NCBI GenBank assembly: GCA_048884965.1
Contig: JBHLQH010000003.1
Location: 129,809 to 193,808 of the forward strand
Direction: 5' to 3'
Length of the DNA stretch: 64,000 nucleotides
Source: Candidatus Thorarchaeota archaeon
GTDB lineage: Archaea > Asgardarchaeota > Thorarchaeia > Thorarchaeales > Thorarchaeaceae
Shown here: piece after piece, positions 1 to 64,000 of the stretch
Numbering within the stretch: position 1 is the first letter of the stretch
Layout: every line of letters begins with the position of its first letter
Notes under the pieces: model-generated
Seen by the model: the letters and a program-made list of their open reading frames with translations, nothing else
The model's database searches: none
What the model was told of the DNA's origin: nothing
Made by a program: the position numbers and the translations under genes

Positions 1-2
1 GT

Positions 3-281
3 TTTGGAGGTCCCAAGGCGGACTCGGCGTATCGAGAGCCTCCGCTGAGGATTTCAGGTGATGCTGATAGGTATGATCAACCCAGAGGTGTGGATGATGA
101 CTACATCCAACCCGGCAATCTATTCCGACTGATGACCCCAGCTGAGCAGGCAAGGCTAATGGATAATATTGTTGGATCCCTGAGAAAGACGTCTAAGGAG
201 ATTCAAGAGAGAATGGTTAAACATTTCACCAAGGCTGACCCTGCATATGGTAAGGGCATCAAAGATCGGCTTGGTCATTAG
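3..281 (+). CDS. katA: Monofunctional heme catalase, C-terminal part (truncated by window start)
   Basis: Frame is open from position 3: FGGPKADSAYREPPLRISGDADRYD...DDDYIQPGNLFRLM...HFTKADPAYG, the typical C-terminus of small-subunit catalases. Confidence 0.88.
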   Translation, partial: FGGPKADSAYREPPLRISGDADRYDQPRGVDDDYIQPGNLFRLMTPAEQARLMDNIVGSLRKTSKEIQERMVKHFTKADPAYGKGIKDRLGH

Positions 282-300
282 GAAACTAATAGGATACAGA

Positions 301-318
301 GGCGGTATGAATGCCGCC
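301..318 (+). terminator. GC-rich stem-loop after catalase stop
   Basis: ggcggtat-ga-atgccgcc inverted repeat about 20 nt after the stop. Confidence 0.45.
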
Positions 319-428
319 ATCTCTATTACTTTCAAACTTGCTGTGTACAACAGCATTAAGTATCTAATCAGAAGGAACTTGTCATTCAGTTATCTTGCCT
401 TCATATAGCTGATTGAGGGTACTCAGAG

Positions 429-1802
429 ATGGAATTGGAACAAACAGCATCCGTTAGTAGGTTCTATTCGTGGCTTGGTGTAGATTCCCTTAGTGGTGAG
501 CTTAGAAAGGCCATTCGAGCTCGGATGATGGTCAACTTCCCTCGGATATTCGCGGGGAATTTTCTGATCATCACCTTGACCCTTTTCTATCTCGATACCC
601 TCAATCCCTTAGAGATTGGTGCTGTCTGGAGTGTCTATTTTACCACCCTTGCGCTTCTCGACTACGTTTCAGGAACCATCGGTGATCAGATTGGGTACAA
701 ACGGGTTCTTCTTGGTGCATATATCTCTAAACTAATCGCTATTCCTTTCCTGTTATTTGGAACCACGTTCGCTTGGTATGCACTGTTCATGGTTCTGCTC
801 GCAATAGGAGATTCACAGGAGAGCGGAGCACTTGAGGCGTGGTTCGATAACTACTATCGTCCTCGAGCAGAGATAGAGGATCCAGAGCGCAAGATATACA
901 CTCAGTTCATAGCTCGAGCCACTCCGTTCTACAATCTTATGACCATCTCTGGATTCGTTGTTGGAGGATTCATTGCCACTGAGATATCCCGCCAGACTGT
1001 CTTCGCTGTATTTGCGTTCCTCTTGGTCTTCGAACTTGTGTTGATTCAAAAGGTGATTTGGGAAGATGTGAACAGGACTTCAGAGCAACAGTCAACTGGT
1101 TACCTAGGAAGGATACGTGAGAGCCTTTCCATCTTCGTGAACTCGCGTACCATCTTCTTCTATTTCCTTGGTATCGCAGCAATATGGGCTGCGAACGAAT
1201 CGGTCTGGCATACCTTCATCTCTATCAAGATATACCTCGAATATACCGGCTCTGATGCAGGCGCGGGTGTGCTTCGCTCAGCAGTCTTCGCAAGTGCACT
1301 TCTCTGGCAATTACTGGTCATCAAGTTCATTGACCGATTCAAGAGACCTCACCTCTATGTCTTCCTTTCGACAGTGGTCAGCAATGCGATGTTCTTTGCA
1401 ATGATTCTCACTTACTACCAAGCAGTTCCACCAAATAGTGTTGATATCCTACCAGCTGTTGGTATCTTGCTACTATATCAGATTCCTGCAGCATGGGAGA
1501 GCCTGCAAGGAACATTACAACAGCGTATCAACCTAGACCTGATCCCTGATGAGCACAGGAACTCTCTCTATTCACTCCTGCCTACTTTGGCTCGCATCTT
1601 CGGAATTCCATTCGTGATAATCACAGGGTACGTTACTGATGTTGGTGGATTCATTGGAAGCTTCTATTGGCTCATCGCTGTTAGCTTCATCGGATCCATC
1701 CTCTTAGGTATAGGCCTTCTCTTGGGAGCTGACTCAAAGCAACAACAGACGACTGTAGTCAATCTTTCTGGGGATGACGTGACAGAGGTCACTGATTCGT
1801 AG
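429..1802 (+). CDS. MFS transporter
   Basis: About 12 hydrophobic segments; motif A-like GTIGDQIGYKRVL; SGALEAW motif. Confidence 0.85.
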   Translation: MELEQTASVSRFYSWLGVDSLSGELRKAIRARMMVNFPRIFAGNFLIITLTLFYLDTLNPLEIGAVWSVYFTTLALLDYVSGTIGDQIGYKRVLLGAYISKLIAIPFLLFGTTFAWYALFMVLLAIGDSQESGALEAWFDNYYRPRAEIEDPERKIYTQFIARATPFYNLMTISGFVVGGFIATEISRQTVFAVFAFLLVFELVLIQKVIWEDVNRTSEQQSTGYLGRIRESLSIFVNSRTIFFYFLGIAAIWAANESVWHTFISIKIYLEYTGSDAGAGVLRSAVFASALLWQLLVIKFIDRFKRPHLYVFLSTVVSNAMFFAMILTYYQAVPPNSVDILPAVGILLLYQIPAAWESLQGTLQQRINLDLIPDEHRNSLYSLLPTLARIFGIPFVIITGYVTDVGGFIGSFYWLIAVSFIGSILLGIGLLLGADSKQQQTTVVNLSGDDVTEVTDS

Positions 1803-2922
1803 GTTCACTTGCAGTACTCTCAGCAGATGAAATCTGATTCATGGCGTCCGCAAGTTCTTTCGCTTGTGTCAGTGCTAGGATTGCAGGAACTAATGCCATA
1901 GCTGCAAGGCTAATTGGAATGATGGGATTCCAATCACTACTGGTTTCATAGAAACCTAATGTCACTGTGAATGCGATTGATTCTTGTGACTCCTCCAAAT
2001 ATATCTCAAGGATATGTGCTGTTTCATTCCCAAAGCTCATCTCTATCCCGAAATTCTGCGAGGGATGAACTGTCAGGATATTCAGGAGCGTCATTGATTC
2101 TGTGAATATTCGGAAATGTGCTACTCCTTCAAAACAGAAATTTCCAAAGGTGATTTGCAAGTATAATCGATTTCGAGGGGCGATATCAAAGATGTCTATT
2201 ATGACTCCAAGAGATTCCGATGAGATATCATACTCATAGTCTTGTGTTTCAAGCTGCAATCGGGAAACTGGCTGGATATGACGATGGGTATAACCATAGA
2301 TCAATGGAGCTGTTAGTACCAATGCAAGAATTACCAATAGTGTGATATGGCTTGCTTTCCGCTTTCCCAGAATGTGACGTCGATCACGAGGAGTATGTCG
2401 ATGACAGGTATTTTCTGTTCTCATCAAGTAATATGTAGATAGAAAGAATAGAGCAGCTCCATATACAAACCAAGGTGTCACTGCTATCATGGCGATTTCA
2501 GGAATCGGAGGCGGGAACCAAAAGACTATCTCAAAGGTAATCTCCACGTCTTGGTCCTGTCTGGAGATTGTGAGATTCCAGTACTCGTATTGGTCTTCAA
2601 AAGCGAGTCCGTCACTTCCAATCACCCGTATATCAGTAAAATTAGCAAAAACTCCTCTTGAATTCGAAACTGCATAAATCGTAACTGATGAACCATTAGT
2701 CGAAAGCTGTCTTAGGATGACTCTGGAGGTATCGATATTGCTGATGACGATACGTGATGATTCGTTGGATAGGACCTCCTCATATCGGTGAGGGCTTGAA
2801 GGATAGGGAATTCCACTTCCACCGTAGAAATAATAGTAGGGAGGACCTTGAACCATTACTAGTCCCCCAAGTAACATCATTACAACAGCCAGAATCACAC
2901 TCTTGCCGTCGCAATCAATCAT
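1789..2922 (-). CDS. Hypothetical multi-pass membrane protein with two beta-rich extracytoplasmic domains
   Basis: Long ORF with about 4 TM segments; likely start at MIDCDGKSVILAV (2922) rather than 3072. Confidence 0.6.
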   Translation of the reverse strand: MIDCDGKSVILAVVMMLLGGLVMVQGPPYYYFYGGSGIPYPSSPHRYEEVLSNESSRIVISNIDTSRVILRQLSTNGSSVTIYAVSNSRGVFANFTDIRVIGSDGLAFEDQYEYWNLTISRQDQDVEITFEIVFWFPPPIPEIAMIAVTPWFVYGAALFFLSTYYLMRTENTCHRHTPRDRRHILGKRKASHITLLVILALVLTAPLIYGYTHRHIQPVSRLQLETQDYEYDISSESLGVIIDIFDIAPRNRLYLQITFGNFCFEGVAHFRIFTESMTLLNILTVHPSQNFGIEMSFGNETAHILEIYLEESQESIAFTVTLGFYETSSDWNPIIPISLAAMALVPAILALTQAKELADAMNQISSAESTASEPTNQ

Positions 2923-3126
2923 CACACTGAAACACCCAATGGACACATTCGAAGAAGATGGATAAGGCCTTTTCTGACCAAGTAGCAAATTCTCAACTCT
3001 TATGCTGCAACTTTGTCTGCTGCGTTTCTGATTGTAGGAAATGATTAATACCCCTCCCGCTGAGTGAAACATAAGAGATGTTATTCTGAGGGCATCTAAG
3101 AAAAAGGGTATTCGGGAAAGATATCA

Positions 3127-5901
3127 ATGTGGCATTTTCCAGATGAGGTAAAGTTTCGATTCAGTTGGAGACCCTATCAGGCAAGGGTGCTTTCTGAACT
3201 TGAGGGGCATATGGGTGACAAGAGATTACATGTTGTTGCAGCTCCCGCATCAGGAAAGACCGTGCTTGGTCTTGAGGTTGTTCGGCGTCTTGATGGACCC
3301 ACGCTAGTGCTGGCACCAACACTTGCAATTCGTGATCAATGGGTGCAGCGTCTAGAGGAGCTCTTCCTTCCCTCAGGTAGTAAGACCCCAGATTGGGTTT
3401 CGTTCGACCTCGCTCGACCTGGTTTCTTTACTGTGAGTACCTATCAGATGCTTCATGCGGCGATGAAACGCGAAGAGTATGTTGCAGAACCTGAGGAAGA
3501 TGAGGGACTCGAGGATGAAGATGACTTCATTCCTGATCAGTCTACGGATATCGATATTGAAGAGGAAGAAGAGCAGGCTCTCGATATTGAGGAGAAGGAA
3601 GAGCGTGAGGCATATAATTGGCTCAATCAGAAGAGGACTGACTATCGGAACGCACCAATGCCCGAGCTGGCACCTCTTCTCGATCAAATAGGCGTCAAGA
3701 CCGTTGTGCTTGATGAAGCTCACCATCTGAGGTCAAGCTGGTGGAAAAGCCTGACGACACTTATCAAGGATCTTGGATCTATTCGCTTACTTGCTCTTAC
3801 TGCAACACCTCCTTATGATGTTCCGCCTGCAGAATGGGACCGATACATAGAACTCTGTGGTCCTGTAGATGCTGAGATCTCAGTTCCGGAGCTTGTCAAG
3901 GTCAAGAATCTATGTCCTCATCAGGATCTTGTAGCTTTTTCAAGTCCTTCATTCTCCGAAGGTGCCGAGATTGCCAAGTACAGAGAGGATGTGATTCAGT
4001 TCGTTTCGGACTTACAAATGAATGATACCTTCATCGAATTAATTATGTCGCATGAGTGGCTAAGGCAACCAGAATCAAATCTCGAAGATATACTGAATGA
4101 GCCGGACTTGTTTACCAGTATGTTGGTATTCCTGAATCAAGTAGGAAAAATTCTTCCTCTCCCTGCATTGAGCCTAGTTACCGATAGCATCGCTGAACTC
4201 CCTCAGTTTTCTTTTGAATGGCTGGAAGTACTACTCACCGGTCTCTTCTATCCTCGAAGTGGAAAACGACCCAAGTTTGAGCCAGAAGTCGAAGAAGTCA
4301 GGACTAAATTACGACAGATTGGGGCAATAGAACGCCGAAAAGTCTTCCTCAGGAATCCAACCTTTATCGAGAAGATTCTCAAGCGAAGTGTTTCAAAGAT
4401 GGATAGTATCGTGGATATCGCCAATGTGGAATTTGGGGCATACGGTGATAGGCTACGGATGGTGATTCTTGCAGATTATATTAGAAAACGGTATCTTCCT
4501 TCTGAAAAGAATCCAGAGCCAGAACTTGACAACACTGGGGTAGTTCCGATATTCGAGAGGCTAAGAAGAACCAATACTGCCAGTGTCAAAATCGGGGTTC
4601 TAACTGGCTCTCTTATCATCATTCCTACAGAATCTGAAACACTGTTCAGGGATCTTGCTTTTGAATCTGGAATATCAGGGAACGATATCGATCTGAGCCT
4701 ATTACAGCATGATGAAGATTATATGATGGTCAAGGTCCTCTCCTCAGATAAGCACAAGATGGTTCGAGTAGTCACTGATTTCTTCTCCGCTGGAGGATTG
4801 AACATCCTTATTGGGACGAAATCATTGCTTGGTGAAGGGTGGGATGCCCCCTCTATTAACTCGCTTGTGATTTCGAGCGTTGTAGGGTCTTTCATGCTTT
4901 CGAACCAAATGAGGGGAAGAGCTATCAGAATCCAGCCCGGTAATCCGGGAAAGACTGCAAATATATGGCATCTAGTGTGTGTGGAAGCCAATAGCTCGAC
5001 ACCTGGCGAAGATTACAATACTTTGGTTCGTCGATTCAGGGCATTTGTAGGAGTATCACAAGCTGAGCCCCTTATTGAGAATGGTCTGTCCCGATTATTA
5101 GTTGGCTCAGCGCCTTACTCAGCTGAAGAGATTTGGGAGATTAATGAGCGCATGTTTGATCGTTCCATGCAGCGCGATAAGATGAAGGAGTCATGGGAAA
5201 TCGCACTTGGTCAAGACCAAGAGATTCGACTTACAGAGGATGTGCAATTCTCAGAATCTCAGATTCCGACATTTCTCTCATCCTACGAATTTCCATTCTG
5301 GTTTCCTGGCTGTTTTGGTTTTTCCGGTCTATTTCTGATTGGATTCATGTTGGCTCCTATATCCCTATATTCCCTCCTTTTTCCTCTCATTCCCTTACTC
5401 TTTCTTATACCCTCCCTAGCCAGGCACTATCGACAAAGTCCCCTAAAACGTGCCCTAGGATATGTCGCATATGGTTTAGTAGCATCTCTCATCATGTGTA
5501 GATATATTCGAACGCCATCTCGTGATTTACAAATCAATATCGATGAGGGACTTGATGCGAAAATCTACTGCCATCTAAAAGGTGCTAACAGAAGAGAGCA
5601 ATCAATATTCCTACAGGCACTTCAAGAGATTTTCAATCCAATTGACGATCCAAGATACTTGGTCTGTAACACTCGTCCAAACCCCAAACTGATAGCAGAT
5701 TACTATCCGGTTCCGAAAATTCTAGGAACCAAGAAAGAGCATGCTACGGAATTTACCTCTTTTTGGAAGCGAAGCAATTTCACTCCGAATCTTATCTTTA
5801 CACGAAATAGTAAGGGCCGTCTTCAGCTGCTTAAGGCACGAACCAAGTCTAGAGCGCGACTAAGAGGCATGAAATCAGAACGGGTTACAAGATGGAAGTA
5901 G
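3127..5901 (+). CDS. Superfamily II (DEAH) helicase with acidic insert and C-terminal hydrophobic segment
   Basis: Q-motif WRPYQ, Walker A AAPASGKT, DEAH, TATPP, GEGWD, QMRGRAIR. Confidence 0.88.
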   Translation: MWHFPDEVKFRFSWRPYQARVLSELEGHMGDKRLHVVAAPASGKTVLGLEVVRRLDGPTLVLAPTLAIRDQWVQRLEELFLPSGSKTPDWVSFDLARPGFFTVSTYQMLHAAMKREEYVAEPEEDEGLEDEDDFIPDQSTDIDIEEEEEQALDIEEKEEREAYNWLNQKRTDYRNAPMPELAPLLDQIGVKTVVLDEAHHLRSSWWKSLTTLIKDLGSIRLLALTATPPYDVPPAEWDRYIELCGPVDAEISVPELVKVKNLCPHQDLVAFSSPSFSEGAEIAKYREDVIQFVSDLQMNDTFIELIMSHEWLRQPESNLEDILNEPDLFTSMLVFLNQVGKILPLPALSLVTDSIAELPQFSFEWLEVLLTGLFYPRSGKRPKFEPEVEEVRTKLRQIGAIERRKVFLRNPTFIEKILKRSVSKMDSIVDIANVEFGAYGDRLRMVILADYIRKRYLPSEKNPEPELDNTGVVPIFERLRRTNTASVKIGVLTGSLIIIPTESETLFRDLAFESGISGNDIDLSLLQHDEDYMMVKVLSSDKHKMVRVVTDFFSAGGLNILIGTKSLLGEGWDAPSINSLVISSVVGSFMLSNQMRGRAIRIQPGNPGKTANIWHLVCVEANSSTPGEDYNTLVRRFRAFVGVSQAEPLIENGLSRLLVGSAPYSAEEIWEINERMFDRSMQRDKMKESWEIALGQDQEIRLTEDVQFSESQIPTFLSSYEFPFWFPGCFGFSGLFLIGFMLAPISLYSLLFPLIPLLFLIPSLARHYRQSPLKRALGYVAYGLVASLIMCRYIRTPSRDLQINIDEGLDAKIYCHLKGANRREQSIFLQALQEIFNPIDDPRYLVCNTRPNPKLIADYYPVPKILGTKKEHATEFTSFWKRSNFTPNLIFTRNSKGRLQLLKARTKSRARLRGMKSERVTRWK

Positions 5902-6009
5902 CGTTAGTAGGATTTGTCATGTAACATCTGCATGAATGTTCATACTGAACACATTACTCTATAAGACATTGAGAGTCCTGCAAGGACTACATGAGGTTGA
6001 TTAAGATAT

Positions 6010-7257
6010 ATGGCTATCACATCGCTAATTCCTATTGTTGCCCTAGGAATAACCTTCATTCTCATTATTGTCAGGAAAGTTGGAGGATATAATATCAAGA
6101 TATGGCAGGCTATGCTCCTTGGTGCGATACTTGTCCTGGTCACTGGACAAATCTTCATCGTAGATGCAATTCTTTCAATAAACCTCGATGTCATGCTCTT
6201 TCTCTTTGGGATGTTCGTTATCGGAAGTGCAATGGAAAAGAGTGGCTATCTATCAAGAATATCCGCGTTCTTCTTTGGTCGTGCAAGGAATGTAGATCAG
6301 CTCATCCTCATGTTGCTTTTTGTAATGGGTATGCTCTCCGCGCTTCTCATGAATGACACGCTTGCCATTATAGGCACCCCTATCGTACTCGGATTTGCCA
6401 AGCGCTATCGCATCTCTACAAAGCTGCTGCTCCTTACACTTGCATTCGCTGTCACCACAGGAAGTGTTCTTAGCCCTATTGGAAACCCGCAAAACCTGCT
6501 AGTAGCAACCCAGGGAGGATTTGAGAATCCATTCATCACCTTCATGCAATACCTCTTCCTTCCTACCATGATATGCATCTTGATTGCATACACATTTCTT
6601 AGGGTGTTCTATCGCAAGGAATTCAAAACTTTGGAGATAGTAGATGATTCCAGTACCACTCACGATAATGGACTAACCAGACTCTCCAAGATCTCATTCG
6701 TACTGGTCTTCATTCTAATCATAGCGAAGATTGCGCTCATCTTCATCCTACCTGATTTTGACTTCAGACTGACCTATATTGCTCTTATCGCATGTCTTCC
6801 AGTTCTGATTGGTAGTAGTCGACGGGTTGAGATTGTACATGACATTGATTGGGAAACCCTTGTTTTCTTCGCGTCTATGTTCATACTCATGACCAGTGTA
6901 TGGAATTCAGGTGTGATTCAGTTCCTGCTTGAGGATTATACCTCATTGATCTCCTCGGTCCCAGTAATTCTGTTCTTGAGTGTGACCTTGAGCCAAGTAC
7001 TCTCCAATGTTCCTCTTGTGGCACTATACCTCCCCCTATTAACGGAGGCCTCGGCAAGTATTGCCTCCTATGTTGCACTTGCAGCAGGCAGCACAATTGC
7101 AGGAAACATGTTCATCCTCGGAGCCGCAAGCAATGTCATCATCATTCAGAATGCAGAGAGAAATGGAGAAACCATATCTTTCTGGGAATTCGCTAGAATT
7201 GGGGTCCCTCTTACAATTGTGCAGCTTCTAATCTATGTCCTGTTTCTTGGGATATAG
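6010..7257 (+). CDS. ArsB/NhaD/SLC13-type anion permease
   Basis: SALLMNDT, SPIGNPQN, SNVP and GAASNVII motifs of the ion transporter superfamily. Confidence 0.88.
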   Translation: MAITSLIPIVALGITFILIIVRKVGGYNIKIWQAMLLGAILVLVTGQIFIVDAILSINLDVMLFLFGMFVIGSAMEKSGYLSRISAFFFGRARNVDQLILMLLFVMGMLSALLMNDTLAIIGTPIVLGFAKRYRISTKLLLLTLAFAVTTGSVLSPIGNPQNLLVATQGGFENPFITFMQYLFLPTMICILIAYTFLRVFYRKEFKTLEIVDDSSTTHDNGLTRLSKISFVLVFILIIAKIALIFILPDFDFRLTYIALIACLPVLIGSSRRVEIVHDIDWETLVFFASMFILMTSVWNSGVIQFLLEDYTSLISSVPVILFLSVTLSQVLSNVPLVALYLPLLTEASASIASYVALAAGSTIAGNMFILGAASNVIIIQNAERNGETISFWEFARIGVPLTIVQLLIYVLFLGI

Positions 7258-7373
7258 CTCAGAATAATCATAAGGCGTTCATGTGCAATGGCGGTCATAT
7301 CCTGCATTTTATTAATGACCCGTCCTGCAAACTATCTCGTTCACTGGGAACTATACATTGAGGTGCCAGATAA

Positions 7374-8402
7374 TTGAGGTATGTTAAAATCTCGAAAGAG
7401 AACACCTACGAGTTCCTTGAACGCCTTAGGGCAAAGGGGACACTCTATGCGCCGCAGAAGATATCAGAGAAGTTCTTTGATTTTCGTGAGGTCTCTGATG
7501 TGAAGGACGTAGAGTTCAACTATGAGCGAACGATTCGCCCACCAAGACGATTCTTCCATCTTCCAGAAGAGAAGATGTTCTCCTTTGATATGCCAAAACA
7601 GGAGCTTTATCCTGTCAGCGTTAAAGCAGAGAATATTATCCTCTTTGGAGTGCATTCTTGCGATATTGTTGCTCTTCGTATTATGGATGCAGAGTTCCTA
7701 GATGAACAAAAGGATCCATACTACGAAGCTCGCAGGAAAAAAGGAATAATCATCGGTCTATCTTGTTTGCCTGATGAGTATTGTTTCTGCAATGTACGGA
7801 GAATCGAATTTGTTGATGCTGGATTTGACCTGTTCTTTCACGAGTTACCCGATGGCTATTTGGTCCGGGTAGGAACAGTCACAGGTCACAAGTTAGTTGA
7901 TCCCTATCCTGAGCTGTTTGAGGAAGTCACTACAATTGATACCGATAACATGGAAGCATTTGAGGAGAAGAAAGCATCCATGTATGCAATTCGCGGCAAT
8001 TGGGATAATCTAAGGTATTTCCTTGAATTCAGGATGAACCACCAAATGTATGACCGAGAGAGTGATACGTGCCTGGGTTGTGGGAACTGCACCCTTACCT
8101 GCCCTACATGTCGTTGCTATGATGTGAAGGATCTCCCAAACATTGACCAAGTCACGGGTGACCGTGTCCGTTTCTGGGATTCGTGTCAGTTCCGAACACA
8201 TGGGTTGGTAGCAGGCAATCACAACTTCCGTGCAACAAAGAAGGATCGCTTCTTCAATAGGTATCAGTGCAAGAATGCGTATTGTCCAGAAACAACGACC
8301 TCATACTGTGTAGGATGTGGGAGATGTACCTACTTCTGCCCAGCTGAGATAAATTTCAAGCGCAATCTGATGGAGATAGGCGGGTATAAGGGGGTTTCCT
8401 AG
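7374..8402 (+). CDS. hydB: Group 3b NiFe (sulf)hydrogenase beta subunit, 4Fe-4S
   Basis: [14 protein letters not shown] and [12 protein letters not shown]; first gene of the beta-gamma-delta-alpha operon; TTG start after GAGGTG. Confidence 0.9.
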
Positions 8403-8404
8403 AG

Positions 8405-9262
8405 ATGCAGGATGTCAAGAGGAATCTATACGACACTCACAAGTGTCGACTATTACGGAAATATGAGCTTACAGATTTTGAGAGTCTATTCCTCTTTAGA
8501 TTCGAGGATCCAGATGTAGCACTAGATTGGAGATACTTGCCCGGTCAGTTTGTTGAGCTCTCGTTACCTGGATATGGGGAAGTGCCAATATCCATCTGTT
8601 CTTCCGCACGGAGGATGGGCTTCTTTGAGCTCTGTATTCGAAATGCTGGCCGCGTTACAAGTAGAATTCACAAACTACGTCCCGGTGAATTAGTTGGCAT
8701 TCGTGGTCCTTATGGAAATGGCTTCCCTGTTGAGCAGTTTCATGGAAGAGATCTCCTATGTGTTGCTGCCGGTCTTGGAATGGCACCACTCCGTTCTGTC
8801 TTCCTTTATGCCATCGATAACAGGTGGCAATTTGGGAATATCACGATAATCAATACTGCCAAGTTCGGCAAAGAGCTTCTCTTCCAGAAAGAGCTCGAAG
8901 CGATGAAAGACATTGCAACAGCTGAGAACATCGCTATCGTTCAGAGCGCTACTAGGGATCCCGAATGGGATGGCTTGCATGGACGCGCTACCGAGCATAT
9001 GGACAAGGCAAATGTTGACCCGAAGAACTGCGCTGTTGCCATGTGTGGTCCTCCAGCGATGTATCGAGGCATGTTTGACTACCTTGTTGAAGCTGGTTAT
9101 GATCCACGTTATATCTTTGTGACTCTTGAACGTAGAATGAAATGTGGTGTCGGTAAGTGCGGTCATTGCAACATCGGAACAGCGACCTCATGGAAATACA
9201 CCTGTAAGGACGGGCCTGTATTCGACTACTATGCTATAACCAGCATTCCGGGGTTGATCTAG
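8405..9262 (+). CDS. hydG: Group 3b hydrogenase gamma subunit (FAD/NAD(P), 2Fe-2S)
   Basis: PGQF, RGPYGNGF, AAGLGMAP, CGPP, ERRMKCGVGKCGHC. Confidence 0.92.
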   Translation: MQDVKRNLYDTHKCRLLRKYELTDFESLFLFRFEDPDVALDWRYLPGQFVELSLPGYGEVPISICSSARRMGFFELCIRNAGRVTSRIHKLRPGELVGIRGPYGNGFPVEQFHGRDLLCVAAGLGMAPLRSVFLYAIDNRWQFGNITIINTAKFGKELLFQKELEAMKDIATAENIAIVQSATRDPEWDGLHGRATEHMDKANVDPKNCAVAMCGPPAMYRGMFDYLVEAGYDPRYIFVTLERRMKCGVGKCGHCNIGTATSWKYTCKDGPVFDYYAITSIPGLI

Positions 9263-10081
9263 ATGGCCGTTATTGAAGAGTGTACTGACGATTGCAGACC
9301 AAGAGTCGGAGTATATGCCCTGACATCTTGCTATGGTTGTCAGCTAAAGTTAGCTACGGTTCAGAAGATTGTCGAGATTGCAAACACCGTCAACTTCGAG
9401 AGCTTCTACATGTTATCTAGCGCAAGTAAGATGCCCGCAGATGTCGATGTAGCATTCGTGGAAGGGTCCGTTTCGACAGAGAAGGACCTTGAGGAGCTAT
9501 TGGAGATTCGGAAGCATTCTAGGATTGTCGTAGCTCTTGGTGCATGTTCCGTGAATGGTGGCGTTCAGAGCTGGACTGAAGGCGACATGAGTTATGATGC
9601 TATGTACAACATCGTCTATGGCGACGATAAGATCAATATGCATGGACTCCAAGCCACACCAATCTCGAAGCATATCGATGTAGATTATTTCCTGCCAGGG
9701 TGCCCACCAGAAGAAGATGAGATCATGTATTTCATCTCCGCCTTTCTCATTGGGACATTCCCTGAGCCTAAGGACTATCCCGTTTGCTCGGAGTGCCGCC
9801 TTGCAGGAAATCCTTGTATCCTAATTGAACGGAATGCACCTTGCCTTGGTCCTATTACCGTAGCTGGTTGTAAGGCTAGATGCATTGGTTACAATGTTCC
9901 ATGTATTGGTTGTAGAGGTCCGGTCCCTCATGAAACGGCTTGGTTTGATTCTCTAGCTATGACATTCAAGAACAAGGGTTTCACTGAGAAGCAGGTGCGC
10001 GAGCGCATGAAGATCTTCGGTGCGCATGATGTGAATCTTGAGCGGATGTTGACTCGAATCTTCGGAGGTGCCAAGAAATGA
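9263..10081 (+). CDS. hydD: Group 3b hydrogenase small (delta) subunit
   Basis: TSCYGC, GAC, PGCPP, C-terminal Cys clusters (CSEC, CLGP, CIGCRG). Confidence 0.92.
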   Translation: MAVIEECTDDCRPRVGVYALTSCYGCQLKLATVQKIVEIANTVNFESFYMLSSASKMPADVDVAFVEGSVSTEKDLEELLEIRKHSRIVVALGACSVNGGVQSWTEGDMSYDAMYNIVYGDDKINMHGLQATPISKHIDVDYFLPGCPPEEDEIMYFISAFLIGTFPEPKDYPVCSECRLAGNPCILIERNAPCLGPITVAGCKARCIGYNVPCIGCRGPVPHETAWFDSLAMTFKNKGFTEKQVRERMKIFGAHDVNLERMLTRIFGGAKK

Positions 10082-11391
10082 CCAAGAAGCGAATATCTCG
10101 ACCGATAAATATCGACCATGTCGCTCGTATTGAAGGCAAAGCCGGAATAGATGTTACAATCGATAAAGGTGAGGTCACTGTTGCAGAGATGAACATCTTT
10201 GAAGGTCCCAGATACTTCGAGGCCATAACCCGTGGAAAATCAGTTGAAGAAGCTACTGCAGTCTTTCCAAGAGTGTGCTCTTTCTGTGCTGCAGCACACA
10301 AGATAACAGCGGTCCAAGCTGCTGAGAGCGCAATTGGTCTTGAGGTAACTGAGCAAACCAGAAAGCTTAGAGAGCTTCTGTATATTGGCGACTACATAGA
10401 GAGTCATGCATTGCATCTCTTCCTTCTAGCACTACCTGATTTCATGCACCATCCGGATGCATTTGCCATGAGTGAGGAGCATCCTAAAGTGCTTCAGGCT
10501 GGTATGAGATTGAAGGACATCGGTGCTGACATCCAGACCGTGATAGGTTCTCGGTATATCCATCAAGAAAATGTGCTAATGGGCGGCTTCGGTAAGCTTC
10601 CATCAAAGAAGGATTTGGCATCGCTCTCACGCAGATTGAAGTATCTACGTAACGATGCTGAAGAAGCTCTTGAAGCCTTTGTCAGCTATCGACCTTGGCC
10701 TGAATCAGAGATGCCGCGAATTCATCTGGCCCTAGAGCCATATGACGGAACCTATACAATAATGGGTGATACCGTACATGCAACTGATGGTACGCAATTC
10801 AATGCAGCAGCCTACAGAATGAGAATAGACGAAACCGTTGTTCCTCATTCCTTTGCGAAGCACTGTCATTATAACGAACAGCCCTTCATGACTGGAGCCA
10901 TCTCAAGGTACACACTCTTTAGTGGAGGTATGACTGGGCGTGCGAAGGAGCTAGCTGGACTGTATGACGAGTATCTGGATCCATCAAATCCCCTAGCCAA
11001 TAACTTCGCGCAAGCAATCGAGCTCGTGTACTTCGTACACAAGGCATTGGATATCTCAACTGACTTATCGGCCGGTCTTAAGGAGACCGAGCGAAGGATT
11101 CAACCCGAATTCGGGAGTTCTGGTGCGGGAGTATCCATGACTGAAGCACCACGTGGTATGCTCGCATATACCATTGCCGTGGACAAGGCTGGTTTGGTCA
11201 AGAACGTCGATATCATCACTCCTACGGCGATGTTTCTGCCTTTGATGGAGGCTGATCTCAAGAGGACAACTGAAGGACTTCTAGAGCATGGAATCACCGA
11301 TGAAAAGGAGATTGCGCATCGCTTGGAAACAATCGTTCGTTCCTACGATCCATGTGTTTCCTGTAGCGTTCACGTCGCAAAAGTAGAGTGA
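10078..11391 (+). CDS. hydA: Group 3b NiFe hydrogenase large (alpha) subunit
   Basis: ARIEG, L1 RVCSFC, EAPRG, L2 DPCVSCSVH followed by a short cleavable tail. Confidence 0.93.
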   Translation: MTKKRISRPINIDHVARIEGKAGIDVTIDKGEVTVAEMNIFEGPRYFEAITRGKSVEEATAVFPRVCSFCAAAHKITAVQAAESAIGLEVTEQTRKLRELLYIGDYIESHALHLFLLALPDFMHHPDAFAMSEEHPKVLQAGMRLKDIGADIQTVIGSRYIHQENVLMGGFGKLPSKKDLASLSRRLKYLRNDAEEALEAFVSYRPWPESEMPRIHLALEPYDGTYTIMGDTVHATDGTQFNAAAYRMRIDETVVPHSFAKHCHYNEQPFMTGAISRYTLFSGGMTGRAKELAGLYDEYLDPSNPLANNFAQAIELVYFVHKALDISTDLSAGLKETERRIQPEFGSSGAGVSMTEAPRGMLAYTIAVDKAGLVKNVDIITPTAMFLPLMEADLKRTTEGLLEHGITDEKEIAHRLETIVRSYDPCVSCSVHVAKVE

Positions 11392-11448
11392 GAGAAAGAG
11401 AGCGGCTGGGGGTGCTCCCCCGCCATCTCAGTTTATCCATACTAATTG

Positions 11449-11709
11449 TTAGCGTCTGTCATGTTGCCTGAAGGTCTTAGTTTGGACTCTCTGAACCCGC
11501 TGACCAACAGGGAACGGCATGGTTGAATCTCGAATCACTGGTGCATATGAGTAGTCATATCCACGAGTTCCACCAAACCCGTCGACTGAGCGAGATGACG
11601 GTCTCGTCACCCTAACTCGTGCGGATTGTGGTCCTCTGCCAAAGGTAATGCCCGCAAGAATGAATATCAATATCCCAAAGATACAAACCAACGCGAGATC
11701 AAACAGCAC
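11449..11709 (-). CDS. Small protein with N-terminal TM helix and Arg-rich tail
   Basis: Fills the gap between convergent units; AGGAG upstream; hydrophobic N-terminus. Confidence 0.5.
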   Translation of the reverse strand: MLFDLALVCIFGILIFILAGITFGRGPQSARVRVTRPSSRSVDGFGGTRGYDYSYAPVIRDSTMPFPVGQRVQRVQTKTFRQHDRR

Positions 11710-11836
11710 AATAGTTCTATATTTCTCCTACTCTACACCCGGATGAATCAGGTATAGTCTGTATGATGGTTCATTTGAAAGAATATATACCTTCGGAGTT
11801 TTTCAGGAGAAAAACGATTTTCCACGTAGAGAAAAG

Positions 11837-11866
11837 GGAGGGAGGGCCTACTAGAATCCTCCCTCC
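11837..11866 (-). terminator. Stem-loop plus pyrimidine tract after 11873 gene
   Basis: ggagggagg...cctccctcc inverted repeat followed on the minus strand by CTTTTCTC. Confidence 0.5.
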
Positions 11867-11872
11867 TGTATC

Positions 11873-12946
11873 CTACTGATCAGTGACAACGACTTCTTTC
11901 TTCTTTCTACCAAATGCCAAGTATGCTACTAGAGCAAAGACTGCCGCCAAAGCATAGAGCACTAATGGAATCCAGAGGAACTCAATCATCATAAGTCGTG
12001 ACAGATCCCTTCCGTATCCACCGAACTCACTTGGTAGATACAACCACACGAGGAATGCAATGTATACCAATGTCACAATCCATCTGTATTGCTTCTTCAT
12101 GTCCAGTGCATACATGTAGGTGAATACGAACATGAAGGCGAATCCAGAGAAGAACATAGGCCACATATCGGTGCTGCCAATGTCTGGAAATGCGGTATTG
12201 AAGTATGCCACGAAGACCGCGTGAATGGCAACCCAGCTTTCAAGAGTAATGATCCAGCGCTTGTCGATGTGGACTGGTGTGTATGCTAGGGCTATCTGAG
12301 TGAACAAGAGGAACATGTAGAAGAACCCTGAAAGCAGCTGTGGGTCATTGACAGCAGGATGGAACCAGAAAGTATAGACCAGAGCCCATGCGATGATGTA
12401 CTGGTGATTTCTCCTGAAGAACCCAGATACCTGAGCTGTGAATGGCTTGCCAGCTTTCTTCCCTAGAAATAGTCCTCGGCGTGGATGCTCGATGATCAAG
12501 ACCAGTACGAGCATGATGATGACCGAGCCCTGACTCGTCCAGATCGGGACATCTTGAGCAAGACCATCGAATAGGAAGATGGTCTTCAGGAGGTGGATGG
12601 CCATGAACGCTATGGTGACCAATATGACGAAGTAATTAAATTTGGTCAAACTTTGACTGGGAGTCGTCTTGAACTCGGTCAGATTCTTTGATGCCCAGTA
12701 AATTGCTCCCCAAATCAGGAACTGATGGGAAAGATACAATGCCCAAACGATGAGCATACCGACATCATTGCGTGTTGGCAACTTCCAGTAGTACCATTCC
12801 GCTCCTTGGTCTGGAATTAGCTGGTCATACCACGGCTGTATCAGTGGACCAGCTAGCCAAATCAGGAATGTAAAGACCATTGCGACTACGAACAGAAGTC
12901 CCAATGTATTGTATGGAGTTAGCTTCTCTTTCAAGCCCATTATCAT
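11873..12946 (-). CDS. Polytopic membrane protein of unknown function
   Basis: About 10 TM helices; distinctive WYYWKLP, DGLAQDVPIWTSQGSV and WALVYTFWFHP motifs. Confidence 0.75.
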   Translation of the reverse strand: MIMGLKEKLTPYNTLGLLFVVAMVFTFLIWLAGPLIQPWYDQLIPDQGAEWYYWKLPTRNDVGMLIVWALYLSHQFLIWGAIYWASKNLTEFKTTPSQSLTKFNYFVILVTIAFMAIHLLKTIFLFDGLAQDVPIWTSQGSVIIMLVLVLIIEHPRRGLFLGKKAGKPFTAQVSGFFRRNHQYIIAWALVYTFWFHPAVNDPQLLSGFFYMFLLFTQIALAYTPVHIDKRWIITLESWVAIHAVFVAYFNTAFPDIGSTDMWPMFFSGFAFMFVFTYMYALDMKKQYRWIVTLVYIAFLVWLYLPSEFGGYGRDLSRLMMIEFLWIPLVLYALAAVFALVAYLAFGRKKKEVVVTDQ

Positions 12947-13039
12947 AGCCTCAGGAGCAACCTAATGAAACTGCTTCTCTATATAGATGATGGTTTAAGG
13001 ATTAATTAACTAAAACTGAAATATGAGCACCTACTCCTA

Positions 13040-13390
13040 TCACTCTTTTGGTTTTTGAAGAATAGCTGCTGCTACCAGCTCTCGCATCCTTACTAGTTGA
13101 CTTCTCACCTTTTCGATGCCCTCGGGTGTAGATTGGATGATTGTTGTTGGCTTCAACTCTACGAATTGTTTGGTAATCTTCACATACCCCATTTCCTGAA
13201 GCTTCCTCAAGTGGCTTGAAAGGTTCCCAGAAGTAAGATTTAGCTTATTCTGAAGCAGAGTGAATTGGACGCTGTTAGTGAAATACAGATAAACAAGGAT
13301 AGATAGTCTTGCGGGGACGAAGGTCTCACGGTCTTCTTCCATGAAACCTACCAGTGCATTAAGCACGTCCCCGTCAAGAGACAAGATCAA
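13040..13390 (-). CDS. Winged-helix transcriptional regulator (HTH_34/ArsR-MarR-like)
   Basis: PARLSIL...LTSGNLSSHLRKL...GYV...KPTT pattern. Confidence 0.85.
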   Translation of the reverse strand: MILSLDGDVLNALVGFMEEDRETFVPARLSILVYLYFTNSVQFTLLQNKLNLTSGNLSSHLRKLQEMGYVKITKQFVELKPTTIIQSTPEGIEKVRSQLVRMRELVAAAILQKPKE

Positions 13391-14085
13391 CCACTTCCCA
13401 CGGTATGGACAAGCAATCTTTCAGCGGTTATCAGGATATAGATACCAAGCGCGTAGAGTCCTCCTATATCAATTAGAATCATCATTGAAAATGCCAATGG
13501 AGGGACTAGAACGATAGGGATCAAGCTCACGAAAACGAGTATCACGAGCACTAGATGTGAGCGCGAGTAATCAGCGGTCTTCGGGTCCTTTCTCATTCCA
13601 TCATAGATGACTAGGTTTCCTATTCCTAGGAGGAGTTGTACAACGATTGGAAAGATGAACACTTGTCCTGTCCCAAAGGAGTAAATCGAAACAACGACCA
13701 TGACGATGGCGAATATTCCCCACATTATCTTCATCAAAGTCATACCTTCTTGTTCTGAAGGACTGGTGGTCGCATATGATTGCGTCAGCGGAACAACCAA
13801 TCTGAATGCGATGATGAAGGAAACTGAAAGACTCAGAACAACGAAGATAACGACCCCGAGTAGCATAAATCCCAAGGCTTCGATGGCCTCGAATAACGAC
13901 ATGAAGATGAGTGTTGCAAGTGAAACCCCTCCACCGATTAGAACAAAAACCAGACCTGTGACACGGCGCTCCACTACCGCAGGATATCTATCTACTAAAT
14001 CTGTTAACATGAGCAGTTTCTTCGCTCGTTCCAGCATCTCTTCTTGGCTTATATCATTGTCATCAGAGTATGAGTCATCATTCAT
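13387..14085 (-). CDS. Membrane protein (about 6 TM) coupled to the HTH regulator
   Basis: Hydrophobic ORF overlapping the regulator start by 4 nt. Confidence 0.7.
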   Translation of the reverse strand: MNDDSYSDDNDISQEEMLERAKKLLMLTDLVDRYPAVVERRVTGLVFVLIGGGVSLATLIFMSLFEAIEALGFMLLGVVIFVVLSLSVSFIIAFRLVVPLTQSYATTSPSEQEGMTLMKIMWGIFAIVMVVVSIYSFGTGQVFIFPIVVQLLLGIGNLVIYDGMRKDPKTADYSRSHLVLVILVFVSLIPIVLVPPLAFSMMILIDIGGLYALGIYILITAERLLVHTVGSG

Positions 14086-14148
14086 ATTATCACCAATCTT
14101 TTCCCTGACAGCCTGACTATTGAGAATGAATCTTCAAAGTAATAAGTT

Positions 14149-14171
14149 GCGCGGGTATGATGTACCCGCGC
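14149..14171 (-). terminator. Perfect 9-bp stem-loop after ABC-2 permease
   Basis: gcgcgggta-tgatg-tacccgcgc. Confidence 0.5.
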
Positions 14172-14202
14172 GTTTCAAAATAGTCGAGGAGATAGAGGGA
14201 TA

Positions 14203-15366
14203 TTAACGCTTCGAGATTTTCCTCCCGAACAAGAGTGTGCCTAGTAGCATCATTGCCACTCCAACCACAGCAACAACCGCTAGATCCAACCAGATGGAAG
14301 GAGTTCCAATTGGTGCACCTCTGAGGAAGAGGGTAGTTAGTGCATGTGTCACGAAATTACTTGGCATGAACGCTCCAATGGTTTGTGAAAGGCCTCCAAG
14401 TGGCATAAAGGTTCCAAAGAACATCTGTGGCATGATGAAGATAAAGGAGATTCCTGTTGCCACATCTGCTGATTTGGAAATCACTGCTGTAATCAGTCCC
14501 ATACCGACTGATGTCATGGTAAAGACAAGCACAATCAGGAATGCGAAGGCCAGTCCAGCTACATCTGTGTTTGGTCGATATCCGATGGCGAATGCGCCTG
14601 CAAATATGATGGACACTTGTGCAAGTCCCACAATCATGTATGCAAGGGCTTTCGCAGCAATGAACTCGGACGCCTTGACAGGTGTCGTTGCCATTCTGTT
14701 CAGGATACCACTATCACGGTCCACTGTAAGCGACTGCGCGACAATCATGATCATGAAGATCGCAGCGAACGCGAAAATGCCAGGTGCCATGAAGTCCCAC
14801 TGAGTCAGTTCGCTTACATAGACCATCGAAGGGCTTCCAATGGTGATAGGCAAATCCAAGGACCCTGCTTGCGCACCGTATATTGTCGTGAACAGCACTT
14901 GTCGGGTGATTGGAGGGATTGCACTGCTAGCAATCATTGAGCCGCTATCCAGAAACAGTCCAATTGTCGCGTTCTCCCAATTGCTTCCATTCAGAGGAGA
15001 GTTCCAGTATGTTTCAATACTATCCCCAAAGCCTTCTGGAATGATGATCAGTGCATGCAAGCCTCCGTTGATGAGGTCTGACTGACCTGTTTCATTCGAT
15101 GTGTACGAACTGACCACGGTACCGTTGAACTGTGTCAGGTTACCAATGAACCAGTCTGACCATTCGGAATTGGTTGCGTTTGCATCCATGTTAACGACGC
15201 CGATTCTGAACTCAACATCGCCGCCTGAGTTCATGCCTCCGAAAGCTATTCCAAATGTCATGGTGATGACCAATGGGAATAGAAGAAGAAGGAAAAGGAC
15301 CGCTGGCTCTCGCACGAAAGTCTTCAGGTCTTTCTTGAGTAGCACATTGATTCTTCTGAAGTTCAT
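14203..15366 (-). CDS. ABC-2 type exporter permease
   Basis: N-terminal TM, extracellular domain, DRDSGILNRMATTP motif, 5 C-terminal TMs. Confidence 0.88.
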   Translation of the reverse strand: MNFRRINVLLKKDLKTFVREPAVLFLLLLFPLVITMTFGIAFGGMNSGGDVEFRIGVVNMDANATNSEWSDWFIGNLTQFNGTVVSSYTSNETGQSDLINGGLHALIIIPEGFGDSIETYWNSPLNGSNWENATIGLFLDSGSMIASSAIPPITRQVLFTTIYGAQAGSLDLPITIGSPSMVYVSELTQWDFMAPGIFAFAAIFMIMIVAQSLTVDRDSGILNRMATTPVKASEFIAAKALAYMIVGLAQVSIIFAGAFAIGYRPNTDVAGLAFAFLIVLVFTMTSVGMGLITAVISKSADVATGISFIFIMPQMFFGTFMPLGGLSQTIGAFMPSNFVTHALTTLFLRGAPIGTPSIWLDLAVVAVVGVAMMLLGTLLFGRKISKR

Positions 15367-16113
15367 CTAGACTCCCTCCCTGAGCTTCTTCCCAGTCAGT
15401 TTGATGAATACCTCTTCGAGGTCCTTTGCATTATGTTTCTCCATCAGCTCCTGGGGTGAACCCAGAGCGACTAGGCGACCTTCATCGATGATTCCCACTC
15501 GATCACATAGGTACTCAGCTTCTTCCATGTAGTGGGTTGTCAACACGATTGCCATGCCATTCTGCTTGAGTTCCTTGATGAAGTCCCAGACTGCGCGCCT
15601 CGATACTGGATCCATTGCAACAGTCGGTTCGTCCAAGAGTGCTACTTTAGGTTCGTGCACTAGTGCCATTACTGTGCTGACGCGTCTAACCATGCCACCA
15701 CTATATTCCTTAGCTCTCCTGTCCGCATGATCCTCCATTCCTATCTTCTTGATGAGTTCGTCAATCCTTTCATTTAGGGTGCTCTTTGGAACATCATGGA
15801 AGATTCCAAACAACTCAATGTTCTCACGACCTGTGAGATGTCCATAGAACGCTGGTTCTTGGGGACAGACGCCAATGATTTTCCTTACATTGGTTTCATC
15901 ATATTCCACATCATAGCCGCCTACCTGAGCTCCACCTTCAGTCGGTCTCAGGAGTGTGGCTAATATATTCAATAGGGTTGTCTTGCCAGCTCCATTTGGT
16001 CCAAGGAGCCCAAAGAGCTCGCCCCATTTAATCTCAAGACTCAAACCATCGAGTGCTGTGATAGTATCGAATCTCTTTGTAACATTATCAACAATTATCG
16101 CAGATTCGGACAT
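15367..16113 (-). CDS. ABC-2 exporter ATP-binding protein
   Basis: GPNGAGKT, YSGG, LLDEP, TTH. Confidence 0.93.
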   Translation of the reverse strand: MSESAIIVDNVTKRFDTITALDGLSLEIKWGELFGLLGPNGAGKTTLLNILATLLRPTEGGAQVGGYDVEYDETNVRKIIGVCPQEPAFYGHLTGRENIELFGIFHDVPKSTLNERIDELIKKIGMEDHADRRAKEYSGGMVRRVSTVMALVHEPKVALLDEPTVAMDPVSRRAVWDFIKELKQNGMAIVLTTHYMEEAEYLCDRVGIIDEGRLVALGSPQELMEKHNAKDLEEVFIKLTGKKLREGV

Positions 16114-16241
16114 TGTAATTCACATCTATGAGAATACATAATTTGTATATAAGACGAGGACTCTGCTTGAACCACAGTCAAGTTTGCGGCGCAAGCAAGT
16201 ATCACAAGACTGCTTGATATGAGCTTGGAGGTCTGGTTGGG

Positions 16242-17987
16242 TTGTATGGTTACAATGGCAAGATAATAAGTGTCGACCTATCGACGCAAACGATTACAAC
16301 CATCTCTCTGAATGAAGATCATGCTCGGCACTTCATTGGAGGCAGTGGATATGCCTCTAGAATACTCTACGATCTGCTAGACTTCGACTCTGATCCTTTA
16401 GATCCAGACAATATCCTTCTTTTCATGACCGGACCATTGACTGGAACTCTTGCTCCTTGTACCGGACGCCATGTCGTATGTGCTCGCTCTCCTCTAACAG
16501 GTCTCTGGGGAGAATCCAACTCTGGTGGGTTCTTTGGTGCAGAGCTGAAGTTCGCAGGATACGATGGGATTCTCATCACAGGAAAATCCATCGGTCCAAG
16601 TATGTTGACCATTCACAACGATGAAGTATCTATCAGATCGGCGACTCATCTATGGGGGCTGGATACCAATGAAACACAATCTAGAATCCTTCAAGAGTGG
16701 CCTCTTGCAAGAATCGCATGCATTGGTCCTGCAGGAGAGAACCTAGTTCGCTTTTCAAGTGTCGTCAACGAAGAACGCGTGGCAGCCCGATGTGGTATGG
16801 GTGCGGTCATGGGCTCTAAGAACCTCAAGGCTGTTGTAGTAAAGGGGAGTACAAGGCCTTCTCTCTTCGCTCCTGATGACTTCAGAAACCTCGCTTTAGA
16901 ACTATCCAAGAAACTTAGGGCAAAGCATAGGATTCTCGGATATGAAGGTACGGCGATGTATGTCAATCGTGGTATGAGTGCCAATGATATGCCCGTTAAG
17001 TACTTCCAAGAACCAGAGTTCGACGTTACAGGACTTGATGCAGATGCGATGAGCTCTATTCTTACTGGAAGAAAAGCTTGCTATGCATGCCCAATCGGAT
17101 GTGGTCGAGTTGTTTCTATTCCTGGGATTGATGTCAGCGAAATAGCAGGTCCAGAGTTTCAGACGATAGCAGCATTCGGCTCAAACATGCAAAATCCCGA
17201 GATTAGACAGGTCGCTCACGCAAATTGGCTTTGTAATCTCTATGGTCTGGATACTATTAGTTGCGGCAGTACTATTGCTTTGGTGATGGATCTATGCGAG
17301 AAGGGTCTTCTGGATTGGAATATTCGATGGGGCGATATGGAATCTGTCTTTCAGATGATACAAGACATTGCGCTGAGGACGAATCGAGGAGATGAACTTG
17401 CAGAAGGGGCTCTCCGCTTTGCTAGGAAGTATGGATTGGAAGATCATGTTCTCCACGTAAAAGGTCTGGAAATCCCCAATCATGATCCTCGTGCATATGC
17501 TGGATTGGCTGCGGTTTATGCAGTATCTGCTCGCGGTGCGAGCCATACCGAGTCTGATATGCACACTATCGATATTGGCATTGATGTGCCCTCCTTGGGT
17601 ATCCATTCGTCCGATCGAGTTACAAGTGAAGGGAAGGGTAGAACTGCGGCGAAGAATCAGGATTTCCGAGCATTCCATGACTCGATGATTCTATGTCATT
17701 TTCCAGAGGTTTCCCCATCGGATATGGTCACTCTATTGAACCTTGCAACTGGCTCTCAATATGTAGAGAGGGATATCCTTGAATGTGGTTCAAGGATTGT
17801 TGCTATGAAACGAAGGTTCAACCTGCGGTGCGGACTTACTCCGCAGGACGATGTTCTACCAACCCAGCTTCTGCAGCCATTGATTGGGAGCGTTACTGAG
17901 GAATGGGTTCCTGATTTGCATGCTCAATTGGATGAATACTACTCGTACCGCAAGTGGGACCGAGAAACCGGTGAGCCATCCGTCTAG
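16242..17987 (+). CDS. aor: Aldehyde:ferredoxin oxidoreductase family (W-pterin)
   Basis: SPLTG...ESNSGG, GPAGEN, GAVMGSKNLKA, CYACPIGC, GPEFQT, GLDTIS, HDPR. Confidence 0.92.
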   Translation: MYGYNGKIISVDLSTQTITTISLNEDHARHFIGGSGYASRILYDLLDFDSDPLDPDNILLFMTGPLTGTLAPCTGRHVVCARSPLTGLWGESNSGGFFGAELKFAGYDGILITGKSIGPSMLTIHNDEVSIRSATHLWGLDTNETQSRILQEWPLARIACIGPAGENLVRFSSVVNEERVAARCGMGAVMGSKNLKAVVVKGSTRPSLFAPDDFRNLALELSKKLRAKHRILGYEGTAMYVNRGMSANDMPVKYFQEPEFDVTGLDADAMSSILTGRKACYACPIGCGRVVSIPGIDVSEIAGPEFQTIAAFGSNMQNPEIRQVAHANWLCNLYGLDTISCGSTIALVMDLCEKGLLDWNIRWGDMESVFQMIQDIALRTNRGDELAEGALRFARKYGLEDHVLHVKGLEIPNHDPRAYAGLAAVYAVSARGASHTESDMHTIDIGIDVPSLGIHSSDRVTSEGKGRTAAKNQDFRAFHDSMILCHFPEVSPSDMVTLLNLATGSQYVERDILECGSRIVAMKRRFNLRCGLTPQDDVLPTQLLQPLIGSVTEEWVPDLHAQLDEYYSYRKWDRETGEPSV

Positions 17988-18057
17988 CCCATCGAATCGG
18001 GTTTGGAAAAAATGGCATTAAGCGGTAACTTCTTTCGTGGTTTATCTTCGGCTTGAG

Positions 18058-18996
18058 ATGGTGGTTATACTGCAAATACTGGGTGACCTAGTTATACGAT
18101 TGGGATTTTTCTATGCTTTCATTGCTCTTGGTTTTCTTGTCACACGAATTGGTTCTATCAAAGCGAAGCTCAATAAAGTGGTCACATTTGCTCTCATCAA
18201 CTTCATGATGCCTTTGCTGATCATCGACACCTTGCTCACAGCAAATCCAACCTCAATCCTCGAAGTGCTAGGGATTCTTCTCTTCACCGTATTTATCCAT
18301 CTGTTTGGATTCACATTGATGTATATTCGACTCCGGAAAACAGACATTCAAAAGAAGGAGAAAGGCGCCTATCTTCTAACTGTCACCTTCAACAATGGGA
18401 TATTCCTTCCTCTCCCAATCGCTCTGATGTTCATTGGTGAAATCGCTGTACCTGTCATTGCTATCTATTCAATCTCCCAAATGATCATGCTTGCAACCCT
18501 AGGCACCTTCATGGGTTCAGCATATAGCGAGAATCAGGATGATAGAAAGGCGATGTTGAAAAAAGCGCTCACCTTTCCCCCGCTCATCGCAGTTGTCATT
18601 GCATTGATCCTACTTCTATCAGGAGTAGCAATTCCTTCCTTCATCGAACCGATTCTGGATGGCAACTCCTTTGTAACCACCTATCTTGCTCTCTTCGCGG
18701 TAGGGCTGAGTCTTGGAGCTCAAGATATCATCAAGAAAAGCAGGTATGTCTATGAAACCATAGCTATTCGTCAATTTGTCGTCCCCATTACAGTAGGGCT
18801 ACTTCTAATCTTTGCAGGATTGACCCAGCTGGTTAGCAGTGTCATTCTGCTACAAGCAATGATGCCCGCTGCTGTCTTCACAGTGATATATTCTTCAGCG
18901 CTTGAACTCGACTCAGAGAGTGCAGCAACAATAGTTACTCTAGGAACCTTGGTCCTCTTGCCAATCGTCCCATTCATGCCGCTGTTATTCGGATGA
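18058..18996 (+). CDS. AEC (auxin efflux carrier)/malate permease family transporter
   Basis: About 10 TM; FNNGIFLPLP, FPPLIA and QAMMPAA motifs. Confidence 0.85.
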   Translation: MVVILQILGDLVIRLGFFYAFIALGFLVTRIGSIKAKLNKVVTFALINFMMPLLIIDTLLTANPTSILEVLGILLFTVFIHLFGFTLMYIRLRKTDIQKKEKGAYLLTVTFNNGIFLPLPIALMFIGEIAVPVIAIYSISQMIMLATLGTFMGSAYSENQDDRKAMLKKALTFPPLIAVVIALILLLSGVAIPSFIEPILDGNSFVTTYLALFAVGLSLGAQDIIKKSRYVYETIAIRQFVVPITVGLLLIFAGLTQLVSSVILLQAMMPAAVFTVIYSSALELDSESAATIVTLGTLVLLPIVPFMPLLFG

Positions 18997-19041
18997 GAGG
19001 CCCAATGTCAAACCATATATCTCAAAGCGATTTCACTGAAA

Positions 19042-19368
19042 ATGGGTATTAGATTGACAGACGAAAGCAAGGCAGACCCAAAAGAGATCAAGAAGTCCCT
19101 TGATGATGCTGTAAAGAAACTCGATCAAGACAAGTCCGTCAGTGAGAGATGGGGTTCCACAACTTCTGGGAATAAAGAGAGATGGGAAGCTCTCAAAGTA
19201 GCAATCAAAGAGCGTCAGCACGCATTGAAAGAGTTGGTTCGTGAGAAGAAATCTGGTACCATTGGGCAAGACGAATTTGATAGGAAATTCCGTGTACTCC
19301 AAGACGAGCTCACGGAGCTAGAGTTCCAAGTCTACAACCTGCGGCTTGGTACCGATATCAAGATGTAG
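19042..19368 (+). CDS. Hypothetical charged coiled-coil protein
   Basis: Helical, K/E-rich; SHOCT-like GTIGQDEFDRK. Confidence 0.7.
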   Translation: MGIRLTDESKADPKEIKKSLDDAVKKLDQDKSVSERWGSTTSGNKERWEALKVAIKERQHALKELVREKKSGTIGQDEFDRKFRVLQDELTELEFQVYNLRLGTDIKM

Positions 19369-19379
19369 AGTTGAATCTA

Positions 19380-20441
19380 TCATTCTTCCTTCTTTGCATG
19401 TTGGAATAGCAGAGCTGTTTCAACCATCACTACAATGGCAAGGAACCCGGCGATACCAATTGCAAGAAAGTTAATGGAAAGGTTAGAGGCGCTAGGGCCA
19501 CTATCTTCCATAGATGAGGTAAGAATTCCCAAATTATATGTCATAATTGAAAGATAGTCTGACAATCCCGAGAAGAAGATTACTCTCCACCAAATAATTT
19601 CCGAAGCAGTATCCTCCGCCAATTGAACAGCGAATTCACCACTTGGTTGAAGCCTCGCGATATCCGAGCCAAGAATGATATCAAGGCTCCCATTTGCGAG
19701 ACCTGTTTGTACTACAAGAAGATCGGCTCCTGATATGAAGACATTCTCTCCCTGAGATAGGGAGGTGACTACTTCAATGCCAAATGTTTCAGCAACGTAG
19801 GCTTCTGCAGGAAAGACCACAACCGCTCTCAAATTGGAGAACCCATATTCCTGATTCAATTCACCTACAAGGTTCTGAAATTCCTCTACATTCTCAATAA
19901 AGGTAAGAAATGCAGAGTTCCAGTAGTCGCTTCTTGATGGCGCTAGGCTCTTCAATCTGTCAAGGGTTGCATTTGCGATAGCAATCGCATTCTTAGGTAA
20001 CAACCAATATGAATGGATATTCTCATCACCGTGATTATGATCTTGGGATAATAGTGCTCCATCATCATGGACTCCTGGCATGAGAAGCAATTCCGCTCCA
20101 AACGCCTCAAAATCTTCAAGGCTGATGTAGGGAGTATCGACTTGTTCAGCTAGTGACTCCTCCCACGGATAGTGTCCAGTAAGTACAAGTAGATCCGCAG
20201 AAGATGCTGCATCGACGGATGACTGTGGTAGCTGTGCAGCATGAGGTTCTACACCTTCAGGAAGCAATATTGATACATCGACAAACTCCCTTCCTATCAC
20301 ATCTACTATGCCTCCCAGCGGTGCAACTGAAACTGCTACAGAAACCTCTGGTTCTATCTGAGCCTCTGCAAATGGTATGAATCCTATTAGAGAGGTTATA
20401 CACAAAAGGATTCCAAGTACTAGGGAGCTGCCATTTCGCAT
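19380..20441 (-). CDS. znuA: Zn/Mn ABC transporter substrate-binding protein with C-terminal TM anchor
   Basis: Signal peptide, PEGVEPH, His-rich loop, NIHSYWL; divergent from ATPase/permease. Confidence 0.85.
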   Translation of the reverse strand: MRNGSSLVLGILLCITSLIGFIPFAEAQIEPEVSVAVSVAPLGGIVDVIGREFVDVSILLPEGVEPHAAQLPQSSVDAASSADLLVLTGHYPWEESLAEQVDTPYISLEDFEAFGAELLLMPGVHDDGALLSQDHNHGDENIHSYWLLPKNAIAIANATLDRLKSLAPSRSDYWNSAFLTFIENVEEFQNLVGELNQEYGFSNLRAVVVFPAEAYVAETFGIEVVTSLSQGENVFISGADLLVVQTGLANGSLDIILGSDIARLQPSGEFAVQLAEDTASEIIWWRVIFFSGLSDYLSIMTYNLGILTSSMEDSGPSASNLSINFLAIGIAGFLAIVVMVETALLFQHAKKEE

Positions 20442-20536
20442 AATGTCACTTCCGACGTATAATTAAGCATGAATCCCCTGCTAATAATAACGACGCTAAG
20501 GGAACCATGTTGAGTTCAAAGAGGAGGTCCTATTCC

Positions 20537-21337
20537 ATGAGCGAAACCATGTTAATCGAAACGAACGACCTTGCTGTTCGATATCCCAATGGCGAACTCG
20601 CATTACACAACATCACTTTTAGTGTTCCTAGTCCAACATTCATGGCTATTATTGGTCCAAATGGATCCGGAAAGAGCACTTTCTTGAAGACTGCCTTAGG
20701 TATGCTCAAACCAGTACGTGGAAGTATGCGTGTGCTAGGATATGATACGGTTTCTGAGAGCAAACACATTCGAAAGCAAGTACGATATGTTCCTCAGCGA
20801 GATCGAATTCAGCTATCAGTACCGATGAAGGTAAAGGATATCGCATTAATGGGCCGCCTTCTCAAAAAGCCTCCACCAAGATATGCGACATCGAAAGACA
20901 AAGAAATGGCACTTGAAGCTCTAAGGAAAGTCAATATGGACTCACTCTGGAATAGGCCCTTTACAGAGCTTTCTGGTGGTCAAAGACAGAGAGTACTTGT
21001 TGCTAGGGCGCTTGCAAGCGAAGGATCCCTCCTCATGCTTGATGAGCCCCTTGCTGGAACAGACGCAGAGAGCCAGTCGTTGATAGTGGACGCGCTTGCA
21101 GAGTATCATCGGGATAATGAGATCAATATCATCATGGTCACGCATGACCTCAATCCAATTCACACGATGGTCAAGGATGTCCTCCTTCTCAAGAATACCT
21201 TGGTTGGAGTTGGTTCGCCATGTGATATGATGGACCTTGAACTGCTAGTCAGAGTCTATGGCCCTTCTGCAAAGGTAGTAGAGTACGCGGGTCACAGATA
21301 CTGTGTTACTCATGATACTGGAGTTGACCGTCATTGA
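20537..21337 (+). CDS. znuC: Zn/Mn ABC transporter ATPase
   Basis: GPNGSGKS, YVPQ, LSGGQRQR, LDEP, VTHD. Confidence 0.9.
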   Translation: MSETMLIETNDLAVRYPNGELALHNITFSVPSPTFMAIIGPNGSGKSTFLKTALGMLKPVRGSMRVLGYDTVSESKHIRKQVRYVPQRDRIQLSVPMKVKDIALMGRLLKKPPPRYATSKDKEMALEALRKVNMDSLWNRPFTELSGGQRQRVLVARALASEGSLLMLDEPLAGTDAESQSLIVDALAEYHRDNEINIIMVTHDLNPIHTMVKDVLLLKNTLVGVGSPCDMMDLELLVRVYGPSAKVVEYAGHRYCVTHDTGVDRH

Positions 21338-22269
21338 TTGACTTAATCATCGCGATTCTTTCAGCACCTTTTGTCCAACGTGCAATTCTCGGAGCGGTAC
21401 TGATAGCAATCGTTGCAGCTACGAGCGGCACCTTTCTTGTTTTTCGTGGTCTATCCTTCATGACCTCTGGCGTAGCACATGCTGCATTAGGTGGTGCAGC
21501 TCTCGGTCTGTTCCTACAATATACTGAGATTGCGCCTTGGTTCGATCCAATCCTAGGAGCATTGCTTTTCAGTATCTTTGTCGCGTTGATCACTGGCTAT
21601 GCAGGCGAACGCGGAATTGCAGAGAAAATGGAGGTTGCAGTTGGTGTATCCTTCGCGCTCTCTATGAGTATCGCCGTGCTGCTAATGTACTATATACCAC
21701 CTACCCAGGTACCTCAGATTTGGGGATATCTCATAGGGGATATTCTTCTCCTCAATAATCTAGATTTGCTTCTACTTGCTGAAACGGCCGCTTCATTACT
21801 TTTCCTTACATTGCTTTTCAACAAGGAATTCGTGTATGTTAGCATTGATATGGATGGGGCCACTGCACATGGCTTGAATTCTCGGGCATATCATTACTTG
21901 ATGCTCATAACTTCTGCTTTGGCGATCGCGTTTGCAACGAAGGCTGTTGGCGCAATTCTTGTCTATGCCATAATGGTGGCTCCAGCTGCAGCTTCCAATG
22001 AGATAATCAAATCAGTTAGAGGCGTCATCATCTCAGTATTCTTCATTGCCCTCGTTTCAGAGATGATTGGCCTTCTCGCTTCATTCACGATCCAGGCCTC
22101 TCCAAGTGCAATCGCGGGAATTCTTGCAGCTCTCTCGTATGTTCTTGCATTGCAGATAAAGCGCTTCAAAGAACGCAATGTCGATGATGAAATCCCAGAG
22201 ATTGAGAAAATAACTGAGGCACAAAAAAACTTCATTGAAAGTGGCGACACGGAACATCACCAACACTAG
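21334..22269 (+). CDS. znuB: Zn/Mn ABC transporter permease (ABC-3)
   Basis: AHAALGG, YLIGDIL, VGAILV...APAAA. Confidence 0.9.
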   Translation: MIDLIIAILSAPFVQRAILGAVLIAIVAATSGTFLVFRGLSFMTSGVAHAALGGAALGLFLQYTEIAPWFDPILGALLFSIFVALITGYAGERGIAEKMEVAVGVSFALSMSIAVLLMYYIPPTQVPQIWGYLIGDILLLNNLDLLLLAETAASLLFLTLLFNKEFVYVSIDMDGATAHGLNSRAYHYLMLITSALAIAFATKAVGAILVYAIMVAPAAASNEIIKSVRGVIISVFFIALVSEMIGLLASFTIQASPSAIAGILAALSYVLALQIKRFKERNVDDEIPEIEKITEAQKNFIESGDTEHHQH

Positions 22270-22343
22270 GTACGAGTTTCAAATGGTCGGTATCTTTAAG
22301 TGTAAAACACTAGCATCGAGCAAGTCAAGGTCGGTGAACGACA

Positions 22344-22739
22344 GTGAGTGATGAAGTTCCAGAAAGAGAAGAAATTATTCGATCAACACTGATAACTGCC
22401 ATATTGACCAGCATATTCCTGATACTTGGTCTATTATTCTGGGTATGGTCAAATTCACCCGATGTGGAATCTCCGCTAACTGCGATTAACGATGTCAATG
22501 CATTCATAGTGCCCCTATTGGAAATCCTGTTCATGGGTGGAATGTACTTCTTCATGACCGTTACAGTTGTTAATCTTCGCCTATATCTAACAGGAATCCG
22601 AGCAGGATGGCTTGACATTATCTTGCTTCTTATAGTTCAAGTTGTAATTTCCTATTTGATGTTTGGACTTGAGGTGACTGGAGCAAGCTTTGTGGTCTGT
22701 CTTGCATTTATCGCATACCTTTACCTACTCCAAGAGTAA
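22344..22739 (+). CDS. Small 4-TM membrane protein
   Basis: Hydrophobic ORF, GTG start after GGTGA. Confidence 0.65.
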   Translation: MSDEVPEREEIIRSTLITAILTSIFLILGLLFWVWSNSPDVESPLTAINDVNAFIVPLLEILFMGGMYFFMTVTVVNLRLYLTGIRAGWLDIILLLIVQVVISYLMFGLEVTGASFVVCLAFIAYLYLLQE

Positions 22740-22943
22740 ATCACTAGAATCTTCTAGAACTTCATCGTACCAGAAGCTTTATGTGTTTAGGCCAAGCTTT
22801 CTCGATTAACCTACAAGGCAGACTTGCCCGTGGTTATCAAGATCAGCAATTGATTGGTCTGGCTAAAGGAATTGTCAGTTATTCCTGAAACCTTAAGTTC
22901 TGACTTCCTTCTAGTCGCACGGACATTGCTGGAGGATATTACT

Positions 22944-23684
22944 ATGTTCGGTATTTCAGGTGCAGGGTACGATACAAGCACCGGTATATTTAGTCCTGAA
23001 GGACGAATATTCGCTGCTGAATACGCAAAGAAAGCAGTAGAACAAGGTGCGACTTCCATTGGCGTTCTTGCAAAGGATGGAGTTATCCTGCTTGCAGAGA
23101 AGAGAGTTTTACCACTTCAAGAACCTGATAGCGTAGAGAAGATCTCGAAGGTGGATGACCATATCGGGGTTGCTACCTCAGGATTCATGGCTGATGCGCG
23201 ACAGCTGATTCAAGAAGCTCGTGTTAAAGCACAATCCTTCTGGCTTACCTTTGAAGAACCAATCTCAGGAGAAGCTCTTGCAGAACATATCTGCAATGAA
23301 AAAGTGACTAGGTTGTCACTTGATATGCGCCAAGGAGGCCGTCCATATGGTGTCGCGTTGCTAATTGGTTCTGTTGATCTTGATGGAAAGCCAAGACTAT
23401 TCATGACTGATCCTGTTGGATATCATTGGGGCTATCTTGCTGGTGTTATCGGACGGGGAAGTACTCAAGCTGGTGAATACCTGGAGAAGCATTACAAGCG
23501 CACACTCAAGATGCCAGAAGCCATTCGGCTTGCTCTTGGAGCGCTTCGGCAAGTCACTGACTCGGAACTCGATAAGGAAAATGTCGAGATTGCCCAAATA
23601 CCTGTGAAGACAGGCAAATTCTATCGTCTATCCTATGCTGAGATCGAATCTTATCTCACCAGTGAAGAAACAACCAAGGAGTGA
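22944..23684 (+). CDS. psmA: Proteasome alpha subunit
   Basis: GYDTSTGIFSPEGRIFAAEYA, SVEKI, GRPYGVALL; start after GGAGG; first gene of the superoperon. Confidence 0.93.
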   Translation: MFGISGAGYDTSTGIFSPEGRIFAAEYAKKAVEQGATSIGVLAKDGVILLAEKRVLPLQEPDSVEKISKVDDHIGVATSGFMADARQLIQEARVKAQSFWLTFEEPISGEALAEHICNEKVTRLSLDMRQGGRPYGVALLIGSVDLDGKPRLFMTDPVGYHWGYLAGVIGRGSTQAGEYLEKHYKRTLKMPEAIRLALGALRQVTDSELDKENVEIAQIPVKTGKFYRLSYAEIESYLTSEETTKE

Positions 23685-23691
23685 AACAGAA

Positions 23692-24426
23692 ATGAGTGGC
23701 GGCGGTGGCTCGGGACAGAAAAGTGGCGACAAGTGGTTGGATTTAGATGCAGTAGTTGTAGGAATTAGAAAAGGACACCTACGCTTTGAGATTTTTGTTG
23801 ATCCAGATCTAGCCTTCAAATATCGACGAGGAGAGGAGGTTCCTCTTCAGGACATTCTGAAAAGCTACCAAATCTATGAAGATGCACGAAGAGGTGAACA
23901 TGCCACTGAAATGCTGGTTCAGGATGCCTTTGGATCTTCTGATATTTTTGATATCGCTCCAGAAATCATCAAGCACGGAGAATTCCGGCTAACTCATGAA
24001 CAACGAATACAGATGACTGAGGAGAAGACAGAAGCTATCATCCATGACATCTCAAAAAGAGCTATGAATCCACAGACTGGGCATCCTCATCCTCCTGACC
24101 GCGTGCGTCAGGCAATGGAAGAAGCAAAAGTCAAAGTTGATCCGTTCATTACCATAGAGGAACAAGTGCCAAAGATTGTCAAGGCTCTTAGAGTCGTAAT
24201 TCCCATTTCCTTTGAGAGTGTCAAAATCAAGGTCACTATCCCCGCATCATTCGCTGGGAAAGGATACAATATGGTTGCCATGGCTGGCGTCATTAAGACT
24301 GACACTTGGGAGCAGGATGGCTCATGGACCGGTCTTGTAGAAATACCCGCCTCAAAGAGGCAAGAGCTCTATGATGAGCTCAACAAGCTGACTAAGGGAC
24401 AGATACGTTTGGACCTCCAACGATAG
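23692..24426 (+). CDS. sdo1: Ribosome maturation factor SBDS/Sdo1
   Basis: RFEIFVDP, NPQTGHPHPPDR, canonical position after psmA. Confidence 0.95.
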   Translation: MSGGGGSGQKSGDKWLDLDAVVVGIRKGHLRFEIFVDPDLAFKYRRGEEVPLQDILKSYQIYEDARRGEHATEMLVQDAFGSSDIFDIAPEIIKHGEFRLTHEQRIQMTEEKTEAIIHDISKRAMNPQTGHPHPPDRVRQAMEEAKVKVDPFITIEEQVPKIVKALRVVIPISFESVKIKVTIPASFAGKGYNMVAMAGVIKTDTWEQDGSWTGLVEIPASKRQELYDELNKLTKGQIRLDLQR

Positions 24427-24495
24427 TATTCACGTTATGTCAGCAATTTACGATCGCATATGTAATTAAGAAAATAAACTGAGGGAAAAGAGAAA

Positions 24496-25458
24496 TTGGC
24501 TGTATTCTTTTCGAAAAGAGAAATCGTTATTCCCGGTCAGGTACTGGCTGATGGCAGATATAGGTCCTCTATGGGCACCTATGAGAAAGAGGGCAAAGTC
24601 TTCTCTGCCGTAGTCGGCTTGGCTGAATTAAGAGGGAATACCGTAAAAGTAGTCCCCCTCCAAGGAGTGTATATACCACGTGAAGGGGATTTTGTAATTG
24701 GAACAATAACGATAGTAGCAGGAAACAATTGGAAAGTTGAGATTGGTGGACCCTACCTAGCCTCTCTACATGCAAATAATGCCCTGAGACGCCCCTATGA
24801 TGATGATATCTCTCGTTACATGGATATTGGTGATGTCGTGGCGGCTGAGGTCACTGCCTTTGACCGAAATACTGGTCCGTTCCTTTCTATGAAAGGTCGA
24901 GGCCTAAGAAAGTTGGAGGGTGGAATGCTTGTAAAGGTCAGTCCCGCTAAGATTCCGAGGGTCATCGGAAGAAGGGGCTCGATGATCAATATGATCAAGG
25001 ATTTGCTGCGAATACAAACTTTCGTTGGACAGAATGGCGTTATCTGGATACGCGCTCGAGATATCGAGCTACAGAGACTTGCTGTAAAGGCCTTCAAGAT
25101 GATAGAAGCTGAGGCTCATACCTCAAAACTCACTGACCGAGTCAATGATATGTTGAAGAAAGAGCTAGCAGGGTTGAAGGGCACTTCTGTCAGCGATGAA
25201 CCATCAGATGACACTGTAGATGAAGATGATTATGACGACTTTGCCGAAGATGATTATGACGATTCTACAGACTACGAATCTGAACCGACACCTGAGGCAG
25301 AGGATGAAATAGACCTAGATGCTGAGGTCGAGGAAACTGATGATACAACAGAATCTGGTGAACCTAAACCGGAAGCAGTGAAAGCTGAGAAGGAAGAAGC
25401 AGAGCCAGCTATGAACGATGAACTTGAGAAAGAATCTAAGGAAGTGAATGAAGAATGA
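24496..25458 (+). CDS. rrp4: Exosome RNA-binding cap protein Rrp4 with long acidic tail
   Basis: VIPGQ, YIPREGD, S1 domain, KH motif PRVIGRRGSM, GQNGVIW. Confidence 0.95.
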   Translation: MAVFFSKREIVIPGQVLADGRYRSSMGTYEKEGKVFSAVVGLAELRGNTVKVVPLQGVYIPREGDFVIGTITIVAGNNWKVEIGGPYLASLHANNALRRPYDDDISRYMDIGDVVAAEVTAFDRNTGPFLSMKGRGLRKLEGGMLVKVSPAKIPRVIGRRGSMINMIKDLLRIQTFVGQNGVIWIRARDIELQRLAVKAFKMIEAEAHTSKLTDRVNDMLKKELAGLKGTSVSDEPSDDTVDEDDYDDFAEDDYDDSTDYESEPTPEAEDEIDLDAEVEETDDTTESGEPKPEAVKAEKEEAEPAMNDELEKESKEVNEE

Positions 25459-26288
25459 GTCCGGAGAAAAAACCAGACAATCTCATTAATGCTGAAGGTC
25501 TAAGAGTTGATGGAAGAAGAATTGATGAGCTTAGACCTGTAGAAATGAAGGTGGGAGTCCTTAAACAAGCTGATGGGTCTGCTTCAATCAGACAAGGCAA
25601 GACCTACATAATAGCTGCCGTATATGGACCCCGTGAGCTACATCCTCGTCATTTGACACTTAATGACAGAGCGTACTTAAGAGTTGTATATCGAATGACA
25701 ACCTTCTCAGTACCAGATCGAAAGAGACCAGCTCCCTCTCGTCGAGAAAAGGAAATCTCAATGGTCATTGCAAATGCACTTAGTCCGGTAATCTTCTTGG
25801 AAGAATTTCCAAAGGCTGTGATTGATGTATTTGTGACGGTCATTCAGGCAGATGGAGGCACTCGCTGTGCTGCTATTAATGCGGCATCACTAGCATTAGC
25901 TGATGCAGGAATCCCAATGAGGAGTCTTGTACCCGCAGTTGCAGTTGGCAAGGCTGACGGACAGCTTGTTGTCGACCTAGGTGATGAAGAGGACAAATAC
26001 GGACAGGGTGACATTCCTATGGCAATTATCCCCCCGACGGAGGAGATTGTGCTTCTCCAGCAAGATGGTTCCTTTACTCGTGAAGAGATAATGGAAGCCC
26101 TGCAAATGGGAATAAACTCCTGCAAGTATCTGCATGAGGTACAAAAAGATGCACTGAAGGCAGCCTATGTTGGAAGTGGATCTGAAGAAGATGATGATGA
26201 CGACGAGGACGATATTGATGACGATGAAGACTATGATGACGACCTCGAGCATGACCTCGGTGAAGCCGAGATTCCAGGAGATGATTAA
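25455..26288 (+). CDS. rrp41: Exosome catalytic subunit Rrp41 with acidic tail
   Basis: RVDGRRIDELRP, YGPRE, PSRREKEIS, ADGGTR, DLGDEED. Confidence 0.96.
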   Translation: MSPEKKPDNLINAEGLRVDGRRIDELRPVEMKVGVLKQADGSASIRQGKTYIIAAVYGPRELHPRHLTLNDRAYLRVVYRMTTFSVPDRKRPAPSRREKEISMVIANALSPVIFLEEFPKAVIDVFVTVIQADGGTRCAAINAASLALADAGIPMRSLVPAVAVGKADGQLVVDLGDEEDKYGQGDIPMAIIPPTEEIVLLQQDGSFTREEIMEALQMGINSCKYLHEVQKDALKAAYVGSGSEEDDDDDEDDIDDDEDYDDDLEHDLGEAEIPGDD

Positions 26289-26290
26289 GA

Positions 26291-27118
26291 ATGGGTGATT
26301 GGAGTTCAGAAGTAATCAGTCACATCGATCGTGAATTCATTCGCGACATGCTCAGCAAAGGTGAGCGAGTTGATGGCCGAGCTCTTGAGGAGTTTCGCCC
26401 AATAGAGATTGATGTAGATGTAGTACCAGCTAAAGCAGAAGGATCTGCGCTCGTTAAACTGGGTGATACTAGTGTCGTAGCAGGCGTAAAGGTACTTCCA
26501 GGTGAGCCATTCCCTGACTCTCCAGACGAGGGATTTGTGATGGTCACTGCAGAGATGTCCCCCATGGCATCCCCCTTGTTTGACCTTGGTCCTCCACGAG
26601 AGGATGCAATAGAGCTAGCCAGAGTTGTTGACAGAGGTGTGAGAGAGTCTGAAACTGTTGATACAAAGAAGCTATGTATCGAACCAGGTAAGCAAGTATA
26701 CACGGTTTTTGCTGATGTCTATCCTCTAGAATATGACGGGAACTTGATTGATGCATCATCAATCGCGGTCAATGCTGCATTGGCAACGACAAGATTCCCT
26801 GAGCTAAAGTACGAAAACAAAGCACTTGTGGAAACTGGAAACATGCTATCTGTACCCCTAATGAATATGGCAGTAGAGGTCACAATAGCAAAGATTGGCA
26901 AGTATTTGGTTGTTGATCCGATACTCAAGGAAGAGATGGTTCAAGACACTCGACTCACAATTGCAGTAGACGAGAATGAGAACATGACCGCTATGCAGAA
27001 GGGTGGTGGTGTTGGACCCATCAGTTTGGAAGAGATCGATCGGTCAATGGAACTTGCGGTTGAGAAGTCTCATGACATTATCTCCGCAATCAAGGAAGCA
27101 ATCAAATCTGTCAAGTAA
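26291..27118 (+). CDS. rrp42: Exosome subunit Rrp42
   Basis: RVDGR, AEGSALVKLG, IELARVVDRGVRES, DGNLIDA, QKGG. Confidence 0.96.
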   Translation: MGDWSSEVISHIDREFIRDMLSKGERVDGRALEEFRPIEIDVDVVPAKAEGSALVKLGDTSVVAGVKVLPGEPFPDSPDEGFVMVTAEMSPMASPLFDLGPPREDAIELARVVDRGVRESETVDTKKLCIEPGKQVYTVFADVYPLEYDGNLIDASSIAVNAALATTRFPELKYENKALVETGNMLSVPLMNMAVEVTIAKIGKYLVVDPILKEEMVQDTRLTIAVDENENMTAMQKGGGVGPISLEEIDRSMELAVEKSHDIISAIKEAIKSVK

Positions 27119-27129
27119 CAGAACTGTGT

Positions 27130-27154
27130 GAGCGGGACCTTCCCGCTCCCTTTT
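27130..27154 (+). terminator. Stem-loop plus pyrimidine tract after rrp42
   Basis: gagcggga-cct-tcccgctc followed by cctttt. Confidence 0.55.
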
Positions 27155-27274
27155 CCTGAAACGAACCGAGCATAAGCCTAATAAGCGGAATCGAAGGGCG
27201 ACTGATAGATTCCAGCAGTGCCCTTGAATCATATTGCACTGGAATCATAGTATATTCATTAGGAGACCAGTAAC

Positions 27275-27685
27275 ATGGCAAGAACCAAGAAAGTTGGAAG
27301 CACAGGTCGCTTCGCAGCAAGATATGGTGCGAAGTTACGAAGAAGGGTATTGGATATTGAGAAGAAGAGAAATGAGCCACATCGATGTCCTGCTTGTGCT
27401 ACAAGGGCGCTGAAGAGGAAAGCTGCTGGTCTGTGGAAGTGTACCAAGTGCGAACTTCTTTTTGCAGGAGGCGCCTATGTGCCTTACACTGATGCTGGAA
27501 AGGCTGCAAAGAGAGCGATTGCACAACGTGTTGCCGGCGACTTCTTGGCTTTGACAGATCAAGAGGATCTCGAAGAACTTGAGTTCCTACCAAATATCGA
27601 GCCAGAAATAGAAGCTGAGGACTATGAAGAGAGTAGCGAAGACCTCATCTTACCAGATGATGAGGAAGAGTTTGGCGACGAATAG
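27275..27685 (+). CDS. rpl37ae: Ribosomal protein eL43 (L37Ae) with acidic C-terminal extension
   Basis: RTKKVGSTGRFAARYG, CPAC...GLWKCTKC, AGGAY. Confidence 0.96.
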   Translation: MARTKKVGSTGRFAARYGAKLRRRVLDIEKKRNEPHRCPACATRALKRKAAGLWKCTKCELLFAGGAYVPYTDAGKAAKRAIAQRVAGDFLALTDQEDLEELEFLPNIEPEIEAEDYEESSEDLILPDDEEEFGDE

Positions 27686-28251
27686 TGTCTTCCATTCTGA
27701 TAACTACCTCCCGTAGACCCTCTAATCGTGTTCGGACCTTCGTCCGAGATATACAGTCTATCATTCCAGATAGTCTAAGATTCAATCGTGGTGGCATGAG
27801 TCTGCCTGAGATTGTGTCCAGAATTCAACAATCAAATACCCGTGCAGCATTTATCATATCTAGCTATAAAGGGAATCCTGGGAATCTGCAGGTCATTGAG
27901 AGTAACGGCGTGATCGTCTACGAACTAGTCCTAGAAAGTGCATTATTGCGGAGAGAAACAAGAAAAGAAGATCGTACTAGGATCAGTTACCTGAGCACAG
28001 TTTCTGTTCATCAAGATTCAAGTACCAATACTAAGGAATTTGGCTCCTACTTGGCAGCACTACTTGATGTAGACTTTAGTGAAATCAAGGAGATTTCTGA
28101 TATGCAATCTGATTTGGCAGGACGGACTTCGATATTCTTGCAGGACTATGATAGCAAAGTGCTTTGGACAGTATATCACACACTCGATCTAAGTGAGATA
28201 GGTCCCAGGATACGAATCTCACATATCAGGAGGTTTCCAAATGAACAATGA
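27685..28251 (+). CDS. Brix/Imp4-domain ribosome biogenesis protein
   Basis: LITTSRRPSNRVRTF, NRG, KGNPG, GPRIR. Confidence 0.88.
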   Translation: MSSILITTSRRPSNRVRTFVRDIQSIIPDSLRFNRGGMSLPEIVSRIQQSNTRAAFIISSYKGNPGNLQVIESNGVIVYELVLESALLRRETRKEDRTRISYLSTVSVHQDSSTNTKEFGSYLAALLDVDFSEIKEISDMQSDLAGRTSIFLQDYDSKVLWTVYHTLDLSEIGPRIRISHIRRFPNEQ

Positions 28252-28516
28252 GAGCAATCAATCTGGAACAGCAACGCTAGAGATAGATATCGGAGACCCT
28301 GAGCTTGTAGACATACTTTATAGGGCTCTAGGACCCGAAACCCTCTCTGTACCTTCTGACAGAGCCCGAGTAACCCTTACCAAGCTCGATGGGGCTCTTA
28401 CCATCATGATACAGGCTGACGACCTCACAGCTCTACGAGCCGCAATGAACTCATACCTTGCTTGGATATCAGGAAGTTTAGGTGCAGTCGAGTCTGTCAC
28501 AAGCCAAAACCCTTAA
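28241..28516 (+). CDS. pcc1: KEOPS complex subunit Pcc1
   Basis: LYRALGPE...ADDLTALRAAMNSYLAWI. Confidence 0.92.
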   Translation: MNNESNQSGTATLEIDIGDPELVDILYRALGPETLSVPSDRARVTLTKLDGALTIMIQADDLTALRAAMNSYLAWISGSLGAVESVTSQNP

Positions 28517-28573
28517 GTCAAAACTATCTGGCGCGTAGTGAAAGCACACCAATCATAAACGGTGGTTATATCC

Positions 28574-28936
28574 ATGGCTCAACAAATTACTCCAGAGTTG
28601 GAAAACAAGATCCGAGAATGGCAAAACATCAGACAGCAAGTAGAAGCATTCAGGAATCAGATTGCCGTAAGGCAACAGGAACTAAATGAGATTCAATTGA
28701 CCTTGGAGGAGCTGAAGAAGCATCCTGACGACGTTACGACCTACAAAGCTGTTGGTAGTGTCATGTTCCAAGTCAACAAAACCAAAATCACCTCAGATCT
28801 TGAAGATAGAAAGGGCGATCTAGAAACCCTGATCAAATCTGTTAAGACCAAGCTGGAGAAAATTGAAGCAAAGGATAAGGAACTAGAAAACCAGATACAA
28901 ATCGAACTGTCCCAGCGAAATCTTACTCTACAGTGA
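28574..28936 (+). CDS. pfdB: Prefoldin beta subunit
   Basis: Coiled coil - YKAVGSVMF beta hairpin - coiled coil; synteny. Confidence 0.93.
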   Translation: MAQQITPELENKIREWQNIRQQVEAFRNQIAVRQQELNEIQLTLEELKKHPDDVTTYKAVGSVMFQVNKTKITSDLEDRKGDLETLIKSVKTKLEKIEAKDKELENQIQIELSQRNLTLQ

Positions 28937-29235
28937 GAGAGATGAAACCCGTAGTCGACATTGGCCTCCCCGATTTGGATGAGGAGCAGATAGATGCCTT
29001 AGCGGAAGCATGCGAGAAGCAAATCACTTCCTTCATTTTGAATGAGATTCCAAGTAAAAGCATAGACGAGCTATCCATCAGTTGTACCCTAGATCTTGAT
29101 GATGAGCTGCATTTGGCAATAGACATCGATATCATTCAGAAGTATTCAACTGGTCAAAATCTTGAAGAGATTACAAATCGTGCCTCAGAGTATGCTTCTG
29201 ATTGGCTGGAGCGACAACTGAAGGAGATGAAGTGA
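28933..29235 (+). CDS. DUF3194-like protein
   Basis: IGLPDLDEEQI...ACEK pattern and conserved position after pfdB. Confidence 0.7.
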   Translation: MREMKPVVDIGLPDLDEEQIDALAEACEKQITSFILNEIPSKSIDELSISCTLDLDDELHLAIDIDIIQKYSTGQNLEEITNRASEYASDWLERQLKEMK

Positions 29236-30242
29236 GGGTGGATATTAGGGCATTATTGTCATCAGCCAAGAATATCATAATTCTTGGTCATCATAATGCC
29301 GACCCAGATGCTGTCTGCTCGATGATTGCTTTTCAGCATCTTGTTGTGTCTATTAATCCAGGAGTAACAACGACTCTCGCCTGTGATGATGTCAGCAGAC
29401 TATCTAAACAGGTGTTGGATACTTTCGCGCCTGCCTCACAGATTTTAGAGAATGCTGATGGAGAATTCGATCTTGTCATTGTTCTTGATACAAACAGCTC
29501 TCTTCAGCTGGGAAATGGTTTCGGAAAATTCGTTTCTAATCCCTCTGTTGTTTTAGTGGTTGATCATCATGAATTCAATCCTGAAGTCCACCAAATTGCA
29601 GAACATACCGTAATAGAGACTCAAGCATCCTCAACATGTGAGGTTCTAGTCAAACTCTATAGAGAGATGGAAACACGTATTGACCCTAAAATTGCGAATC
29701 TACTCCTAACAGGAATGCTATTTGACACACGAAGATTCTTCTATGTCGGTCCAGCTACCCTTGAGTCTGCGCTAGCGTTGGTTAAGGACGGAGCTGACTA
29801 TGATGCTTGTATTCGGTCATTGACGATAAAACCCGATCGTTCAGAGAGAATAGCACGTCTGAAAGCAGCTTCTCGTCTTCTCGTTCATACAATCGGGGAT
29901 TGGGTCATTGTCACTGCAAAGATAGGCGCATATGAAGCCAGCGCCTGTCGAGGTCTGATCGATTTGGGTGCAGATGTTGCAATTGTTGGAGGAAAGCCAG
30001 CAAAGGATGTTGTTAGGATAAGTGCGCGGAGTACAAATGAGTTCTATCAGGAAACTGGAATAAACCTCGGCACAGATATCATGGAACCCTTAGGAGAACT
30101 GATTGATGGGAAGGGCGGAGGTCACCCAAATGCTGCAGGGGCAAATGGAACCCGGAATCGAAAGAAGGCATTGCTCCAGTCAGTCGAACTCATAAGAAAG
30201 ATACTGGAACAGAATTCATCTACTCAGACACAAGGAGGTTGA
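29232..30242 (+). CDS. DHH/DHHA1 phosphoesterase (NrnA-like)
   Basis: HHNADPD, VLDT, DHH, FDT, GGGHPNAAG. Confidence 0.9.
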   Translation: MRVDIRALLSSAKNIIILGHHNADPDAVCSMIAFQHLVVSINPGVTTTLACDDVSRLSKQVLDTFAPASQILENADGEFDLVIVLDTNSSLQLGNGFGKFVSNPSVVLVVDHHEFNPEVHQIAEHTVIETQASSTCEVLVKLYREMETRIDPKIANLLLTGMLFDTRRFFYVGPATLESALALVKDGADYDACIRSLTIKPDRSERIARLKAASRLLVHTIGDWVIVTAKIGAYEASACRGLIDLGADVAIVGGKPAKDVVRISARSTNEFYQETGINLGTDIMEPLGELIDGKGGGHPNAAGANGTRNRKKALLQSVELIRKILEQNSSTQTQGG

Positions 30243-30251
30243 TTTTCACTA

Positions 30252-31094
30252 ATGGTGCTGGTCGAATTCTCTGATTTCAGTTTCAAGTATCTGGGAGCTG
30301 AGTCACTAGCACTTAGAAAGATCAATCTGTCCATCGAATCCGGAGAATACATCGTTGTTACAGGTCCTTCCGGATGTGGGAAGACCACCTTATGTCGAGC
30401 GATTAATGGCTTAGTGCCTCAATTTCATCGAGGGTACATCGCAGGGCATGTCTATGTTCAGGGAAAAGATACACGTGATTGCAGAGTCGCTGACCTCGCA
30501 CCTATTGCGGGACTCATGTTTCAGAATCCTGCGAATCAGCTTGTCACATTAAATGTCGCAAAGGAAATCGCATTTGGTCCAGAGAATCTTGGCGTTGAGC
30601 CATCAAAGATTCGTGAACGAGTTGAAGAGCTGATTGAAACCTTGAATCTTGGCCATCTGCGAGATAAACATCCCCATGAGATGTCAGGTGGACAACAACA
30701 GATGGTCGCCATGGCTGCGACCCTAGCTCTTGAACCAAAGATTTTGGTTGCAGATGAGCCTACTTCCAATCTTGATCCGAAAAGCGCAGAGGTCTTGCTA
30801 TCCATCCTGTCAGATTTGAATCAAAAAGGCATGACGATATTCCTAGTTGAGCATAGGCTAGACCTGGTATCCCGAGATGCATCTAGAATCATCCTCATGA
30901 ACAATGGCAGCGTTGTCGCTGATGGGCTTCCTCGAGAAATCCTTTCGTCACCTCTATGTGAGGAAATTGGTATTGGAATTCCAAAAGCCACGGAAGTATA
31001 CAAACGCTTGAGCAGGAAGGGTATTACTCTTGGTCAAGTGCCTCTTACTGGAGAGGAACTGGCACAACTAGTTGAGGAAGTGAAAGGCACATGA
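30252..31094 (+). CDS. ecfA: ECF transporter ATPase A
   Basis: GPSGCGKT, FQNP, FGPENLG, MSGGQQQ, DEPTSNLD. Confidence 0.9.
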   Translation: MVLVEFSDFSFKYLGAESLALRKINLSIESGEYIVVTGPSGCGKTTLCRAINGLVPQFHRGYIAGHVYVQGKDTRDCRVADLAPIAGLMFQNPANQLVTLNVAKEIAFGPENLGVEPSKIRERVEELIETLNLGHLRDKHPHEMSGGQQQMVAMAATLALEPKILVADEPTSNLDPKSAEVLLSILSDLNQKGMTIFLVEHRLDLVSRDASRIILMNNGSVVADGLPREILSSPLCEEIGIGIPKATEVYKRLSRKGITLGQVPLTGEELAQLVEEVKGT

Positions 31095-31915
31095 TTTTGA
31101 TTGATGGCGTCCATTTCGCATATGATGGCATCTATACTGCCTTACAAGACGTGTCCCTGCAGATAGACTCTGGAGAACGTGTCGCCATTATGGGAGCTAA
31201 TGGAGCTGGAAAGACCACTCTTGTGAAGCACATGAACGGTCTCCTTAGACCTCAAAAGGGAAATGTCTTCATCAATGGTCGTGATGCTAGCAAGATGTCC
31301 GTAGCAGAGATTGCACGCATAGTTGGTCTCGTCTGGCAGAATCCCGATCATCAGCTTTTCCTCGATACAGTTGAGAAGGAAATCACATTTGGGCTCCGTA
31401 ACATTGGATACAGTAATGAAGAGGCCATGGAACGTTGTTTGAGAACTCTTTCTGTTCTTGGGCTTGAGGAACTAGTTGAAAGATCACCTTTCTCCCTTTC
31501 AGGAGGTGAGAGGAAACGTGTTGCATTGGCATCTGTGCTTGCGATTGAGCCAAAGGTCTTGGCTTTAGATGAACCTACAATTGGTCAGGACGCTCGACAA
31601 AAGGAAAACTTGTCAACAATGCTCATGGATATGAATGCAAGTGGTTGTGTTGTAATCTGTGTCACTCACGATATCGAATTCGTGATAGAACACTTCCCAC
31701 GTACTATCGCCATGGCGAATGGAGAAATCATAGCAGATGGACCAACTGAGTCAGTGCTTACAAATGATCAAGTAATCGAAACATGCTCACTGACTCCTCC
31801 CGAACTAACTCAAGCATCACGTGCATTGAATTCGCGATTCTCTACCATCTCACCGCGCCTCACACGTTTGCAAGAGCTTGAGGACGCAATAGCATCTCTC
31901 ATAGGAGGGAACTGA
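31091..31915 (+). CDS. ecfA: ECF transporter ATPase A'
   Basis: GANGAGKT, QNPDHQLF, SPFSLSGGE, DEPT. Confidence 0.9.
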   Translation: MILIDGVHFAYDGIYTALQDVSLQIDSGERVAIMGANGAGKTTLVKHMNGLLRPQKGNVFINGRDASKMSVAEIARIVGLVWQNPDHQLFLDTVEKEITFGLRNIGYSNEEAMERCLRTLSVLGLEELVERSPFSLSGGERKRVALASVLAIEPKVLALDEPTIGQDARQKENLSTMLMDMNASGCVVICVTHDIEFVIEHFPRTIAMANGEIIADGPTESVLTNDQVIETCSLTPPELTQASRALNSRFSTISPRLTRLQELEDAIASLIGGN

Positions 31916-32686
31916 ATGTCGTTCCTAGAAGTATTCCAGTATACTCGGCAGGAATCTATCATTCACAAACTGGACCCTCGCGCAAAGCTAGTTCTCTCGA
32001 TTTGCCTAGCTGGCGTTTCACTTATGTTCAATGATATCATTCCCATGTTGCTTCTGATTTGCTTTCTAGTACCACTCATTGCCGCAGCAAAATCATTGAA
32101 GAGATGGGCAAAGAGCATGAAGGGATTGCTTCCCCTCCTTTTGTTCATCATCATATTCAACACCCTACTTTCAACGGTTGAGCATCCGTTTTCACACTCA
32201 TTAGGACTATCATTTCGTCTTGTTGCATTGATGAGTTCATTTTCGTTGTTCTTCCTAACAGTTCATCCAGATGAGCTATCCCAAGCATTGATTCAGATGC
32301 GAGTGAGATTCGAATTCGCCTTCGCGATGAGCATGGCCATGCGATACGTTCCAACCTTAGGTCAGGAAGCATATGCCATTATGGATGCACAACGAGCTAG
32401 AGGTGTGGAATTGGACAAGGGGAATATACTAACTAGAATACGCAATATTGTTCCAATAATCGTGCCTTTGATCATCGTTTCAATTCGACGTGCACTTTCC
32501 ATAGCCGAGAGCATGGAATCCCGAGGATTTGGAGCCTCAGAGAAACGTACCTACATGGATACCCTCACTTTCCGAAAACGGGATTGGGCAACGGTCTTCC
32601 TTTCACTCAGCGTACTGACACTCCTAATCTATTTCAGGTTCTTCCTCACCATTCCAGAGTGGCTGCTTTGGGGACTTCCTTTCTGA
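31916..32686 (+). CDS. ecfT: ECF transporter transmembrane component T
   Basis: HKLDPRAK, RYVP, AQRARG and MESRGF motifs. Confidence 0.92.
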   Translation: MSFLEVFQYTRQESIIHKLDPRAKLVLSICLAGVSLMFNDIIPMLLLICFLVPLIAAAKSLKRWAKSMKGLLPLLLFIIIFNTLLSTVEHPFSHSLGLSFRLVALMSSFSLFFLTVHPDELSQALIQMRVRFEFAFAMSMAMRYVPTLGQEAYAIMDAQRARGVELDKGNILTRIRNIVPIIVPLIIVSIRRALSIAESMESRGFGASEKRTYMDTLTFRKRDWATVFLSLSVLTLLIYFRFFLTIPEWLLWGLPF

Positions 32687-32818
32687 TTTAGCAATTCTTC
32701 CTAGTGTTCCTTTATCTAATGATATCACTCAATCAACCGTCAAATCCCCTGAAGAGATAAGATGTGATCAGCATCTTAACTGGTGATTGGGGGTCTATCT
32801 TGATACAATTTATCTGCA

Positions 32819-33421
32819 ATGGTAGCAATAGAATACAGAGTGGGTGATGTTGAGGTGAGCTTCCAAAAGAGGAAGAAGTATACGGTTAAGGATGTAGTAA
32901 ATGATCTCAAGAAAATGGATGCTACTCCAAGTATAGCCTATGATATTGGCAATCAGCTGGTATACTATCAGTGGACATGTTGCGGACAGACACTTGGGAA
33001 TGATCATCCCATTACTGTTCACTTTAAGGAATTCCTTGATTTCCTCCAAGACGAATATGAGAAGATGTTGGTTAGAGGGGATTTCTGGCGAACGAATGAC
33101 ACTCCAAATGCTGCATTCAACCAGTTTCTAAAGGAGAAACCTGAAGAGTTCCTCGATTTCGAATTTGAGAGGTCTCCTGAGTACATATACGATCTTTTAA
33201 TTCGAGCATCAAAGGGAAAAGAATCTGAGATCAAGAAGTACAAGATTGTCAAGAAGAATGTCAAAAAGCTAATCAAAGACAATCCTGAGGATGCAGATCT
33301 ATGGAATGAATTGCGCCTTGTTCACTGGATTCTTGGTGAGTATAAGGAGTCGAGTACTGCATTCAAGACCGCGAGGGACCACGGTTGGACCGGGGCCATC
33401 TCCAGTGTAGTAGGTTTGTAG
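32819..33421 (+). CDS. Hypothetical protein with C-terminal TPR-like helix pair
   Basis: NPEDADLWNELRLVHWILGEYKES resembles a TPR. Confidence 0.65.
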   Translation: MVAIEYRVGDVEVSFQKRKKYTVKDVVNDLKKMDATPSIAYDIGNQLVYYQWTCCGQTLGNDHPITVHFKEFLDFLQDEYEKMLVRGDFWRTNDTPNAAFNQFLKEKPEEFLDFEFERSPEYIYDLLIRASKGKESEIKKYKIVKKNVKKLIKDNPEDADLWNELRLVHWILGEYKESSTAFKTARDHGWTGAISSVVGL

Positions 33422-33455
33422 CAATTCAGCGTACTAGGATAACATATCCTACCAT

Positions 33456-33806
33456 TTAGATTGGACTGGTAGTATACAGAAACACCTGAAACTCCAATGC
33501 TCTCCCTTCAAGGTCTCTAGCAAAGAATTGATAGATGCGATACTTGCTGTTCTCATGAGGTGCATCAATAGTTATGTCTCTGATTCTCTCGTAAATGCGA
33601 TCAACCTCCTCTCTGGAATCATACACGAATGTGATCATGCCTTCGATTTCTTCATGTTCCCTCTGACAGAACCCTATCAGCATGTTTCCATGTTTGAGAA
33701 TAGTACATCCGGGCTGCTCCAACCATATTGTCATTCCAAGTGTATTGATATAAAATTCAACCAGCTGGCTTAGTATTCGAGTTTTGAAGAAGATTATTCC
33801 GCCCAT
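33456..33806 (-). CDS. VOC/glyoxalase family protein
   Basis: EFYINTLGM...YQFFARDLEGRALEFQ. Confidence 0.85.
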   Translation of the reverse strand: MGGIIFFKTRILSQLVEFYINTLGMTIWLEQPGCTILKHGNMLIGFCQREHEEIEGMITFVYDSREEVDRIYERIRDITIDAPHENSKYRIYQFFARDLEGRALEFQVFLYTTSPI

Positions 33807-33960
33807 ATCCCCGCATGATAGCCAGGTATTGAAGTAATTTCCGATTCCTGACCATTACATTCTGAGAAAGTCTCCCTTTGGCAATTGAAAAGCTCTTTTC
33901 CGCACTTACGGGTTACCGTAAATAGATATTCACTATTTGTTCTAGATATACTGAAACACA

Positions 33961-34356
33961 ATGAAACCCAATCCGGACCTCTATCAACAATGCAAAGACC
34001 TCCTGAGCAAACCGATTGCGTCAGAATCATCAGACAATCCAGAAGTAATCACTTCACTATGGCAAAGCGACTGGGTTCGGATTCTTTTAGTACGGAACAT
34101 AGACAATCCTGATTGGACAACTATCGAGATTGAATCATCTTTGCCTCTTCGCGTTCAAGGAGAACATAAGAACATAGCAGGAGGGCTTGAAACACGGGAA
34201 TTGCTCAACGGTATGATTCAAACACTTGAGTACCTCCTTCGACTTCAAGATGCTGGTTTCTCACTGGATATCATTGGCCAAGATTGCATGTGGACCGCAT
34301 TTTTGGAATTCGACGCTCTTCCAGCTCAATCCTTCTTCGAGGCCCTGATTCCCTGA
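33961..34356 (+). CDS. Hypothetical protein, paralog of 38136..38546
   Basis: Shared VRI.L.R, IE.SLP, LEYL..L...GFSL.I, F.AL.P. Confidence 0.75.
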   Translation: MKPNPDLYQQCKDLLSKPIASESSDNPEVITSLWQSDWVRILLVRNIDNPDWTTIEIESSLPLRVQGEHKNIAGGLETRELLNGMIQTLEYLLRLQDAGFSLDIIGQDCMWTAFLEFDALPAQSFFEALIP

Positions 34357-34710
34357 TTCTGTATCACATCTTCGCGGCATCTGTGGCTATCTCTGTTTGA
34401 TTGGTACCATATTCCTCTATACTTCAAACTAGATGTCATAATCCTACCATCTTATCGCCTCTCAATCTTTTCTTTTCTGAAGATCTCTTGGGCACTGAGA
34501 ATAGATTCTTTCAATCAAGACGATTGGAGAATATTCAATATTGTTAAGCATTTAAAATCCCTGTTTGAGATCCAATTTCTACATTTTAGCCAATTTCCGA
34601 ACTAATTGGTTCGCATTTCTGCTCGCTTGACTACATATTAGCTCATTTCTGAACCTGCTGAATCCCGTGATATAATATCCACATTATTGCACATAGATAA
34701 GTGAACTACA

Positions 34711-35013
34711 ATGACAATGGGTGTAAGTATTCCAAAGAGTGCGAGAGTGGTGCTACACAGCTTAGCTACAACAGGACCGATGTCCCCCAAAGAGATTAGC
34801 AGAAGGTCCGATCTTCCACTGCGAACGGTCAGCTTTGCAATTAGACGGCTAACCGCATGGAATCTCCTCCGACGAATTCCCAATTTGCAGGATATGCGTC
34901 AACCTCTCTATAATATTGAGAATGACGAAGTAAGGAAGCTATTGGTGAAGAGTGGGGCCGATTCTTTGGTCAAGATACCACATTCGCTTCTCGACATGAG
35001 AAAAGCCGTCTAA
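34711..35013 (+). CDS. Small archaeal MarR-like winged-helix regulator
   Basis: PKSARVVL...GPMSPKEI...LPLRTVSFAIRRL...DMRQPLY. Confidence 0.82.
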   Translation: MTMGVSIPKSARVVLHSLATTGPMSPKEISRRSDLPLRTVSFAIRRLTAWNLLRRIPNLQDMRQPLYNIENDEVRKLLVKSGADSLVKIPHSLLDMRKAV

Positions 35014-35074
35014 TCCACAGATTCCTCTCGTCTTAGAATTACAATTGACATAACTCCTCCCTCTATCTCTCAAT

Positions 35075-35100
35075 GGGCCTTGCCCTCCTATGCAAGGCCC
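35075..35100 (+). terminator. Perfect 9-bp stem-loop after small wHTH gene
   Basis: gggccttgc-cctcctat-gcaaggccc flanked by CT-rich tracts. Confidence 0.5.
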
Positions 35101-35210
35101 TCCCTCGTTAATTCTTATTTTCTGATAGTCCGATGCTTCGTACGTTATCTTTTTCTCTTCACCATCACTCGAAAATTTGCTTGTATGAGTCTTTTGAGAG
35201 GTGATGATGC

Positions 35211-36110
35211 GTGGATGCTCTTGACAAAGGTATATTGCTCGATTTATTATCGAACTGTAGATTGACCTATGAAGAGCTCTCTCGTAATCATGGCGTTTCT
35301 GCAAACGCTATTCGAAAAAGAGTTCTCAAGCTCGAAGAAACAAAAGTAATTGATAGCTATACAGTCTATCTCTCCCCCGAAATGGCCAGAGTTGAACAAA
35401 TGTTTGGCCTTTTGCAAACTGAAGGGTCACTAGATGAAGTTGAGCTAGTGAATCGGATATCTCAGAACCCTTGTATAGTTGCTGCGTCTTCCTATACCGA
35501 TGGAACCTATGCGCTTGTAGGGGAGTATACCAATACAAATGAGCTGATGGGGATTGGAACGCACCTACGCTCACTAGAAAGCGTGAAACATGTGGAGATG
35601 CATACTGTCCTCCAGAATCGAGGAGGCTCCATGGAAATGGGTAGCCTCCATCTACGTGTTCTAAAGTGCTTAGTCCAAGATCCCCGGATGTCAATCATAG
35701 AAATCACTGGCATGACGGGGCTAACCGCAAGACGAGTCAGAAAGATACTACAAGAGATTCAGGAAAGCAAGGCGATACGGTGCTCACTGAATCTTGAATT
35801 AGGTGCTGCAAGCGATATCCCTTTTCTCATATGGCTTGCTTACGACCAGACTGCTATCACACCTGAGGAATTTATGGCATGGCTTTGGGAATCCTACTCC
35901 CTCCCACTTTGGCAGGTGTACCTTTCTGCATCTGAACCTGTCGCCATTTGCTTGTTTGCAGTAGACGCACTCACTGAACTTGATGAGATTGTGCGATCTA
36001 TTAGGAAGAACGACTTCATTGAACGGGCAAAGGTCACCATTAGCACTCATCATAAGTACTTTGACGGTCCTCGACGCAGACTGCTCTTCGAGATGGTTAG
36101 CACAATCTGA
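35211..36110 (+). CDS. Duplicated-domain Lrp/AsnC transcriptional regulator
   Basis: MDALDKGIL...NCRLTY..L and a second HTH LRVLKCLVQDPRMS, each followed by a RAM-like domain. Confidence 0.88.
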   Translation: MDALDKGILLDLLSNCRLTYEELSRNHGVSANAIRKRVLKLEETKVIDSYTVYLSPEMARVEQMFGLLQTEGSLDEVELVNRISQNPCIVAASSYTDGTYALVGEYTNTNELMGIGTHLRSLESVKHVEMHTVLQNRGGSMEMGSLHLRVLKCLVQDPRMSIIEITGMTGLTARRVRKILQEIQESKAIRCSLNLELGAASDIPFLIWLAYDQTAITPEEFMAWLWESYSLPLWQVYLSASEPVAICLFAVDALTELDEIVRSIRKNDFIERAKVTISTHHKYFDGPRRRLLFEMVSTI

Positions 36111-36127
36111 TATGAGCAAATGAGCTT

Positions 36128-38038
36128 CTAGATTATCTTCCTTTGACGAAGTGCTCGAAGAGGTACTACAATCACTATCACGACAACTACTGCAGTTATC
36201 GTGAGGAATACCAAGTCCACTCCGAAATCCAACCGCACATTCCTGTATACATAGGATGTTGTTTCTGCATCTGGCAATTGCACGAGGATGTACCCTGAGT
36301 AGTCTAACTGAATCTCACTAGGATTATTGACCAACGGGAATGAGCAATCCGTGGTGCCATTCACCCAGACTACTGTATCGACCACTACATTATCTGAGTC
36401 ATCAAGGATTTTGATTGGAATCTCCTGCCGATAGGCATGGTCATTCGATTCTTCATTAAGATCAATTATCCTGATGGTAAGAGTTGACTCTTGTGTATTG
36501 AAGACAGCATCGTCAATTGCATAGTCCGGTAGTAATCCATTACTAAACCATGGTAAAAAGAACCAATCCAAGTCAGAGCCATAGACAGACTCGAATGACT
36601 CCTGAAGATCGTTCAGAGTTGCGATACCAAACGAATAGCCATCAAAAAAGTGCCTCAAGCTGCCAAGAAATGCCTCTTCTCCAATGGTACGCCGAAGCTT
36701 TTCTAGGATTAGCGGAGTCTGAATATAATCAACGAAACTTGTGAGCTCTGGCCTGACCGTGTTGGAACGGTTGATGATGCTCCCTGATTGATAACTAGCA
36801 TAGAATGTCCTGACGCTTTCAAGATAGGTCGTTGCTTGGAAGTACTCCCAGTCCGAATAGTATTGCTCAGCATAGTAGGAGTGTGACCAACTGGTTAGTC
36901 CTTCGTCAAGGAATCCCCAATCGACACAGTCATCGCCAACCAGCTGTGACCACCACTGATGAGCGACTTCATGAACAATCACAAGCTCATGGTACCAAGG
37001 AACTCGGGTACCTTCTTGTATTTGCTCCGCGATGATTCTTGTGACATATACTTGGCATGGATATTCCATCCCTCCATAGTATGCATGCTGCTCAACGACA
37101 TTCAGACTTGGATATGGATATGCTCCAAATGTAGAGTTGAACAATTCCAGTGCTTGAGTGGTTTCCTCTATCGCTACTGTTTCCCAGATACTCGTGGATG
37201 CTGGTAGATAGTACGTTGTAATGTTGACGCCATTAAAGACAGTGGACTCGATCTGGTAGTATCGAGAAGCTGAGAAGGTCACTTCGCGGACCGGCTGATC
37301 TATTTCGTAGTGGTAGATGGTTCGTCCATCTTGACCTATGACCTCTATTGGTACTCCGGTTGCAGCAACAGTCATCTCCTGAGGCACATCAATGTGGAGA
37401 TCAAAGTATGCCATATCGAAGTAGAAGGGATCGCCCGCATCGATGTATGGATCTGTGTTCCATCCATCATAGACATCGTAGACACATGGCATAGGATAGA
37501 AGCCTGTGAATGTGTATATTCTGTCCTGCCCGATATCTGTACCTGAAACTCCGGATCTATCAATACCATCAGGTAGGATAGTCGTGAAGCTGATATTCAT
37601 CGAGAGGAACTCTCCTGGTGCCAATGGGCTCTCGAGCTCGATCCATGCTAGCTGTTGAGAGGCTCTAACGTCGATATCCGTTACATTTGGTGAGGTTCCA
37701 CGCGATGTGATACTATGTATGGTGATACTGCCCGGTTGCGTTTCATATCTCATTCCTGATGGGTAGAGATGAAACGGGATCTCATCAAAGGCAATATTCT
37801 CTGCATTGTAGTAGTCTATCAGAAGAATCCCGTCAACAGATGCCTCTGACTCATTCATGGTGATTGAGAGATTGAGCTTGGACAACTCGGTATCATAGAA
37901 AGAATTCGTTGCTATCTCGCCACTATTTTTTTCCAAGATCTGTGTGCTATTCTTTGAAGGCATAAGAACCGTCGTACTCAAAAACATCGAAGAAACTAGC
38001 ACGAATACCATAGCTATTGAGAAACCTTCTCGAGTCAC
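36128..38038 (-). CDS. Membrane-anchored M1 family aminopeptidase
   Basis: GGMEY, HEVAH-x18-E, N-terminal signal/anchor, C-terminal TM plus basic tail. Confidence 0.9.
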   Translation of the reverse strand: MTREGFSIAMVFVLVSSMFLSTTVLMPSKNSTQILEKNSGEIATNSFYDTELSKLNLSITMNESEASVDGILLIDYYNAENIAFDEIPFHLYPSGMRYETQPGSITIHSITSRGTSPNVTDIDVRASQQLAWIELESPLAPGEFLSMNISFTTILPDGIDRSGVSGTDIGQDRIYTFTGFYPMPCVYDVYDGWNTDPYIDAGDPFYFDMAYFDLHIDVPQEMTVAATGVPIEVIGQDGRTIYHYEIDQPVREVTFSASRYYQIESTVFNGVNITTYYLPASTSIWETVAIEETTQALELFNSTFGAYPYPSLNVVEQHAYYGGMEYPCQVYVTRIIAEQIQEGTRVPWYHELVIVHEVAHQWWSQLVGDDCVDWGFLDEGLTSWSHSYYAEQYYSDWEYFQATTYLESVRTFYASYQSGSIINRSNTVRPELTSFVDYIQTPLILEKLRRTIGEEAFLGSLRHFFDGYSFGIATLNDLQESFESVYGSDLDWFFLPWFSNGLLPDYAIDDAVFNTQESTLTIRIIDLNEESNDHAYRQEIPIKILDDSDNVVVDTVVWVNGTTDCSFPLVNNPSEIQLDYSGYILVQLPDAETTSYVYRNVRLDFGVDLVFLTITAVVVVIVIVVPLRALRQRKII

Positions 38039-38135
38039 CAGACTATTCCTCCTGATACTATTCCTAATACGCTGTAATTAGATAAGGGCTTGTTTTGGCG
38101 TATTCTGATTGGGATGAAAGACTCATTCTTCTAAT

Positions 38136-38546
38136 TTACTGCTCATCTACTCCTAGAGATAATTCTGGAGGTTCAAGGGCTTTGAACAACTCCTCATCTG
38201 CATTTTTCTTCAAGAAACCTGAGGCTGTGAGAATTCCCTCTTCTTCAAATATCTCCAAGCTGAAACCCATAGCTCCCAGGTTTTTCAGATATTCAAGGAT
38301 GGCAATTAGACGATCTATGGTTTCCTGTATTACTGAGGTATCTGAAGTAGCTGACAGGGATGGCAGAGAAGCCTCGATATCAACTTCAATGTCATCTATT
38401 TTGTCTACATATCTGGTCAGAATAATTCGCACTGTGCTGGTTTCAAGAAGTATCTCCGAAAGCTGATGCCTCCGATTGGAAACGATGTGGGAGAGGTCGG
38501 CATGAACAAAACGCCTGAACCTCTCCATCATCTCGGTCGAATTCAT
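38136..38546 (-). CDS. Hypothetical protein, paralog of 33961..34356
   Basis: Same motif series as the 33961 protein. Confidence 0.75.
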   Translation of the reverse strand: MNSTEMMERFRRFVHADLSHIVSNRRHQLSEILLETSTVRIILTRYVDKIDDIEVDIEASLPSLSATSDTSVIQETIDRLIAILEYLKNLGAMGFSLEIFEEEGILTASGFLKKNADEELFKALEPPELSLGVDEQ

Positions 38547-38563
38547 CTTGTGATTTCTCCAGA

Positions 38564-39346
38564 CTACAGCTCAGTTCTATCAAACACAGAAAGGGCAACG
38601 ACCGTGAATATAATGATTTGAACACATGCGGATAGAAGAATCCATTCAAGACCTATAACAGGATCGCCTGTGATAAAACCAAGTCCCATTATAGGAAGTG
38701 AGTATGGTATCAGAAACAGGATCAGTGGGAAGTATCTCGCCATTATCTGTGCTCCAAGACCTACTCCTACAGCTGTTGCAAGAACCTTTCCTCTACTGGT
38801 TGTAAGAGTACCTAGCATTACTGTCAAGCTAGCAAAGTATACAACGACAATACCAGTGAGTCCGAGGTCAATGATAAATCCGGTTATGTTTGGACTGAAG
38901 CCAAATGCCACAAAGACTCCATATGCTACAAGACCATTAATTACCACCGAAATCCCAATGATTGCTAGAATGCTAGTTATCAATTTAGAGAGTAGATAGG
39001 ACTTCTTTGATACAGGTTTTGAGAGAATCCATGCAGATGTGCCTGACACCTTCTCATCGATAATGGTACCTTGAAGCAAAACAGGGATGAAGATAGAGAT
39101 AAGCAAGCCCAACATGCTAAAGAACGTCACTAAACCGAGAATATACGATGATGCCATCTCTTCCACCAAACCAGTAGGCAGACTGAACATGGTAGCAACT
39201 AGTCCGTTCGTAAAAAGAGTCCAGACCAGTAACTGCTGTATCCAATACATTCTGCTGCGCTCGTGATAGATTTCGCGACTGAATAGATTTCTCATCCCTG
39301 CGTACCAGGGTTCTGTGTTAGTTCGTTGTAATATTTCAGTTGTCAT
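38564..39346 (-). CDS. ABC-2 exporter permease
   Basis: DEKVSGTSAWILSKPVSK..YLLSK, 6 TM. Confidence 0.88.
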   Translation of the reverse strand: MTTEILQRTNTEPWYAGMRNLFSREIYHERSRMYWIQQLLVWTLFTNGLVATMFSLPTGLVEEMASSYILGLVTFFSMLGLLISIFIPVLLQGTIIDEKVSGTSAWILSKPVSKKSYLLSKLITSILAIIGISVVINGLVAYGVFVAFGFSPNITGFIIDLGLTGIVVVYFASLTVMLGTLTTSRGKVLATAVGVGLGAQIMARYFPLILFLIPYSLPIMGLGFITGDPVIGLEWILLSACVQIIIFTVVALSVFDRTEL

Positions 39347-40325
39347 TTCTTTTGTCCTCCACAAGTTTAAGGAATATCTCTTCCAACTCATACTTCTTGA
39401 TGCCAAATTCACAGACTGAGAGCGACTTATCTTCGAGAATGACTCTCAATAATTCGTCCTCTGCCATCACATCATCGTTTACAGAAACCAGCCATTGTGT
39501 CCTACCATTCAGCTTGGTCGTTTGTAAGGAATTCACCCATGTCTGCTTAGTGACTAGGTCCTCAGCTCTCTGCGGGTTTCCTTTCAGGATAATCGAATAG
39601 ACGGTGCCTTCTGCGCCTGCAAGAAGCTCGTTCAGAGTTGCACATGCAACGAGATTTCCTTTATTCAGGATCGCCACACGATCGCTGATTCTCTGTGCAT
39701 CATCAAGAATATGTGTTGAGTAGAATATAGTTGATCTACTTCGAAGCTCCTGCATCAAATCAAGAACATCCTCTCTACCCTGAGGATCCAACCCTGCTGC
39801 AGGTTCATCGAGTATGAGTAGTTCCGGGTCATTTATGAGAGCTTGAGCAATCCCAAGACGTTGTTTCTCTCCTCCTGAAAATCCCCTTGTTGGACGATCT
39901 GCCTTTCGATCAAGATCGACTAGATTTAGCAACCTTTCAATCTTGGTATCCAGTTGACTGCAATTGCCTTGATAGAAGAACTTGCCTGCGAATTTCAGGA
40001 TTTGACGAGGAGTCATATTTTCTGAGTAATGTTGATTCTGAGCCATGTAACCTACTCTGGAACGAATCATTTTGTTCTCCATAAGGAAGTCATGACCTAG
40101 AATGGTTCCGCCGCCTGATGTGGGTCGAGCCAAGCCCAAGAGTAGCTTGATTGTGGTCGTCTTCCCAGCACCATTTGGACCTAAGAATGCGAAGACTGAG
40201 TTCTTCGGCACCTGTAGATTAAGCCCTTTCAACGCATAGAGATCACCAAAAGCCTTACTGAGGCCTTGGATTTCAATTGCGGAGTGGCTGTCGTTTATCT
40301 TCACTTTTTCTTGTGATTCTATCAT
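39336..40325 (-). CDS. ABC-2 exporter ATP-binding protein
   Basis: GPNGAGKT, FSGGEKQR, LDEP, STH. Confidence 0.93.
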   Translation of the reverse strand: MIESQEKVKINDSHSAIEIQGLSKAFGDLYALKGLNLQVPKNSVFAFLGPNGAGKTTTIKLLLGLARPTSGGGTILGHDFLMENKMIRSRVGYMAQNQHYSENMTPRQILKFAGKFFYQGNCSQLDTKIERLLNLVDLDRKADRPTRGFSGGEKQRLGIAQALINDPELLILDEPAAGLDPQGREDVLDLMQELRSRSTIFYSTHILDDAQRISDRVAILNKGNLVACATLNELLAGAEGTVYSIILKGNPQRAEDLVTKQTWVNSLQTTKLNGRTQWLVSVNDDVMAEDELLRVILEDKSLSVCEFGIKKYELEEIFLKLVEDKRNDN

Positions 40326-40464
40326 AGTGTTTCACAAGACAGTCATCCGTAGCAATTGGATATCTACCTGCGTCCGGTTCTAACTTGATATAATAACTAA
40401 AAGTAGGTCTAATTGCGTCATTTTGTTAGGTGTCTTCCTTACAAAATGGCTGAATTGAGTTCAT

Positions 40465-41379
40465 CTAGACTTCTGCGGCTTGGACGACCGCTTCAAGTCG
40501 AAGTCTCTTGATGCTTTTGTATCTATATGTTGGTCTGTATAAGAATGCTTCAGAGTAAGTTATCCCGGGATATGACTTCAAATTGGTTGTGATCGCGTCA
40601 ACGTCATTCATGCTATCAACGGTAGCAGCGACTACCAGAAAAGGCTCATTTGCAGAGGCAAGTATCTCCCAGAATTCCTCTTGATATCTCTTCACCATCA
40701 TTTCTATAATTTGCTCTCTTGATGTTTGCTTTGGGTCCCATCTCATCTTTAGAATGAATGTCACTCTCTCTCCTACATTGAGTCGCCAGATGAGCGTAAA
40801 CCTAATCGCTTCACTCTGCTTCAGCTCTCTTAGCGTCTTTCGAACAATGCGCACTGTCAGACCAGTTTCGCTGGCGATGTCATTGATTTGCATTCTAGCA
40901 TCCTTAAGGAGAGCTTTGAGAACTCTCAGCTGAAGGTGCGTGAGATCCACCTTCTTGCCATGTGGACTAAGCAGAGTATGCATCTCCATGGAGATGATGT
41001 GAGGAATTCTCCTGAAAGCCTCGGTAAGAGTAGCCAGCTCAAGTGAGCTAGTGTACTCTGCAATCACCATGAGGTCCCCTCCGTAAATGCGAGTAATCTG
41101 CATGATGCCTCTGATTAAAGCTATCTCTGAGATGAATTGCTCTATATCCTCTATAGCATCTGTTTTGAGCCACATATACAGAACATCAGAACCAATCATA
41201 GATGATGCGAACTCGACATGGAAACCTAGAATGACTCCCTTCTCAATCAGGTCATCGACTCTTCTCTTAACTGCAGTTGCGGACATCCCCAGAGATTTGG
41301 CTATCTCTCGATAGGATGTTCTACAGTCAGTCGCTAGTATGGTAAGGATTTGCTTGTCAATATTGTCCAGCTGAGGCAT
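40465..41379 (-). CDS. Duplicated-domain Lrp/AsnC regulator
   Basis: Two HTH-RAM units; close paralog of 43620..44534. Confidence 0.88.
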   Translation of the reverse strand: MPQLDNIDKQILTILATDCRTSYREIAKSLGMSATAVKRRVDDLIEKGVILGFHVEFASSMIGSDVLYMWLKTDAIEDIEQFISEIALIRGIMQITRIYGGDLMVIAEYTSSLELATLTEAFRRIPHIISMEMHTLLSPHGKKVDLTHLQLRVLKALLKDARMQINDIASETGLTVRIVRKTLRELKQSEAIRFTLIWRLNVGERVTFILKMRWDPKQTSREQIIEMMVKRYQEEFWEILASANEPFLVVAATVDSMNDVDAITTNLKSYPGITYSEAFLYRPTYRYKSIKRLRLEAVVQAAEV

Positions 41380-41484
41380 CAGAATTACTATTAGCAATCA
41401 GCTTCATGAAGATTTTGATACGAAGAATATAATGAGGTATCTCAAAAACAGAAAGCTAGAAGATTAAGAGCGTAATAAAGGGGG

Positions 41485-41503
41485 AGAGGGCACAATGCCC
41501 TCT
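41485..41503 (-). terminator. Stem-loop after ABC permease
   Basis: agagggca-caa-tgccctct followed on the minus strand by CCCCTTT. Confidence 0.5.
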
Positions 41504-41507
41504 TCAG

Positions 41508-42263
41508 CTAGAGTGAAACCATTCTATCGCGATTGAACCTGCTAGTCGCAAGCACCCATGTGGAGATAGCTAGTATTGACGCGATGAGTAGCGTCAGAAT
41601 ATTGGACGACCATACAAGGTTCATATCCACATTTCCTGTATCGCTCATTGACATCAAGGGTAGCATCATAGGAATCAAGAAGACAAACACGATGCCTCCA
41701 GAGCTCTGATACGCCTCATAAACACGCTTGACCCTACCACTGATGAGAATCATCACTGATACTATTGCCAAAACAAGAATGGGGCCTGCTACCAGTAGTA
41801 GAAACAAACTGGCTATCCCTGGAAAGAGGATTGCCTCAAGTCCGATAGATGTGAGTATTATTGTTGCAGCGATTTCGGTGACGAGGATTGAACCAAGCAG
41901 TAGAGCGATGCTGGGAATGAAAGAGCTCAACACTTTGCCAATCAAGAGCTCACGATCTGTTAAGGGTGTGCACAAGAGAGGTTCTAGGGTGTTCTGTTCT
42001 CTTTCACCCACAAGGGCGTTTGCAGAAATCATTGACGCTGGAATGATGGTCATAATTCCAATCAAGGGTGACATGATTGGGTCAAACATAGCAATTGCAG
42101 CCACTACAAGGGTCGGTGTTGAAAATGCTATCAACAGGAGAACTCCAATTGCCATGATAGGCGCAAGTGCAGCCATCATAACGAGACTGTACTTGACCAT
42201 GTTCACTTTCATCGCCATTCTTAGGTCCGCCTTGGCAACGAGCATCGATTTCCTCAGAGTCAT
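41508..42263 (-). CDS. ABC-2 exporter permease
   Basis: GEREQNTLEPLLCTPLTDRELLIGK. Confidence 0.88.
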   Translation of the reverse strand: MTLRKSMLVAKADLRMAMKVNMVKYSLVMMAALAPIMAIGVLLLIAFSTPTLVVAAIAMFDPIMSPLIGIMTIIPASMISANALVGEREQNTLEPLLCTPLTDRELLIGKVLSSFIPSIALLLGSILVTEIAATIILTSIGLEAILFPGIASLFLLLVAGPILVLAIVSVMILISGRVKRVYEAYQSSGGIVFVFLIPMMLPLMSMSDTGNVDMNLVWSSNILTLLIASILAISTWVLATSRFNRDRMVSL

Positions 42264-43204
42264 TACATTACACCTCCATTTATGACACCCAGATACAGGT
42301 CTTCCAGTGTCGCCTCTTCTTCCGCAAATTCGATGATTCTGACTCCTCGCGACAGCAGTGATTGCATGAGAGTCGAGTTATTCCCTATTGGGTCTTCAAT
42401 GGCAACCCGGATTGAGTTATCATCTTTCTCAGCAGATGTCACGAAAGTCATAGACTTAGCAATAGAGAGAGCTTCATCCAAATTCTCAGCTACACGAATT
42501 GTGAAATTCTGACAAGTTTGCAAACTAGACTGAAGATCTTTGGTCTTGCCGCTGAGCAATATTTGCCCCTTATCGATGATTGCAATCCTGTCACAGAGTC
42601 TCTGAACCTCCGCCAGATTGTGTGAGTTGATGAAGAAAGTTTGCTTATACTTCTCAGCAAGACTAAGAATGAGTTCTCGAACTTTCTTGGCGGCGATGGG
42701 ATCCAGTGCAGATGTCGGCTCATCCAATAAGAGCACTCTAGGCCGATGAATTAATGCACGACATAGTGCAAGCCGCTGGCGATTACCAGTGCTTAACTCT
42801 CCTGCGGGGTCATCCTTTCGTTCCCAGAGATTCATGAACCTCAGTAGATCCTCTATTCTTTCCTTCAGATCAGCCTCAGGAACTTCATAGAGTCTACCAA
42901 AGTACTCTAGATTCTCATATACGGAGAGTGTGGGATATACGGTATGATTGCTCTCTTCTGGCATTACACCAGTTATCTCTCGAACACTTACTGGTGACTC
43001 GACAATATCAAATCCCCCAACAGATGCTGTGCCCTCGTTGGGTTTGAGAAGTGTACAGAGGAGTCGAATCGTTGTAGACTTTCCTGCTCCATTCGGTCCT
43101 AGTAATCCGTAGATCGAGCCTTCAGGGACATTGAGTTCAATATGATCGACTGCAACCAGGTTGTCAAATTTCTTTGTTAGATCTTGAATAATTACTTCAT
43201 CCAA
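42263..43204 (-). CDS. ABC-2 exporter ATP-binding protein
   Basis: GPNGAGKS, LSTG, LLDEPT, NSH; TTG start at 43204 after GGAGGT. Confidence 0.9.
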   Translation of the reverse strand: MDEVIIQDLTKKFDNLVAVDHIELNVPEGSIYGLLGPNGAGKSTTIRLLCTLLKPNEGTASVGGFDIVESPVSVREITGVMPEESNHTVYPTLSVYENLEYFGRLYEVPEADLKERIEDLLRFMNLWERKDDPAGELSTGNRQRLALCRALIHRPRVLLLDEPTSALDPIAAKKVRELILSLAEKYKQTFFINSHNLAEVQRLCDRIAIIDKGQILLSGKTKDLQSSLQTCQNFTIRVAENLDEALSIAKSMTFVTSAEKDDNSIRVAIEDPIGNNSTLMQSLLSRGVRIIEFAEEEATLEDLYLGVINGGVM

Positions 43205-43220
43205 TTTTATACCTCCTAAC

Positions 43221-43481
43221 CTAGGATTTCTTTGTTTCAAATTGTGAAACCATGGCTCGAGAAATTCGGCTGTATGATGTGGATCGGATACGATCCTGAA
43301 GTTGATCGTTAGTTGTCCAGTTATCAACATCGTTCGAACCCAGAAACACGAAGACCAAGTTGTTCCATGCGCCCAGATTGATCTCTTTTACTCCATAGAG
43401 GTCAAGGGAAATATCGAGCCCTTGGAAAGCAATTACTGTGCGGCTTTCACCTTCATTCGTTGTTCCTTGTGATTCTATCAT
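43221..43481 (-). pseudogene. Decayed 5' fragment of an ABC ATPase (copy of 39336..40325)
   Basis: MIESQ...QGL...DLY..K..NL....N.VF.FLG.N aligns to the intact ATPase N-terminus; Walker A GPNGAGKT has become GSNDVDNW; upstream DNA is also homologous. Confidence 0.8.
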
Positions 43482-43619
43482 GGTGATTCACGAGAAAAGC
43501 AACCGCAAAACTGGATATCTATCTGCGTCCTTTTTCATGTTGACAGAAGCACCAAGAGGGGCTTTAGGAGCGTCACTCTGTAAGTTTGATACCTTACAAA
43601 GTGACAAAATCGAGATTAT

Positions 43620-44534
43620 CTAGACTCCAGCAGCTTTAACAGCTTCCTCAAGGTTGAGCCTTTTGATACTCTTGTATCTGTACGATGGTCTGTAAATGAA
43701 GGCTTCAGAATACAGGATTCCAGAAGCTAGTCCAATCTTTTTTGTAATCATATCGACTTGATTCAAGTTGTCAACAATGGCAATTGCAATAAGTACAGGA
43801 TCACTTGCAGAAACAAGAATATCCCAGATCTCCTCCTCGTGCTCCTTCAGTAGCATATCTATGACCGTATCCCTTGATACTTGCTTTGGATCCCAATTCA
43901 TTTTCAGGAAAAAGGTGATTCTCTCGCCCACATTAAGACGCCATCTAAGTGAGAATCTGATTGCTTCGCTCTCTTTTAGCTCTCGCAATGTCTTCCGAAC
44001 CAGCCGCACTGATAGACCAGTCTCTCTTGCAATATCAGTAGCTAGCATTCTAGCATCTACAAGAAGTGCTTTGAGGACCCGTAGCTGAAGGTTTGTTAGC
44101 TTCTTCTTTTTTCCTCTCAGACTAAGTAGAGTATGCATCTCAGCAGAGATGATACGAGGATTACTCGTGAATGATTCAGCTAGATTCGCGAGCTCGAGAG
44201 AGCTTGTATATTCCGCGAATACCAAGTAGTCTTCTCCATAAAGGGGAGATATCTGAATGATTCCTGTAATCGTACTAATCTCTGAAATGAACTGCTCTCT
44301 ATCTTGAATGGTGTCTGTCTTAATCCACAACATCATAACTTCAGAATCAATCATGGCTGGCGAGAGCTCAACATGGAAGTCTATTATTACACCACCCGCG
44401 ATCATGTCATCAACTCGACTCTTGATGGCAGTAACGGACATTCCTAGGGATTTGGCAATCTCTCGATATGTGGTTCTGCAGTCAATAACTAGAAAACTCA
44501 AGATCTGCTTGTCGATATAATCTAGTTTGGGCAT
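43620..44534 (-). CDS. Duplicated-domain Lrp/AsnC regulator
   Basis: Shares EMHTLLS, LQLRVLKALL.DARM, WRLNVGER, YRP.YRYKSIKRL with 40465..41379. Confidence 0.88.
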   Translation of the reverse strand: MPKLDYIDKQILSFLVIDCRTTYREIAKSLGMSVTAIKSRVDDMIAGGVIIDFHVELSPAMIDSEVMMLWIKTDTIQDREQFISEISTITGIIQISPLYGEDYLVFAEYTSSLELANLAESFTSNPRIISAEMHTLLSLRGKKKKLTNLQLRVLKALLVDARMLATDIARETGLSVRLVRKTLRELKESEAIRFSLRWRLNVGERITFFLKMNWDPKQVSRDTVIDMLLKEHEEEIWDILVSASDPVLIAIAIVDNLNQVDMITKKIGLASGILYSEAFIYRPSYRYKSIKRLNLEEAVKAAGV

Positions 44535-44715
44535 TAGAAATACCTTCGACAATCGACTTGATGAACGTTTTGCCAGATTCACTTTCACTTGCTATACATA
44601 GATTAGAATTCGATTGCAATAGTCAAACGGTCCTATCAAGTGATGAGTAATTTTAAAGGTCGGTTTCTTTGGATTCTGAAACTGCTGCCAATATGGAAAG
44701 TGGGAGAGAGTAATA

Positions 44716-45270
44716 ATGTCAGATAGTGAAATACCTCAATTCATCAAATTAATTCGGAAGGATATGGGATTCGATCCTGTCGAAATGTACCAACATGCAC
44801 AGAAAGCCATTACCACGCTAAAACCTGACCAATACGTAGATGCATTACATGTAACAAGGACACGCGCTCAGCAAGACTATCAATCAGGAAAATTTGATCT
44901 CGTTCAGGCAACTGTGATATTTCTCTCAGTTCTTGAGTTGAGCTATAAAGTGAAGGATTATGATTCTCAAATCATTACCCTCTGCAACTTGGGGTTAATG
45001 TATCAAAACGCGCGTGCTTATGATGTAGCTATAATATTTGCATCTGAAGGAATTAGTATTGCCTATGAACACAATTTGCTTGAGAGAAAACTTGATGCAT
45101 TGAATGTCCTCTCTCTGGTATACACTAACACACAGGAATCTGAGAAACGTATGGATGTTATGGAAGAAGTCGCTGAAACCTATGGAAAGCTTGGACAAAT
45201 GGACAAGAAGGCAGAGATCCAAGGTCAAATCACGCAGTTGAAGGAATTCATGGCATTATTAGGCAAGTAG
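44716..45270 (+). CDS. TPR-like helical repeat protein
   Basis: TLCNLGLMYQ and ALNVLSLVY TPR-type repeats. Confidence 0.72.
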   Translation: MSDSEIPQFIKLIRKDMGFDPVEMYQHAQKAITTLKPDQYVDALHVTRTRAQQDYQSGKFDLVQATVIFLSVLELSYKVKDYDSQIITLCNLGLMYQNARAYDVAIIFASEGISIAYEHNLLERKLDALNVLSLVYTNTQESEKRMDVMEEVAETYGKLGQMDKKAEIQGQITQLKEFMALLGK

Positions 45271-45354
45271 AGCTGATTGCTTCGAAATATTCTATCACTT
45301 CGTAATGCATAAATTCTCCCTCATTCCCAGACTCACTATCAAGGATGTGGAACT

Positions 45355-47373
45355 ATGGATCTTGATGTTTCCAAGGCAATGACTGTAAAGCTATCATCAG
45401 AGCTACCAGCAGCTCCTATTTTCGAGCCGCAATATCGTCGTGCTCCAAGTAGAGGGTATGAATTGAATGAGCATGATACTATCATAGCAGTAAAGAATGC
45501 ACTCCGATATGTTCCAACAGAGCTCCATGAAACTTTGGCACCTGAGTTCCTAGACGAGCTCATGACAAGGGGTAGGATCTATGGGTATAGATATCGTCCG
45601 CAAGGTGCAATCAAAGCAAAGCCTATTGATGAGTATAAAGGAATCCTAGAAGCTCGAGGTCTCCAACTGATGATGGATAACAATGTGAGTTTCGAGATCG
45701 CACTATATCCTTACGAACTAGTCACCTATGGCGAAAGTGGGCAGGTCTGTCAGAACTGGATGCAATTCCAGCTTATCAAGAAGTACTTGGAAACAATGAC
45801 GGAAGAGCAGACTCTTGTTGTTAGTTCTGGACATCCAATAGGTCTCTTTCCGTCCAAGCGAGAGGCTCCACGTGTCATATCGACGAATGGTCTCATGGTT
45901 GGGATGTTTGACACCCCTGAAGATTTCCATCGGTCTGCAGCTCTCGGTAACTCGAACTATGGTCAGATGACAGCTGGAGGCTGGATGTACATAGGTCCTC
46001 AGGGGATTGTTCATGGCACCTATATTACTCTTCTAAATGCAGGTCGTTTGTATCTTAGCATACCTGAAGATCAAGATCTCAGCGGCAGGCTATTCATCAC
46101 CTCTGGACTTGGCGGAATGAGTGGTGCTCAAGCAAAGGCAATCGAGATAGCTGGTGGCATTGGCATAATTGCCGAGGTGGACAAGAGCCGTATTGAGACC
46201 CGAAGTGAGCAGGGTTGGCTTGGTAAGTGGTCTGAGAGTCTTGATGAGATATTTGAGTGGGTGGAAGACCATAGAAAGACTGGTGAGCCAGTTTCTATAG
46301 GCTACTTTGGCAATATTGTTGATGTATGGCAATATGTAGTCGATAAAGGAATCAAGGTGGAACTCGCATCAGATCAAACATCCTGTCATGATGTCTATGG
46401 CGGCGGATATACCCCTCAAGGTATTTCCTTTGAGGAGGGGCGTGACCTTCTGATGAATGATCGCGATTCATTTCGGGACCTTGTCGACAAGTCCTTGATC
46501 AAACAATTTCAACTCATCAAGAAGATGACCGAAGTTGGAACCTTCTTCTGGGACTATGGAAACAGCTTCATGAAAGCGGTGTTCGACGCGGGAGCGAAGG
46601 ATATAGCCAGGAATGGCACGGACACCAATGATGGCTTCATCTTCCCATCGTATGTCGAAGATATCATGGGTCCAATTTGCTTCGACTACGGCTATGGCCC
46701 GTTCCGGTGGGTATGTCTTACCGGAAAGCACGATGATCTTGTAACGACCGACAGGATTGCTATGGACAACATCGATCCTACACGTAGAGGACAAGATCGT
46801 GACAACTACATCTGGATTCGAGACGCTGAGAAGAACGCTCTTGTGGTTGGCTCTCAGGCAAGGATACTCTATGCAGATGCTTCAGGTAGGGTAAATATAG
46901 CCCTCCAATTCAATAAAGCCGTGCGTGATGGTAAGGTGGGTCCTATCATGCTGGGACGAGACCATCATGATACGGGAGGTACTGATTCGCCATTCCGAGA
47001 AACTGCGAACATCCTTGATGGTAGCAATATAACTAGCGACATGGCGCATCAATGTTGGGCAGGAGATGCTGCTCGAGGGATGACTCTATGTGTCCTATCT
47101 AATGGCGGTGGCGTTGGGACTGGAAAGGCCATCAATGGTGGCTTTGGACTGGTCCTTGACGGGAGCGACAGAGTTGATTCTATTATTCGAAGCGCACTTG
47201 ACTGGGATGCAATGTGTGGAGTTGCGAGGCGTGCATGGGCAAGAAACGATCATGCGATTGAAACGGTCGTGGAATGGAATAATCGAATGAAAGAATCAGG
47301 TCAAATCACACTCCCATACGTTCCCAAAGACGACTTGGTCGAGAGTCTGGTCAAGAAGCAGCTCGAATCCTAG
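45355..47373 (+). CDS. hutU: Urocanate hydratase (long form)
   Basis: PYELVTYG, GQMTAG, IGPQGIVHGT, GLGGMSGAQ, SDQTSCH, GPFRW, GRDHHD, DSPFRET. Confidence 0.97.
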   Translation: MDLDVSKAMTVKLSSELPAAPIFEPQYRRAPSRGYELNEHDTIIAVKNALRYVPTELHETLAPEFLDELMTRGRIYGYRYRPQGAIKAKPIDEYKGILEARGLQLMMDNNVSFEIALYPYELVTYGESGQVCQNWMQFQLIKKYLETMTEEQTLVVSSGHPIGLFPSKREAPRVISTNGLMVGMFDTPEDFHRSAALGNSNYGQMTAGGWMYIGPQGIVHGTYITLLNAGRLYLSIPEDQDLSGRLFITSGLGGMSGAQAKAIEIAGGIGIIAEVDKSRIETRSEQGWLGKWSESLDEIFEWVEDHRKTGEPVSIGYFGNIVDVWQYVVDKGIKVELASDQTSCHDVYGGGYTPQGISFEEGRDLLMNDRDSFRDLVDKSLIKQFQLIKKMTEVGTFFWDYGNSFMKAVFDAGAKDIARNGTDTNDGFIFPSYVEDIMGPICFDYGYGPFRWVCLTGKHDDLVTTDRIAMDNIDPTRRGQDRDNYIWIRDAEKNALVVGSQARILYADASGRVNIALQFNKAVRDGKVGPIMLGRDHHDTGGTDSPFRETANILDGSNITSDMAHQCWAGDAARGMTLCVLSNGGGVGTGKAINGGFGLVLDGSDRVDSIIRSALDWDAMCGVARRAWARNDHAIETVVEWNNRMKESGQITLPYVPKDDLVESLVKKQLES

Positions 47374-47816
47374 AGATTTGAGTAGTCTAATACTCCTGTG
47401 TGCATTATGAGCTTCCACTCGCTGCCTAATTTGGTATAGACCTTACAGACTCTACCTATCCAATGCTCCTCGTTTCCATCATCATCTACCCAGAGTGTAT
47501 CGATATCCACAACAGCAAACGCTCCATTTCCTTCATTGGAAACTGCAATCCTCTGAATTGTTCTACGATTATGGACTAGTCTGTAGTTATCAAAGAGACC
47601 CTGCCATAGTGTTTTCCATCTTTTGTAGTCATATTTTCCCCATTCAATAACCCAATTGAGTGGGTCATGTGACTGAGGAGTCTTTGGCCAAGGCCAGACC
47701 ATGTCAGGATGGAAGATACTAATGAGGAGCTCAACATCCTGAGTATCCCATGCCTTTGTTTCTCGATTCACCATCATTTCGATTTCTTTCTTTATCGATT
47801 CTTGATTTTCATTCAC
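47370..47816 (-). CDS. SnoaL/NTF2-like protein
   Basis: AWDTQDVELL..FHPD...KVYTKLGSEWKLIMH; GTG start at 47816. Confidence 0.82.
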   Translation of the reverse strand: MNENQESIKKEIEMMVNRETKAWDTQDVELLISIFHPDMVWPWPKTPQSHDPLNWVIEWGKYDYKRWKTLWQGLFDNYRLVHNRRTIQRIAVSNEGNGAFAVVDIDTLWVDDDGNEEHWIGRVCKVYTKLGSEWKLIMHTGVLDYSNL

Positions 47817-48025
47817 GAATACCCACCATCTATTGACTGCTCCACGCTGGTTCTCCAAGAATGTTGGCTGTAACCGGAATATGGTGGAATGTTTTGAGCA
47901 TAAAATCGTTGGGACTAGCAGACGTGAGACCCTCAAGAACGATAATTTCTAAAGCAAGGCAGAGGGCGAAGTATCTAGGTTATTGCCAGAGAATCTTGGG
48001 CATAGCACCCCACTGAGGGATCTGA

Positions 48026-49558
48026 ATGGTCGTATCAATTGATGGTGAAACGCTAACAATAGAGGATGTTGTGAATGTAGCAAGACATCATTTCGAAGTG
48101 AAACTGGATGATGAGGCACGCGAAAGGATTCTTGCTAGCAGACAGGTAATCGATAATGCGCTCACTGACGGTCGAACGGTATATGGTGTGAATACTGGTT
48201 TTGGGGATTTGGCAAACGTTTCCATCGATGAGAAGGACCTAGCAGAATTACAAGTGAACCTAATTCGCAGTCATAGTGTGGGGGTTGGAGAGCCGTTCCC
48301 ACAAGAAGTAGTGCGAGGGATGATGGTATTGCGTGCGAACGCTCTTGCCAAAGGATTCTCAGGGGTTCGAACAATCGTTGTAGAGACCCTCCTAGAGATG
48401 CTAAACAAGGATGTTGTCCCTGTTGTTCCTGAACAGGGCTCTGTCGGGTCCAGTGGAGATCTTGCTCCACTTGCACATATGGTCCTAGTGATGATTGGTG
48501 AAGGTGAAGCCTTTTACAAAGGTGAACTTCTCTCTGGCGCTGTAGCAATGAAAAAGGCAGGTATCTCACCAGTCACTCTTCAAGCAAAAGAGGGAGTGGC
48601 CCTAATCAATGGGACCCAACCAATGACCTCGGTGGGCGTTCTGGCCATTCATGATGCCATGAAGATCGTTAGGAATGCCGCCATCGCAGCTGCCATGTCC
48701 CTTGAAGCATTGAGAGGCACCCGCGCTGCGTTCGATAAGAGAATTCATGAAATACGACCACATGAGGGACAAGGAGATATTGCTGCTCTAATGCGTTCTC
48801 TCCTTCCGGATAGCGAGATCAACCAATCCCATGCACTCTGTGGCAAGGTGCAAGATGCCTATTCATTGCGATGCATTCCTCAAGTCCTAGGAGCGTCGCT
48901 TGACTCTATCCGATATGTAAGAAGTATTCTGGAAACTGAGATCAACTCTGCTACGGACAATCCTCTTGTGTTCATAGAAAGTGGTGACGTTCTTTCTGGT
49001 GGGAATTTTCATGGACAACCAATCGCTTTGAACATGGATTTTCTAGGGATTGCTCTTTCTGAGATCGCCAATGTATCTGAGCGGAGAATCAATCGTATGG
49101 TCAATCCTGACCTAAGTGGCCTTCCTGCATTTCTGACGAAAGAAGGAGGACTTCGATCGGGGCTCATGATCGCGCAGTACACTGCAGCAGCTCTAGTATC
49201 TGAGAATAAAGTGCTCGCTCATCCTGCAAGTGTCGATTCCATTCCTACAAGTGCTGATCAAGAAGATCATGTGAGTATGGGAACGATTGCTGCAAGGAAA
49301 GCAAGGAAAATCTTGGAAAATGTATTGAACGTTGTTTCAATAGAGCTACTCTGTGCAGCTCAAGGTATTGATCTATTATCTCCCCTCAAACCATCAAAGC
49401 CCTTGCAACTGGTACTTGAAGAGATTAGAACCCGAGTGCCAACTTTGGAAGAGGATCGAGTTCTATCCAAGGATATTCATCTAATTCGCGAGCTAGTGGT
49501 ATCTGATATTCTCGTTGGCAAAGCGGAAGAGGTAATTGGATCGTTATTGGACGAATAG
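48026..49558 (+). CDS. hutH: Histidine ammonia-lyase
   Basis: YGVNTGFG, NLIRSH, GSVGSSGDLAPL, QDAYSLRC, GNFHG, QEDHVSM. Confidence 0.97.
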   Translation: MVVSIDGETLTIEDVVNVARHHFEVKLDDEARERILASRQVIDNALTDGRTVYGVNTGFGDLANVSIDEKDLAELQVNLIRSHSVGVGEPFPQEVVRGMMVLRANALAKGFSGVRTIVVETLLEMLNKDVVPVVPEQGSVGSSGDLAPLAHMVLVMIGEGEAFYKGELLSGAVAMKKAGISPVTLQAKEGVALINGTQPMTSVGVLAIHDAMKIVRNAAIAAAMSLEALRGTRAAFDKRIHEIRPHEGQGDIAALMRSLLPDSEINQSHALCGKVQDAYSLRCIPQVLGASLDSIRYVRSILETEINSATDNPLVFIESGDVLSGGNFHGQPIALNMDFLGIALSEIANVSERRINRMVNPDLSGLPAFLTKEGGLRSGLMIAQYTAAALVSENKVLAHPASVDSIPTSADQEDHVSMGTIAARKARKILENVLNVVSIELLCAAQGIDLLSPLKPSKPLQLVLEEIRTRVPTLEEDRVLSKDIHLIRELVVSDILVGKAEEVIGSLLDE

Positions 49559-49685
49559 GCACCAAGGTCCATACCTAACTTCACACGCGGCACTCAATGA
49601 ATGCATCCAATCATGAAGATTTATGTAGATTACACATACTGAATTGTTAGATATCTCTAAGAATTTTGAACTCAGGTGGTCGTCA

Positions 49686-50114
49686 GTGCCCAATCTATCA
49701 AAAGCAATGGAACAATACTTGGAAACGATCTACAAACTGGCAGTTGAAGGTCACGGAACGAGTGTATCTGACATAGCAGAAGCACGAGGAGTTAAAGCTC
49801 CAAGTGTGACGTATGTGCTGAGGAAACTCTCACGCCCTGAGTATGGTCTTGTGAACTATGAGAAGTATAATCGCGAAGTATCTCTGACGGAGAAAGGCCG
49901 AACGATTGCTGAGAAATTGGAAAAGACCCACGCGACACTACAATGGTTCTTCGAGTCAATTGGTGTTGATCATCAACTTGCTGATGAGGATGCCTGTGAG
50001 ATTGAGCATATAGTCCGACCTGAAACTGTGAAGATGTTGCTTGAGTTTGTGGATTGGGTAAAGAACGACTCGAAAGCTGCTGAACTCCTCTCCAGATTCA
50101 GATCCGGTCGTTGA
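49686..50114 (+). CDS. DtxR/MntR metal-dependent regulator
   Basis: EQYLETIY, DIAEARGVKAPSV, LTEKG, DACEIEH. Confidence 0.9.
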   Translation: MPNLSKAMEQYLETIYKLAVEGHGTSVSDIAEARGVKAPSVTYVLRKLSRPEYGLVNYEKYNREVSLTEKGRTIAEKLEKTHATLQWFFESIGVDHQLADEDACEIEHIVRPETVKMLLEFVDWVKNDSKAAELLSRFRSGR

Positions 50115-50124
50115 TTTTCCACTC

Positions 50125-51396
50125 TCATGGTCCGAGTTTTGTATGTACTACCTGTCCATTTGCGATAACTGTGTGAACCAGATTCACTCCAAATCTGTAT
50201 GCCAAGTATTCAGGATTCGGGCATTCTAGAACTACGATATCCGCTCTTTTGCCTATTTCTATGCTTCCCAGTGTATCTGCTTTATCAAGTGCATGAGCTG
50301 CATTGATAGTCAATGCTGATATGACCTCTCTAGGATGCATCTTCATCTTATAGCATGCAAGTGCTGCAGTAAAGAACAATGACTCGTTTGCACAGTTTGG
50401 ATTGAAATCGGTTGCAAGTGCTACAGGAAGTCCGAGGTCTATCATGTATCTAGCTCGCGCATATTCAGTATCCAAGCTAAATGCTGTTCCTGGTAGGAGC
50501 GTAGCAATCGTTCCTGCCTTTCTCATTGCTTCCAAGCCATCATCTGATGACATCAACAAGTGATCTGCTGATGTGGCACCAAGCTCAGCAGCTAGCTCAG
50601 CTCCTCCTAGCTGTACGATCTCATCCGCATGTAGTTTGAGTTTCATACCATGCTTCCTAGCCTCAAGCAGGATTCTCCTTGATTGCTCAACATCGAACAC
50701 TCCTTTCTCACAGAATACATCACAAAACTCAGCTGTACCAGCTTGTGAGACCTTGGGAATCATTGCATCAACGATCAGATCCACATAATCCTCTGTTCGA
50801 CCTTGGAATTCGGGAGGTACTGCATGAGCACCCATGAACGTTGATGAGATGTCCATAGGGAGCATTTCTCTCAAATCGCAGATGGTACGCAGCATTTTTA
50901 GCTCGTTTTCAGTATCCAGTCCATAACCACTTTTCGCTTCAAAAGATGTCGTTCCTTCTGCAAGCATTCTCTCTCCATACGCGAATCCATTCCCTCTAAG
51001 AGTCTCAAGATTTGCCTCTCGCGTAGCTCGTAGAGTATTGAGTATCCCGCCTCCCGCTTCCAGAATCTCCATGTAGGTCTTCCCAGCAATCTTCATCGCA
51101 AAGTCATTCTCACGAGACCCCCCAAAGACTAGGTGGGTATGACTATCAACGAATCCCGGCACCGCAAGCATATCTGGAAGCTCGATCTGTGAGAATGAAT
51201 CACTTTCGATTTCATTGAGAACTTCTTTTGTTGTTCCAACAGCAATAATAATGCCCTCTCTAATCGCTACAGCTCCATCCTCAATGATTGAGAGTTCCTT
51301 CATATCATGTTCAGTCTTTGGTTTCTTGCTCGCTCCTTCAAGGGTTGCAAGCTCTTTGATATTCGTCAGCACAAGGTCCGGTGTCATTCCATCCAC
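50125..51396 (-). CDS. hutI: Imidazolonepropionase
   Basis: PGFVDSHTH, EAKSGYGL, GAHA, DVFCE, HADE, ATDFNP. Confidence 0.96.
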   Translation of the reverse strand: MDGMTPDLVLTNIKELATLEGASKKPKTEHDMKELSIIEDGAVAIREGIIIAVGTTKEVLNEIESDSFSQIELPDMLAVPGFVDSHTHLVFGGSRENDFAMKIAGKTYMEILEAGGGILNTLRATREANLETLRGNGFAYGERMLAEGTTSFEAKSGYGLDTENELKMLRTICDLREMLPMDISSTFMGAHAVPPEFQGRTEDYVDLIVDAMIPKVSQAGTAEFCDVFCEKGVFDVEQSRRILLEARKHGMKLKLHADEIVQLGGAELAAELGATSADHLLMSSDDGLEAMRKAGTIATLLPGTAFSLDTEYARARYMIDLGLPVALATDFNPNCANESLFFTAALACYKMKMHPREVISALTINAAHALDKADTLGSIEIGKRADIVVLECPNPEYLAYRFGVNLVHTVIANGQVVHTKLGP

Positions 51397-51492
51397 AAGT
51401 GTAGTTCACCACTCTCCCTCTTGTATGTTAGGGTTGCATTAATTAGGGAGTAAGATAAGAGCACGGCAAACCATTGAGGTAGTTGCATTCCC

Positions 51493-52074
51493 ATGGAGTA
51501 TCTTATTCTGAGCTGGAGCGATGTCTATAATCTTACCTTACAGCTCTCTGAACGAATTGTTGAAAGTGGATTTATCCCTGATCTCATTATCGGAATCGCG
51601 CGAGGAGGATGGATTCCGGCTAGGATTTTATCTGATGTGCTATATGCGAATGCAATGTTCAACGTCCGCATCGAGTACTACACGGATTTAGGCGTTCATG
51701 GGCGTGAGCCAAAGATCACACAACCCCTTTCTGTACCGATTGCAGACAAGAATGTACTCATTATCGATGAAGTTGCAGATTCTGGGGAAAGCCTCTATCA
51801 TGCCATCGAGTATGTCAAGAAACTAGGGGCGAAGAACCTGCGAAGTGCTGTCCTTCATCTCAAACCGACATCTCGGGTTGTTCCTGATTTCTACATACAA
51901 TGTGTTACCAGTTGGACCGTATATCCTTGGGAGATACGCGAATCTATCATTGCACTGGTACAGAAATTCAAGGAAGAGAATCCTGAACTTGATATGCTTG
52001 CGATAAGAAATAAACTCGTCTTTGAAGTTGGATTTGAGCCCACCGTTACTGATTATTTCATCAAGCGATTATAG
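51493..52074 (+). CDS. Purine phosphoribosyltransferase (type I PRTase)
   Basis: IARGGWIPAR, IIDEVADSGES, YPWE. Confidence 0.9.
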   Translation: MEYLILSWSDVYNLTLQLSERIVESGFIPDLIIGIARGGWIPARILSDVLYANAMFNVRIEYYTDLGVHGREPKITQPLSVPIADKNVLIIDEVADSGESLYHAIEYVKKLGAKNLRSAVLHLKPTSRVVPDFYIQCVTSWTVYPWEIRESIIALVQKFKEENPELDMLAIRNKLVFEVGFEPTVTDYFIKRL

Positions 52075-52086
52075 GACTATTCAGAG

Positions 52087-52677
52087 ATGGCTCCCATGCA
52101 AATCGAGAGATTGTTTTCACCCAAAGGCGTTTTGTATGTTGGAATTGCTGAGATTAGAAATGAGCGCAAATTAGGAAAGGAGCTATTGATCAGCATTGCA
52201 ATAGATACATCGGATAAAGTGCAAGCTGTTCAACTGCTTAATCCATCCTTGATTGTAGATTCACATCATCTAGTGTGTGCAGCTCAAAATGCTGTCAACG
52301 CTTGGTATGGCAACTACGCCCAAGCTAGAGCGCTTGATATCGAGATTGCTGTCTTCGCCTCAGGCCAGAAGCAAATTGGACGAGCACTTGACACCTTTGG
52401 AGTTCGAGATAACTTGGATACAATTGCTGTAGTCATCATAGATGCAAATGAAGAGAATGCAAAGGGATGCTTTTCCGTTCTTCAACAGCAAATTGGATCT
52501 ATCTCAGATACGCAATTCCCTCCTGATACAATGCGATTCAAGGAAATAATGATTCAATTTGGAATTGAGGATTCTGAAATTCAAGCATTATCTGAAAATG
52601 ACGACCCGATGACCATACAAGGAGCCCTATCCCGTTGCGTGGTTAGTCGAGTTAGTAGTGTCGCACTTGAATCCTAG
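52087..52677 (+). CDS. cgi121: KEOPS complex subunit Cgi121
   Basis: HLVCAAQNA...ARALDIEI..FASGQKQIGRAL..FG. Confidence 0.9.
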   Translation: MAPMQIERLFSPKGVLYVGIAEIRNERKLGKELLISIAIDTSDKVQAVQLLNPSLIVDSHHLVCAAQNAVNAWYGNYAQARALDIEIAVFASGQKQIGRALDTFGVRDNLDTIAVVIIDANEENAKGCFSVLQQQIGSISDTQFPPDTMRFKEIMIQFGIEDSEIQALSENDDPMTIQGALSRCVVSRVSSVALES

Positions 52678-52688
52678 ATTGAACCGTT

Positions 52689-53207
52689 TCAATACATGTC
52701 GTCTCGCATGGACATAATTGATAGTATGTCATTCTCTTGGTCCAGAATTGATATCCCAGTAAGCTCGCCCACAATTTCGATCCAGACAGTCTTATCAGGC
52801 TTATCCAGGTCGACCTTCCTATCTACTACTGAAGCGATAGCTGATACAACTTCCATGTTCTCAAGACTAGTGTGTCTTCTTCTCACGGTAACCCTGAATG
52901 TTTCATCTTCTTTAATTCTATCAAGCAGTTCCTTCACACTATTCACAATCTCTTCCAAATCAGAGTTCACGCATCTCTCAAGGGGCGTGAAACGAATGGC
53001 GAACCTGAACTGATAGGGATTCTCTATTGCCATTTCTTTCAGGCTCTTGACTACCTCGAACGGATCGAGTGTCGTTTTGCATGTGATTAGTCCGATGATA
53101 CGAGTTCGATTGACCTGTAGGTTCTCATCTCCAAGAAGATCTCCGATGAAATAACGAACCTCCGAGATGGCTGCTCCTTCCCTCTCCCTCGGACACCCTA
53201 TCAGCAT
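52689..53207 (-). CDS. THUMP-domain RNA modification protein
   Basis: TFRVTVRRR...KVDLDKPDKTVWIEIVG; start may be CTG at 53222. Confidence 0.9.
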   Translation of the reverse strand: MLIGCPREREGAAISEVRYFIGDLLGDENLQVNRTRIIGLITCKTTLDPFEVVKSLKEMAIENPYQFRFAIRFTPLERCVNSDLEEIVNSVKELLDRIKEDETFRVTVRRRHTSLENMEVVSAIASVVDRKVDLDKPDKTVWIEIVGELTGISILDQENDILSIMSMRDDMY

Positions 53208-53232
53208 ATTGAATTCCTGCAGAAATTATCCC

Positions 53233-53946
53233 TCACATATCAGCATACACTATCCTGTTTGTCCAGAACCTTAGTGCATCTGAATCAAACTGTAGGCTTT
53301 CTGTTAGTTTCTCGATGGACAACGCGCCTTCTCTGTAGACCTTGACGCTTGAGAACCCGTCGGATTCCTCATCCACCCCTACGATTGTCGAGTTGTTGTT
53401 GAGGTCTGACGCGCCTCCATCTATATACAACTCCACACTATCACCTAACTGCTCGAATGCTATCGAAACATCAAAAGGACTAGGTCCTCCTGAGATATTT
53501 GCACTTGTACCTGCGATTGGCGTGTCCAATTGTCTTGCAATGCCACGTGGTATGTCGTGGTTTGGAACGCGAATGGCAAGAGATCCCCGATTGCCAGTTA
53601 GATACTCTGGAGTCCCTTCTTTAACAGATACGATCAACGTCAGCACTCCTGGCCAGAAAAGCCTTGTAATCGCGAATTCCAATCCCCGAAAATCGTGATA
53701 CATCTCGCACTGCTTAACATCTGCAAAGAGAAGCGGGAGTCCTATACTTCTACTTCTTTGTTTTACATCAAACAACCTTTCGAAGGCATCTCGGTTTCTT
53801 GGGTCGCATGTCAATCCGTAGCTAGTATCTGTTGGATAAACAACCAGTCCTCCTGCAAGTAGGACTTCCACTGCCTCGGATACTGCGTTCTTGACCTCGT
53901 CCTCGTTGGTTGGTCTTACTATTCTAGCCGTCACGGTTGCATCCAC
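53233..53946 (-). CDS. sua5: Threonylcarbamoyl-AMP synthase (short TsaC/YrdC form)
   Basis: VYPTDTSYGL, KQR, FWPG, TSANISG; no C-terminal SUA5 domain. Confidence 0.93.
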   Translation of the reverse strand: MDATVTARIVRPTNEDEVKNAVSEAVEVLLAGGLVVYPTDTSYGLTCDPRNRDAFERLFDVKQRSRSIGLPLLFADVKQCEMYHDFRGLEFAITRLFWPGVLTLIVSVKEGTPEYLTGNRGSLAIRVPNHDIPRGIARQLDTPIAGTSANISGGPSPFDVSIAFEQLGDSVELYIDGGASDLNNNSTIVGVDEESDGFSSVKVYREGALSIEKLTESLQFDSDALRFWTNRIVYADM

Positions 53947-53996
53947 GATTTTCTACAGTGAAAAACATCCATAAGAAGCTTTTATTCCATGAATTT

Positions 53997-55004
53997 ATGG
54001 GAGGAATTGCTATTCACGGAGTAATCCTAGCTGCTGGTGAAGGAATTAGAATTGGTGAATTGACACAAAAGGTCCCAAAAGCACTACTCCCGTGCCTAGG
54101 AAGAACACTAATCGAACATTTAGTAGATACTCTCCTCCAGGTGGGGATTGATGAGGTTTCCGTTGGAATTGGTTGGAAAGGAAATGAAGTAAGGACTCTT
54201 ATAGAGTCCATCTATCCGAGGGATCAAGTGAGGTGCATCGATGTTCCTTCCTATCAAGTTGGTCCGCTACAAACCCTTGTGACAACGACATCTGGTTTGG
54301 ACGACACTCTCTTGATATGTCCTGTTGATTTTTTCGTGGACCCAGCTGTGGTATTGCAGGTATCTGCATCTTTGAAAGAAAGGAGTCCCTTTGATTTGCT
54401 AGTGGCTACGGATGCGTCCTCTCAACGGGGTACACCTATCACGATTGATGACAACCTATCGATTTTGAAGATTGGTGAGGGAACCACAAGATCCGCTATG
54501 ATGCTTGTCGCATCAACCAAATTTCTAGGATACTGTCGAAACGCCCTGCAAACGGGTGCTACACGAATCGTTCAAGTAATTGAAAACCTAATCGAAGAGA
54601 AACAGAAGGTAGTTGCTACAACTATCCGAGGTTTCTGGGCAGACATCGATACATTGGCAGACCTTCTTGCGACTAATACCACTCTTCTCAAGGAACATAT
54701 TTCATCCTCAGATATCCTCTTCATCCCTGATGGTGATCATGTCGAAATTGGCGAAGCTCTTTCTCTCGCTTCTGATATTCATATTGGAGCTGGAGTTAAA
54801 TTCAAAGGACCTGTATTGGTTTCAAGAGATACTAGGATTGGTGAGAATTGCACCATTGGTCCCAATATCTGTGTACAGGGACAATCAAATATCTTGGAAG
54901 GATGCACACTAGCTGATTCCATAGTCTTTGGTGCATCATCAATAAGTCCTGGCACAAGTGTTTCGAGAATGATAGTCCATAATTCAAGATTCTATATGGT
55001 GTGA
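53997..55004 (+). CDS. Sugar-phosphate nucleotidyltransferase with C-terminal left-handed beta-helix
   Basis: VILAAGEG.R....T..VPKAL, WADIDT, hexapeptide repeats. Confidence 0.85.
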   Translation: MGGIAIHGVILAAGEGIRIGELTQKVPKALLPCLGRTLIEHLVDTLLQVGIDEVSVGIGWKGNEVRTLIESIYPRDQVRCIDVPSYQVGPLQTLVTTTSGLDDTLLICPVDFFVDPAVVLQVSASLKERSPFDLLVATDASSQRGTPITIDDNLSILKIGEGTTRSAMMLVASTKFLGYCRNALQTGATRIVQVIENLIEEKQKVVATTIRGFWADIDTLADLLATNTTLLKEHISSSDILFIPDGDHVEIGEALSLASDIHIGAGVKFKGPVLVSRDTRIGENCTIGPNICVQGQSNILEGCTLADSIVFGASSISPGTSVSRMIVHNSRFYMV

Positions 55005-55606
55005 TGAGGATGTCTCCAAGTAAGTTCCGTCTCCGGAAGATATTCAGAAGGCCTGTGATGATAGTGGCCTCTCCTTTCATAAAGAGAGGAGTTCATCCGA
55101 ATACTATCACATATCTGTCATTGCTGTTCGCTTATCTCTCACTTATCACCCTCTTGTTGACGCAGAATCAACTCATCTATGGAGTCCTCGTCTTTCTTGT
55201 TGGGTTCTTCGACGGTGTTGATGGTTCTGTTGCTCGTGGGACTGGAAAATCATCAGCGAAGGGTGCTTTCACAGATTCTTTCGTAGATAAGGCCTCTGAG
55301 GCTTTGATTCTCCTCGCAATCCCATTAGCCTTTCCAATGACCTTCTTCCTAGGGCTTTCATTGGAAATTTGGGCATTTCTCTGTCTTACTGGATGGTTAC
55401 TCACTAGCTATGCACGATCGCGTGCTGATGCCCTCGGGCTTGATGATTTGGATGTAGGCTTGGGCGCTCGATCTGAGAGGCTATTCATACTCTGTGTCTT
55501 TTCTGTTCTGTTTCTAATCGAGCTTGGTCTGGTTATAGTGACAACAGTTGGCATTTGCACTGCTCTGTATAGGTTCATCCATTACAGGAATCAGATTCTG
55601 GAATGA
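55001..55606 (+). CDS. CDP-alcohol phosphatidyltransferase (archaetidylinositol-phosphate synthase-like)
   Basis: PNTIT, DGVDGSVAR...GAFTDSFVD, SYARSRA, RSERL. Confidence 0.9.
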   Translation: MMRMSPSKFRLRKIFRRPVMIVASPFIKRGVHPNTITYLSLLFAYLSLITLLLTQNQLIYGVLVFLVGFFDGVDGSVARGTGKSSAKGAFTDSFVDKASEALILLAIPLAFPMTFFLGLSLEIWAFLCLTGWLLTSYARSRADALGLDDLDVGLGARSERLFILCVFSVLFLIELGLVIVTTVGICTALYRFIHYRNQILE

Positions 55607-55692
55607 TCCATCAGCTAAAGAGCATTGTACCATTATACTTAAGAGTGAAAGGCGCTTCGCCGCCATCAATCACTAGATGGAGTAATCCAACC

Positions 55693-56112
55693 ATGGCCGT
55701 ATTCAGGGCTGATCATTATCTAGTCGCAGAATTTCAGGAAGTAACTGACGTAAAAGCTATTGGCGAGAAGGTTCTGGAAGCATTGAAAGAAGTGCCTGAG
55801 TTGCAAGACTTGGCAATCGTTTCAAAGCGTCTTGAGGGAAAACAGTGGTCTGAGATTGTAGGCCGCATCGATGTTCCTGAGGGATCAAAGGCATTCTGGG
55901 CCATGGTGAAGAAAGAGGTCACTGACCGAGAACCCTACAATCTATTCATTAGATTGGATCGTAATGCTGAGGGCGAGAACATTGAAGCAGCGCGTGCTGC
56001 TGTCAAGAACTGGGCTGAAACTTTGATCGTTCCAAAGATCCAGAGCAAAACCGATGTAAAGAGCATCAAAGTGCTTCAACCAAATGAGCTATACATGCCG
56101 CAGCTGGAATAA
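55693..56112 (+). CDS. Hypothetical alpha/beta protein
   Basis: Globular-looking 139 aa; ATG after GGAG. Confidence 0.7.
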   Translation: MAVFRADHYLVAEFQEVTDVKAIGEKVLEALKEVPELQDLAIVSKRLEGKQWSEIVGRIDVPEGSKAFWAMVKKEVTDREPYNLFIRLDRNAEGENIEAARAAVKNWAETLIVPKIQSKTDVKSIKVLQPNELYMPQLE

Positions 56113-56128
56113 CTTCTGTTTCCACACC

Positions 56129-57139
56129 CTATGGGTCTATAGAAACGAAATGGAGAACGTTACCCACTGCTTGGACAATCTCCTTCTTGGAGTCCCCGTT
56201 TATATCCCCGAATGCAATAAGAGAGTCTGCACTCTTGTTAGCTGTCTTGATTGAAGCTTCCTCATAGAACTCACGCCCTTCCAAGGTTAACATAGAGAGC
56301 TTCGAATTCGCAAGACTTACCAGAACCTGTCCTTCAGACCGAGCACCACTCTTCATCATCCTTCCTACTCTAATGGATGATATATTTCCTGGAGCTCTGA
56401 TTTTCGCAAGGGTTGTGATTGGCTTATGTTCTACACTGAACAATGTGATAGTTCTTCCATTGCTGGCAGTTACAACCTCATCTATTCTTCCACCGGTAAG
56501 TTGACCTGTAGCAACTAGATTTACTTCTCCGTTTACCTTAGCGGTGCTAATCTCATGCAATCTATCATCAGCATATTGATACACATACAGGGTTTCAGTA
56601 TCATCACCGAAGACGAAACGTGCATAGGGTGCTCCCTCCATCCTCAATGGTTTCATTGAGAATACAGGCCGCTCTACTACCTTATGTGCCACTTTGTCCA
56701 GCAGGGTATTGAACCATCCATAGCATCGAAGAGCCTTGTCATTCGTTGCTACAATCACCTCTGCCTTTGCATCATCAAGCACATTGGCTACCACTAGTGA
56801 TGTAGGTAGATTTCCAAGCTGTGCATTGGATCTGAGTTCCAGAGAATTTTTACCGATACTCACGACTCTTAGCGAGTTATCCAATCCTCCGACAACGAAA
56901 TCAGGTCTACCATTTCCAGTTACATCGCCTATTCCCATTGATGACACTGGCACCAAATCCGTCATTCTATATAGCTCTTTGACGGGTGTTTCTCCTCCAA
57001 CAAACTCGTAGACCCTAAGACTCCCACTCACAGTTGCAAGAACAATATTGTCTTTGCCATCTCCTGTAACATCTACTACTTCTAGATTAGCAACCACCTC
57101 TTTCAATATGTGGCTTGTTATCAGATTCATTGATGGCAT
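56129..57139 (-). CDS. FG-GAP-repeat beta-propeller protein (ITFG2/BBS2-like)
   Basis: About 45-aa repeats: DVTGDGKDNIV, GDVTGNGRPDFV, NVLDDAKAEVI, GQLTGGRIDEVV, GDINGDSKKEIV. Confidence 0.8.
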   Translation of the reverse strand: MPSMNLITSHILKEVVANLEVVDVTGDGKDNIVLATVSGSLRVYEFVGGETPVKELYRMTDLVPVSSMGIGDVTGNGRPDFVVGGLDNSLRVVSIGKNSLELRSNAQLGNLPTSLVVANVLDDAKAEVIVATNDKALRCYGWFNTLLDKVAHKVVERPVFSMKPLRMEGAPYARFVFGDDTETLYVYQYADDRLHEISTAKVNGEVNLVATGQLTGGRIDEVVTASNGRTITLFSVEHKPITTLAKIRAPGNISSIRVGRMMKSGARSEGQVLVSLANSKLSMLTLEGREFYEEASIKTANKSADSLIAFGDINGDSKKEIVQAVGNVLHFVSIDP

Positions 57140-57288
57140 TTCTAAGGGAACCTCATGGTCAGAAGTTAGGGGGAGTCTGAAGTATCCTGTTTCTAGTGAG
57201 ATTTAAGATTTGCCGGTCTGCCATCCTCCGACCCTGTCTATGTGATGCCCTTAAGAGGTACATTGTATCACTATCAAATGGCGATTCT

Positions 57289-57834
57289 ATGTGTCCTGAT
57301 ACGACTAATATGACTGAACCCTTTCTTAGTCAGGAGTTCTGGAATTGTATCGCAAAGGACCTTCAGAATGAGCTCCTCTCCTTTGTGAAGGAGTTCGGGT
57401 CGTTCACGCCGGATTGGTTCGCTGAGGTCAGATTTCATCTCCTGAAGGAATCAGGACTCAATCTTATGACTCGTGATGAGTTCTGTCAAGTATCCATCCA
57501 TTCCAAGCAATGTAGTAAATGCGATCACCTCTACATGTCCCGAAATTGCTTGTTGTGGTACCGCCTCTTTGAAATAATCACATCGAAGACGATTCAGCGT
57601 ACCCCACCGTGCATAAAAGTCGCTTTCAAGAATAAAAGCATCAAGACTGTAGCCAACTTCCTGAAAAGGGCAAATCTGGTTTCACCACCCTTCTATAAGG
57701 CACGTGCAGCCCCTCTTTGTAGGAATATGCAAGAGTGGGGCTATTGCACACCTGACGAATTCTGTGAACGGATGACAACAGGACGAGTGCTTGAGTACAA
57801 CTCTGTTCGTGAGCAAATCAAGATGCATCGGTAA
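57289..57834 (+). CDS. Cys-rich protein with primase large-subunit C-terminal Fe-S-like motif
   Basis: PPCI...ANFL...PLCRNMQEWGYCTPDEFC...LEY; start at 57289 or 57310. Confidence 0.65.
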   Translation: MCPDTTNMTEPFLSQEFWNCIAKDLQNELLSFVKEFGSFTPDWFAEVRFHLLKESGLNLMTRDEFCQVSIHSKQCSKCDHLYMSRNCLLWYRLFEIITSKTIQRTPPCIKVAFKNKSIKTVANFLKRANLVSPPFYKARAAPLCRNMQEWGYCTPDEFCERMTTGRVLEYNSVREQIKMHR

Positions 57835-57888
57835 CGCCGTGACAGCTTAAATAGTGGCACGCATAATTGCAGGTCTGGTGAATTCCAA

Positions 57889-59397
57889 ATGCTATCTGAT
57901 TCAGATGTCAATCTTGTCAACCTAATACGCGTCACAGGATTCCGAGAGGAGTTCATCAAAGAAGCTATGGCAAATAGAGGTGACGAGTGGAATCAGATCT
58001 CAGCATCGGTCACTGAGCATAAACGGATTCTGGATTTGGGCGAGAAGCATACTCGGCAAAAGGCCATTCAGGACCCTGTCCATGGTGCAATTCTCCTTGA
58101 ACCCTGGGAGCTGGACGTCATATCTGGATGGGAGATGCTCAGATTGCGTTATGTCAAGCAACTCGGACCTGCGCATATAGTCTATCCTGGGGCAACGCAT
58201 ACCCGATTTGAGCATTGCATAGGAACGAACTTTCTTGCTCAGAAATGCATTCGTGTCGTCAACTATTGTGATGATATGGAAGACCCGCGTTTCGTCCCTC
58301 TTTCGCAGCTCCTTGATGACTACCATCAGAAGGTATTCAGAGCTGTTGCATTGCTCCATGATGTAGGGCACCCTCCTACATCTCACACCATTGAGTTCGC
58401 TCTGGAGAATTGGGCTCATCTATCTCATACTGATCTCGGTGCATTCCTCATCTTGCACAGTGATCTCTCAGATGTCTTAGAGGCGAGTGGAATCGATCCC
58501 ACCTCTGTAGTCGATGTGCTAAAGCGACGCTCGAAGGACCCAATCATGAAGCTCCTTTCAGAATTCATTGACAGTCCTCTAGATATTGACAAAACAGACT
58601 ATCTCATTCGAGACGCTCATTTTAGTGGTGTCGAACTTGGCATCTTCCCTGCAGAGCGTGTCCTACTCACGAATCGTGTCGTTCGAGATAGAAAAGGCGA
58701 CTACCATCGTGCATTCATGTTGAAGGCTCTCCACTCATTGGAAGCACTGATACTCAGCAGGTCTTGGATGTTCTCTGACCTCTACCTGCATCATGCTGTT
58801 CGCGTGGCTGAAGCATTGACATCCAAAGCGACATATTTCCGATTGAAGGAAGAAGCCTTCTCTAGAAACGAGTGTATAGGCTTCTTCACCCGCATGACGG
58901 ATGGTGACCTCTTCAGATGGCTCGAGAAATCTGAGATACCCTTTGTGAAAGAATACGCAGCGAGGATACGATATAGGCGACTCTTCAAGATAGTTACTGC
59001 CAAGCCTATCGCTCTATTTACTGAAGATGCTAAGACACGGCTTCTTCATTTCATGAAGGATATCGAATCCCTTGTTGAGGCAGAGCTACAGGTAATGGAA
59101 GAGCCTGGGCAGGTCATCATTGACGTTGTGGACCCTATCCTTGGAGAGAACTTCCTTAGTCATATACCGATTCTCATTGGTGGTGAATCAGGATTCGACT
59201 TGGTGAAACTCAGCAACACTGAGGAAGGAGGCCCTTTGATGGAAGCACTCTCACAACAGCGCAAAACCATTCCAGCTGTACGAGTGTATGCAGATCCTAG
59301 GAACGCTGTGGCGGTAAGAAAGCGCTTTGATGAAATCTTCCCTGCTCAGGACAAACCCCGACGTCGAGAAGACGATTATGAATTCTCGGAATACTAG
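57889..59397 (+). CDS. HD-domain phosphohydrolase, SAMHD1/COG1078-like
   Basis: DPVHG, RLRYVKQLG, YPGATHTRFEH, LLHDVGH..SH..E, DIDKTDYLIRD, LYLH. Confidence 0.92.
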   Translation: MLSDSDVNLVNLIRVTGFREEFIKEAMANRGDEWNQISASVTEHKRILDLGEKHTRQKAIQDPVHGAILLEPWELDVISGWEMLRLRYVKQLGPAHIVYPGATHTRFEHCIGTNFLAQKCIRVVNYCDDMEDPRFVPLSQLLDDYHQKVFRAVALLHDVGHPPTSHTIEFALENWAHLSHTDLGAFLILHSDLSDVLEASGIDPTSVVDVLKRRSKDPIMKLLSEFIDSPLDIDKTDYLIRDAHFSGVELGIFPAERVLLTNRVVRDRKGDYHRAFMLKALHSLEALILSRSWMFSDLYLHHAVRVAEALTSKATYFRLKEEAFSRNECIGFFTRMTDGDLFRWLEKSEIPFVKEYAARIRYRRLFKIVTAKPIALFTEDAKTRLLHFMKDIESLVEAELQVMEEPGQVIIDVVDPILGENFLSHIPILIGGESGFDLVKLSNTEEGGPLMEALSQQRKTIPAVRVYADPRNAVAVRKRFDEIFPAQDKPRRREDDYEFSEY

Positions 59398-60077
59398 GTG
59401 AGATGAACTACCATTTCGAGAACTTTGCGAAATCCCATCTCTATATAGATCACACCATAGAAGGCCTCAACTAAGGTGCCTTTGATATGCTCCATCTCAG
59501 ATTTTGTAGGCGTTGGAGGATCAAAGTGAATCCTGTTCTCGTAAAGACTCCACTCATCACACTTCTTAGAGAGATGCTCATTACTGACAAGTCCTGATCT
59601 TCTCTCTGTCAGATATCCCACATCTGATGCACGGGGTTTCCATATGTGATGTAGAATTGCCATATCTATAGTTGCATCTCCCAAGAGAGCAAGCATCTTT
59701 GCGGTTTCACTCAGAGCGACCATATCTGGGAGCGATTGACACTCTTCAAGTACAGCTTCTACATCGCAATAATGGGTTTCAAGCTCAAGAAAGAGATTCT
59801 TCGTGCTAGGTTGAAAGAGTGAAACTGTGAAGAGTCCCTTCTCGTTGAGGTCAAAGTCGAATATCTCCTCCAGCCGAGGTGCGAGTACCTCTTCCGCATA
59901 GGTCACTCGTTGAATTATATAGGCCAATTGATCGAGCCACTTCCCCATCTTTGTTCTTGTGCGTGTATTCTTTACAGGGACTTCTCCAAGGTCCTGCTCG
60001 ACAAGATTCTTTATGCCTACTAGATTCTCCTTCAGATAGAGTCTGTGCCAATCGAGAACAGAATCACCAAGTGTCAT
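59394..60077 (-). CDS. Ribonuclease III family nuclease domain protein without dsRBD (Mini-III-like)
   Basis: LALLGDATI, RSGLVSNEHL, GTLVEAFYGVIYIEMG; ATG at 60077 after GAGGTGA. Confidence 0.82.
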   Translation of the reverse strand: MTLGDSVLDWHRLYLKENLVGIKNLVEQDLGEVPVKNTRTRTKMGKWLDQLAYIIQRVTYAEEVLAPRLEEIFDFDLNEKGLFTVSLFQPSTKNLFLELETHYCDVEAVLEECQSLPDMVALSETAKMLALLGDATIDMAILHHIWKPRASDVGYLTERRSGLVSNEHLSKKCDEWSLYENRIHFDPPTPTKSEMEHIKGTLVEAFYGVIYIEMGFRKVLEMVVHLT

Positions 60078-60906
60078 GATTATCACCTCGCGGAGAGTAT
60101 TGTACGACCTTCGCTCGTTCGTCCTCATAGTTATCGACATGGATTGCAGTGATAGAGTACTCCTCTGCTAGCCGTATCATACCCAGAATCGTAAGTGGAG
60201 TGCCTATGGACAGGTCGATAAGGACGTTATGGGTCGGGATGACCTTCACTACTTCATTACGAATGAATTCATACACAGCCTGTAGATTTCCATGCTGTGT
60301 GTCCTCATGCTCCGTTGTAATTTCAACAGGGATATCGATCCACTCCGTTTCTATGTCCATTTGCCCACGTGATTCGCCTGTCATGAACCTATCCAATGAC
60401 CGGAGGGTCTGACGTTTCCATACTCGTGCTTCTGTGAATAGGAGTAGTTTTCGAGGTTTGAACTGCTTGCTTCTTTTCAACCAAATCGCAAAAGGTCGTT
60501 GATCATCAGGCTGTCTGATAGATGCGACATATGCCAAGGGTCGTGACACCTCCATGAGACCCATCTCCTGCAAAGCTCTTCTTACAGGATGGTATGCCCG
60601 TAGACAAAGCTCGAACACTCGCTCTCGGGACTCCCGTCGGCTCCGTATGATCCCTAGCTTCTCGAGGTGCGATGTGTTATGATAGAGCTTGGGATCAGTC
60701 ACTACAACCTTCTTCTCTTTTGCAGTCTTCTTTCCCTTCTGATCGATTAGAGTCGCAGCCATATCCTTTCGGATGCTTTCACGGAGCTCAGTACCTGTCT
60801 TTGGTCCACCTTCCAATTGATCCAAGATGATTCTTCTGGCGCGAACGCTCTCAATCTCGTTCTTGATGATATCATCAGCAGTCTGGGACAACATAGGCAT
60901 CACCAT
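60064..60906 (-). CDS. N-terminal ArsR-like wHTH fused to C-terminal CARF-like Rossmann domain
   Basis: RRIILDQL..GP.T..EL...LYHNTSHLEKLGII; then LAYVASI / PRKLLLFT / EWIDI / VLIDLSIGT-helix / AIHV strand pattern. Confidence 0.7.
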   Translation of the reverse strand: MVMPMLSQTADDIIKNEIESVRARRIILDQLEGGPKTGTELRESIRKDMAATLIDQKGKKTAKEKKVVVTDPKLYHNTSHLEKLGIIRSRRESRERVFELCLRAYHPVRRALQEMGLMEVSRPLAYVASIRQPDDQRPFAIWLKRSKQFKPRKLLLFTEARVWKRQTLRSLDRFMTGESRGQMDIETEWIDIPVEITTEHEDTQHGNLQAVYEFIRNEVVKVIPTHNVLIDLSIGTPLTILGMIRLAEEYSITAIHVDNYEDERAKVVQYSPRGDNHDTW

Positions 60907-61233
60907 ATCAATACCTATACGACCTATATATGTTTTGTAGATAATTACTTTTCAGGAAAAATACAGTCATAATTCATCATCGTTTAGGAGCACAAAAACT
61001 GCCTAAACTGTCAAAAATGGGCTCAAACCCCTGTTTTTGCCACATACACGCCATACTGTCTTAGAACTATAAAATATACATATATCTTATATTTATCTAA
61101 TTAAAGGAGCTAAATCCAGTAAAGGCTTAAATAGAAACGAACGGGACTTTACTGCAGCACAGAGTTTTGGAAGACTTCTCTTCCAGTGGAACTTTCTGTA
61201 CTTTTCAAACGAGAAAACGAGGACCGAAATAAA
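60907..61233. promoter_or_regulatory. AT-rich divergent promoter region between wHTH-CARF and actin
   Basis: TATA-like ggcttaaata near 61125 and tatatat near 60926; short inverted repeats. Confidence 0.5.
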
Positions 61234-62373
61234 ATGGCTGAAGACGAGTTTCTTGGCGCGAAGCCCATCGTTATTGATAACGGTACTGGGCTTAGCAAGA
61301 ATGGATATGCCGGCGAGGATCAGCCCCGATCCGTCTGGCCCACTTTGATTGGCTATCCACGATATGAATCAATCATGACAGATGTTGACCACTACACCCG
61401 CGATTACTACATCGGTGAGGAAGCAATCAACCTCCGTGGTGTACTACGCCTGGTCTATCCAATCACCCATGGTGTTGTAGAGGACTGGGACGCTATCGAG
61501 AAGATATGGAGCTATACATTCTATAACGACTTGAAAGTTGACCCAAGTGAGAACCCAGTGTTGCTCACTGAAGCACCCTTCAACCCCAGAGAGAATAGAG
61601 AACGAATGGCAAGTGTGATGTTCGACAACTTCGGTGTACCCGCAGTCTATGTCGCCACTCAGGCCGTGCTATCATTGTACGCATCAGGTAGGACCACTGG
61701 TCTGGTCATCGACTCCGGTGACGGTGTTACTCACATCGTACCTGTGTACGAAGGTTTCTCAATCAACCACGCGATTCGAAGAATTGACCTTGCAGGACGT
61801 GACATCACCGAGTATCTGCGCAGGCTTCTCAGACAGAGAGGTTACTCATTCGTGAGCGGTGCAGAGAAGGAGATCGTCCGTGATGTGAAGGAGAAGCTCT
61901 GTTACGTTGCTCTTGATCCTGAGAGAGAGAGGACCGTTGCAGACAAGGCTGGTGTTGACAAGCCCTACATGCTACCTGACGGTGAGGTAATCACTGTTGG
62001 TGCAGAGCGCTTCCAGGCACCCGAGCTGTTCTTCAACCCAAGCGCCATTGGTCTAGATACAATGCCTCTCGATGAGCACATTGTCGAGTCAATCAAGGCT
62101 TGTGACGTCGACTTGCGACGTGACCTATACGCTAACATCGTCCTTTCAGGCGGTTCAACCATGTTCCCAGGACTCAAGGAGCGACTCCACAAGGAGATCA
62201 CCGAACTAGTCCCAGAGAACATCGAGGTCCGAATCATCGCTCCACCCGAGAGACAGTACTCTGTCTGGATCGGCGGAAGCATCCTTGCTTCCCTGAAGAC
62301 GTTCCAGAAGATGTGGGTTTCAAGGAAGGAGTTCGAGGAACAGGGACCCGAAGTCATACACCGCTGTATCTAA
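61234..62373 (+). CDS. Asgard actin (conserved lokiactin-type)
   Basis: [79 protein letters not shown]. Confidence 0.98.
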
Positions 62374-62430
62374 GCGTACTAGAAGTTGGAGGAGAGCTAG
62401 CGAAGCTCTCCTTCTTTCTCTCCCCTTTTT
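62329..62430 (+). repeat. Direct repeat copy 1: actin 3' end plus stem-loop
   Basis: gagttcgaggaacagggacccgaagtcatacaccgctgtatctaagcgtactag (62329-62382), then hairpin and CT tract. Confidence 0.92.
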
Positions 62431-62547
62431 CAAACACTTCTGAAAAAATCTACCATTTTCTTATTATCATATATATGCCAGAGTTTGTCGATAATACTAA
62501 TTAGGGCTCAAGTGCCAAGGATGCACCAAGGAGGCATGCATTCTATT

Positions 62548-63114
62548 ATGAGCATCCTAAGATATGAAACACAAGAGGGTAAACAAGAAGAGTTTCAAAT
62601 TGAGTCCAATGCAACTACTGTACGACTCATCGATATGAGGATATCTAGAATTGATCTTTCGCCGCTTGAGTCACATCAGGACCTTCAAGAATTGAATTTA
62701 AGTATGAATAAACTCGAAACTATTGATCTTTCTCCACTGAAATCTTGTACCAGTATAGAGAAACTCAATTTACAGAATAATAGTTTCAAAACTGTTGACC
62801 TTTCCCACTTTAGTGGATTTACAAGTTTCAAATATCTAGATTTAACAGGCAATAAAATCGAAGTATTCGACATTACTCCACTCGTTTCTTGTCCAAAATT
62901 GGAATTTTTTGCATTAGATCCTTTTACTCGCTTCAGAGGTCCAATTGACCCTCGGATTATGCATGTTATGAGAGCATCATCACCGGTTGACAAAGAATCA
63001 GTAGCATTCGCAAAAACATTGATGTCCTCTGTTCAGGCAAGCATACGCCAGATTGAGAGATCAAGTGTACGGCAAATGCGTGAAAAGGAAGAAGAAGAAA
63101 AACGGAAAAAGTGA
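62548..63114 (+). CDS. Leucine-rich repeat protein
   Basis: IDLSPL..H..LQELNLS.N.L..IDLSPL..C..IEKLNL..N repeats; visibly AT-rich. Confidence 0.88.
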   Translation: MSILRYETQEGKQEEFQIESNATTVRLIDMRISRIDLSPLESHQDLQELNLSMNKLETIDLSPLKSCTSIEKLNLQNNSFKTVDLSHFSGFTSFKYLDLTGNKIEVFDITPLVSCPKLEFFALDPFTRFRGPIDPRIMHVMRASSPVDKESVAFAKTLMSSVQASIRQIERSSVRQMREKEEEEKRKK

Positions 63115-63122
63115 ATTGCAGA

Positions 63123-63223
63123 GAGTTCGAAGAGCAGGGACCCGAAGTCATCCACCGCTGTATCTACAGCGTACTAGTTTCCGAAGGAGTGGGAGCGTTC
63201 CCCTCCTTCTTGCTCTCCCTTTT
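63123..63223 (+). repeat. Direct repeat copy 2: orphan actin 3' end plus stem-loop
   Basis: gagttcgaagagcagggacccgaagtcatccaccgctgtatctacagcgtactag (63123-63177), then hairpin and CT tract. Confidence 0.92.
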
Positions 63224-63277
63224 CTGGCATCCAATCAAATAGGATAGAAGAAGGTACCAGTATCTCATCATCTACTC

Positions 63278-63889
63278 TCATTTGATTTTTGTGCGTCCTG
63301 TTCCAACAAAATAACATACACCAAGTAAACCGAAGAGTATACCTACTCCAATGGTAATAGGAATATCCATAATGGTTGATGGTGGTCTTATGATTAGCAT
63401 ACCGATGATACCGACAATCATAAAACCTACAACATATAGGATTGGTTCTCTCCATATACGAAGAGTTCTGCGTAGAGAACTTTCCGGCTTACTTTCACCT
63501 GCACTCTCCTTTGAGGAATCTTCGACCTGTATCCTTTCAATTGGTCTTCTCCTCAGTAGTAATAATGATAGGATTATACCAACTCCCGTGAGAGTAACGT
63601 CAATGATTAGGGGTATTAGAGACACAGAGCCCCCTAGAATCACTATTGTGTAGAAATAGCCTACAAGAGAGAGTATTGATGCTAGTAGAATAGTAAACGC
63701 CTCTGAACTGCTATATTTCTGTCGCGCAATTAGAATCAATGTTACGAATAAGCTAGCACCAACCACTATTATGCTAACGAAAATATGGATTCCATGAGGT
63801 ACGAGACCAAATAATGGTAGTACTATTGCAGTCAATAAGCACATCAATGGTACTAGAATAACTAACAAAATTTCAAGTCGATTCATCAT
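63278..63889 (-). CDS. Hypothetical membrane protein (about 6 TM)
   Basis: Hydrophobic AT-rich ORF; GAGGAG upstream. Confidence 0.7.
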   Translation of the reverse strand: MMNRLEILLVILVPLMCLLTAIVLPLFGLVPHGIHIFVSIIVVGASLFVTLILIARQKYSSSEAFTILLASILSLVGYFYTIVILGGSVSLIPLIIDVTLTGVGIILSLLLLRRRPIERIQVEDSSKESAGESKPESSLRRTLRIWREPILYVVGFMIVGIIGMLIIRPPSTIMDIPITIGVGILFGLLGVCYFVGTGRTKIK

Positions 63890-64000
63890 TTAACACGCTC
63901 CTCTTACGAGTGACTCCCCAAGCAAGTCACGAAGTCATCCATATGCTTTCTATCCGATATTTAAGTTGGCTGGTGACTCTCGAAATTGACGCATAAACGA

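Follow-up and report, generated by a model that had tools for sequence, protein, structure and literature searches.

The locus described here appears to pair a ligand-responsive transcription factor, acting on the promoter region that lies between its own operon and an actin gene, with a coupled RNase III-domain protein. Taken as a whole, we regard this reading as evenly balanced between right and wrong; for its sensor component, a role as a switch linked to actin is more likely than one in antiviral defence. The three genes concerned are given below, with positions counted along the window, which is the whole 64,000-nucleotide stretch of Candidatus Thorarchaeota archaeon DNA that was analysed.

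60064-60906, minus strand: gene 1, a CARF_m5-family protein consisting of a winged helix-turn-helix (wHTH) and a CARF domain (open reading frame of 280 aa)
59394-60077, minus strand: gene 2, an RNase III-domain protein of 227 aa without a dsRBD
61234-62373, plus strand: the actin gene, divergent from gene 1 (Pfam Actin, E 5e-134)

Gene 1 ends in a TGA at 60066-60064, and its true start is likely Met5 at position 60894, where its homologues and a 276-aa database copy (100% identical to the gene 1 protein) also begin, giving a product of 276 aa. The protein has no match in Pfam. It does match the PADLOC-DB v2 profile PDLC01987, named CARF_m5--CARF, with an E value of 1.3e-17 over residues 18-259 (profile positions 6-188 of 195), and the same profile is matched by 22 of 22 aligned orthologues, the best at E 2.4e-80. 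The CARF4, CARF1, CARF3 and Csx1 profiles of PADLOC are matched by orthologues as well, CARF4 by 11 of the 22 (best E 8.8e-10). Gene 1 belongs to CARF_m5, so the sensor family had already been catalogued and is not new, in contrast to the candidate new module that a preliminary description of the locus had proposed. The family appears to be restricted to Asgard archaea. An exhaustive search of 1.84 billion representatives returned just 18 clusters related to gene 1, all of them no longer than 269 aa, and there are therefore no fused effector forms among them. The protein is divided as follows.

60565-60906, minus strand: N-terminal winged helix-turn-helix, residues 1-114, ArsR/PadR/RosR-like (VIA and orthologue alignment)
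60712-60741, minus strand: insertion within the wHTH, a basic loop specific to the Thorarchaeal family (KGKKTAKEKK, residues 56-65)
60067-60546, minus strand: C-terminal CARF domain, residues 121-280 (Foldseek, VIA and PADLOC CARF_m5)
60196-60216, minus strand: CARF motif II, DLSIGTP, residues 231-237, in which Asp, Ser and Gly are kept and Pro replaces the usual Arg/Lys

In the AlphaFold model (pLDDT 84.6), residues 1-117 align with the winged helices of ArsR, PadR, RosR and TubR at Z 8-9, and VIA places the wHTH at Z 8-9.4 against RosR, TubR, PadR, CzrA and NolR-DNA. The winged helix is the most conserved part of the CARF_m5 orthologues in our alignment, with R24, L28, G38, R42, Y75, N77 and R109 invariant across the phylum; the basic loop falls in a gap in all non-Thorarchaeal orthologues and has low pLDDT. 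The best CARF match of residues 121-280 in the AlphaFold model is VC1899 (VIA, Z 13.4, rmsd 2.8, 134 residues aligned), and others include Cdn1 (Z 12.9), Can2 (12.4), Csm6 (12.2) and Csa3 (11.4). All of the best 38 Foldseek matches of this domain are CARF, as are all of the best 15 in a structure search other than Foldseek over 48,161 representative chains. As modelled, the C-terminal domain has the Rossmann-like fold of the CARF superfamily, the outcome on which the preliminary description had staked its reading, and the order of wHTH followed by CARF that it gave is correct.

The role known for CARF domains is almost exclusively the reception of signals from type III CRISPR systems. We sought Cas10 (Csm1 or Cmr2) and Cas1 in the source genome, which is 95.7% complete, and found neither; a look for CRISPR-like repeat arrays in the window was also negative. 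Across the Thorarchaeal family to which the source belongs, Cas10-like matches are seen in 8 of 76 genomes, or 8-9 of about 80, versus 72 of 76 for gene 1. A similar pattern is seen in families f12 (Cas10-like 0/19, orthologue 12/19), f13 (0/3 and 3/3) and f21 (0/3 and 2/3). The presence of gene 1 does not track that of Cas10, and the distribution is not that of a type III ancillary gene, which agrees with the CRISPR independence claimed earlier. Within the Thorarchaeal family gene 1 is single-copy and near-universal. Its tree consists of one clade per taxonomic family, in which the Thorarchaeal family (f1) pairs with f2, its fellow family within the order; the stem branch to the RNase III-linked Thorarchaeal family is long and fast-evolving (1.54). 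At least 12 further Asgard families possess CARF_m5 orthologues and have no gene 2-type RNase III. The locus behaves as a vertically inherited core locus that is independent of type III CRISPR signalling, rather than as a mobile defence system.

The neighbour that characterizes this core locus is actin, which adjoins gene 1 in 14 of 14 Thorarchaeal loci and the orthologue in 31 of 37 informative non-Thorarchaeal loci from 10 families, 30 of them divergent and one tandem. The divergent actin/CARF_m5 pair is kept in 11 families, a breadth that no other neighbour approaches, and conserved divergent pairs that include a regulator are said usually to mark a regulator and its target. A literature search found no paper pairing lokiactin with CARF. 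The probable binding site of gene 1 is the spacer of ~330 bp that it shares head to head with actin, from which gene 1 would control its own operon and probably actin. The conserved elements of the spacer are listed below.

60924-60931, no strand assigned: TATATAT, kept in Thorarchaeal relatives, candidate TATA box of the operon of genes 1 and 2 (11 aligned Thorarchaeal spacers)
61066-61100, no strand assigned: Thorarchaeal conserved block with the core MTAYATAGRT, candidate operator, ~30-55 nt upstream of the actin TATA box
61124-61134, plus strand: GGCTTAAATAG, containing a strictly conserved CTTAAAT element, candidate actin BRE/TATA box, ~100 nt before the ATG
61152-61164, plus strand: CTGCAGCACAGAG, conserved, at the expected actin transcription start (spacer alignment)

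Measured from the likely gene 1 start (60894), the TATATAT element lies ~30-37 nt upstream. Inside the Thorarchaeal block is an imperfect AT-rich palindrome (61069-61096), and the block resembles only loosely the palindrome ATAGAyGATATCrTCTAT, which, as such or as a related inverted repeat, precedes the actin TATA box by 35-55 nt in several families. The 12-mer ATAGAYGATATC, which is half of this 18-bp palindrome, is present in 7 of 81 fetched loci, and six of the seven occurrences fall in the gene 1-actin spacer (f3, f15 and f21). The spacer of the Hermod-type family f12 contains an 11-nt perfect inverted repeat. These operator-like elements fall between the core promoters of actin and of the regulator. 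No one operator motif is common to all families. A phylum-wide k-mer operator scan gave nothing above shuffles save TATA-like words, and the GATATC palindrome surfaced on targeted inspection rather than from that scan. A search for bacterial-type promoters and terminators, by a method not suited to archaea, did not rise above shuffles, and an Rfam scan of 59000-62600 returned sub-threshold chance matches only. On the RNA side, CTGCAGCACAGAG opens the predicted actin leader, for which single-sequence folding gives a hairpin near the 5' end in every relative; these folds have weak z-scores (on average -1.15 for Thorarchaeal versus -0.54 for other leaders), and RNAalifold on the alignment of leader sequences gave no consensus structure. 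Four metatranscriptome runs were set against 59300-62400, and the resulting contigs lie over the actin gene only, mostly from relatives.

The wider block around the orthologue is also syntenic, and the position next to actin may thus be an ancestral arrangement of no regulatory meaning, in which case gene 1 would autoregulate its own operon only. Other neighbours are conserved too: ComA and ComB converge on the orthologue in f7, f13, f19 and f28, and genes for an NTP-transferase and a CDP-alcohol transferase recur nearby. In addition, the orthologue is kept away from actin in all five f7 genomes and the one f28 genome, and large Asgard groups (f5, f9, f22 and others) have actin without an orthologue upstream. 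However, inherited block synteny does not readily account for a divergent actin pair that outlasts every other neighbour, for the general rule on such pairs, or for palindromes that lie closer to the actin TATA box than to the start of the regulator. On balance we consider autoregulation alone to be somewhat unlikely, and favor a factor that acts on both sides of the spacer.

Whether such a factor would respond to a ligand bears on motif II, which in the CARF superfamily reads [DN]-x-[ST]-x-x-x-[RK]. DLSIGTP departs from this pattern at its last position, where the missing basic residue reported in the preliminary description is confirmed as Pro. The family consensus is DLSxGPP, and Arg/Lys is absent from all Thorarchaeal copies. 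By alignment, 11 of 12 non-Thorarchaeal orthologues have a basic residue in the form D/E/N-x-[ST/G]-x-G-x-[RK]; examples are DVTDGTR, DVTGGGK and DLSEGGR, which follow the superfamily pattern or a close variant of it. The copy in f2 reads DITYFGI, also without Arg/Lys, and the loss is therefore not tied to the nuclease. Motif I, expected as a polar or Gly-rich loop after strand 1, was compared among the aligned sequences; in this comparison Thorarchaeal copies carry T/S-S-x-x-x-P-E-D-Q-R-P after strand 124-129, and other orthologues have G/S-rich loops such as VCVGGSE and YIGAIG. Within CARF_m5 the Thorarchaeal branch is divergent, with two inserts that are absent from the f2 sister, loss of the motif II Arg/Lys and an RNase III gene in the operon.

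Because the motif II Arg/Lys is missing, ligand binding in the Thorarchaeal copies may be altered or lost. Were it lost, the CARF domain would serve as a dimerisation scaffold only, in a constitutive DNA-binding protein. The shared loss in f2, the seemingly atypical motif I and our finding no Cas10 or other obvious source of cyclic oligoadenylates in the genome are consistent with this idea. Strong constraint nevertheless persists in the loops that form the pocket in this family, as seen in PEDQRP following strand 1, DLSxGPP following strand 4 and the unvarying residues W142, W189, G206 and Y250, and the orthologue alignment shows that Thorarchaeal copies gained a conserved 23-residue insert, which argues that the domain is not decaying. 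A ligand-blind scaffold therefore seems quite unlikely to us. Most likely, gene 1 is a dimeric transcription factor in which a small nucleotide-type ligand at the CARF domain modulates DNA binding.

The working model for such a protein is Csa3 (PDB 2wte, 6w11 and 6wxq), a cA4-responsive transcription factor that likewise combines CARF and a winged helix in one small protein and matches the CARF domain of gene 1 at Z 10.9-11.4. Gene 1 is nonetheless not a Csa3. The CARF domain of Csa3 is N-terminal and its wHTH C-terminal, and it is found in CRISPR-cas loci, whereas gene 1 has the reverse order and no CRISPR association; the Thorarchaeal copies are without the basic motif II residue, and the Csa3 profile of PADLOC reaches a marginal E of 4e-4 in the wHTH part only. 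RtcR (CARF-AAA+-HTH), the activator of the RNA repair operon, is also a CARF regulator that works outside CRISPR and is linked to genes of RNA metabolism, and is a precedent for a CARF domain that senses RNA ends rather than cyclic oligoadenylates. It differs from gene 1, which has another domain order and no AAA+ domain or sigma-54 system, and it is absent from the structural matches of gene 1. The best structural matches of the CARF domain are the CARF4-type nucleases (VC1899, Can1/Can2, Card1 and Cdn1, Z 11.8-13.4). These are type III CRISPR effectors with CARF fused to a PD-(D/E)xK nuclease, while gene 1 has a winged helix as its output domain, and the nuclease at this locus has another fold and its own gene.

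That nuclease, gene 2, is the sole RNase III-domain gene found in the genome, and contains the following features.

59397-59903, minus strand: RNase III nuclease domain, residues 59-227 (VIA Z 14; HMMER alignment to Drosha RIIIDa)
59859-60041, minus strand: N-terminal helical hairpin, residues 13-73 (model helices H15-32 and H38-73)
59676-59678, minus strand: D134, a kept acidic position
59466-59468, minus strand: E204, a kept acidic position

Pfam Ribonuclease_3 (PF00636) matches residues 129-214 above its cut-off (E 2.6e-12), and a Pfam search for a dsRBD found none, the protein ending with the nuclease domain at residue 227. The earlier claim of an RNase III without a dsRBD holds, and the motifs quoted for it, LALLGD (residues 129-134) and VEAFYGVIY (203-211), are present, as are the two quoted for gene 1. 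The model matches Thermotoga RNase III (TM1102) at Z 14.2, and gene 2 shares with the bacterial and eukaryotic enzymes the nuclease fold, the Asp of GD and the Glu of EA. Unlike class 1 bacterial RNase III (Rnc), it has no C-terminal dsRBD, and it differs from the bacterial and eukaryotic enzymes by a 58-residue N-terminal helical hairpin and an insert of ~30 residues before the signature helix, and by an Ala in place of the first Glu of the signature. Drosha RIIIDa (E 1.4e-11) and the Dicers give the best scores with the family profile; the bacterial enzymes follow at 4.6e-6 and Mini-III (4oun) at 0.55. Mini-III is likewise without a dsRBD, and is not known to have an N-terminal extension such as that of gene 2; this identity was not adopted, the profile match being weaker than those to Drosha, Dicer and bacterial Rnc. 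In the N-terminal region of gene 2, W10, K43 and W47 are invariant and R39 nearly so among homologues, and the hairpin may be an RNA- or partner-binding surface in place of the dsRBD.

The equivalences from the HMMER alignment to Drosha place A130, D134, T201 and E204 at the four acidic metal-binding positions, which are E41, D45, D114 and E117 in E. coli RNase III. Gene 2 has acidic residues at just two of these positions, with Ala and Thr at the others, and mL44 chains are among its best structural matches (Z 13-13.8), as would be expected if gene 2 were a non-catalytic RNA-binding protein like this mitoribosomal component. Conversely, D134, E204, N166, H197 and K199 are invariant in 36 homologues, and D134 and E204 match the two positions that are essential in the E. 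coli enzyme, where mutant studies reportedly found the equivalents of A130 and T201 dispensable at high Mg2+. Human Drosha RIIIDa, a catalytic domain, itself has Asn at the position of T201. We therefore think it quite unlikely that gene 2 is non-catalytic, and propose instead that it probably acts as a homodimeric nuclease on RNA that is structured or double-stranded.

The two genes are joined by elements that the preliminary description had pointed out, and both are real.

60064-60077, minus strand: the 14 nt over which the end of gene 1 and the beginning of gene 2 overlap (translational coupling)
60083-60089, minus strand: GAGGTGA, Shine-Dalgarno-like, 5 nt before the gene 2 ATG at 60077-60075

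Overlaps of 4-16 nt are seen in 11 of 13 Thorarchaeal loci, and a purine-rich GGAG or GAGG occupies the equivalent position in relatives. Gene 1 is found in 72 and gene 2 in 74 of the 76 family genomes; the two are adjacent in ~70 of the 76, always adjacent and co-directional when on one contig, and the missing cases fall at contig ends. The expected co-conservation is thus borne out. Translational coupling means that the nuclease would be made together with the regulator, in proportion. Strict adjacency and coupling could also be taken to suggest that the CARF protein senses a signal and directly gates the nuclease within a protein complex, in the manner of Csm6 but with sensor and nuclease encoded by separate genes, for CRISPR-independent RNA cleavage in stress or defence. 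A nuclease without a dsRBD whose conserved basic and aromatic hairpin could dock a partner would fit this scheme, as would the long stem branch and the two inserts absent from f2. Gating of this kind appears improbable, however, given that the sensor family is found in at least 12 other Asgard families without the nuclease and that its winged helix is its most conserved part. Full-length relatives of gene 2 also occur sporadically elsewhere with no CARF gene nearby, and the neighbours of these non-Thorarchaeal relatives include none that is conserved (thiolase, MFS transporter and URO-D were seen) and no Argonaute or helicase. A complex prediction for the two proteins scored 0.00, which is below the mark and says nothing either way. 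Finally, a defence island was rejected on the single-copy vertical inheritance, the tree that follows taxonomy and the housekeeping synteny, with actin here and ComA/ComB in other lineages.

Because full-length orthologues in at least 12 other Asgard families sit by actin without such an RNase III, the nuclease is a lineage-specific passenger or partner, and not the defining output of the family. The preliminary interpretation thus stands in its architecture, dsRBD absence, co-conservation, CRISPR independence and motif II, and is not supported in its novelty, its defence role and its control of a dsRNA nuclease as the core function. The preferred reading is of a regulator on the actin/own-operon promoter region to which the Thorarchaeal family would have added, directly downstream and translationally coupled, a gene for an RNase III-domain protein that has no dsRBD. 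A bolder version, which we think unlikely, would make CARF_m5 a nucleotide- or RNA-end-sensing factor dedicated to actin in many Asgard lineages, which in Thorarchaea recruited a Drosha/Dicer-like RNase III-domain protein acting on the 5' hairpin of the actin leader. If true, the forerunner in archaea of the cytoskeleton of eukaryotes would be under a second-messenger switch and, with leader cleavage, actin output would be set at both the transcriptional and RNA-processing levels.

The CARF transcription factor proposed here belongs to the vertically inherited core genes in many Asgard lineages, unlinked to Cas10 and head to head with actin. If gene 1 regulates actin, it would be the first candidate for a dedicated regulator of an Asgard cytoskeletal gene, and would place a defence-type sensor domain in housekeeping control. 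The operon in Thorarchaea also contains an RNase III, an enzyme rare among archaea, whose domain scores closer to Drosha and Dicer than to the bacterial enzymes and so bears on the origin of the eukaryotic RNase III enzymes.

The two overlapping minus-strand genes were described in the preliminary description as a candidate signal-responsive CARF-RNase III module that is independent of CRISPR. Gene 1 encodes the winged-helix and CARF protein and gene 2 the RNase III-domain protein, and the surrounding genes are arranged as follows.

57889-59397, plus strand: gene for an HD + HD_assoc_2 protein, converging on gene 2, with a weak PADLOC dGTPase match
59394-60077, minus strand: gene 2, 227 aa
60089-60083, minus strand: GAGGTGA, 5 nt upstream of the gene 2 ATG
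60064-60906, minus strand: gene 1, an open reading frame of 280 aa
61234-62373, plus strand: actin gene, head to head with gene 1 across a spacer of ∼330 bp
62485-63114: leucine-rich-repeat gene (Pfam LRR_8/LRR_4)

The alignment of homologues, together with a 276-aa database copy, places the real start of gene 1 at Met5 (position 60894). Its TGA (60066-60064) lies within gene 2, whose ATG is at 60077-60075, resulting in an overlap of 14 nt; in 11 of the 13 loci examined, the two coding regions share 4-16 nt at this junction, with a purine-rich site upstream. Every motif quoted in the preliminary description is found in the sequence of the two genes. The HD + HD_assoc_2 gene keeps its synteny among Thorarchaeal relatives. 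The second family of this order, f2, lacks it, along with the RNase III and an ORF of 212 aa that matches no family; there, an FG-GAP/BBS-like beta-propeller gene immediately follows the CARF gene. Two spurious minus-strand ORFs, at 61965-62357 and 62966-63151, start with the same 10 protein letters because the 3′ end of actin is duplicated, with the leucine-rich-repeat gene between the two copies.

Gene 1 matches nothing in Pfam or NCBIfam. The AlphaFold model, built on 36 homologues (pLDDT 84.6, pTM 0.82), contains two domains. Residues 1-117 match the winged helices of ArsR/SmtB, PadR, RosR, TubR, and MecI with Z of 8-9.4, while for residues 121-280 only CARF domains are at the top of every structure search. 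Foldseek returns Csm6, VC1899, Cam1, Card1, and Can2 at E ∼1e-5, and VIA-align gives Z of 13.4 for VC1899, 12.9 for Cdn1, 12.4 for Can2, 12.2 for Csm6, and 11.4 for Csa3. The same order of hits is seen in a Foldseek-independent search of 48,161 chains, in which no non-CARF Rossmann fold appeared. The predicted structure thus upholds the assignment of the C-terminal domain as CARF. The module had been proposed as new; the PADLOC-DB profile CARF_m5--CARF, however, spans nearly the whole protein, including the winged helix (E 1.3e-17), and gene 1 therefore belongs to a named minor CARF family, CARF_m5. All 22 aligned orthologues match this profile (best 2.4e-80), and many also match the CARF4, CARF1, CARF3, and Csx1 profiles. 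An exhaustive search of 1.84 billion representatives gives no more than 18 related clusters, with lengths of up to 269 aa, and a fusion of sensor and effector is therefore not known in the family.

A broader profile of gene 1 orthologues finds full-length proteins (215-260 aa, E <1e-40) in 12 further Asgard families (f2, f3, f6, f7, f8, f12, f13, f15, f19, f21, f28, and f30), which include Hermod-, Frey-, Jord-, and other lineages; in f5, f9, f14, f22, and f24, the only matches are CARF-only paralogues. The feature that accompanies these orthologues is actin. It is divergent from gene 1 in all 14 Thorarchaeal loci examined and divergently adjacent in 30 of the 40 orthologue loci outside this group. 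Of the other 10, one (f30) has actin in tandem downstream, three stop at a contig edge exactly where actin would adjoin, and six, comprising every f7 genome (five) and one from f28, have no adjacent actin. This neighbor is the principal actin copy and is highly conserved (65-96% identity; Pfam Actin E 5e-134). Where the orthologue is absent, as in f5, f9, f22, and f24, the genes upstream of actin are unrelated ones in the five genomes examined. In the literature searched, we found no paper pairing lokiactin with CARF. Actin RNA from the window organism or from close relatives occurs in sequenced libraries: in four studies of sediment, mangrove, and freshwater, metatranscriptome contigs match 61195-62357 at 88-100% identity, two of the pieces (61230-61503 and 61613-61798) being identical to the window, while none of the contigs extends over genes 1 and 2.

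Alignment of the Thorarchaeal spacers between gene 1 and actin reveals four conserved elements.

60924-60931: TATATAT, ∼30-37 nt from the gene 1 start
61066-61100: conserved block with core MTAYATAGRT, containing an imperfect palindrome at 61069-61096
61126-61132: CTTAAAT, strictly conserved, ∼100 nt before the actin ATG
61152-61164: CTGCAGCACAGAG, at the expected transcription start of the actin leader

The leader opening with CTGCAGCACAGAG is predicted to fold into a 5′ hairpin in each relative, with weak z-scores. In other families, the equivalent place, with the actin TATA box 35-55 nt downstream, is occupied by repeats. Family f15 has the 18-bp palindrome ATAGAyGATATCrTCTAT, which also occurs in variant form in f3 and f21; f8 and f19 have partial forms centered on GATATC; and f12 has an 11-nt perfect inverted repeat, CATCTCTATCA N10 TGATAGAGATG. 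An exact 12-mer of the palindrome is present in 7 of 81 fetched loci, and six of its seven occurrences fall in the CARF_m5-actin spacer. No motif common to the spacers of all families was found. The palindromes and inverted repeats are good candidate operators for a dimeric winged-helix protein. Palindromes between the CARF_m5 and actin core promoters are strong in f12 (Hermod-type), f15, f3, and f21 (fetched loci L018, 7835-7866; L034, 8016-8033; L048, 3781-3792), and in the Hermod-type actin leaders a hairpin (GGGAATAC...GTATTCC) is conserved shortly after the TATA box. A perfect 14-bp palindrome with a GATATC core, TGATGATATCATCA, also occurs within the coding region of gene 1 (60870-60885, codons 9-13, DDII); the other Thorarchaeal copies do not share it at the DNA level, and it may be coincidental.

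Part of the actin link could stem from inherited gene order, considering the wider synteny of the region. In f7, f13, f19, and f28, among them families that lost the actin adjacency, the CARF_m5 orthologue is faced by convergent ComA and ComB genes. These genes encode phosphosulfolactate synthase and 2-phosphosulfolactate phosphatase (L016, 5412-6952; also L019, L020, L022, L025, and L035), and NTP-transferase and CDP-alcohol phosphatidyltransferase genes recur near the orthologue, in Thorarchaea as well. These surroundings are an old syntenic block around actin.

The association with gene 2 is narrower. In a search of 301 genomes of the phylum, gene 1 is present in 72 and gene 2 in 74 of the 76 genomes of f1, the family of the window's own genome, and wherever both are on one contig (∼70 genomes) they lie next to each other with the same orientation and order. 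Contig ends explain the genomes missing one of the pair (G269, G173, G164, and G275). The co-conservation of the two genes is therefore borne out within this family. Among the 12 other orthologue-bearing families, only one genome (G240, f28) has an RNase III match, which is weak, domain-only, and on a different contig from the CARF_m5 orthologue. Full-length relatives of gene 2 are sporadic in f5, f9, f14, f22, and f24, where their surroundings are not conserved and do not include a CARF_m5 gene. The pair is lineage-specific.

Residues 129-214 of gene 2 match Pfam Ribonuclease_3 (E 2.6e-12), and the Pfam search finds no dsRBD. In the confident model (pLDDT 91.3), residues 15-73 form a hairpin of two helices and precede the nuclease domain, which aligns with Thermotoga RNase III at Z 14.2 and with other bacterial, Dicer, and mitoribosomal mL44 domains at Z 12-14. 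Among solved structures, the family profile scores highest against Drosha RIIIDa (E 1.4e-11) and plant and insect Dicers, followed by bacterial enzymes (4.6e-6), an order of profile scores rather than of a tree that should not be read as a claim about origin; Mini-III reaches only E 0.55. Both the HMMER alignment to Drosha and the comparison of 36 homologues show D134 and E204 as invariant, and A130 and T201 occupy the remaining two canonical acidic positions, the latter being Asn in Drosha. In E. coli, the residues corresponding to A130 and T201 are dispensable at high Mg2+, which would make nuclease activity plausible. Gene 2 is the sole RNase III-domain gene detected in its own 95.7%-complete genome, and since a recent survey describes archaea as being without RNase III (PMC11404451), the enzyme is unusual for this domain of life. 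Direct gating of this nuclease by the CARF protein is possible but unsupported.

A role of gene 1 in defense is unlikely, as the gene is single-copy, its tree follows the families, and it does not track Cas10. With its tips labeled by their 13 families, the tree needs as few label changes as is possible, each multi-member family forms one clade with 95-100% support, and f1 groups with f2, with a long stem (1.54) leading to the Thorarchaeal family. The proposed independence from CRISPR holds: Cas10-like matches occur in 8-9 of ∼80 f1 genomes, versus gene 1 in 72 of 76, none are found in the orthologue-carrying f12, f13, and f21, and no Cas10, Cmr2, or Cas1 was found in the 95.7%-complete genome itself. 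Two weaker CARF-only paralogue matches that we checked (G171 of f9, C70:13389-14785; G038 of f19, C1:2690145-2694421) have Cas10-like genes within ∼3 kb, which shows that the same search would have revealed a CRISPR link of CARF_m5 had one existed. The phylum therefore has classical type III CARF proteins as well as the actin-linked CARF_m5. Gene 1 behaves as a core gene rather than a defense gene.

The preliminary description was also correct that the basic residue of CARF motif II is missing, and the alignment shows this to be specific to the order holding f1 and f2. The motif is DLSxG(P/T)P in Thorarchaeal copies and DITYFGI in the f2 copy, versus a canonical or near-canonical form with a basic residue in 11 of 12 non-Thorarchaeal orthologues (DVTDGTR, DVTGGGK, DLSEGGR, NLSTGSK). 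In the Thorarchaeal branch, the winged helix has gained a basic loop and CARF an insert of ∼23 residues, and the pocket loops of the branch are strongly conserved (PEDQRP, DLSxGPP, plus W142, W189, G206, and Y250). These sequence features would fit a changed ligand better than decay.

The observation and domain calls made initially, a winged helix, a CARF domain, and a dsRBD-less RNase III, are thus confirmed, while their interpretation needs to be re-centered from control of a nuclease to the context of the actin promoter region. Gene 1 is a putative Asgard CARF_m5 transcription-factor gene with the actin promoter region as its conserved surroundings, and in Thorarchaea the CARF_m5 gene has acquired a translationally coupled, dsRBD-less RNase III.

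Follow-up and report, generated by a model that had tools for sequence, protein, structure and literature searches.

At tRNA and tmRNA genes, integrative elements bring in a replacement 3' end and the displaced partial copy of the gene comes to lie at the far junction, which yields arrays of partial ends with the intact gene at one end. The orphan 3' modules downstream of bacterial rhs and cdiA toxin genes are not known to need a dedicated recombinase: a new module enters by recombination in a conserved stretch of the main gene, and the old end stays downstream together with a short part of that stretch and with a variable left boundary. In fungal mitochondrial mobile ORFs (Allomyces atp6), a foreign in-frame C-terminal segment replaces the resident segment, which stays downstream as a pseudo-tail. 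Family 1 casposons target aEF-2. Casposons of this family lie at a conserved gene end and have a 13-bp target duplication (PMC8464041), and tandem integrative elements at tRNA and tmRNA gene 3' ends are treated in Williams (2002), as cited in PMC8813620. In homology-facilitated illegitimate recombination of transformable bacteria (de Vries and Wackernagel, 2002), as far as it is summarised in PMC6382021, a one-sided homologous anchor is combined with a join at short microhomology, and foreign DNA enters beside a conserved gene.

Here we describe the actin gene of Thorarchaeota as a landing pad for accessory genes which lacks a recognisable integrase. The locus was found in a stretch of 64,000 nucleotides from a Candidatus Thorarchaeota archaeon (the window; its genome is G000) and consists of the following features:

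61234 to 62373, plus strand: actin gene (379 amino acids; Pfam Actin, 5.2e-134), the anchor of the array
62329 to 62373, plus strand: coding part of tail copy 1, the working last 14 codons and TAA, continuous with the actin reading frame
62388 to 62430, plus strand: copy 1 terminator, with an 11-bp hairpin (62388-62414), a CT tract and a T5 run (62426-62430)
62431 to 63122, plus strand: cargo cassette, made up of an LRR gene (Pfam LRR_8, LRR_4) and, ahead of it, an AT-rich leader that contains a TATA-like stretch
63123 to 63168, plus strand: coding remnant of tail copy 2, with 14 intact codons and a stop broken by an inserted C (63167); the former end of actin, now displaced
63183 to 63225, plus strand: copy 2 terminator, with a hairpin (63183-63209) of 'type A', a CT tract and a T4 run
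63278 to 63889, minus strand: gene of a 203-aa membrane protein, low in G+C (38.2%)

Of 24 other family genomes that were scored, 23 have a single actin with 93-99% protein identity to this one. The upstream neighbours of the gene encode a wHTH protein that matches no Pfam family, an RNase III-like protein and an HD hydrolase. The coding parts of copy 1 (62329-62372) and copy 2 (63123-63166) are identical at 41 of 44 positions and encode the same 14-residue actin C-terminus. The three differences (GAG/GAA, GAA/GAG and ATA/ATC) are all synonymous and at third positions, and the stop of copy 2 is disrupted by one additional C, TAA becoming TAC A. The 3' UTR is repeated as well, up to the end of the T-run (62373-62428 and 63168-63223, 73% identity). 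The full unit of about 100 nt (62329-62430 and 63123-63225) comprises the last 14 actin codons, the stop, the terminator hairpin and the T-run; it gave E = 2.5e-20 in a whole-genome search, in which just two copies were present. An 11-bp hairpin is predicted in each copy (-20.2 kcal/mol in copy 1, -19.4 kcal/mol in copy 2), and the differences between the upper stems are compensating changes. The direct repeats, the three synonymous changes, the inserted C and the related hairpins had been described in an earlier, sequence-only reading of this DNA, and all were found again, in a repeat that is longer than described.

The LRR gene starts at ATG 62521, or at 62536, which is preceded by GGAGG, and its stop lies at 63112-63114. 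The encoded protein matches LRR_8 and LRR_4 (3e-12 each). With a G+C content of 36.7%, the DNA between the copies lies at the 0.9th percentile among 600-nt windows of this genome (44.1% overall), and actin is at the 99th percentile; an AT-rich LRR gene between the copies had been reported before, and the composition profile suggested as a check bears this out. A protein search of 86 family genomes gave no donor or second copy of the LRR cassette, only a large LRR family (best identity 45%). Because copy 2, with its terminator, starts 8 nt past the LRR stop, the LRR transcript is probably now terminated by it. The gene of the 203-aa membrane protein may be further cargo; no such gene was found behind actin in the relatives fetched. 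The assembled contig stops at position 64000, 775 nt past copy 2. The actin flank that is conserved in the genus (TetR and neighbours) was found at the end of a separate contig (C16), with partial similarity in another (C89), and no end overlaps that would extend the window contig into either were found.

The sequence-only reading had named a chimeric assembly of two strains as the finding that would overturn it. Such an origin would fit the 7.2% contamination of the MAG, the several related Thorarchaeota in the samples and the contig end shortly after copy 2. Against it, Logan contigs from runs X1 (62241-63463) and X2 (62214-63463) each run from the actin end through both copies, with the LRR gene between them, into the downstream gene, a contig from run X3 spans 62446-63691, and read depth is the same in the cargo as in the flanks. 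The three runs belong to a single study, possibly the source of the MAG. A graph assembler could not have joined through the copies, since these have no exact word of more than 17 nt in common, and the same architecture, decayed copies included, lies inside long contigs of many other assemblies (e.g., a 471-kb contig). The structure is bridged by independent contigs from two samples, and an assembly chimera is therefore extremely unlikely. The excised circles or empty site that had been proposed as a check did not turn up in the Logan contigs, nor did a donor or a contig with a copy 1/copy 2 hybrid tail. Two joints (62414 to 63123 in X2, 62422 to 63126 in X3) were each seen in a single contig, with likeness set at 90% and shorter sides of only 39 and 33 nt; they may derive from relatives and are left out of the evidence.

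Arrays were defined as at least two co-oriented tails on one contig, and a pattern scan of 86 Thorarchaeaceae genomes, one per species, was performed. At least 27 of these, belonging to 7 of the 16 genera, have 2-6 co-oriented actin tails directly behind actin, with unrelated cargo genes between them. The LRR cassette of the window is one such unit. Single contigs hold up to four tail copies, and G005 has at least five over two joined contigs. This agrees with the earlier proposal of actin as a hotspot of integration, comparable to tRNA att sites, and the comparison with relatives it called for shows other cargo behind the actin tails. The tails are confined to the region behind actin and never dispersed. 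No arrays were found within 6 kb of actin in 20 more distant loci, including those of Jord-, Frey-, Hel-, Borr-, Sigyn- and Heimdallarchaeota. Cassette units measure 0.3-4.6 kb. The repeats include the last 10-22 actin codons; each starts within a narrow band, some 33-66 nt ahead of the stop, at a point that varies between cassettes, and on the right side they end sharply with the T-run. Cargo genes occur in both orientations (28 plus, 41 minus), and toxin-antitoxin cargo (HepT/MNT, DUF433/DUF5615) was seen in several genera. Recent transfer of shared toxin-antitoxin cassettes between genera was considered and rejected: HepT/MNT of G003 and G013 have just 70.7% DNA identity, below that of actin. 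Where compared, a tail and the cargo to its right recur as a pair.

Differences between 42 distal tails and the working tail of the same genome fall on codon positions 1/2/3 with counts of 41/35/137. In G013, over 21 codons, copy 3 has 13 synonymous and one non-synonymous change, copy 2 has 8 and none, and copy 4 has 11 and none. Such a third-position pattern is beyond what neutral decay of a local duplicate can produce. In 18 of 41 distal tails, the UTR hairpin resembles the functional tail of some other species (60 bits or more) much better than that of its own. In the window, copy 2 has the same hairpin, letter for letter, as the terminator of the working actin gene in G005 and G006, which belong to the same genus; copy 2 scores 86 bits against their working tail and 29 bits against that of its own genome. 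The copy 2 sequence also occurs with an intact TAA, lacking the extra C, in contigs of co-occurring relatives from the same samples. The copy 1 hairpin is of 'type D', which is unusual for this genus and also present in copy 4 of G005 and copy 1 of G071:C267. The third-position bias together with the matches to working tails of other species supports the view that the distal tails are displaced, formerly functional actin ends. For the window, the sequence-only reading had suggested the same from two tails, and the G005/G006 match, the intact stop in relatives and the family-wide coding constraint all speak for it. The actin 3' end appears to have been swapped between lineages. In G046, an actin paralogue that lies behind actin is 43% identical to it overall and shares its last 19 residues, an arrangement that shows recombination inside the tail. 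Gene conversion among the tails of an array (G056, G013) blurs their histories.

In the comparisons made, new cassettes enter adjacent to actin. G074 has an additional 404-nt cassette on the actin side of a nitroreductase cassette that it shares with G057, and in G057 this nitroreductase cassette in turn lies on the actin side of a 179-aa cassette common to G057, G076 and G065. The displaced tail retained the older UTR type in two of three comparisons; one comparison (the G076 hairpin type) is at odds with simple displacement. A different event separates G101 from G024 and G098: cargo was exchanged from the exact right end of tail 1 to a point inside a DUF433 gene, and no new tail was added. 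This replacement, a single case, has one homologous and one arbitrary junction, a pattern that may be that of homology-facilitated illegitimate recombination. That process is described as a replacement, unlike the tail duplication at actin, and no archaeal description of it was found.

The actin arrays resemble the elements at tRNA and tmRNA genes in that direct repeats of the gene's 3' end flank the insert and the gene is restored, and in having a right boundary at the end of the functional unit and a variable left boundary. They differ from them in a protein-coding target, the last codons plus terminator, and in small units without an integrase. With rhs and cdiA they have in common the downstream, formerly functional partial 3' ends with variable left boundaries. 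There, a variable functional toxin tip is exchanged, whereas at actin the exchanged coding part is invariant in protein sequence and it is the unrelated genes behind the terminator that vary. As in Allomyces atp6, a C-terminal coding segment is replaced in frame and the old tail stays downstream, but the Allomyces-type elements encode a homing endonuclease and none was found at actin. Integrons likewise have a cassette array behind a fixed site, with the newest cassette proximal, a hairpin in the repeated site and diverse cargo including toxin-antitoxin pairs. Unlike integrons, the actin arrays have no IntI, attI or attC, both orientations occur among their cassettes, a promoter-like leader is present in the single cassette that was read closely, and what is repeated is part of a host gene with an ordinary terminator hairpin. 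Tn7 at attTn7 (glmS) and family 1 casposons also insert, and stack, where a highly conserved essential gene ends and insertion is safe; they do so with dedicated transposases and short target duplications, and the gene tail is not replaced. The actin repeats of about 100 nt contrast with the 13-15 bp of casposons, no Cas1 (PF01867) was found in the genome of the window, and the actin/LRR region has no long inverted repeats. The arrays are also unlike the hairpin-guided transposition of IS200/IS605, as no HUH Y1 transposase (PF01797) was matched in five array-bearing genomes.

The absence of an integrase from the window, remarked on before, extends to the whole assembly. Neither the genome of the window (95.7% complete) nor G005 contains a match for tyrosine recombinases, serine recombinases, Cas1, HUH transposases or reverse transcriptases (PF00589, PF00239, PF01867, PF01797, PF00078). 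PF00589 has no match in G003 either, and 57 of the 86 genomes are without any. The 30 cargo proteins that were scanned include no recombinase, and no reverse transcriptase was found in five array-bearing genomes. The landing-pad behaviour is not unique to actin, because the gene of the beta subunit of 2-oxoacid:ferredoxin oxidoreductase has the same tail-plus-terminator duplication, with a different tail sequence, in G000, G006 and G065. Repeats of a terminator only were found on contigs C45 and C17. The hairpin was also considered as a dispersed mobile repeat and rejected as such, being an ordinary terminator style of this genome (19 sites, 3 in the control). Elsewhere in the genome of the window, on contig C9, a classical tRNA-end repeat set was observed.

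The earlier reading had left homology-directed and site-specific integration side by side; the evidence leans towards the former without settling the matter. We put at somewhat better than even the chance that incoming DNA recombines in the conserved actin 3' end, displaces the resident tail and is joined illegitimately at its other end. The incoming DNA would carry its own actin tail (10-22 codons, stop, terminator hairpin and T-run) followed by cargo, and would recombine with the resident gene through the highly conserved tail sequence. Its tail would become the new working end of actin, and the resident tail would be shifted to the far side of the cargo, where it would decay or act as a cargo terminator. 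Repeated events would give arrays in which the newest cassette adjoins actin. For this it would suffice that the host's homologous recombination, with actin as its anchor, is combined with one illegitimate join of the microhomology type, or alternatively that a circularised fragment integrates by a single crossover. A linear one-sided event in its simple form yields replacement and not duplication, and therefore an extra step is needed, either a circular donor or an unequal exchange. The process would resemble homology-facilitated illegitimate recombination and not the work of a dedicated integrase. Actin is likely favoured for its DNA identity across genera (84-89%), its solo transcription and the dispensable DNA behind it. 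From ORF maps of the loci examined, the gene appears to be transcribed alone, with no co-oriented gene directly behind it. The same uniform identity means that a crossover within the window actin was not placeable by sliding identity to species representatives.

It is possible, if rather unlikely, that the arrays are instead built by an integron-like site-specific system, with a recombinase or nuclease encoded elsewhere or on transient elements, the tail and hairpin as attachment site, and circular one-tail cassettes as substrate. The cassette-like arrays with the newest unit beside the anchor gene would suit such a system, as would a hairpin whose structure is kept while its sequence varies, left boundaries within a 30-nt band opposite a sharp right boundary, and toxin-antitoxin cargo that recurs in several genera as in integrons. 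The only other gene tested is moreover hit much less often than actin, which could reflect specific targeting of actin, and the narrow left-boundary band could mark a defined cleavage site or, equally, the instability of longer repeats. The enzyme searches in G000, G005 and the 86 genomes argue against it, as do cargo in both orientations, the promoter-like leader of the window cassette, left boundaries that differ among cassettes, the identical scar type at an unrelated gene with another tail sequence, and the ordinary terminator style of the hairpin. A further step, to which we give a slightly lower and still doubtful standing, would be a dedicated cassette-capture system without a known integrase, which would use the actin 3' end as attachment site like integron attI; its trigger would perhaps be a site-specific break near codon 359/360, the position of a BHB mini-intron in some relatives. 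If real, such a system would represent recombination machinery of a new class, placed at a eukaryote-like gene that is emblematic. Duplication in situ would begin with a replication fork, or with repair synthesis, that halts at the terminator of actin. The template would then be exchanged for foreign or ectopic DNA, and synthesis would come back to the locus further upstream, doubling the tail as a long target-site duplication; the copies would come to differ through later allele replacement. The geometry suits this, as the exit is constant at the T-run and the place of re-entry varies. Such a process would be open to every strong terminator, in line with the oxidoreductase locus and with the terminator-only repeats of C45 and C17, and some arrays (G056, G014) do have identical flanking tails. 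We nevertheless regard it as improbable: most flanking tails differ by many synonymous changes and in hairpin type and match working tails of other species, so that a separate second process is needed, and tails, where compared, recur together with their right-hand cargo. Copying of the 3' part of the actin transcript into DNA, from the BHB splice site to the transcript end, would account for repeats that all end at the T-run, the longest of which start within a few nt of the intron position in relatives. It is very improbable given the lack of a reverse transcriptase in the five array-bearing genomes, tails solely behind actin, cargo in both orientations, and an actin that is intronless in most array genomes.

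Asgard genomes are large and rich in accessory genes, and their route of gene uptake is an open question for models of eukaryote origin. At the actin locus, foreign genes have a concrete point of entry that was used repeatedly, and the record kept there is simple to read: every tail that was displaced is a dated fossil of a former actin allele, and the order of arrival is apparently given by the order of the array. If host recombination suffices, as we favour, conserved genes with dispensable DNA behind them could serve as general archaeal landing pads, as the oxidoreductase locus suggests. Horizontal exchange of the 3' end of an essential cytoskeletal gene would also bear on actin phylogenies.

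A 30-nt BHB intron was predicted in the actin gene of five genomes (G006, G013, G018, G020 and G050), none of which is notable for array size. Its elements follow in the order h, H (CCAG/CTGG), bulge (divided AA, U), 9-bp stem and bulge (divided UG, A), with the outer helix offset by a small internal loop, and it has the 4-bp central helix and the two 3-nt bulges on opposite strands that define a BHB. Excising exactly 30 nt restores QKMW and the reading frame. In the alignment, 95% of cells are paired and four pairs show compensatory change, compared to about 37% pairing in slid controls. To our knowledge, a spliced protein-coding intron has not been reported before from an Asgard archaeon. 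In the literature covered, which is incomplete, neither integration at actin nor an intron within it was found described for these archaea. If spliced, the predicted intron would join the very few known archaeal mRNA introns, such as that of cbf5 in Crenarchaeota (PMC2738675).

We found that the actin gene of the window (Pfam Actin, 5.2e-134) is followed by a second copy of its own 3' end. This 3' end consists of the last 14 codons, the TAA stop, an 11-bp hairpin, a CT tract and a T5 run, here together called the tail.

61234-62373, plus strand: actin gene, ending in the working tail (copy 1, 62329-62430)
63123-63225, plus strand: second tail (copy 2), a repeat of the actin end offset 794 nt downstream

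The coding parts of the two copies are equal at 41 of 44 positions; the three differences are all synonymous third-position changes, and the stop of copy 2 holds one inserted C. Identity between the UTR parts is 73%, and the changes in the hairpin stem of copy 2 compensate each other. A search of the 4.09-Mb assembly of this genome (G000) returned only these two tail copies (E = 2.5e-20). Between them sits an LRR gene with an AT-rich, TATA-like leader. Because its stop lies only 8 nt ahead of copy 2, the displaced terminator probably now serves the LRR gene. The LRR cassette has a G+C content of 36.7% (0.9th percentile of the genome), and actin is at the 99th percentile. The duplication around an inserted AT-rich LRR gene described by the sequence-only reading was thus confirmed.

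The possibility raised there that the second copy is a chimeric assembly of two strains is not borne out. Logan contigs of the sequencing runs X1 and X2, assembled independently, each bridge the actin end, copy 1, the LRR gene, copy 2 and the downstream gene, and a contig of run X3 covers the LRR gene, copy 2 and the downstream gene, with equal depth in cargo and flanks. The three runs belong to a single study, and the source of the MAG may be among them. The longest exact word common to both copies is at most 17 nt. Co-occurring relatives have contigs with the copy-2 sequence in which the inserted C is missing, indicating that copy 2 is a tail type working in close relatives. A gap follows the end of the contig (C3) at 64000 and may hide further cassettes or tails, since TetR and its neighbours, which flank the final actin tail in genomes of the same genus, are found at the end of another contig (C16).

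A degenerate pattern for GPEVIHRCI was scanned over 86 species genomes of Thorarchaeaceae. At least two co-oriented tail matches on one contig were present in 27 genomes from 7 genera, and reversed-pattern controls on the same contigs gave zero matches. In the fetched loci, actin is directly followed by arrays of 2-6 tails at spacings of 0.3-4.6 kb, with four or five tails each in G013, G066 and G085 and at least five, over two joined contigs, in G005. The right boundary of every unit is the terminator T-run, the left boundary falls between about 66 and about 33 nt ahead of the stop, depending on the copy, and a few copies are UTR alone. No such repeat was found within 6 kb of actin at 20 more distant loci, including those of Jord-, Frey-, Hel-, Borr-, Sigyn- and Heimdallarchaeota. 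Displacement arrays are found behind rhs/cdiA genes, and the mechanism favoured below would be akin to these. One contig binned with a genus g6 genome (L085, G071:C267) has the tails and flank that are typical for genus g1, and one junction nearly identical to a G005 junction; mis-binning is the probable reason, with a recent transfer as the alternative.

The cargo between tails consists of unrelated accessory genes in both orientations (28 plus, 41 minus). These encode the toxin-antitoxin pairs HepT/MNT and DUF433/DUF5615, TPR and beta-lactamase-fold proteins, S9 and S15 peptidases, a transglutaminase-like and a deaminase-like protein, a radical-SAM/HD fusion, a methyltransferase, a nitroreductase, a GNAT acetyltransferase, an ArsR regulator and many proteins without family. 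No recombinase was present among the cargo proteins scanned.

When 42 distal tails were compared with the working tail of their own genome, codon positions 1, 2 and 3 showed 41, 35 and 137 differences. Several distal tails encode an intact protein sequence with near-saturated synonymous change, such as G013 copy 3 with 13 synonymous and one non-synonymous change over 21 codons. As a neutrally drifting local duplicate is expected to have many position-1/2 changes, this pattern indicates that distal tails are displaced, once-functional actin ends which diverged under translation in other actin alleles. The hairpin type of 18 of 41 distal tails is far closer to another species' working actin terminator than to their own; copy 2 of the window scores 86 bits to G005 versus 29 bits to its own copy 1. 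The earlier suggestion that both tails were once functional actin alleles therefore stands. Decay tends to rise with distance from actin (G085, G078, G065, G074).

Actin itself is interrupted by a 30-nt insert, containing an in-frame stop and placed immediately ahead of MWVSRK, in G006, G013, G018, G020 and G050, representing five genera.

L087:1890-1919 (G006): 30-nt actin insert
L021:1562-1591, minus strand (G018): 30-nt actin insert

The insert, a putative intron, folds as a bulge-helix-bulge in canonical order: the 4-bp helix is CCAG/CTGG, the two bulges are AA|U and UG|A, and the inner stem has 9 bp. Predicted cleavage after the second bulge nucleotide would remove a segment of exactly 30 nt, which restores QKMW. 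Covariation is seen in the pairs (95% of cells paired, four pairs with compensatory change, about 37% in slid controls). Our literature search turned up no description of an mRNA intron in the actin of Asgard archaea. The insert lies within a few nucleotides of the start of the longest tail repeats. Its scattered distribution is in keeping with actin 3' ends being exchanged horizontally.

In G074 (genus g6), an extra 404-nt unit lies between actin and a nitroreductase cassette common to G074 and G057, and in G057 this nitroreductase cassette lies between actin and a 179-aa cassette that is also present in G076 and G065. Because the extra units sit on the actin side of common cassettes, these comparisons indicate that new units enter adjoining actin, with a new working tail. 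The displaced tail retains the older hairpin type in two of three comparisons, in agreement with the proposal that arriving cargo replaces the actin 3' end. In G101 (genus g4), cargo was swapped from the exact end of tail 1 to inside a DUF433 gene with no new tail, which would represent one homologous and one arbitrary junction.

The lack of an integrase, first noted for the window, holds for the whole G000 genome. PF00589 (Phage_integrase), to which the archaeal chromosome-resolution enzyme XerA belongs, had no match in G000, G005, G003, nor in 57 of the 86 family genomes, and resolvase, Cas1, Y1 transposase and reverse transcriptase had none in G000 or G005. Many of the 57 genomes are more than 90% complete, and archaeal control genomes all match. 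The actin hairpin is of an ordinary terminator style within G000. A second conserved gene of G000, encoding the 2-oxoacid:ferredoxin oxidoreductase beta subunit, bears the same scar: its last 17 codons, with the stop, the hairpin and the T-run, are present twice, on either side of a membrane-protein gene, and this tail is doubled in G006 and G065 as well. In G046, the last 19 residues of an actin paralogue and their coding DNA are identical to the actin tail, which makes the 3' end of the paralogue chimeric and speaks directly for recombination inside the tail.

L201:2361-2451 and 3849-3936 (G000 contig C2): oxidoreductase beta tail copies, the second 1488 nt downstream
Between these copies, minus strand: gene for a 364-aa membrane protein
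L080:3832-4953 (G046): actin paralogue, 373 aa, directly behind actin, 43% identical to actin

Since no known enzyme was found, the hairpin is ordinary, a second gene bears the scar and the G046 tails are identical, we prefer a model in which host recombination is anchored in the conserved 3' end of actin and is combined with one illegitimate join. Such a process would resemble homology-facilitated illegitimate recombination (PMC6382021). The sharp right boundary would be the point where donor-recipient homology stops, repeat length may be capped by instability of long direct repeats, and the duplication step would need a circular donor or unequal exchange. An unknown recombinase acting in trans is a possible alternative to host recombination, as is template switching at the actin terminator.

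Short direct repeats resembling terminator regions surround one or two inserted genes elsewhere in G000 and could represent scars of the tail-duplication type that lack a coding part.

L202:1211-1257 and 3546-3592 (contig C45): direct repeats
1-43 and 2264-2306 (contig C17): direct repeats
Contig C83: three copies

Repeated tRNA 3' ends are a classical mark of integrated elements, and contig C9 of G000 contains three copies of a putative tRNA 3' end with T-arm and CCA (694-743, 1945-1994 and 7050-7094), despite no tyrosine integrase being detected across the assembly.

Divergent from actin lies a wHTH protein gene without Pfam match, together with an RNase III-like gene (59394-60906, minus strand). 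No link of this pair to the tail arrays was found. Among the fetched family loci that extend sufficiently upstream, nearly all keep the wHTH gene in this position; for the RNase III-like gene behind it, the Pfam identification comes from the window only. The pair may regulate actin.
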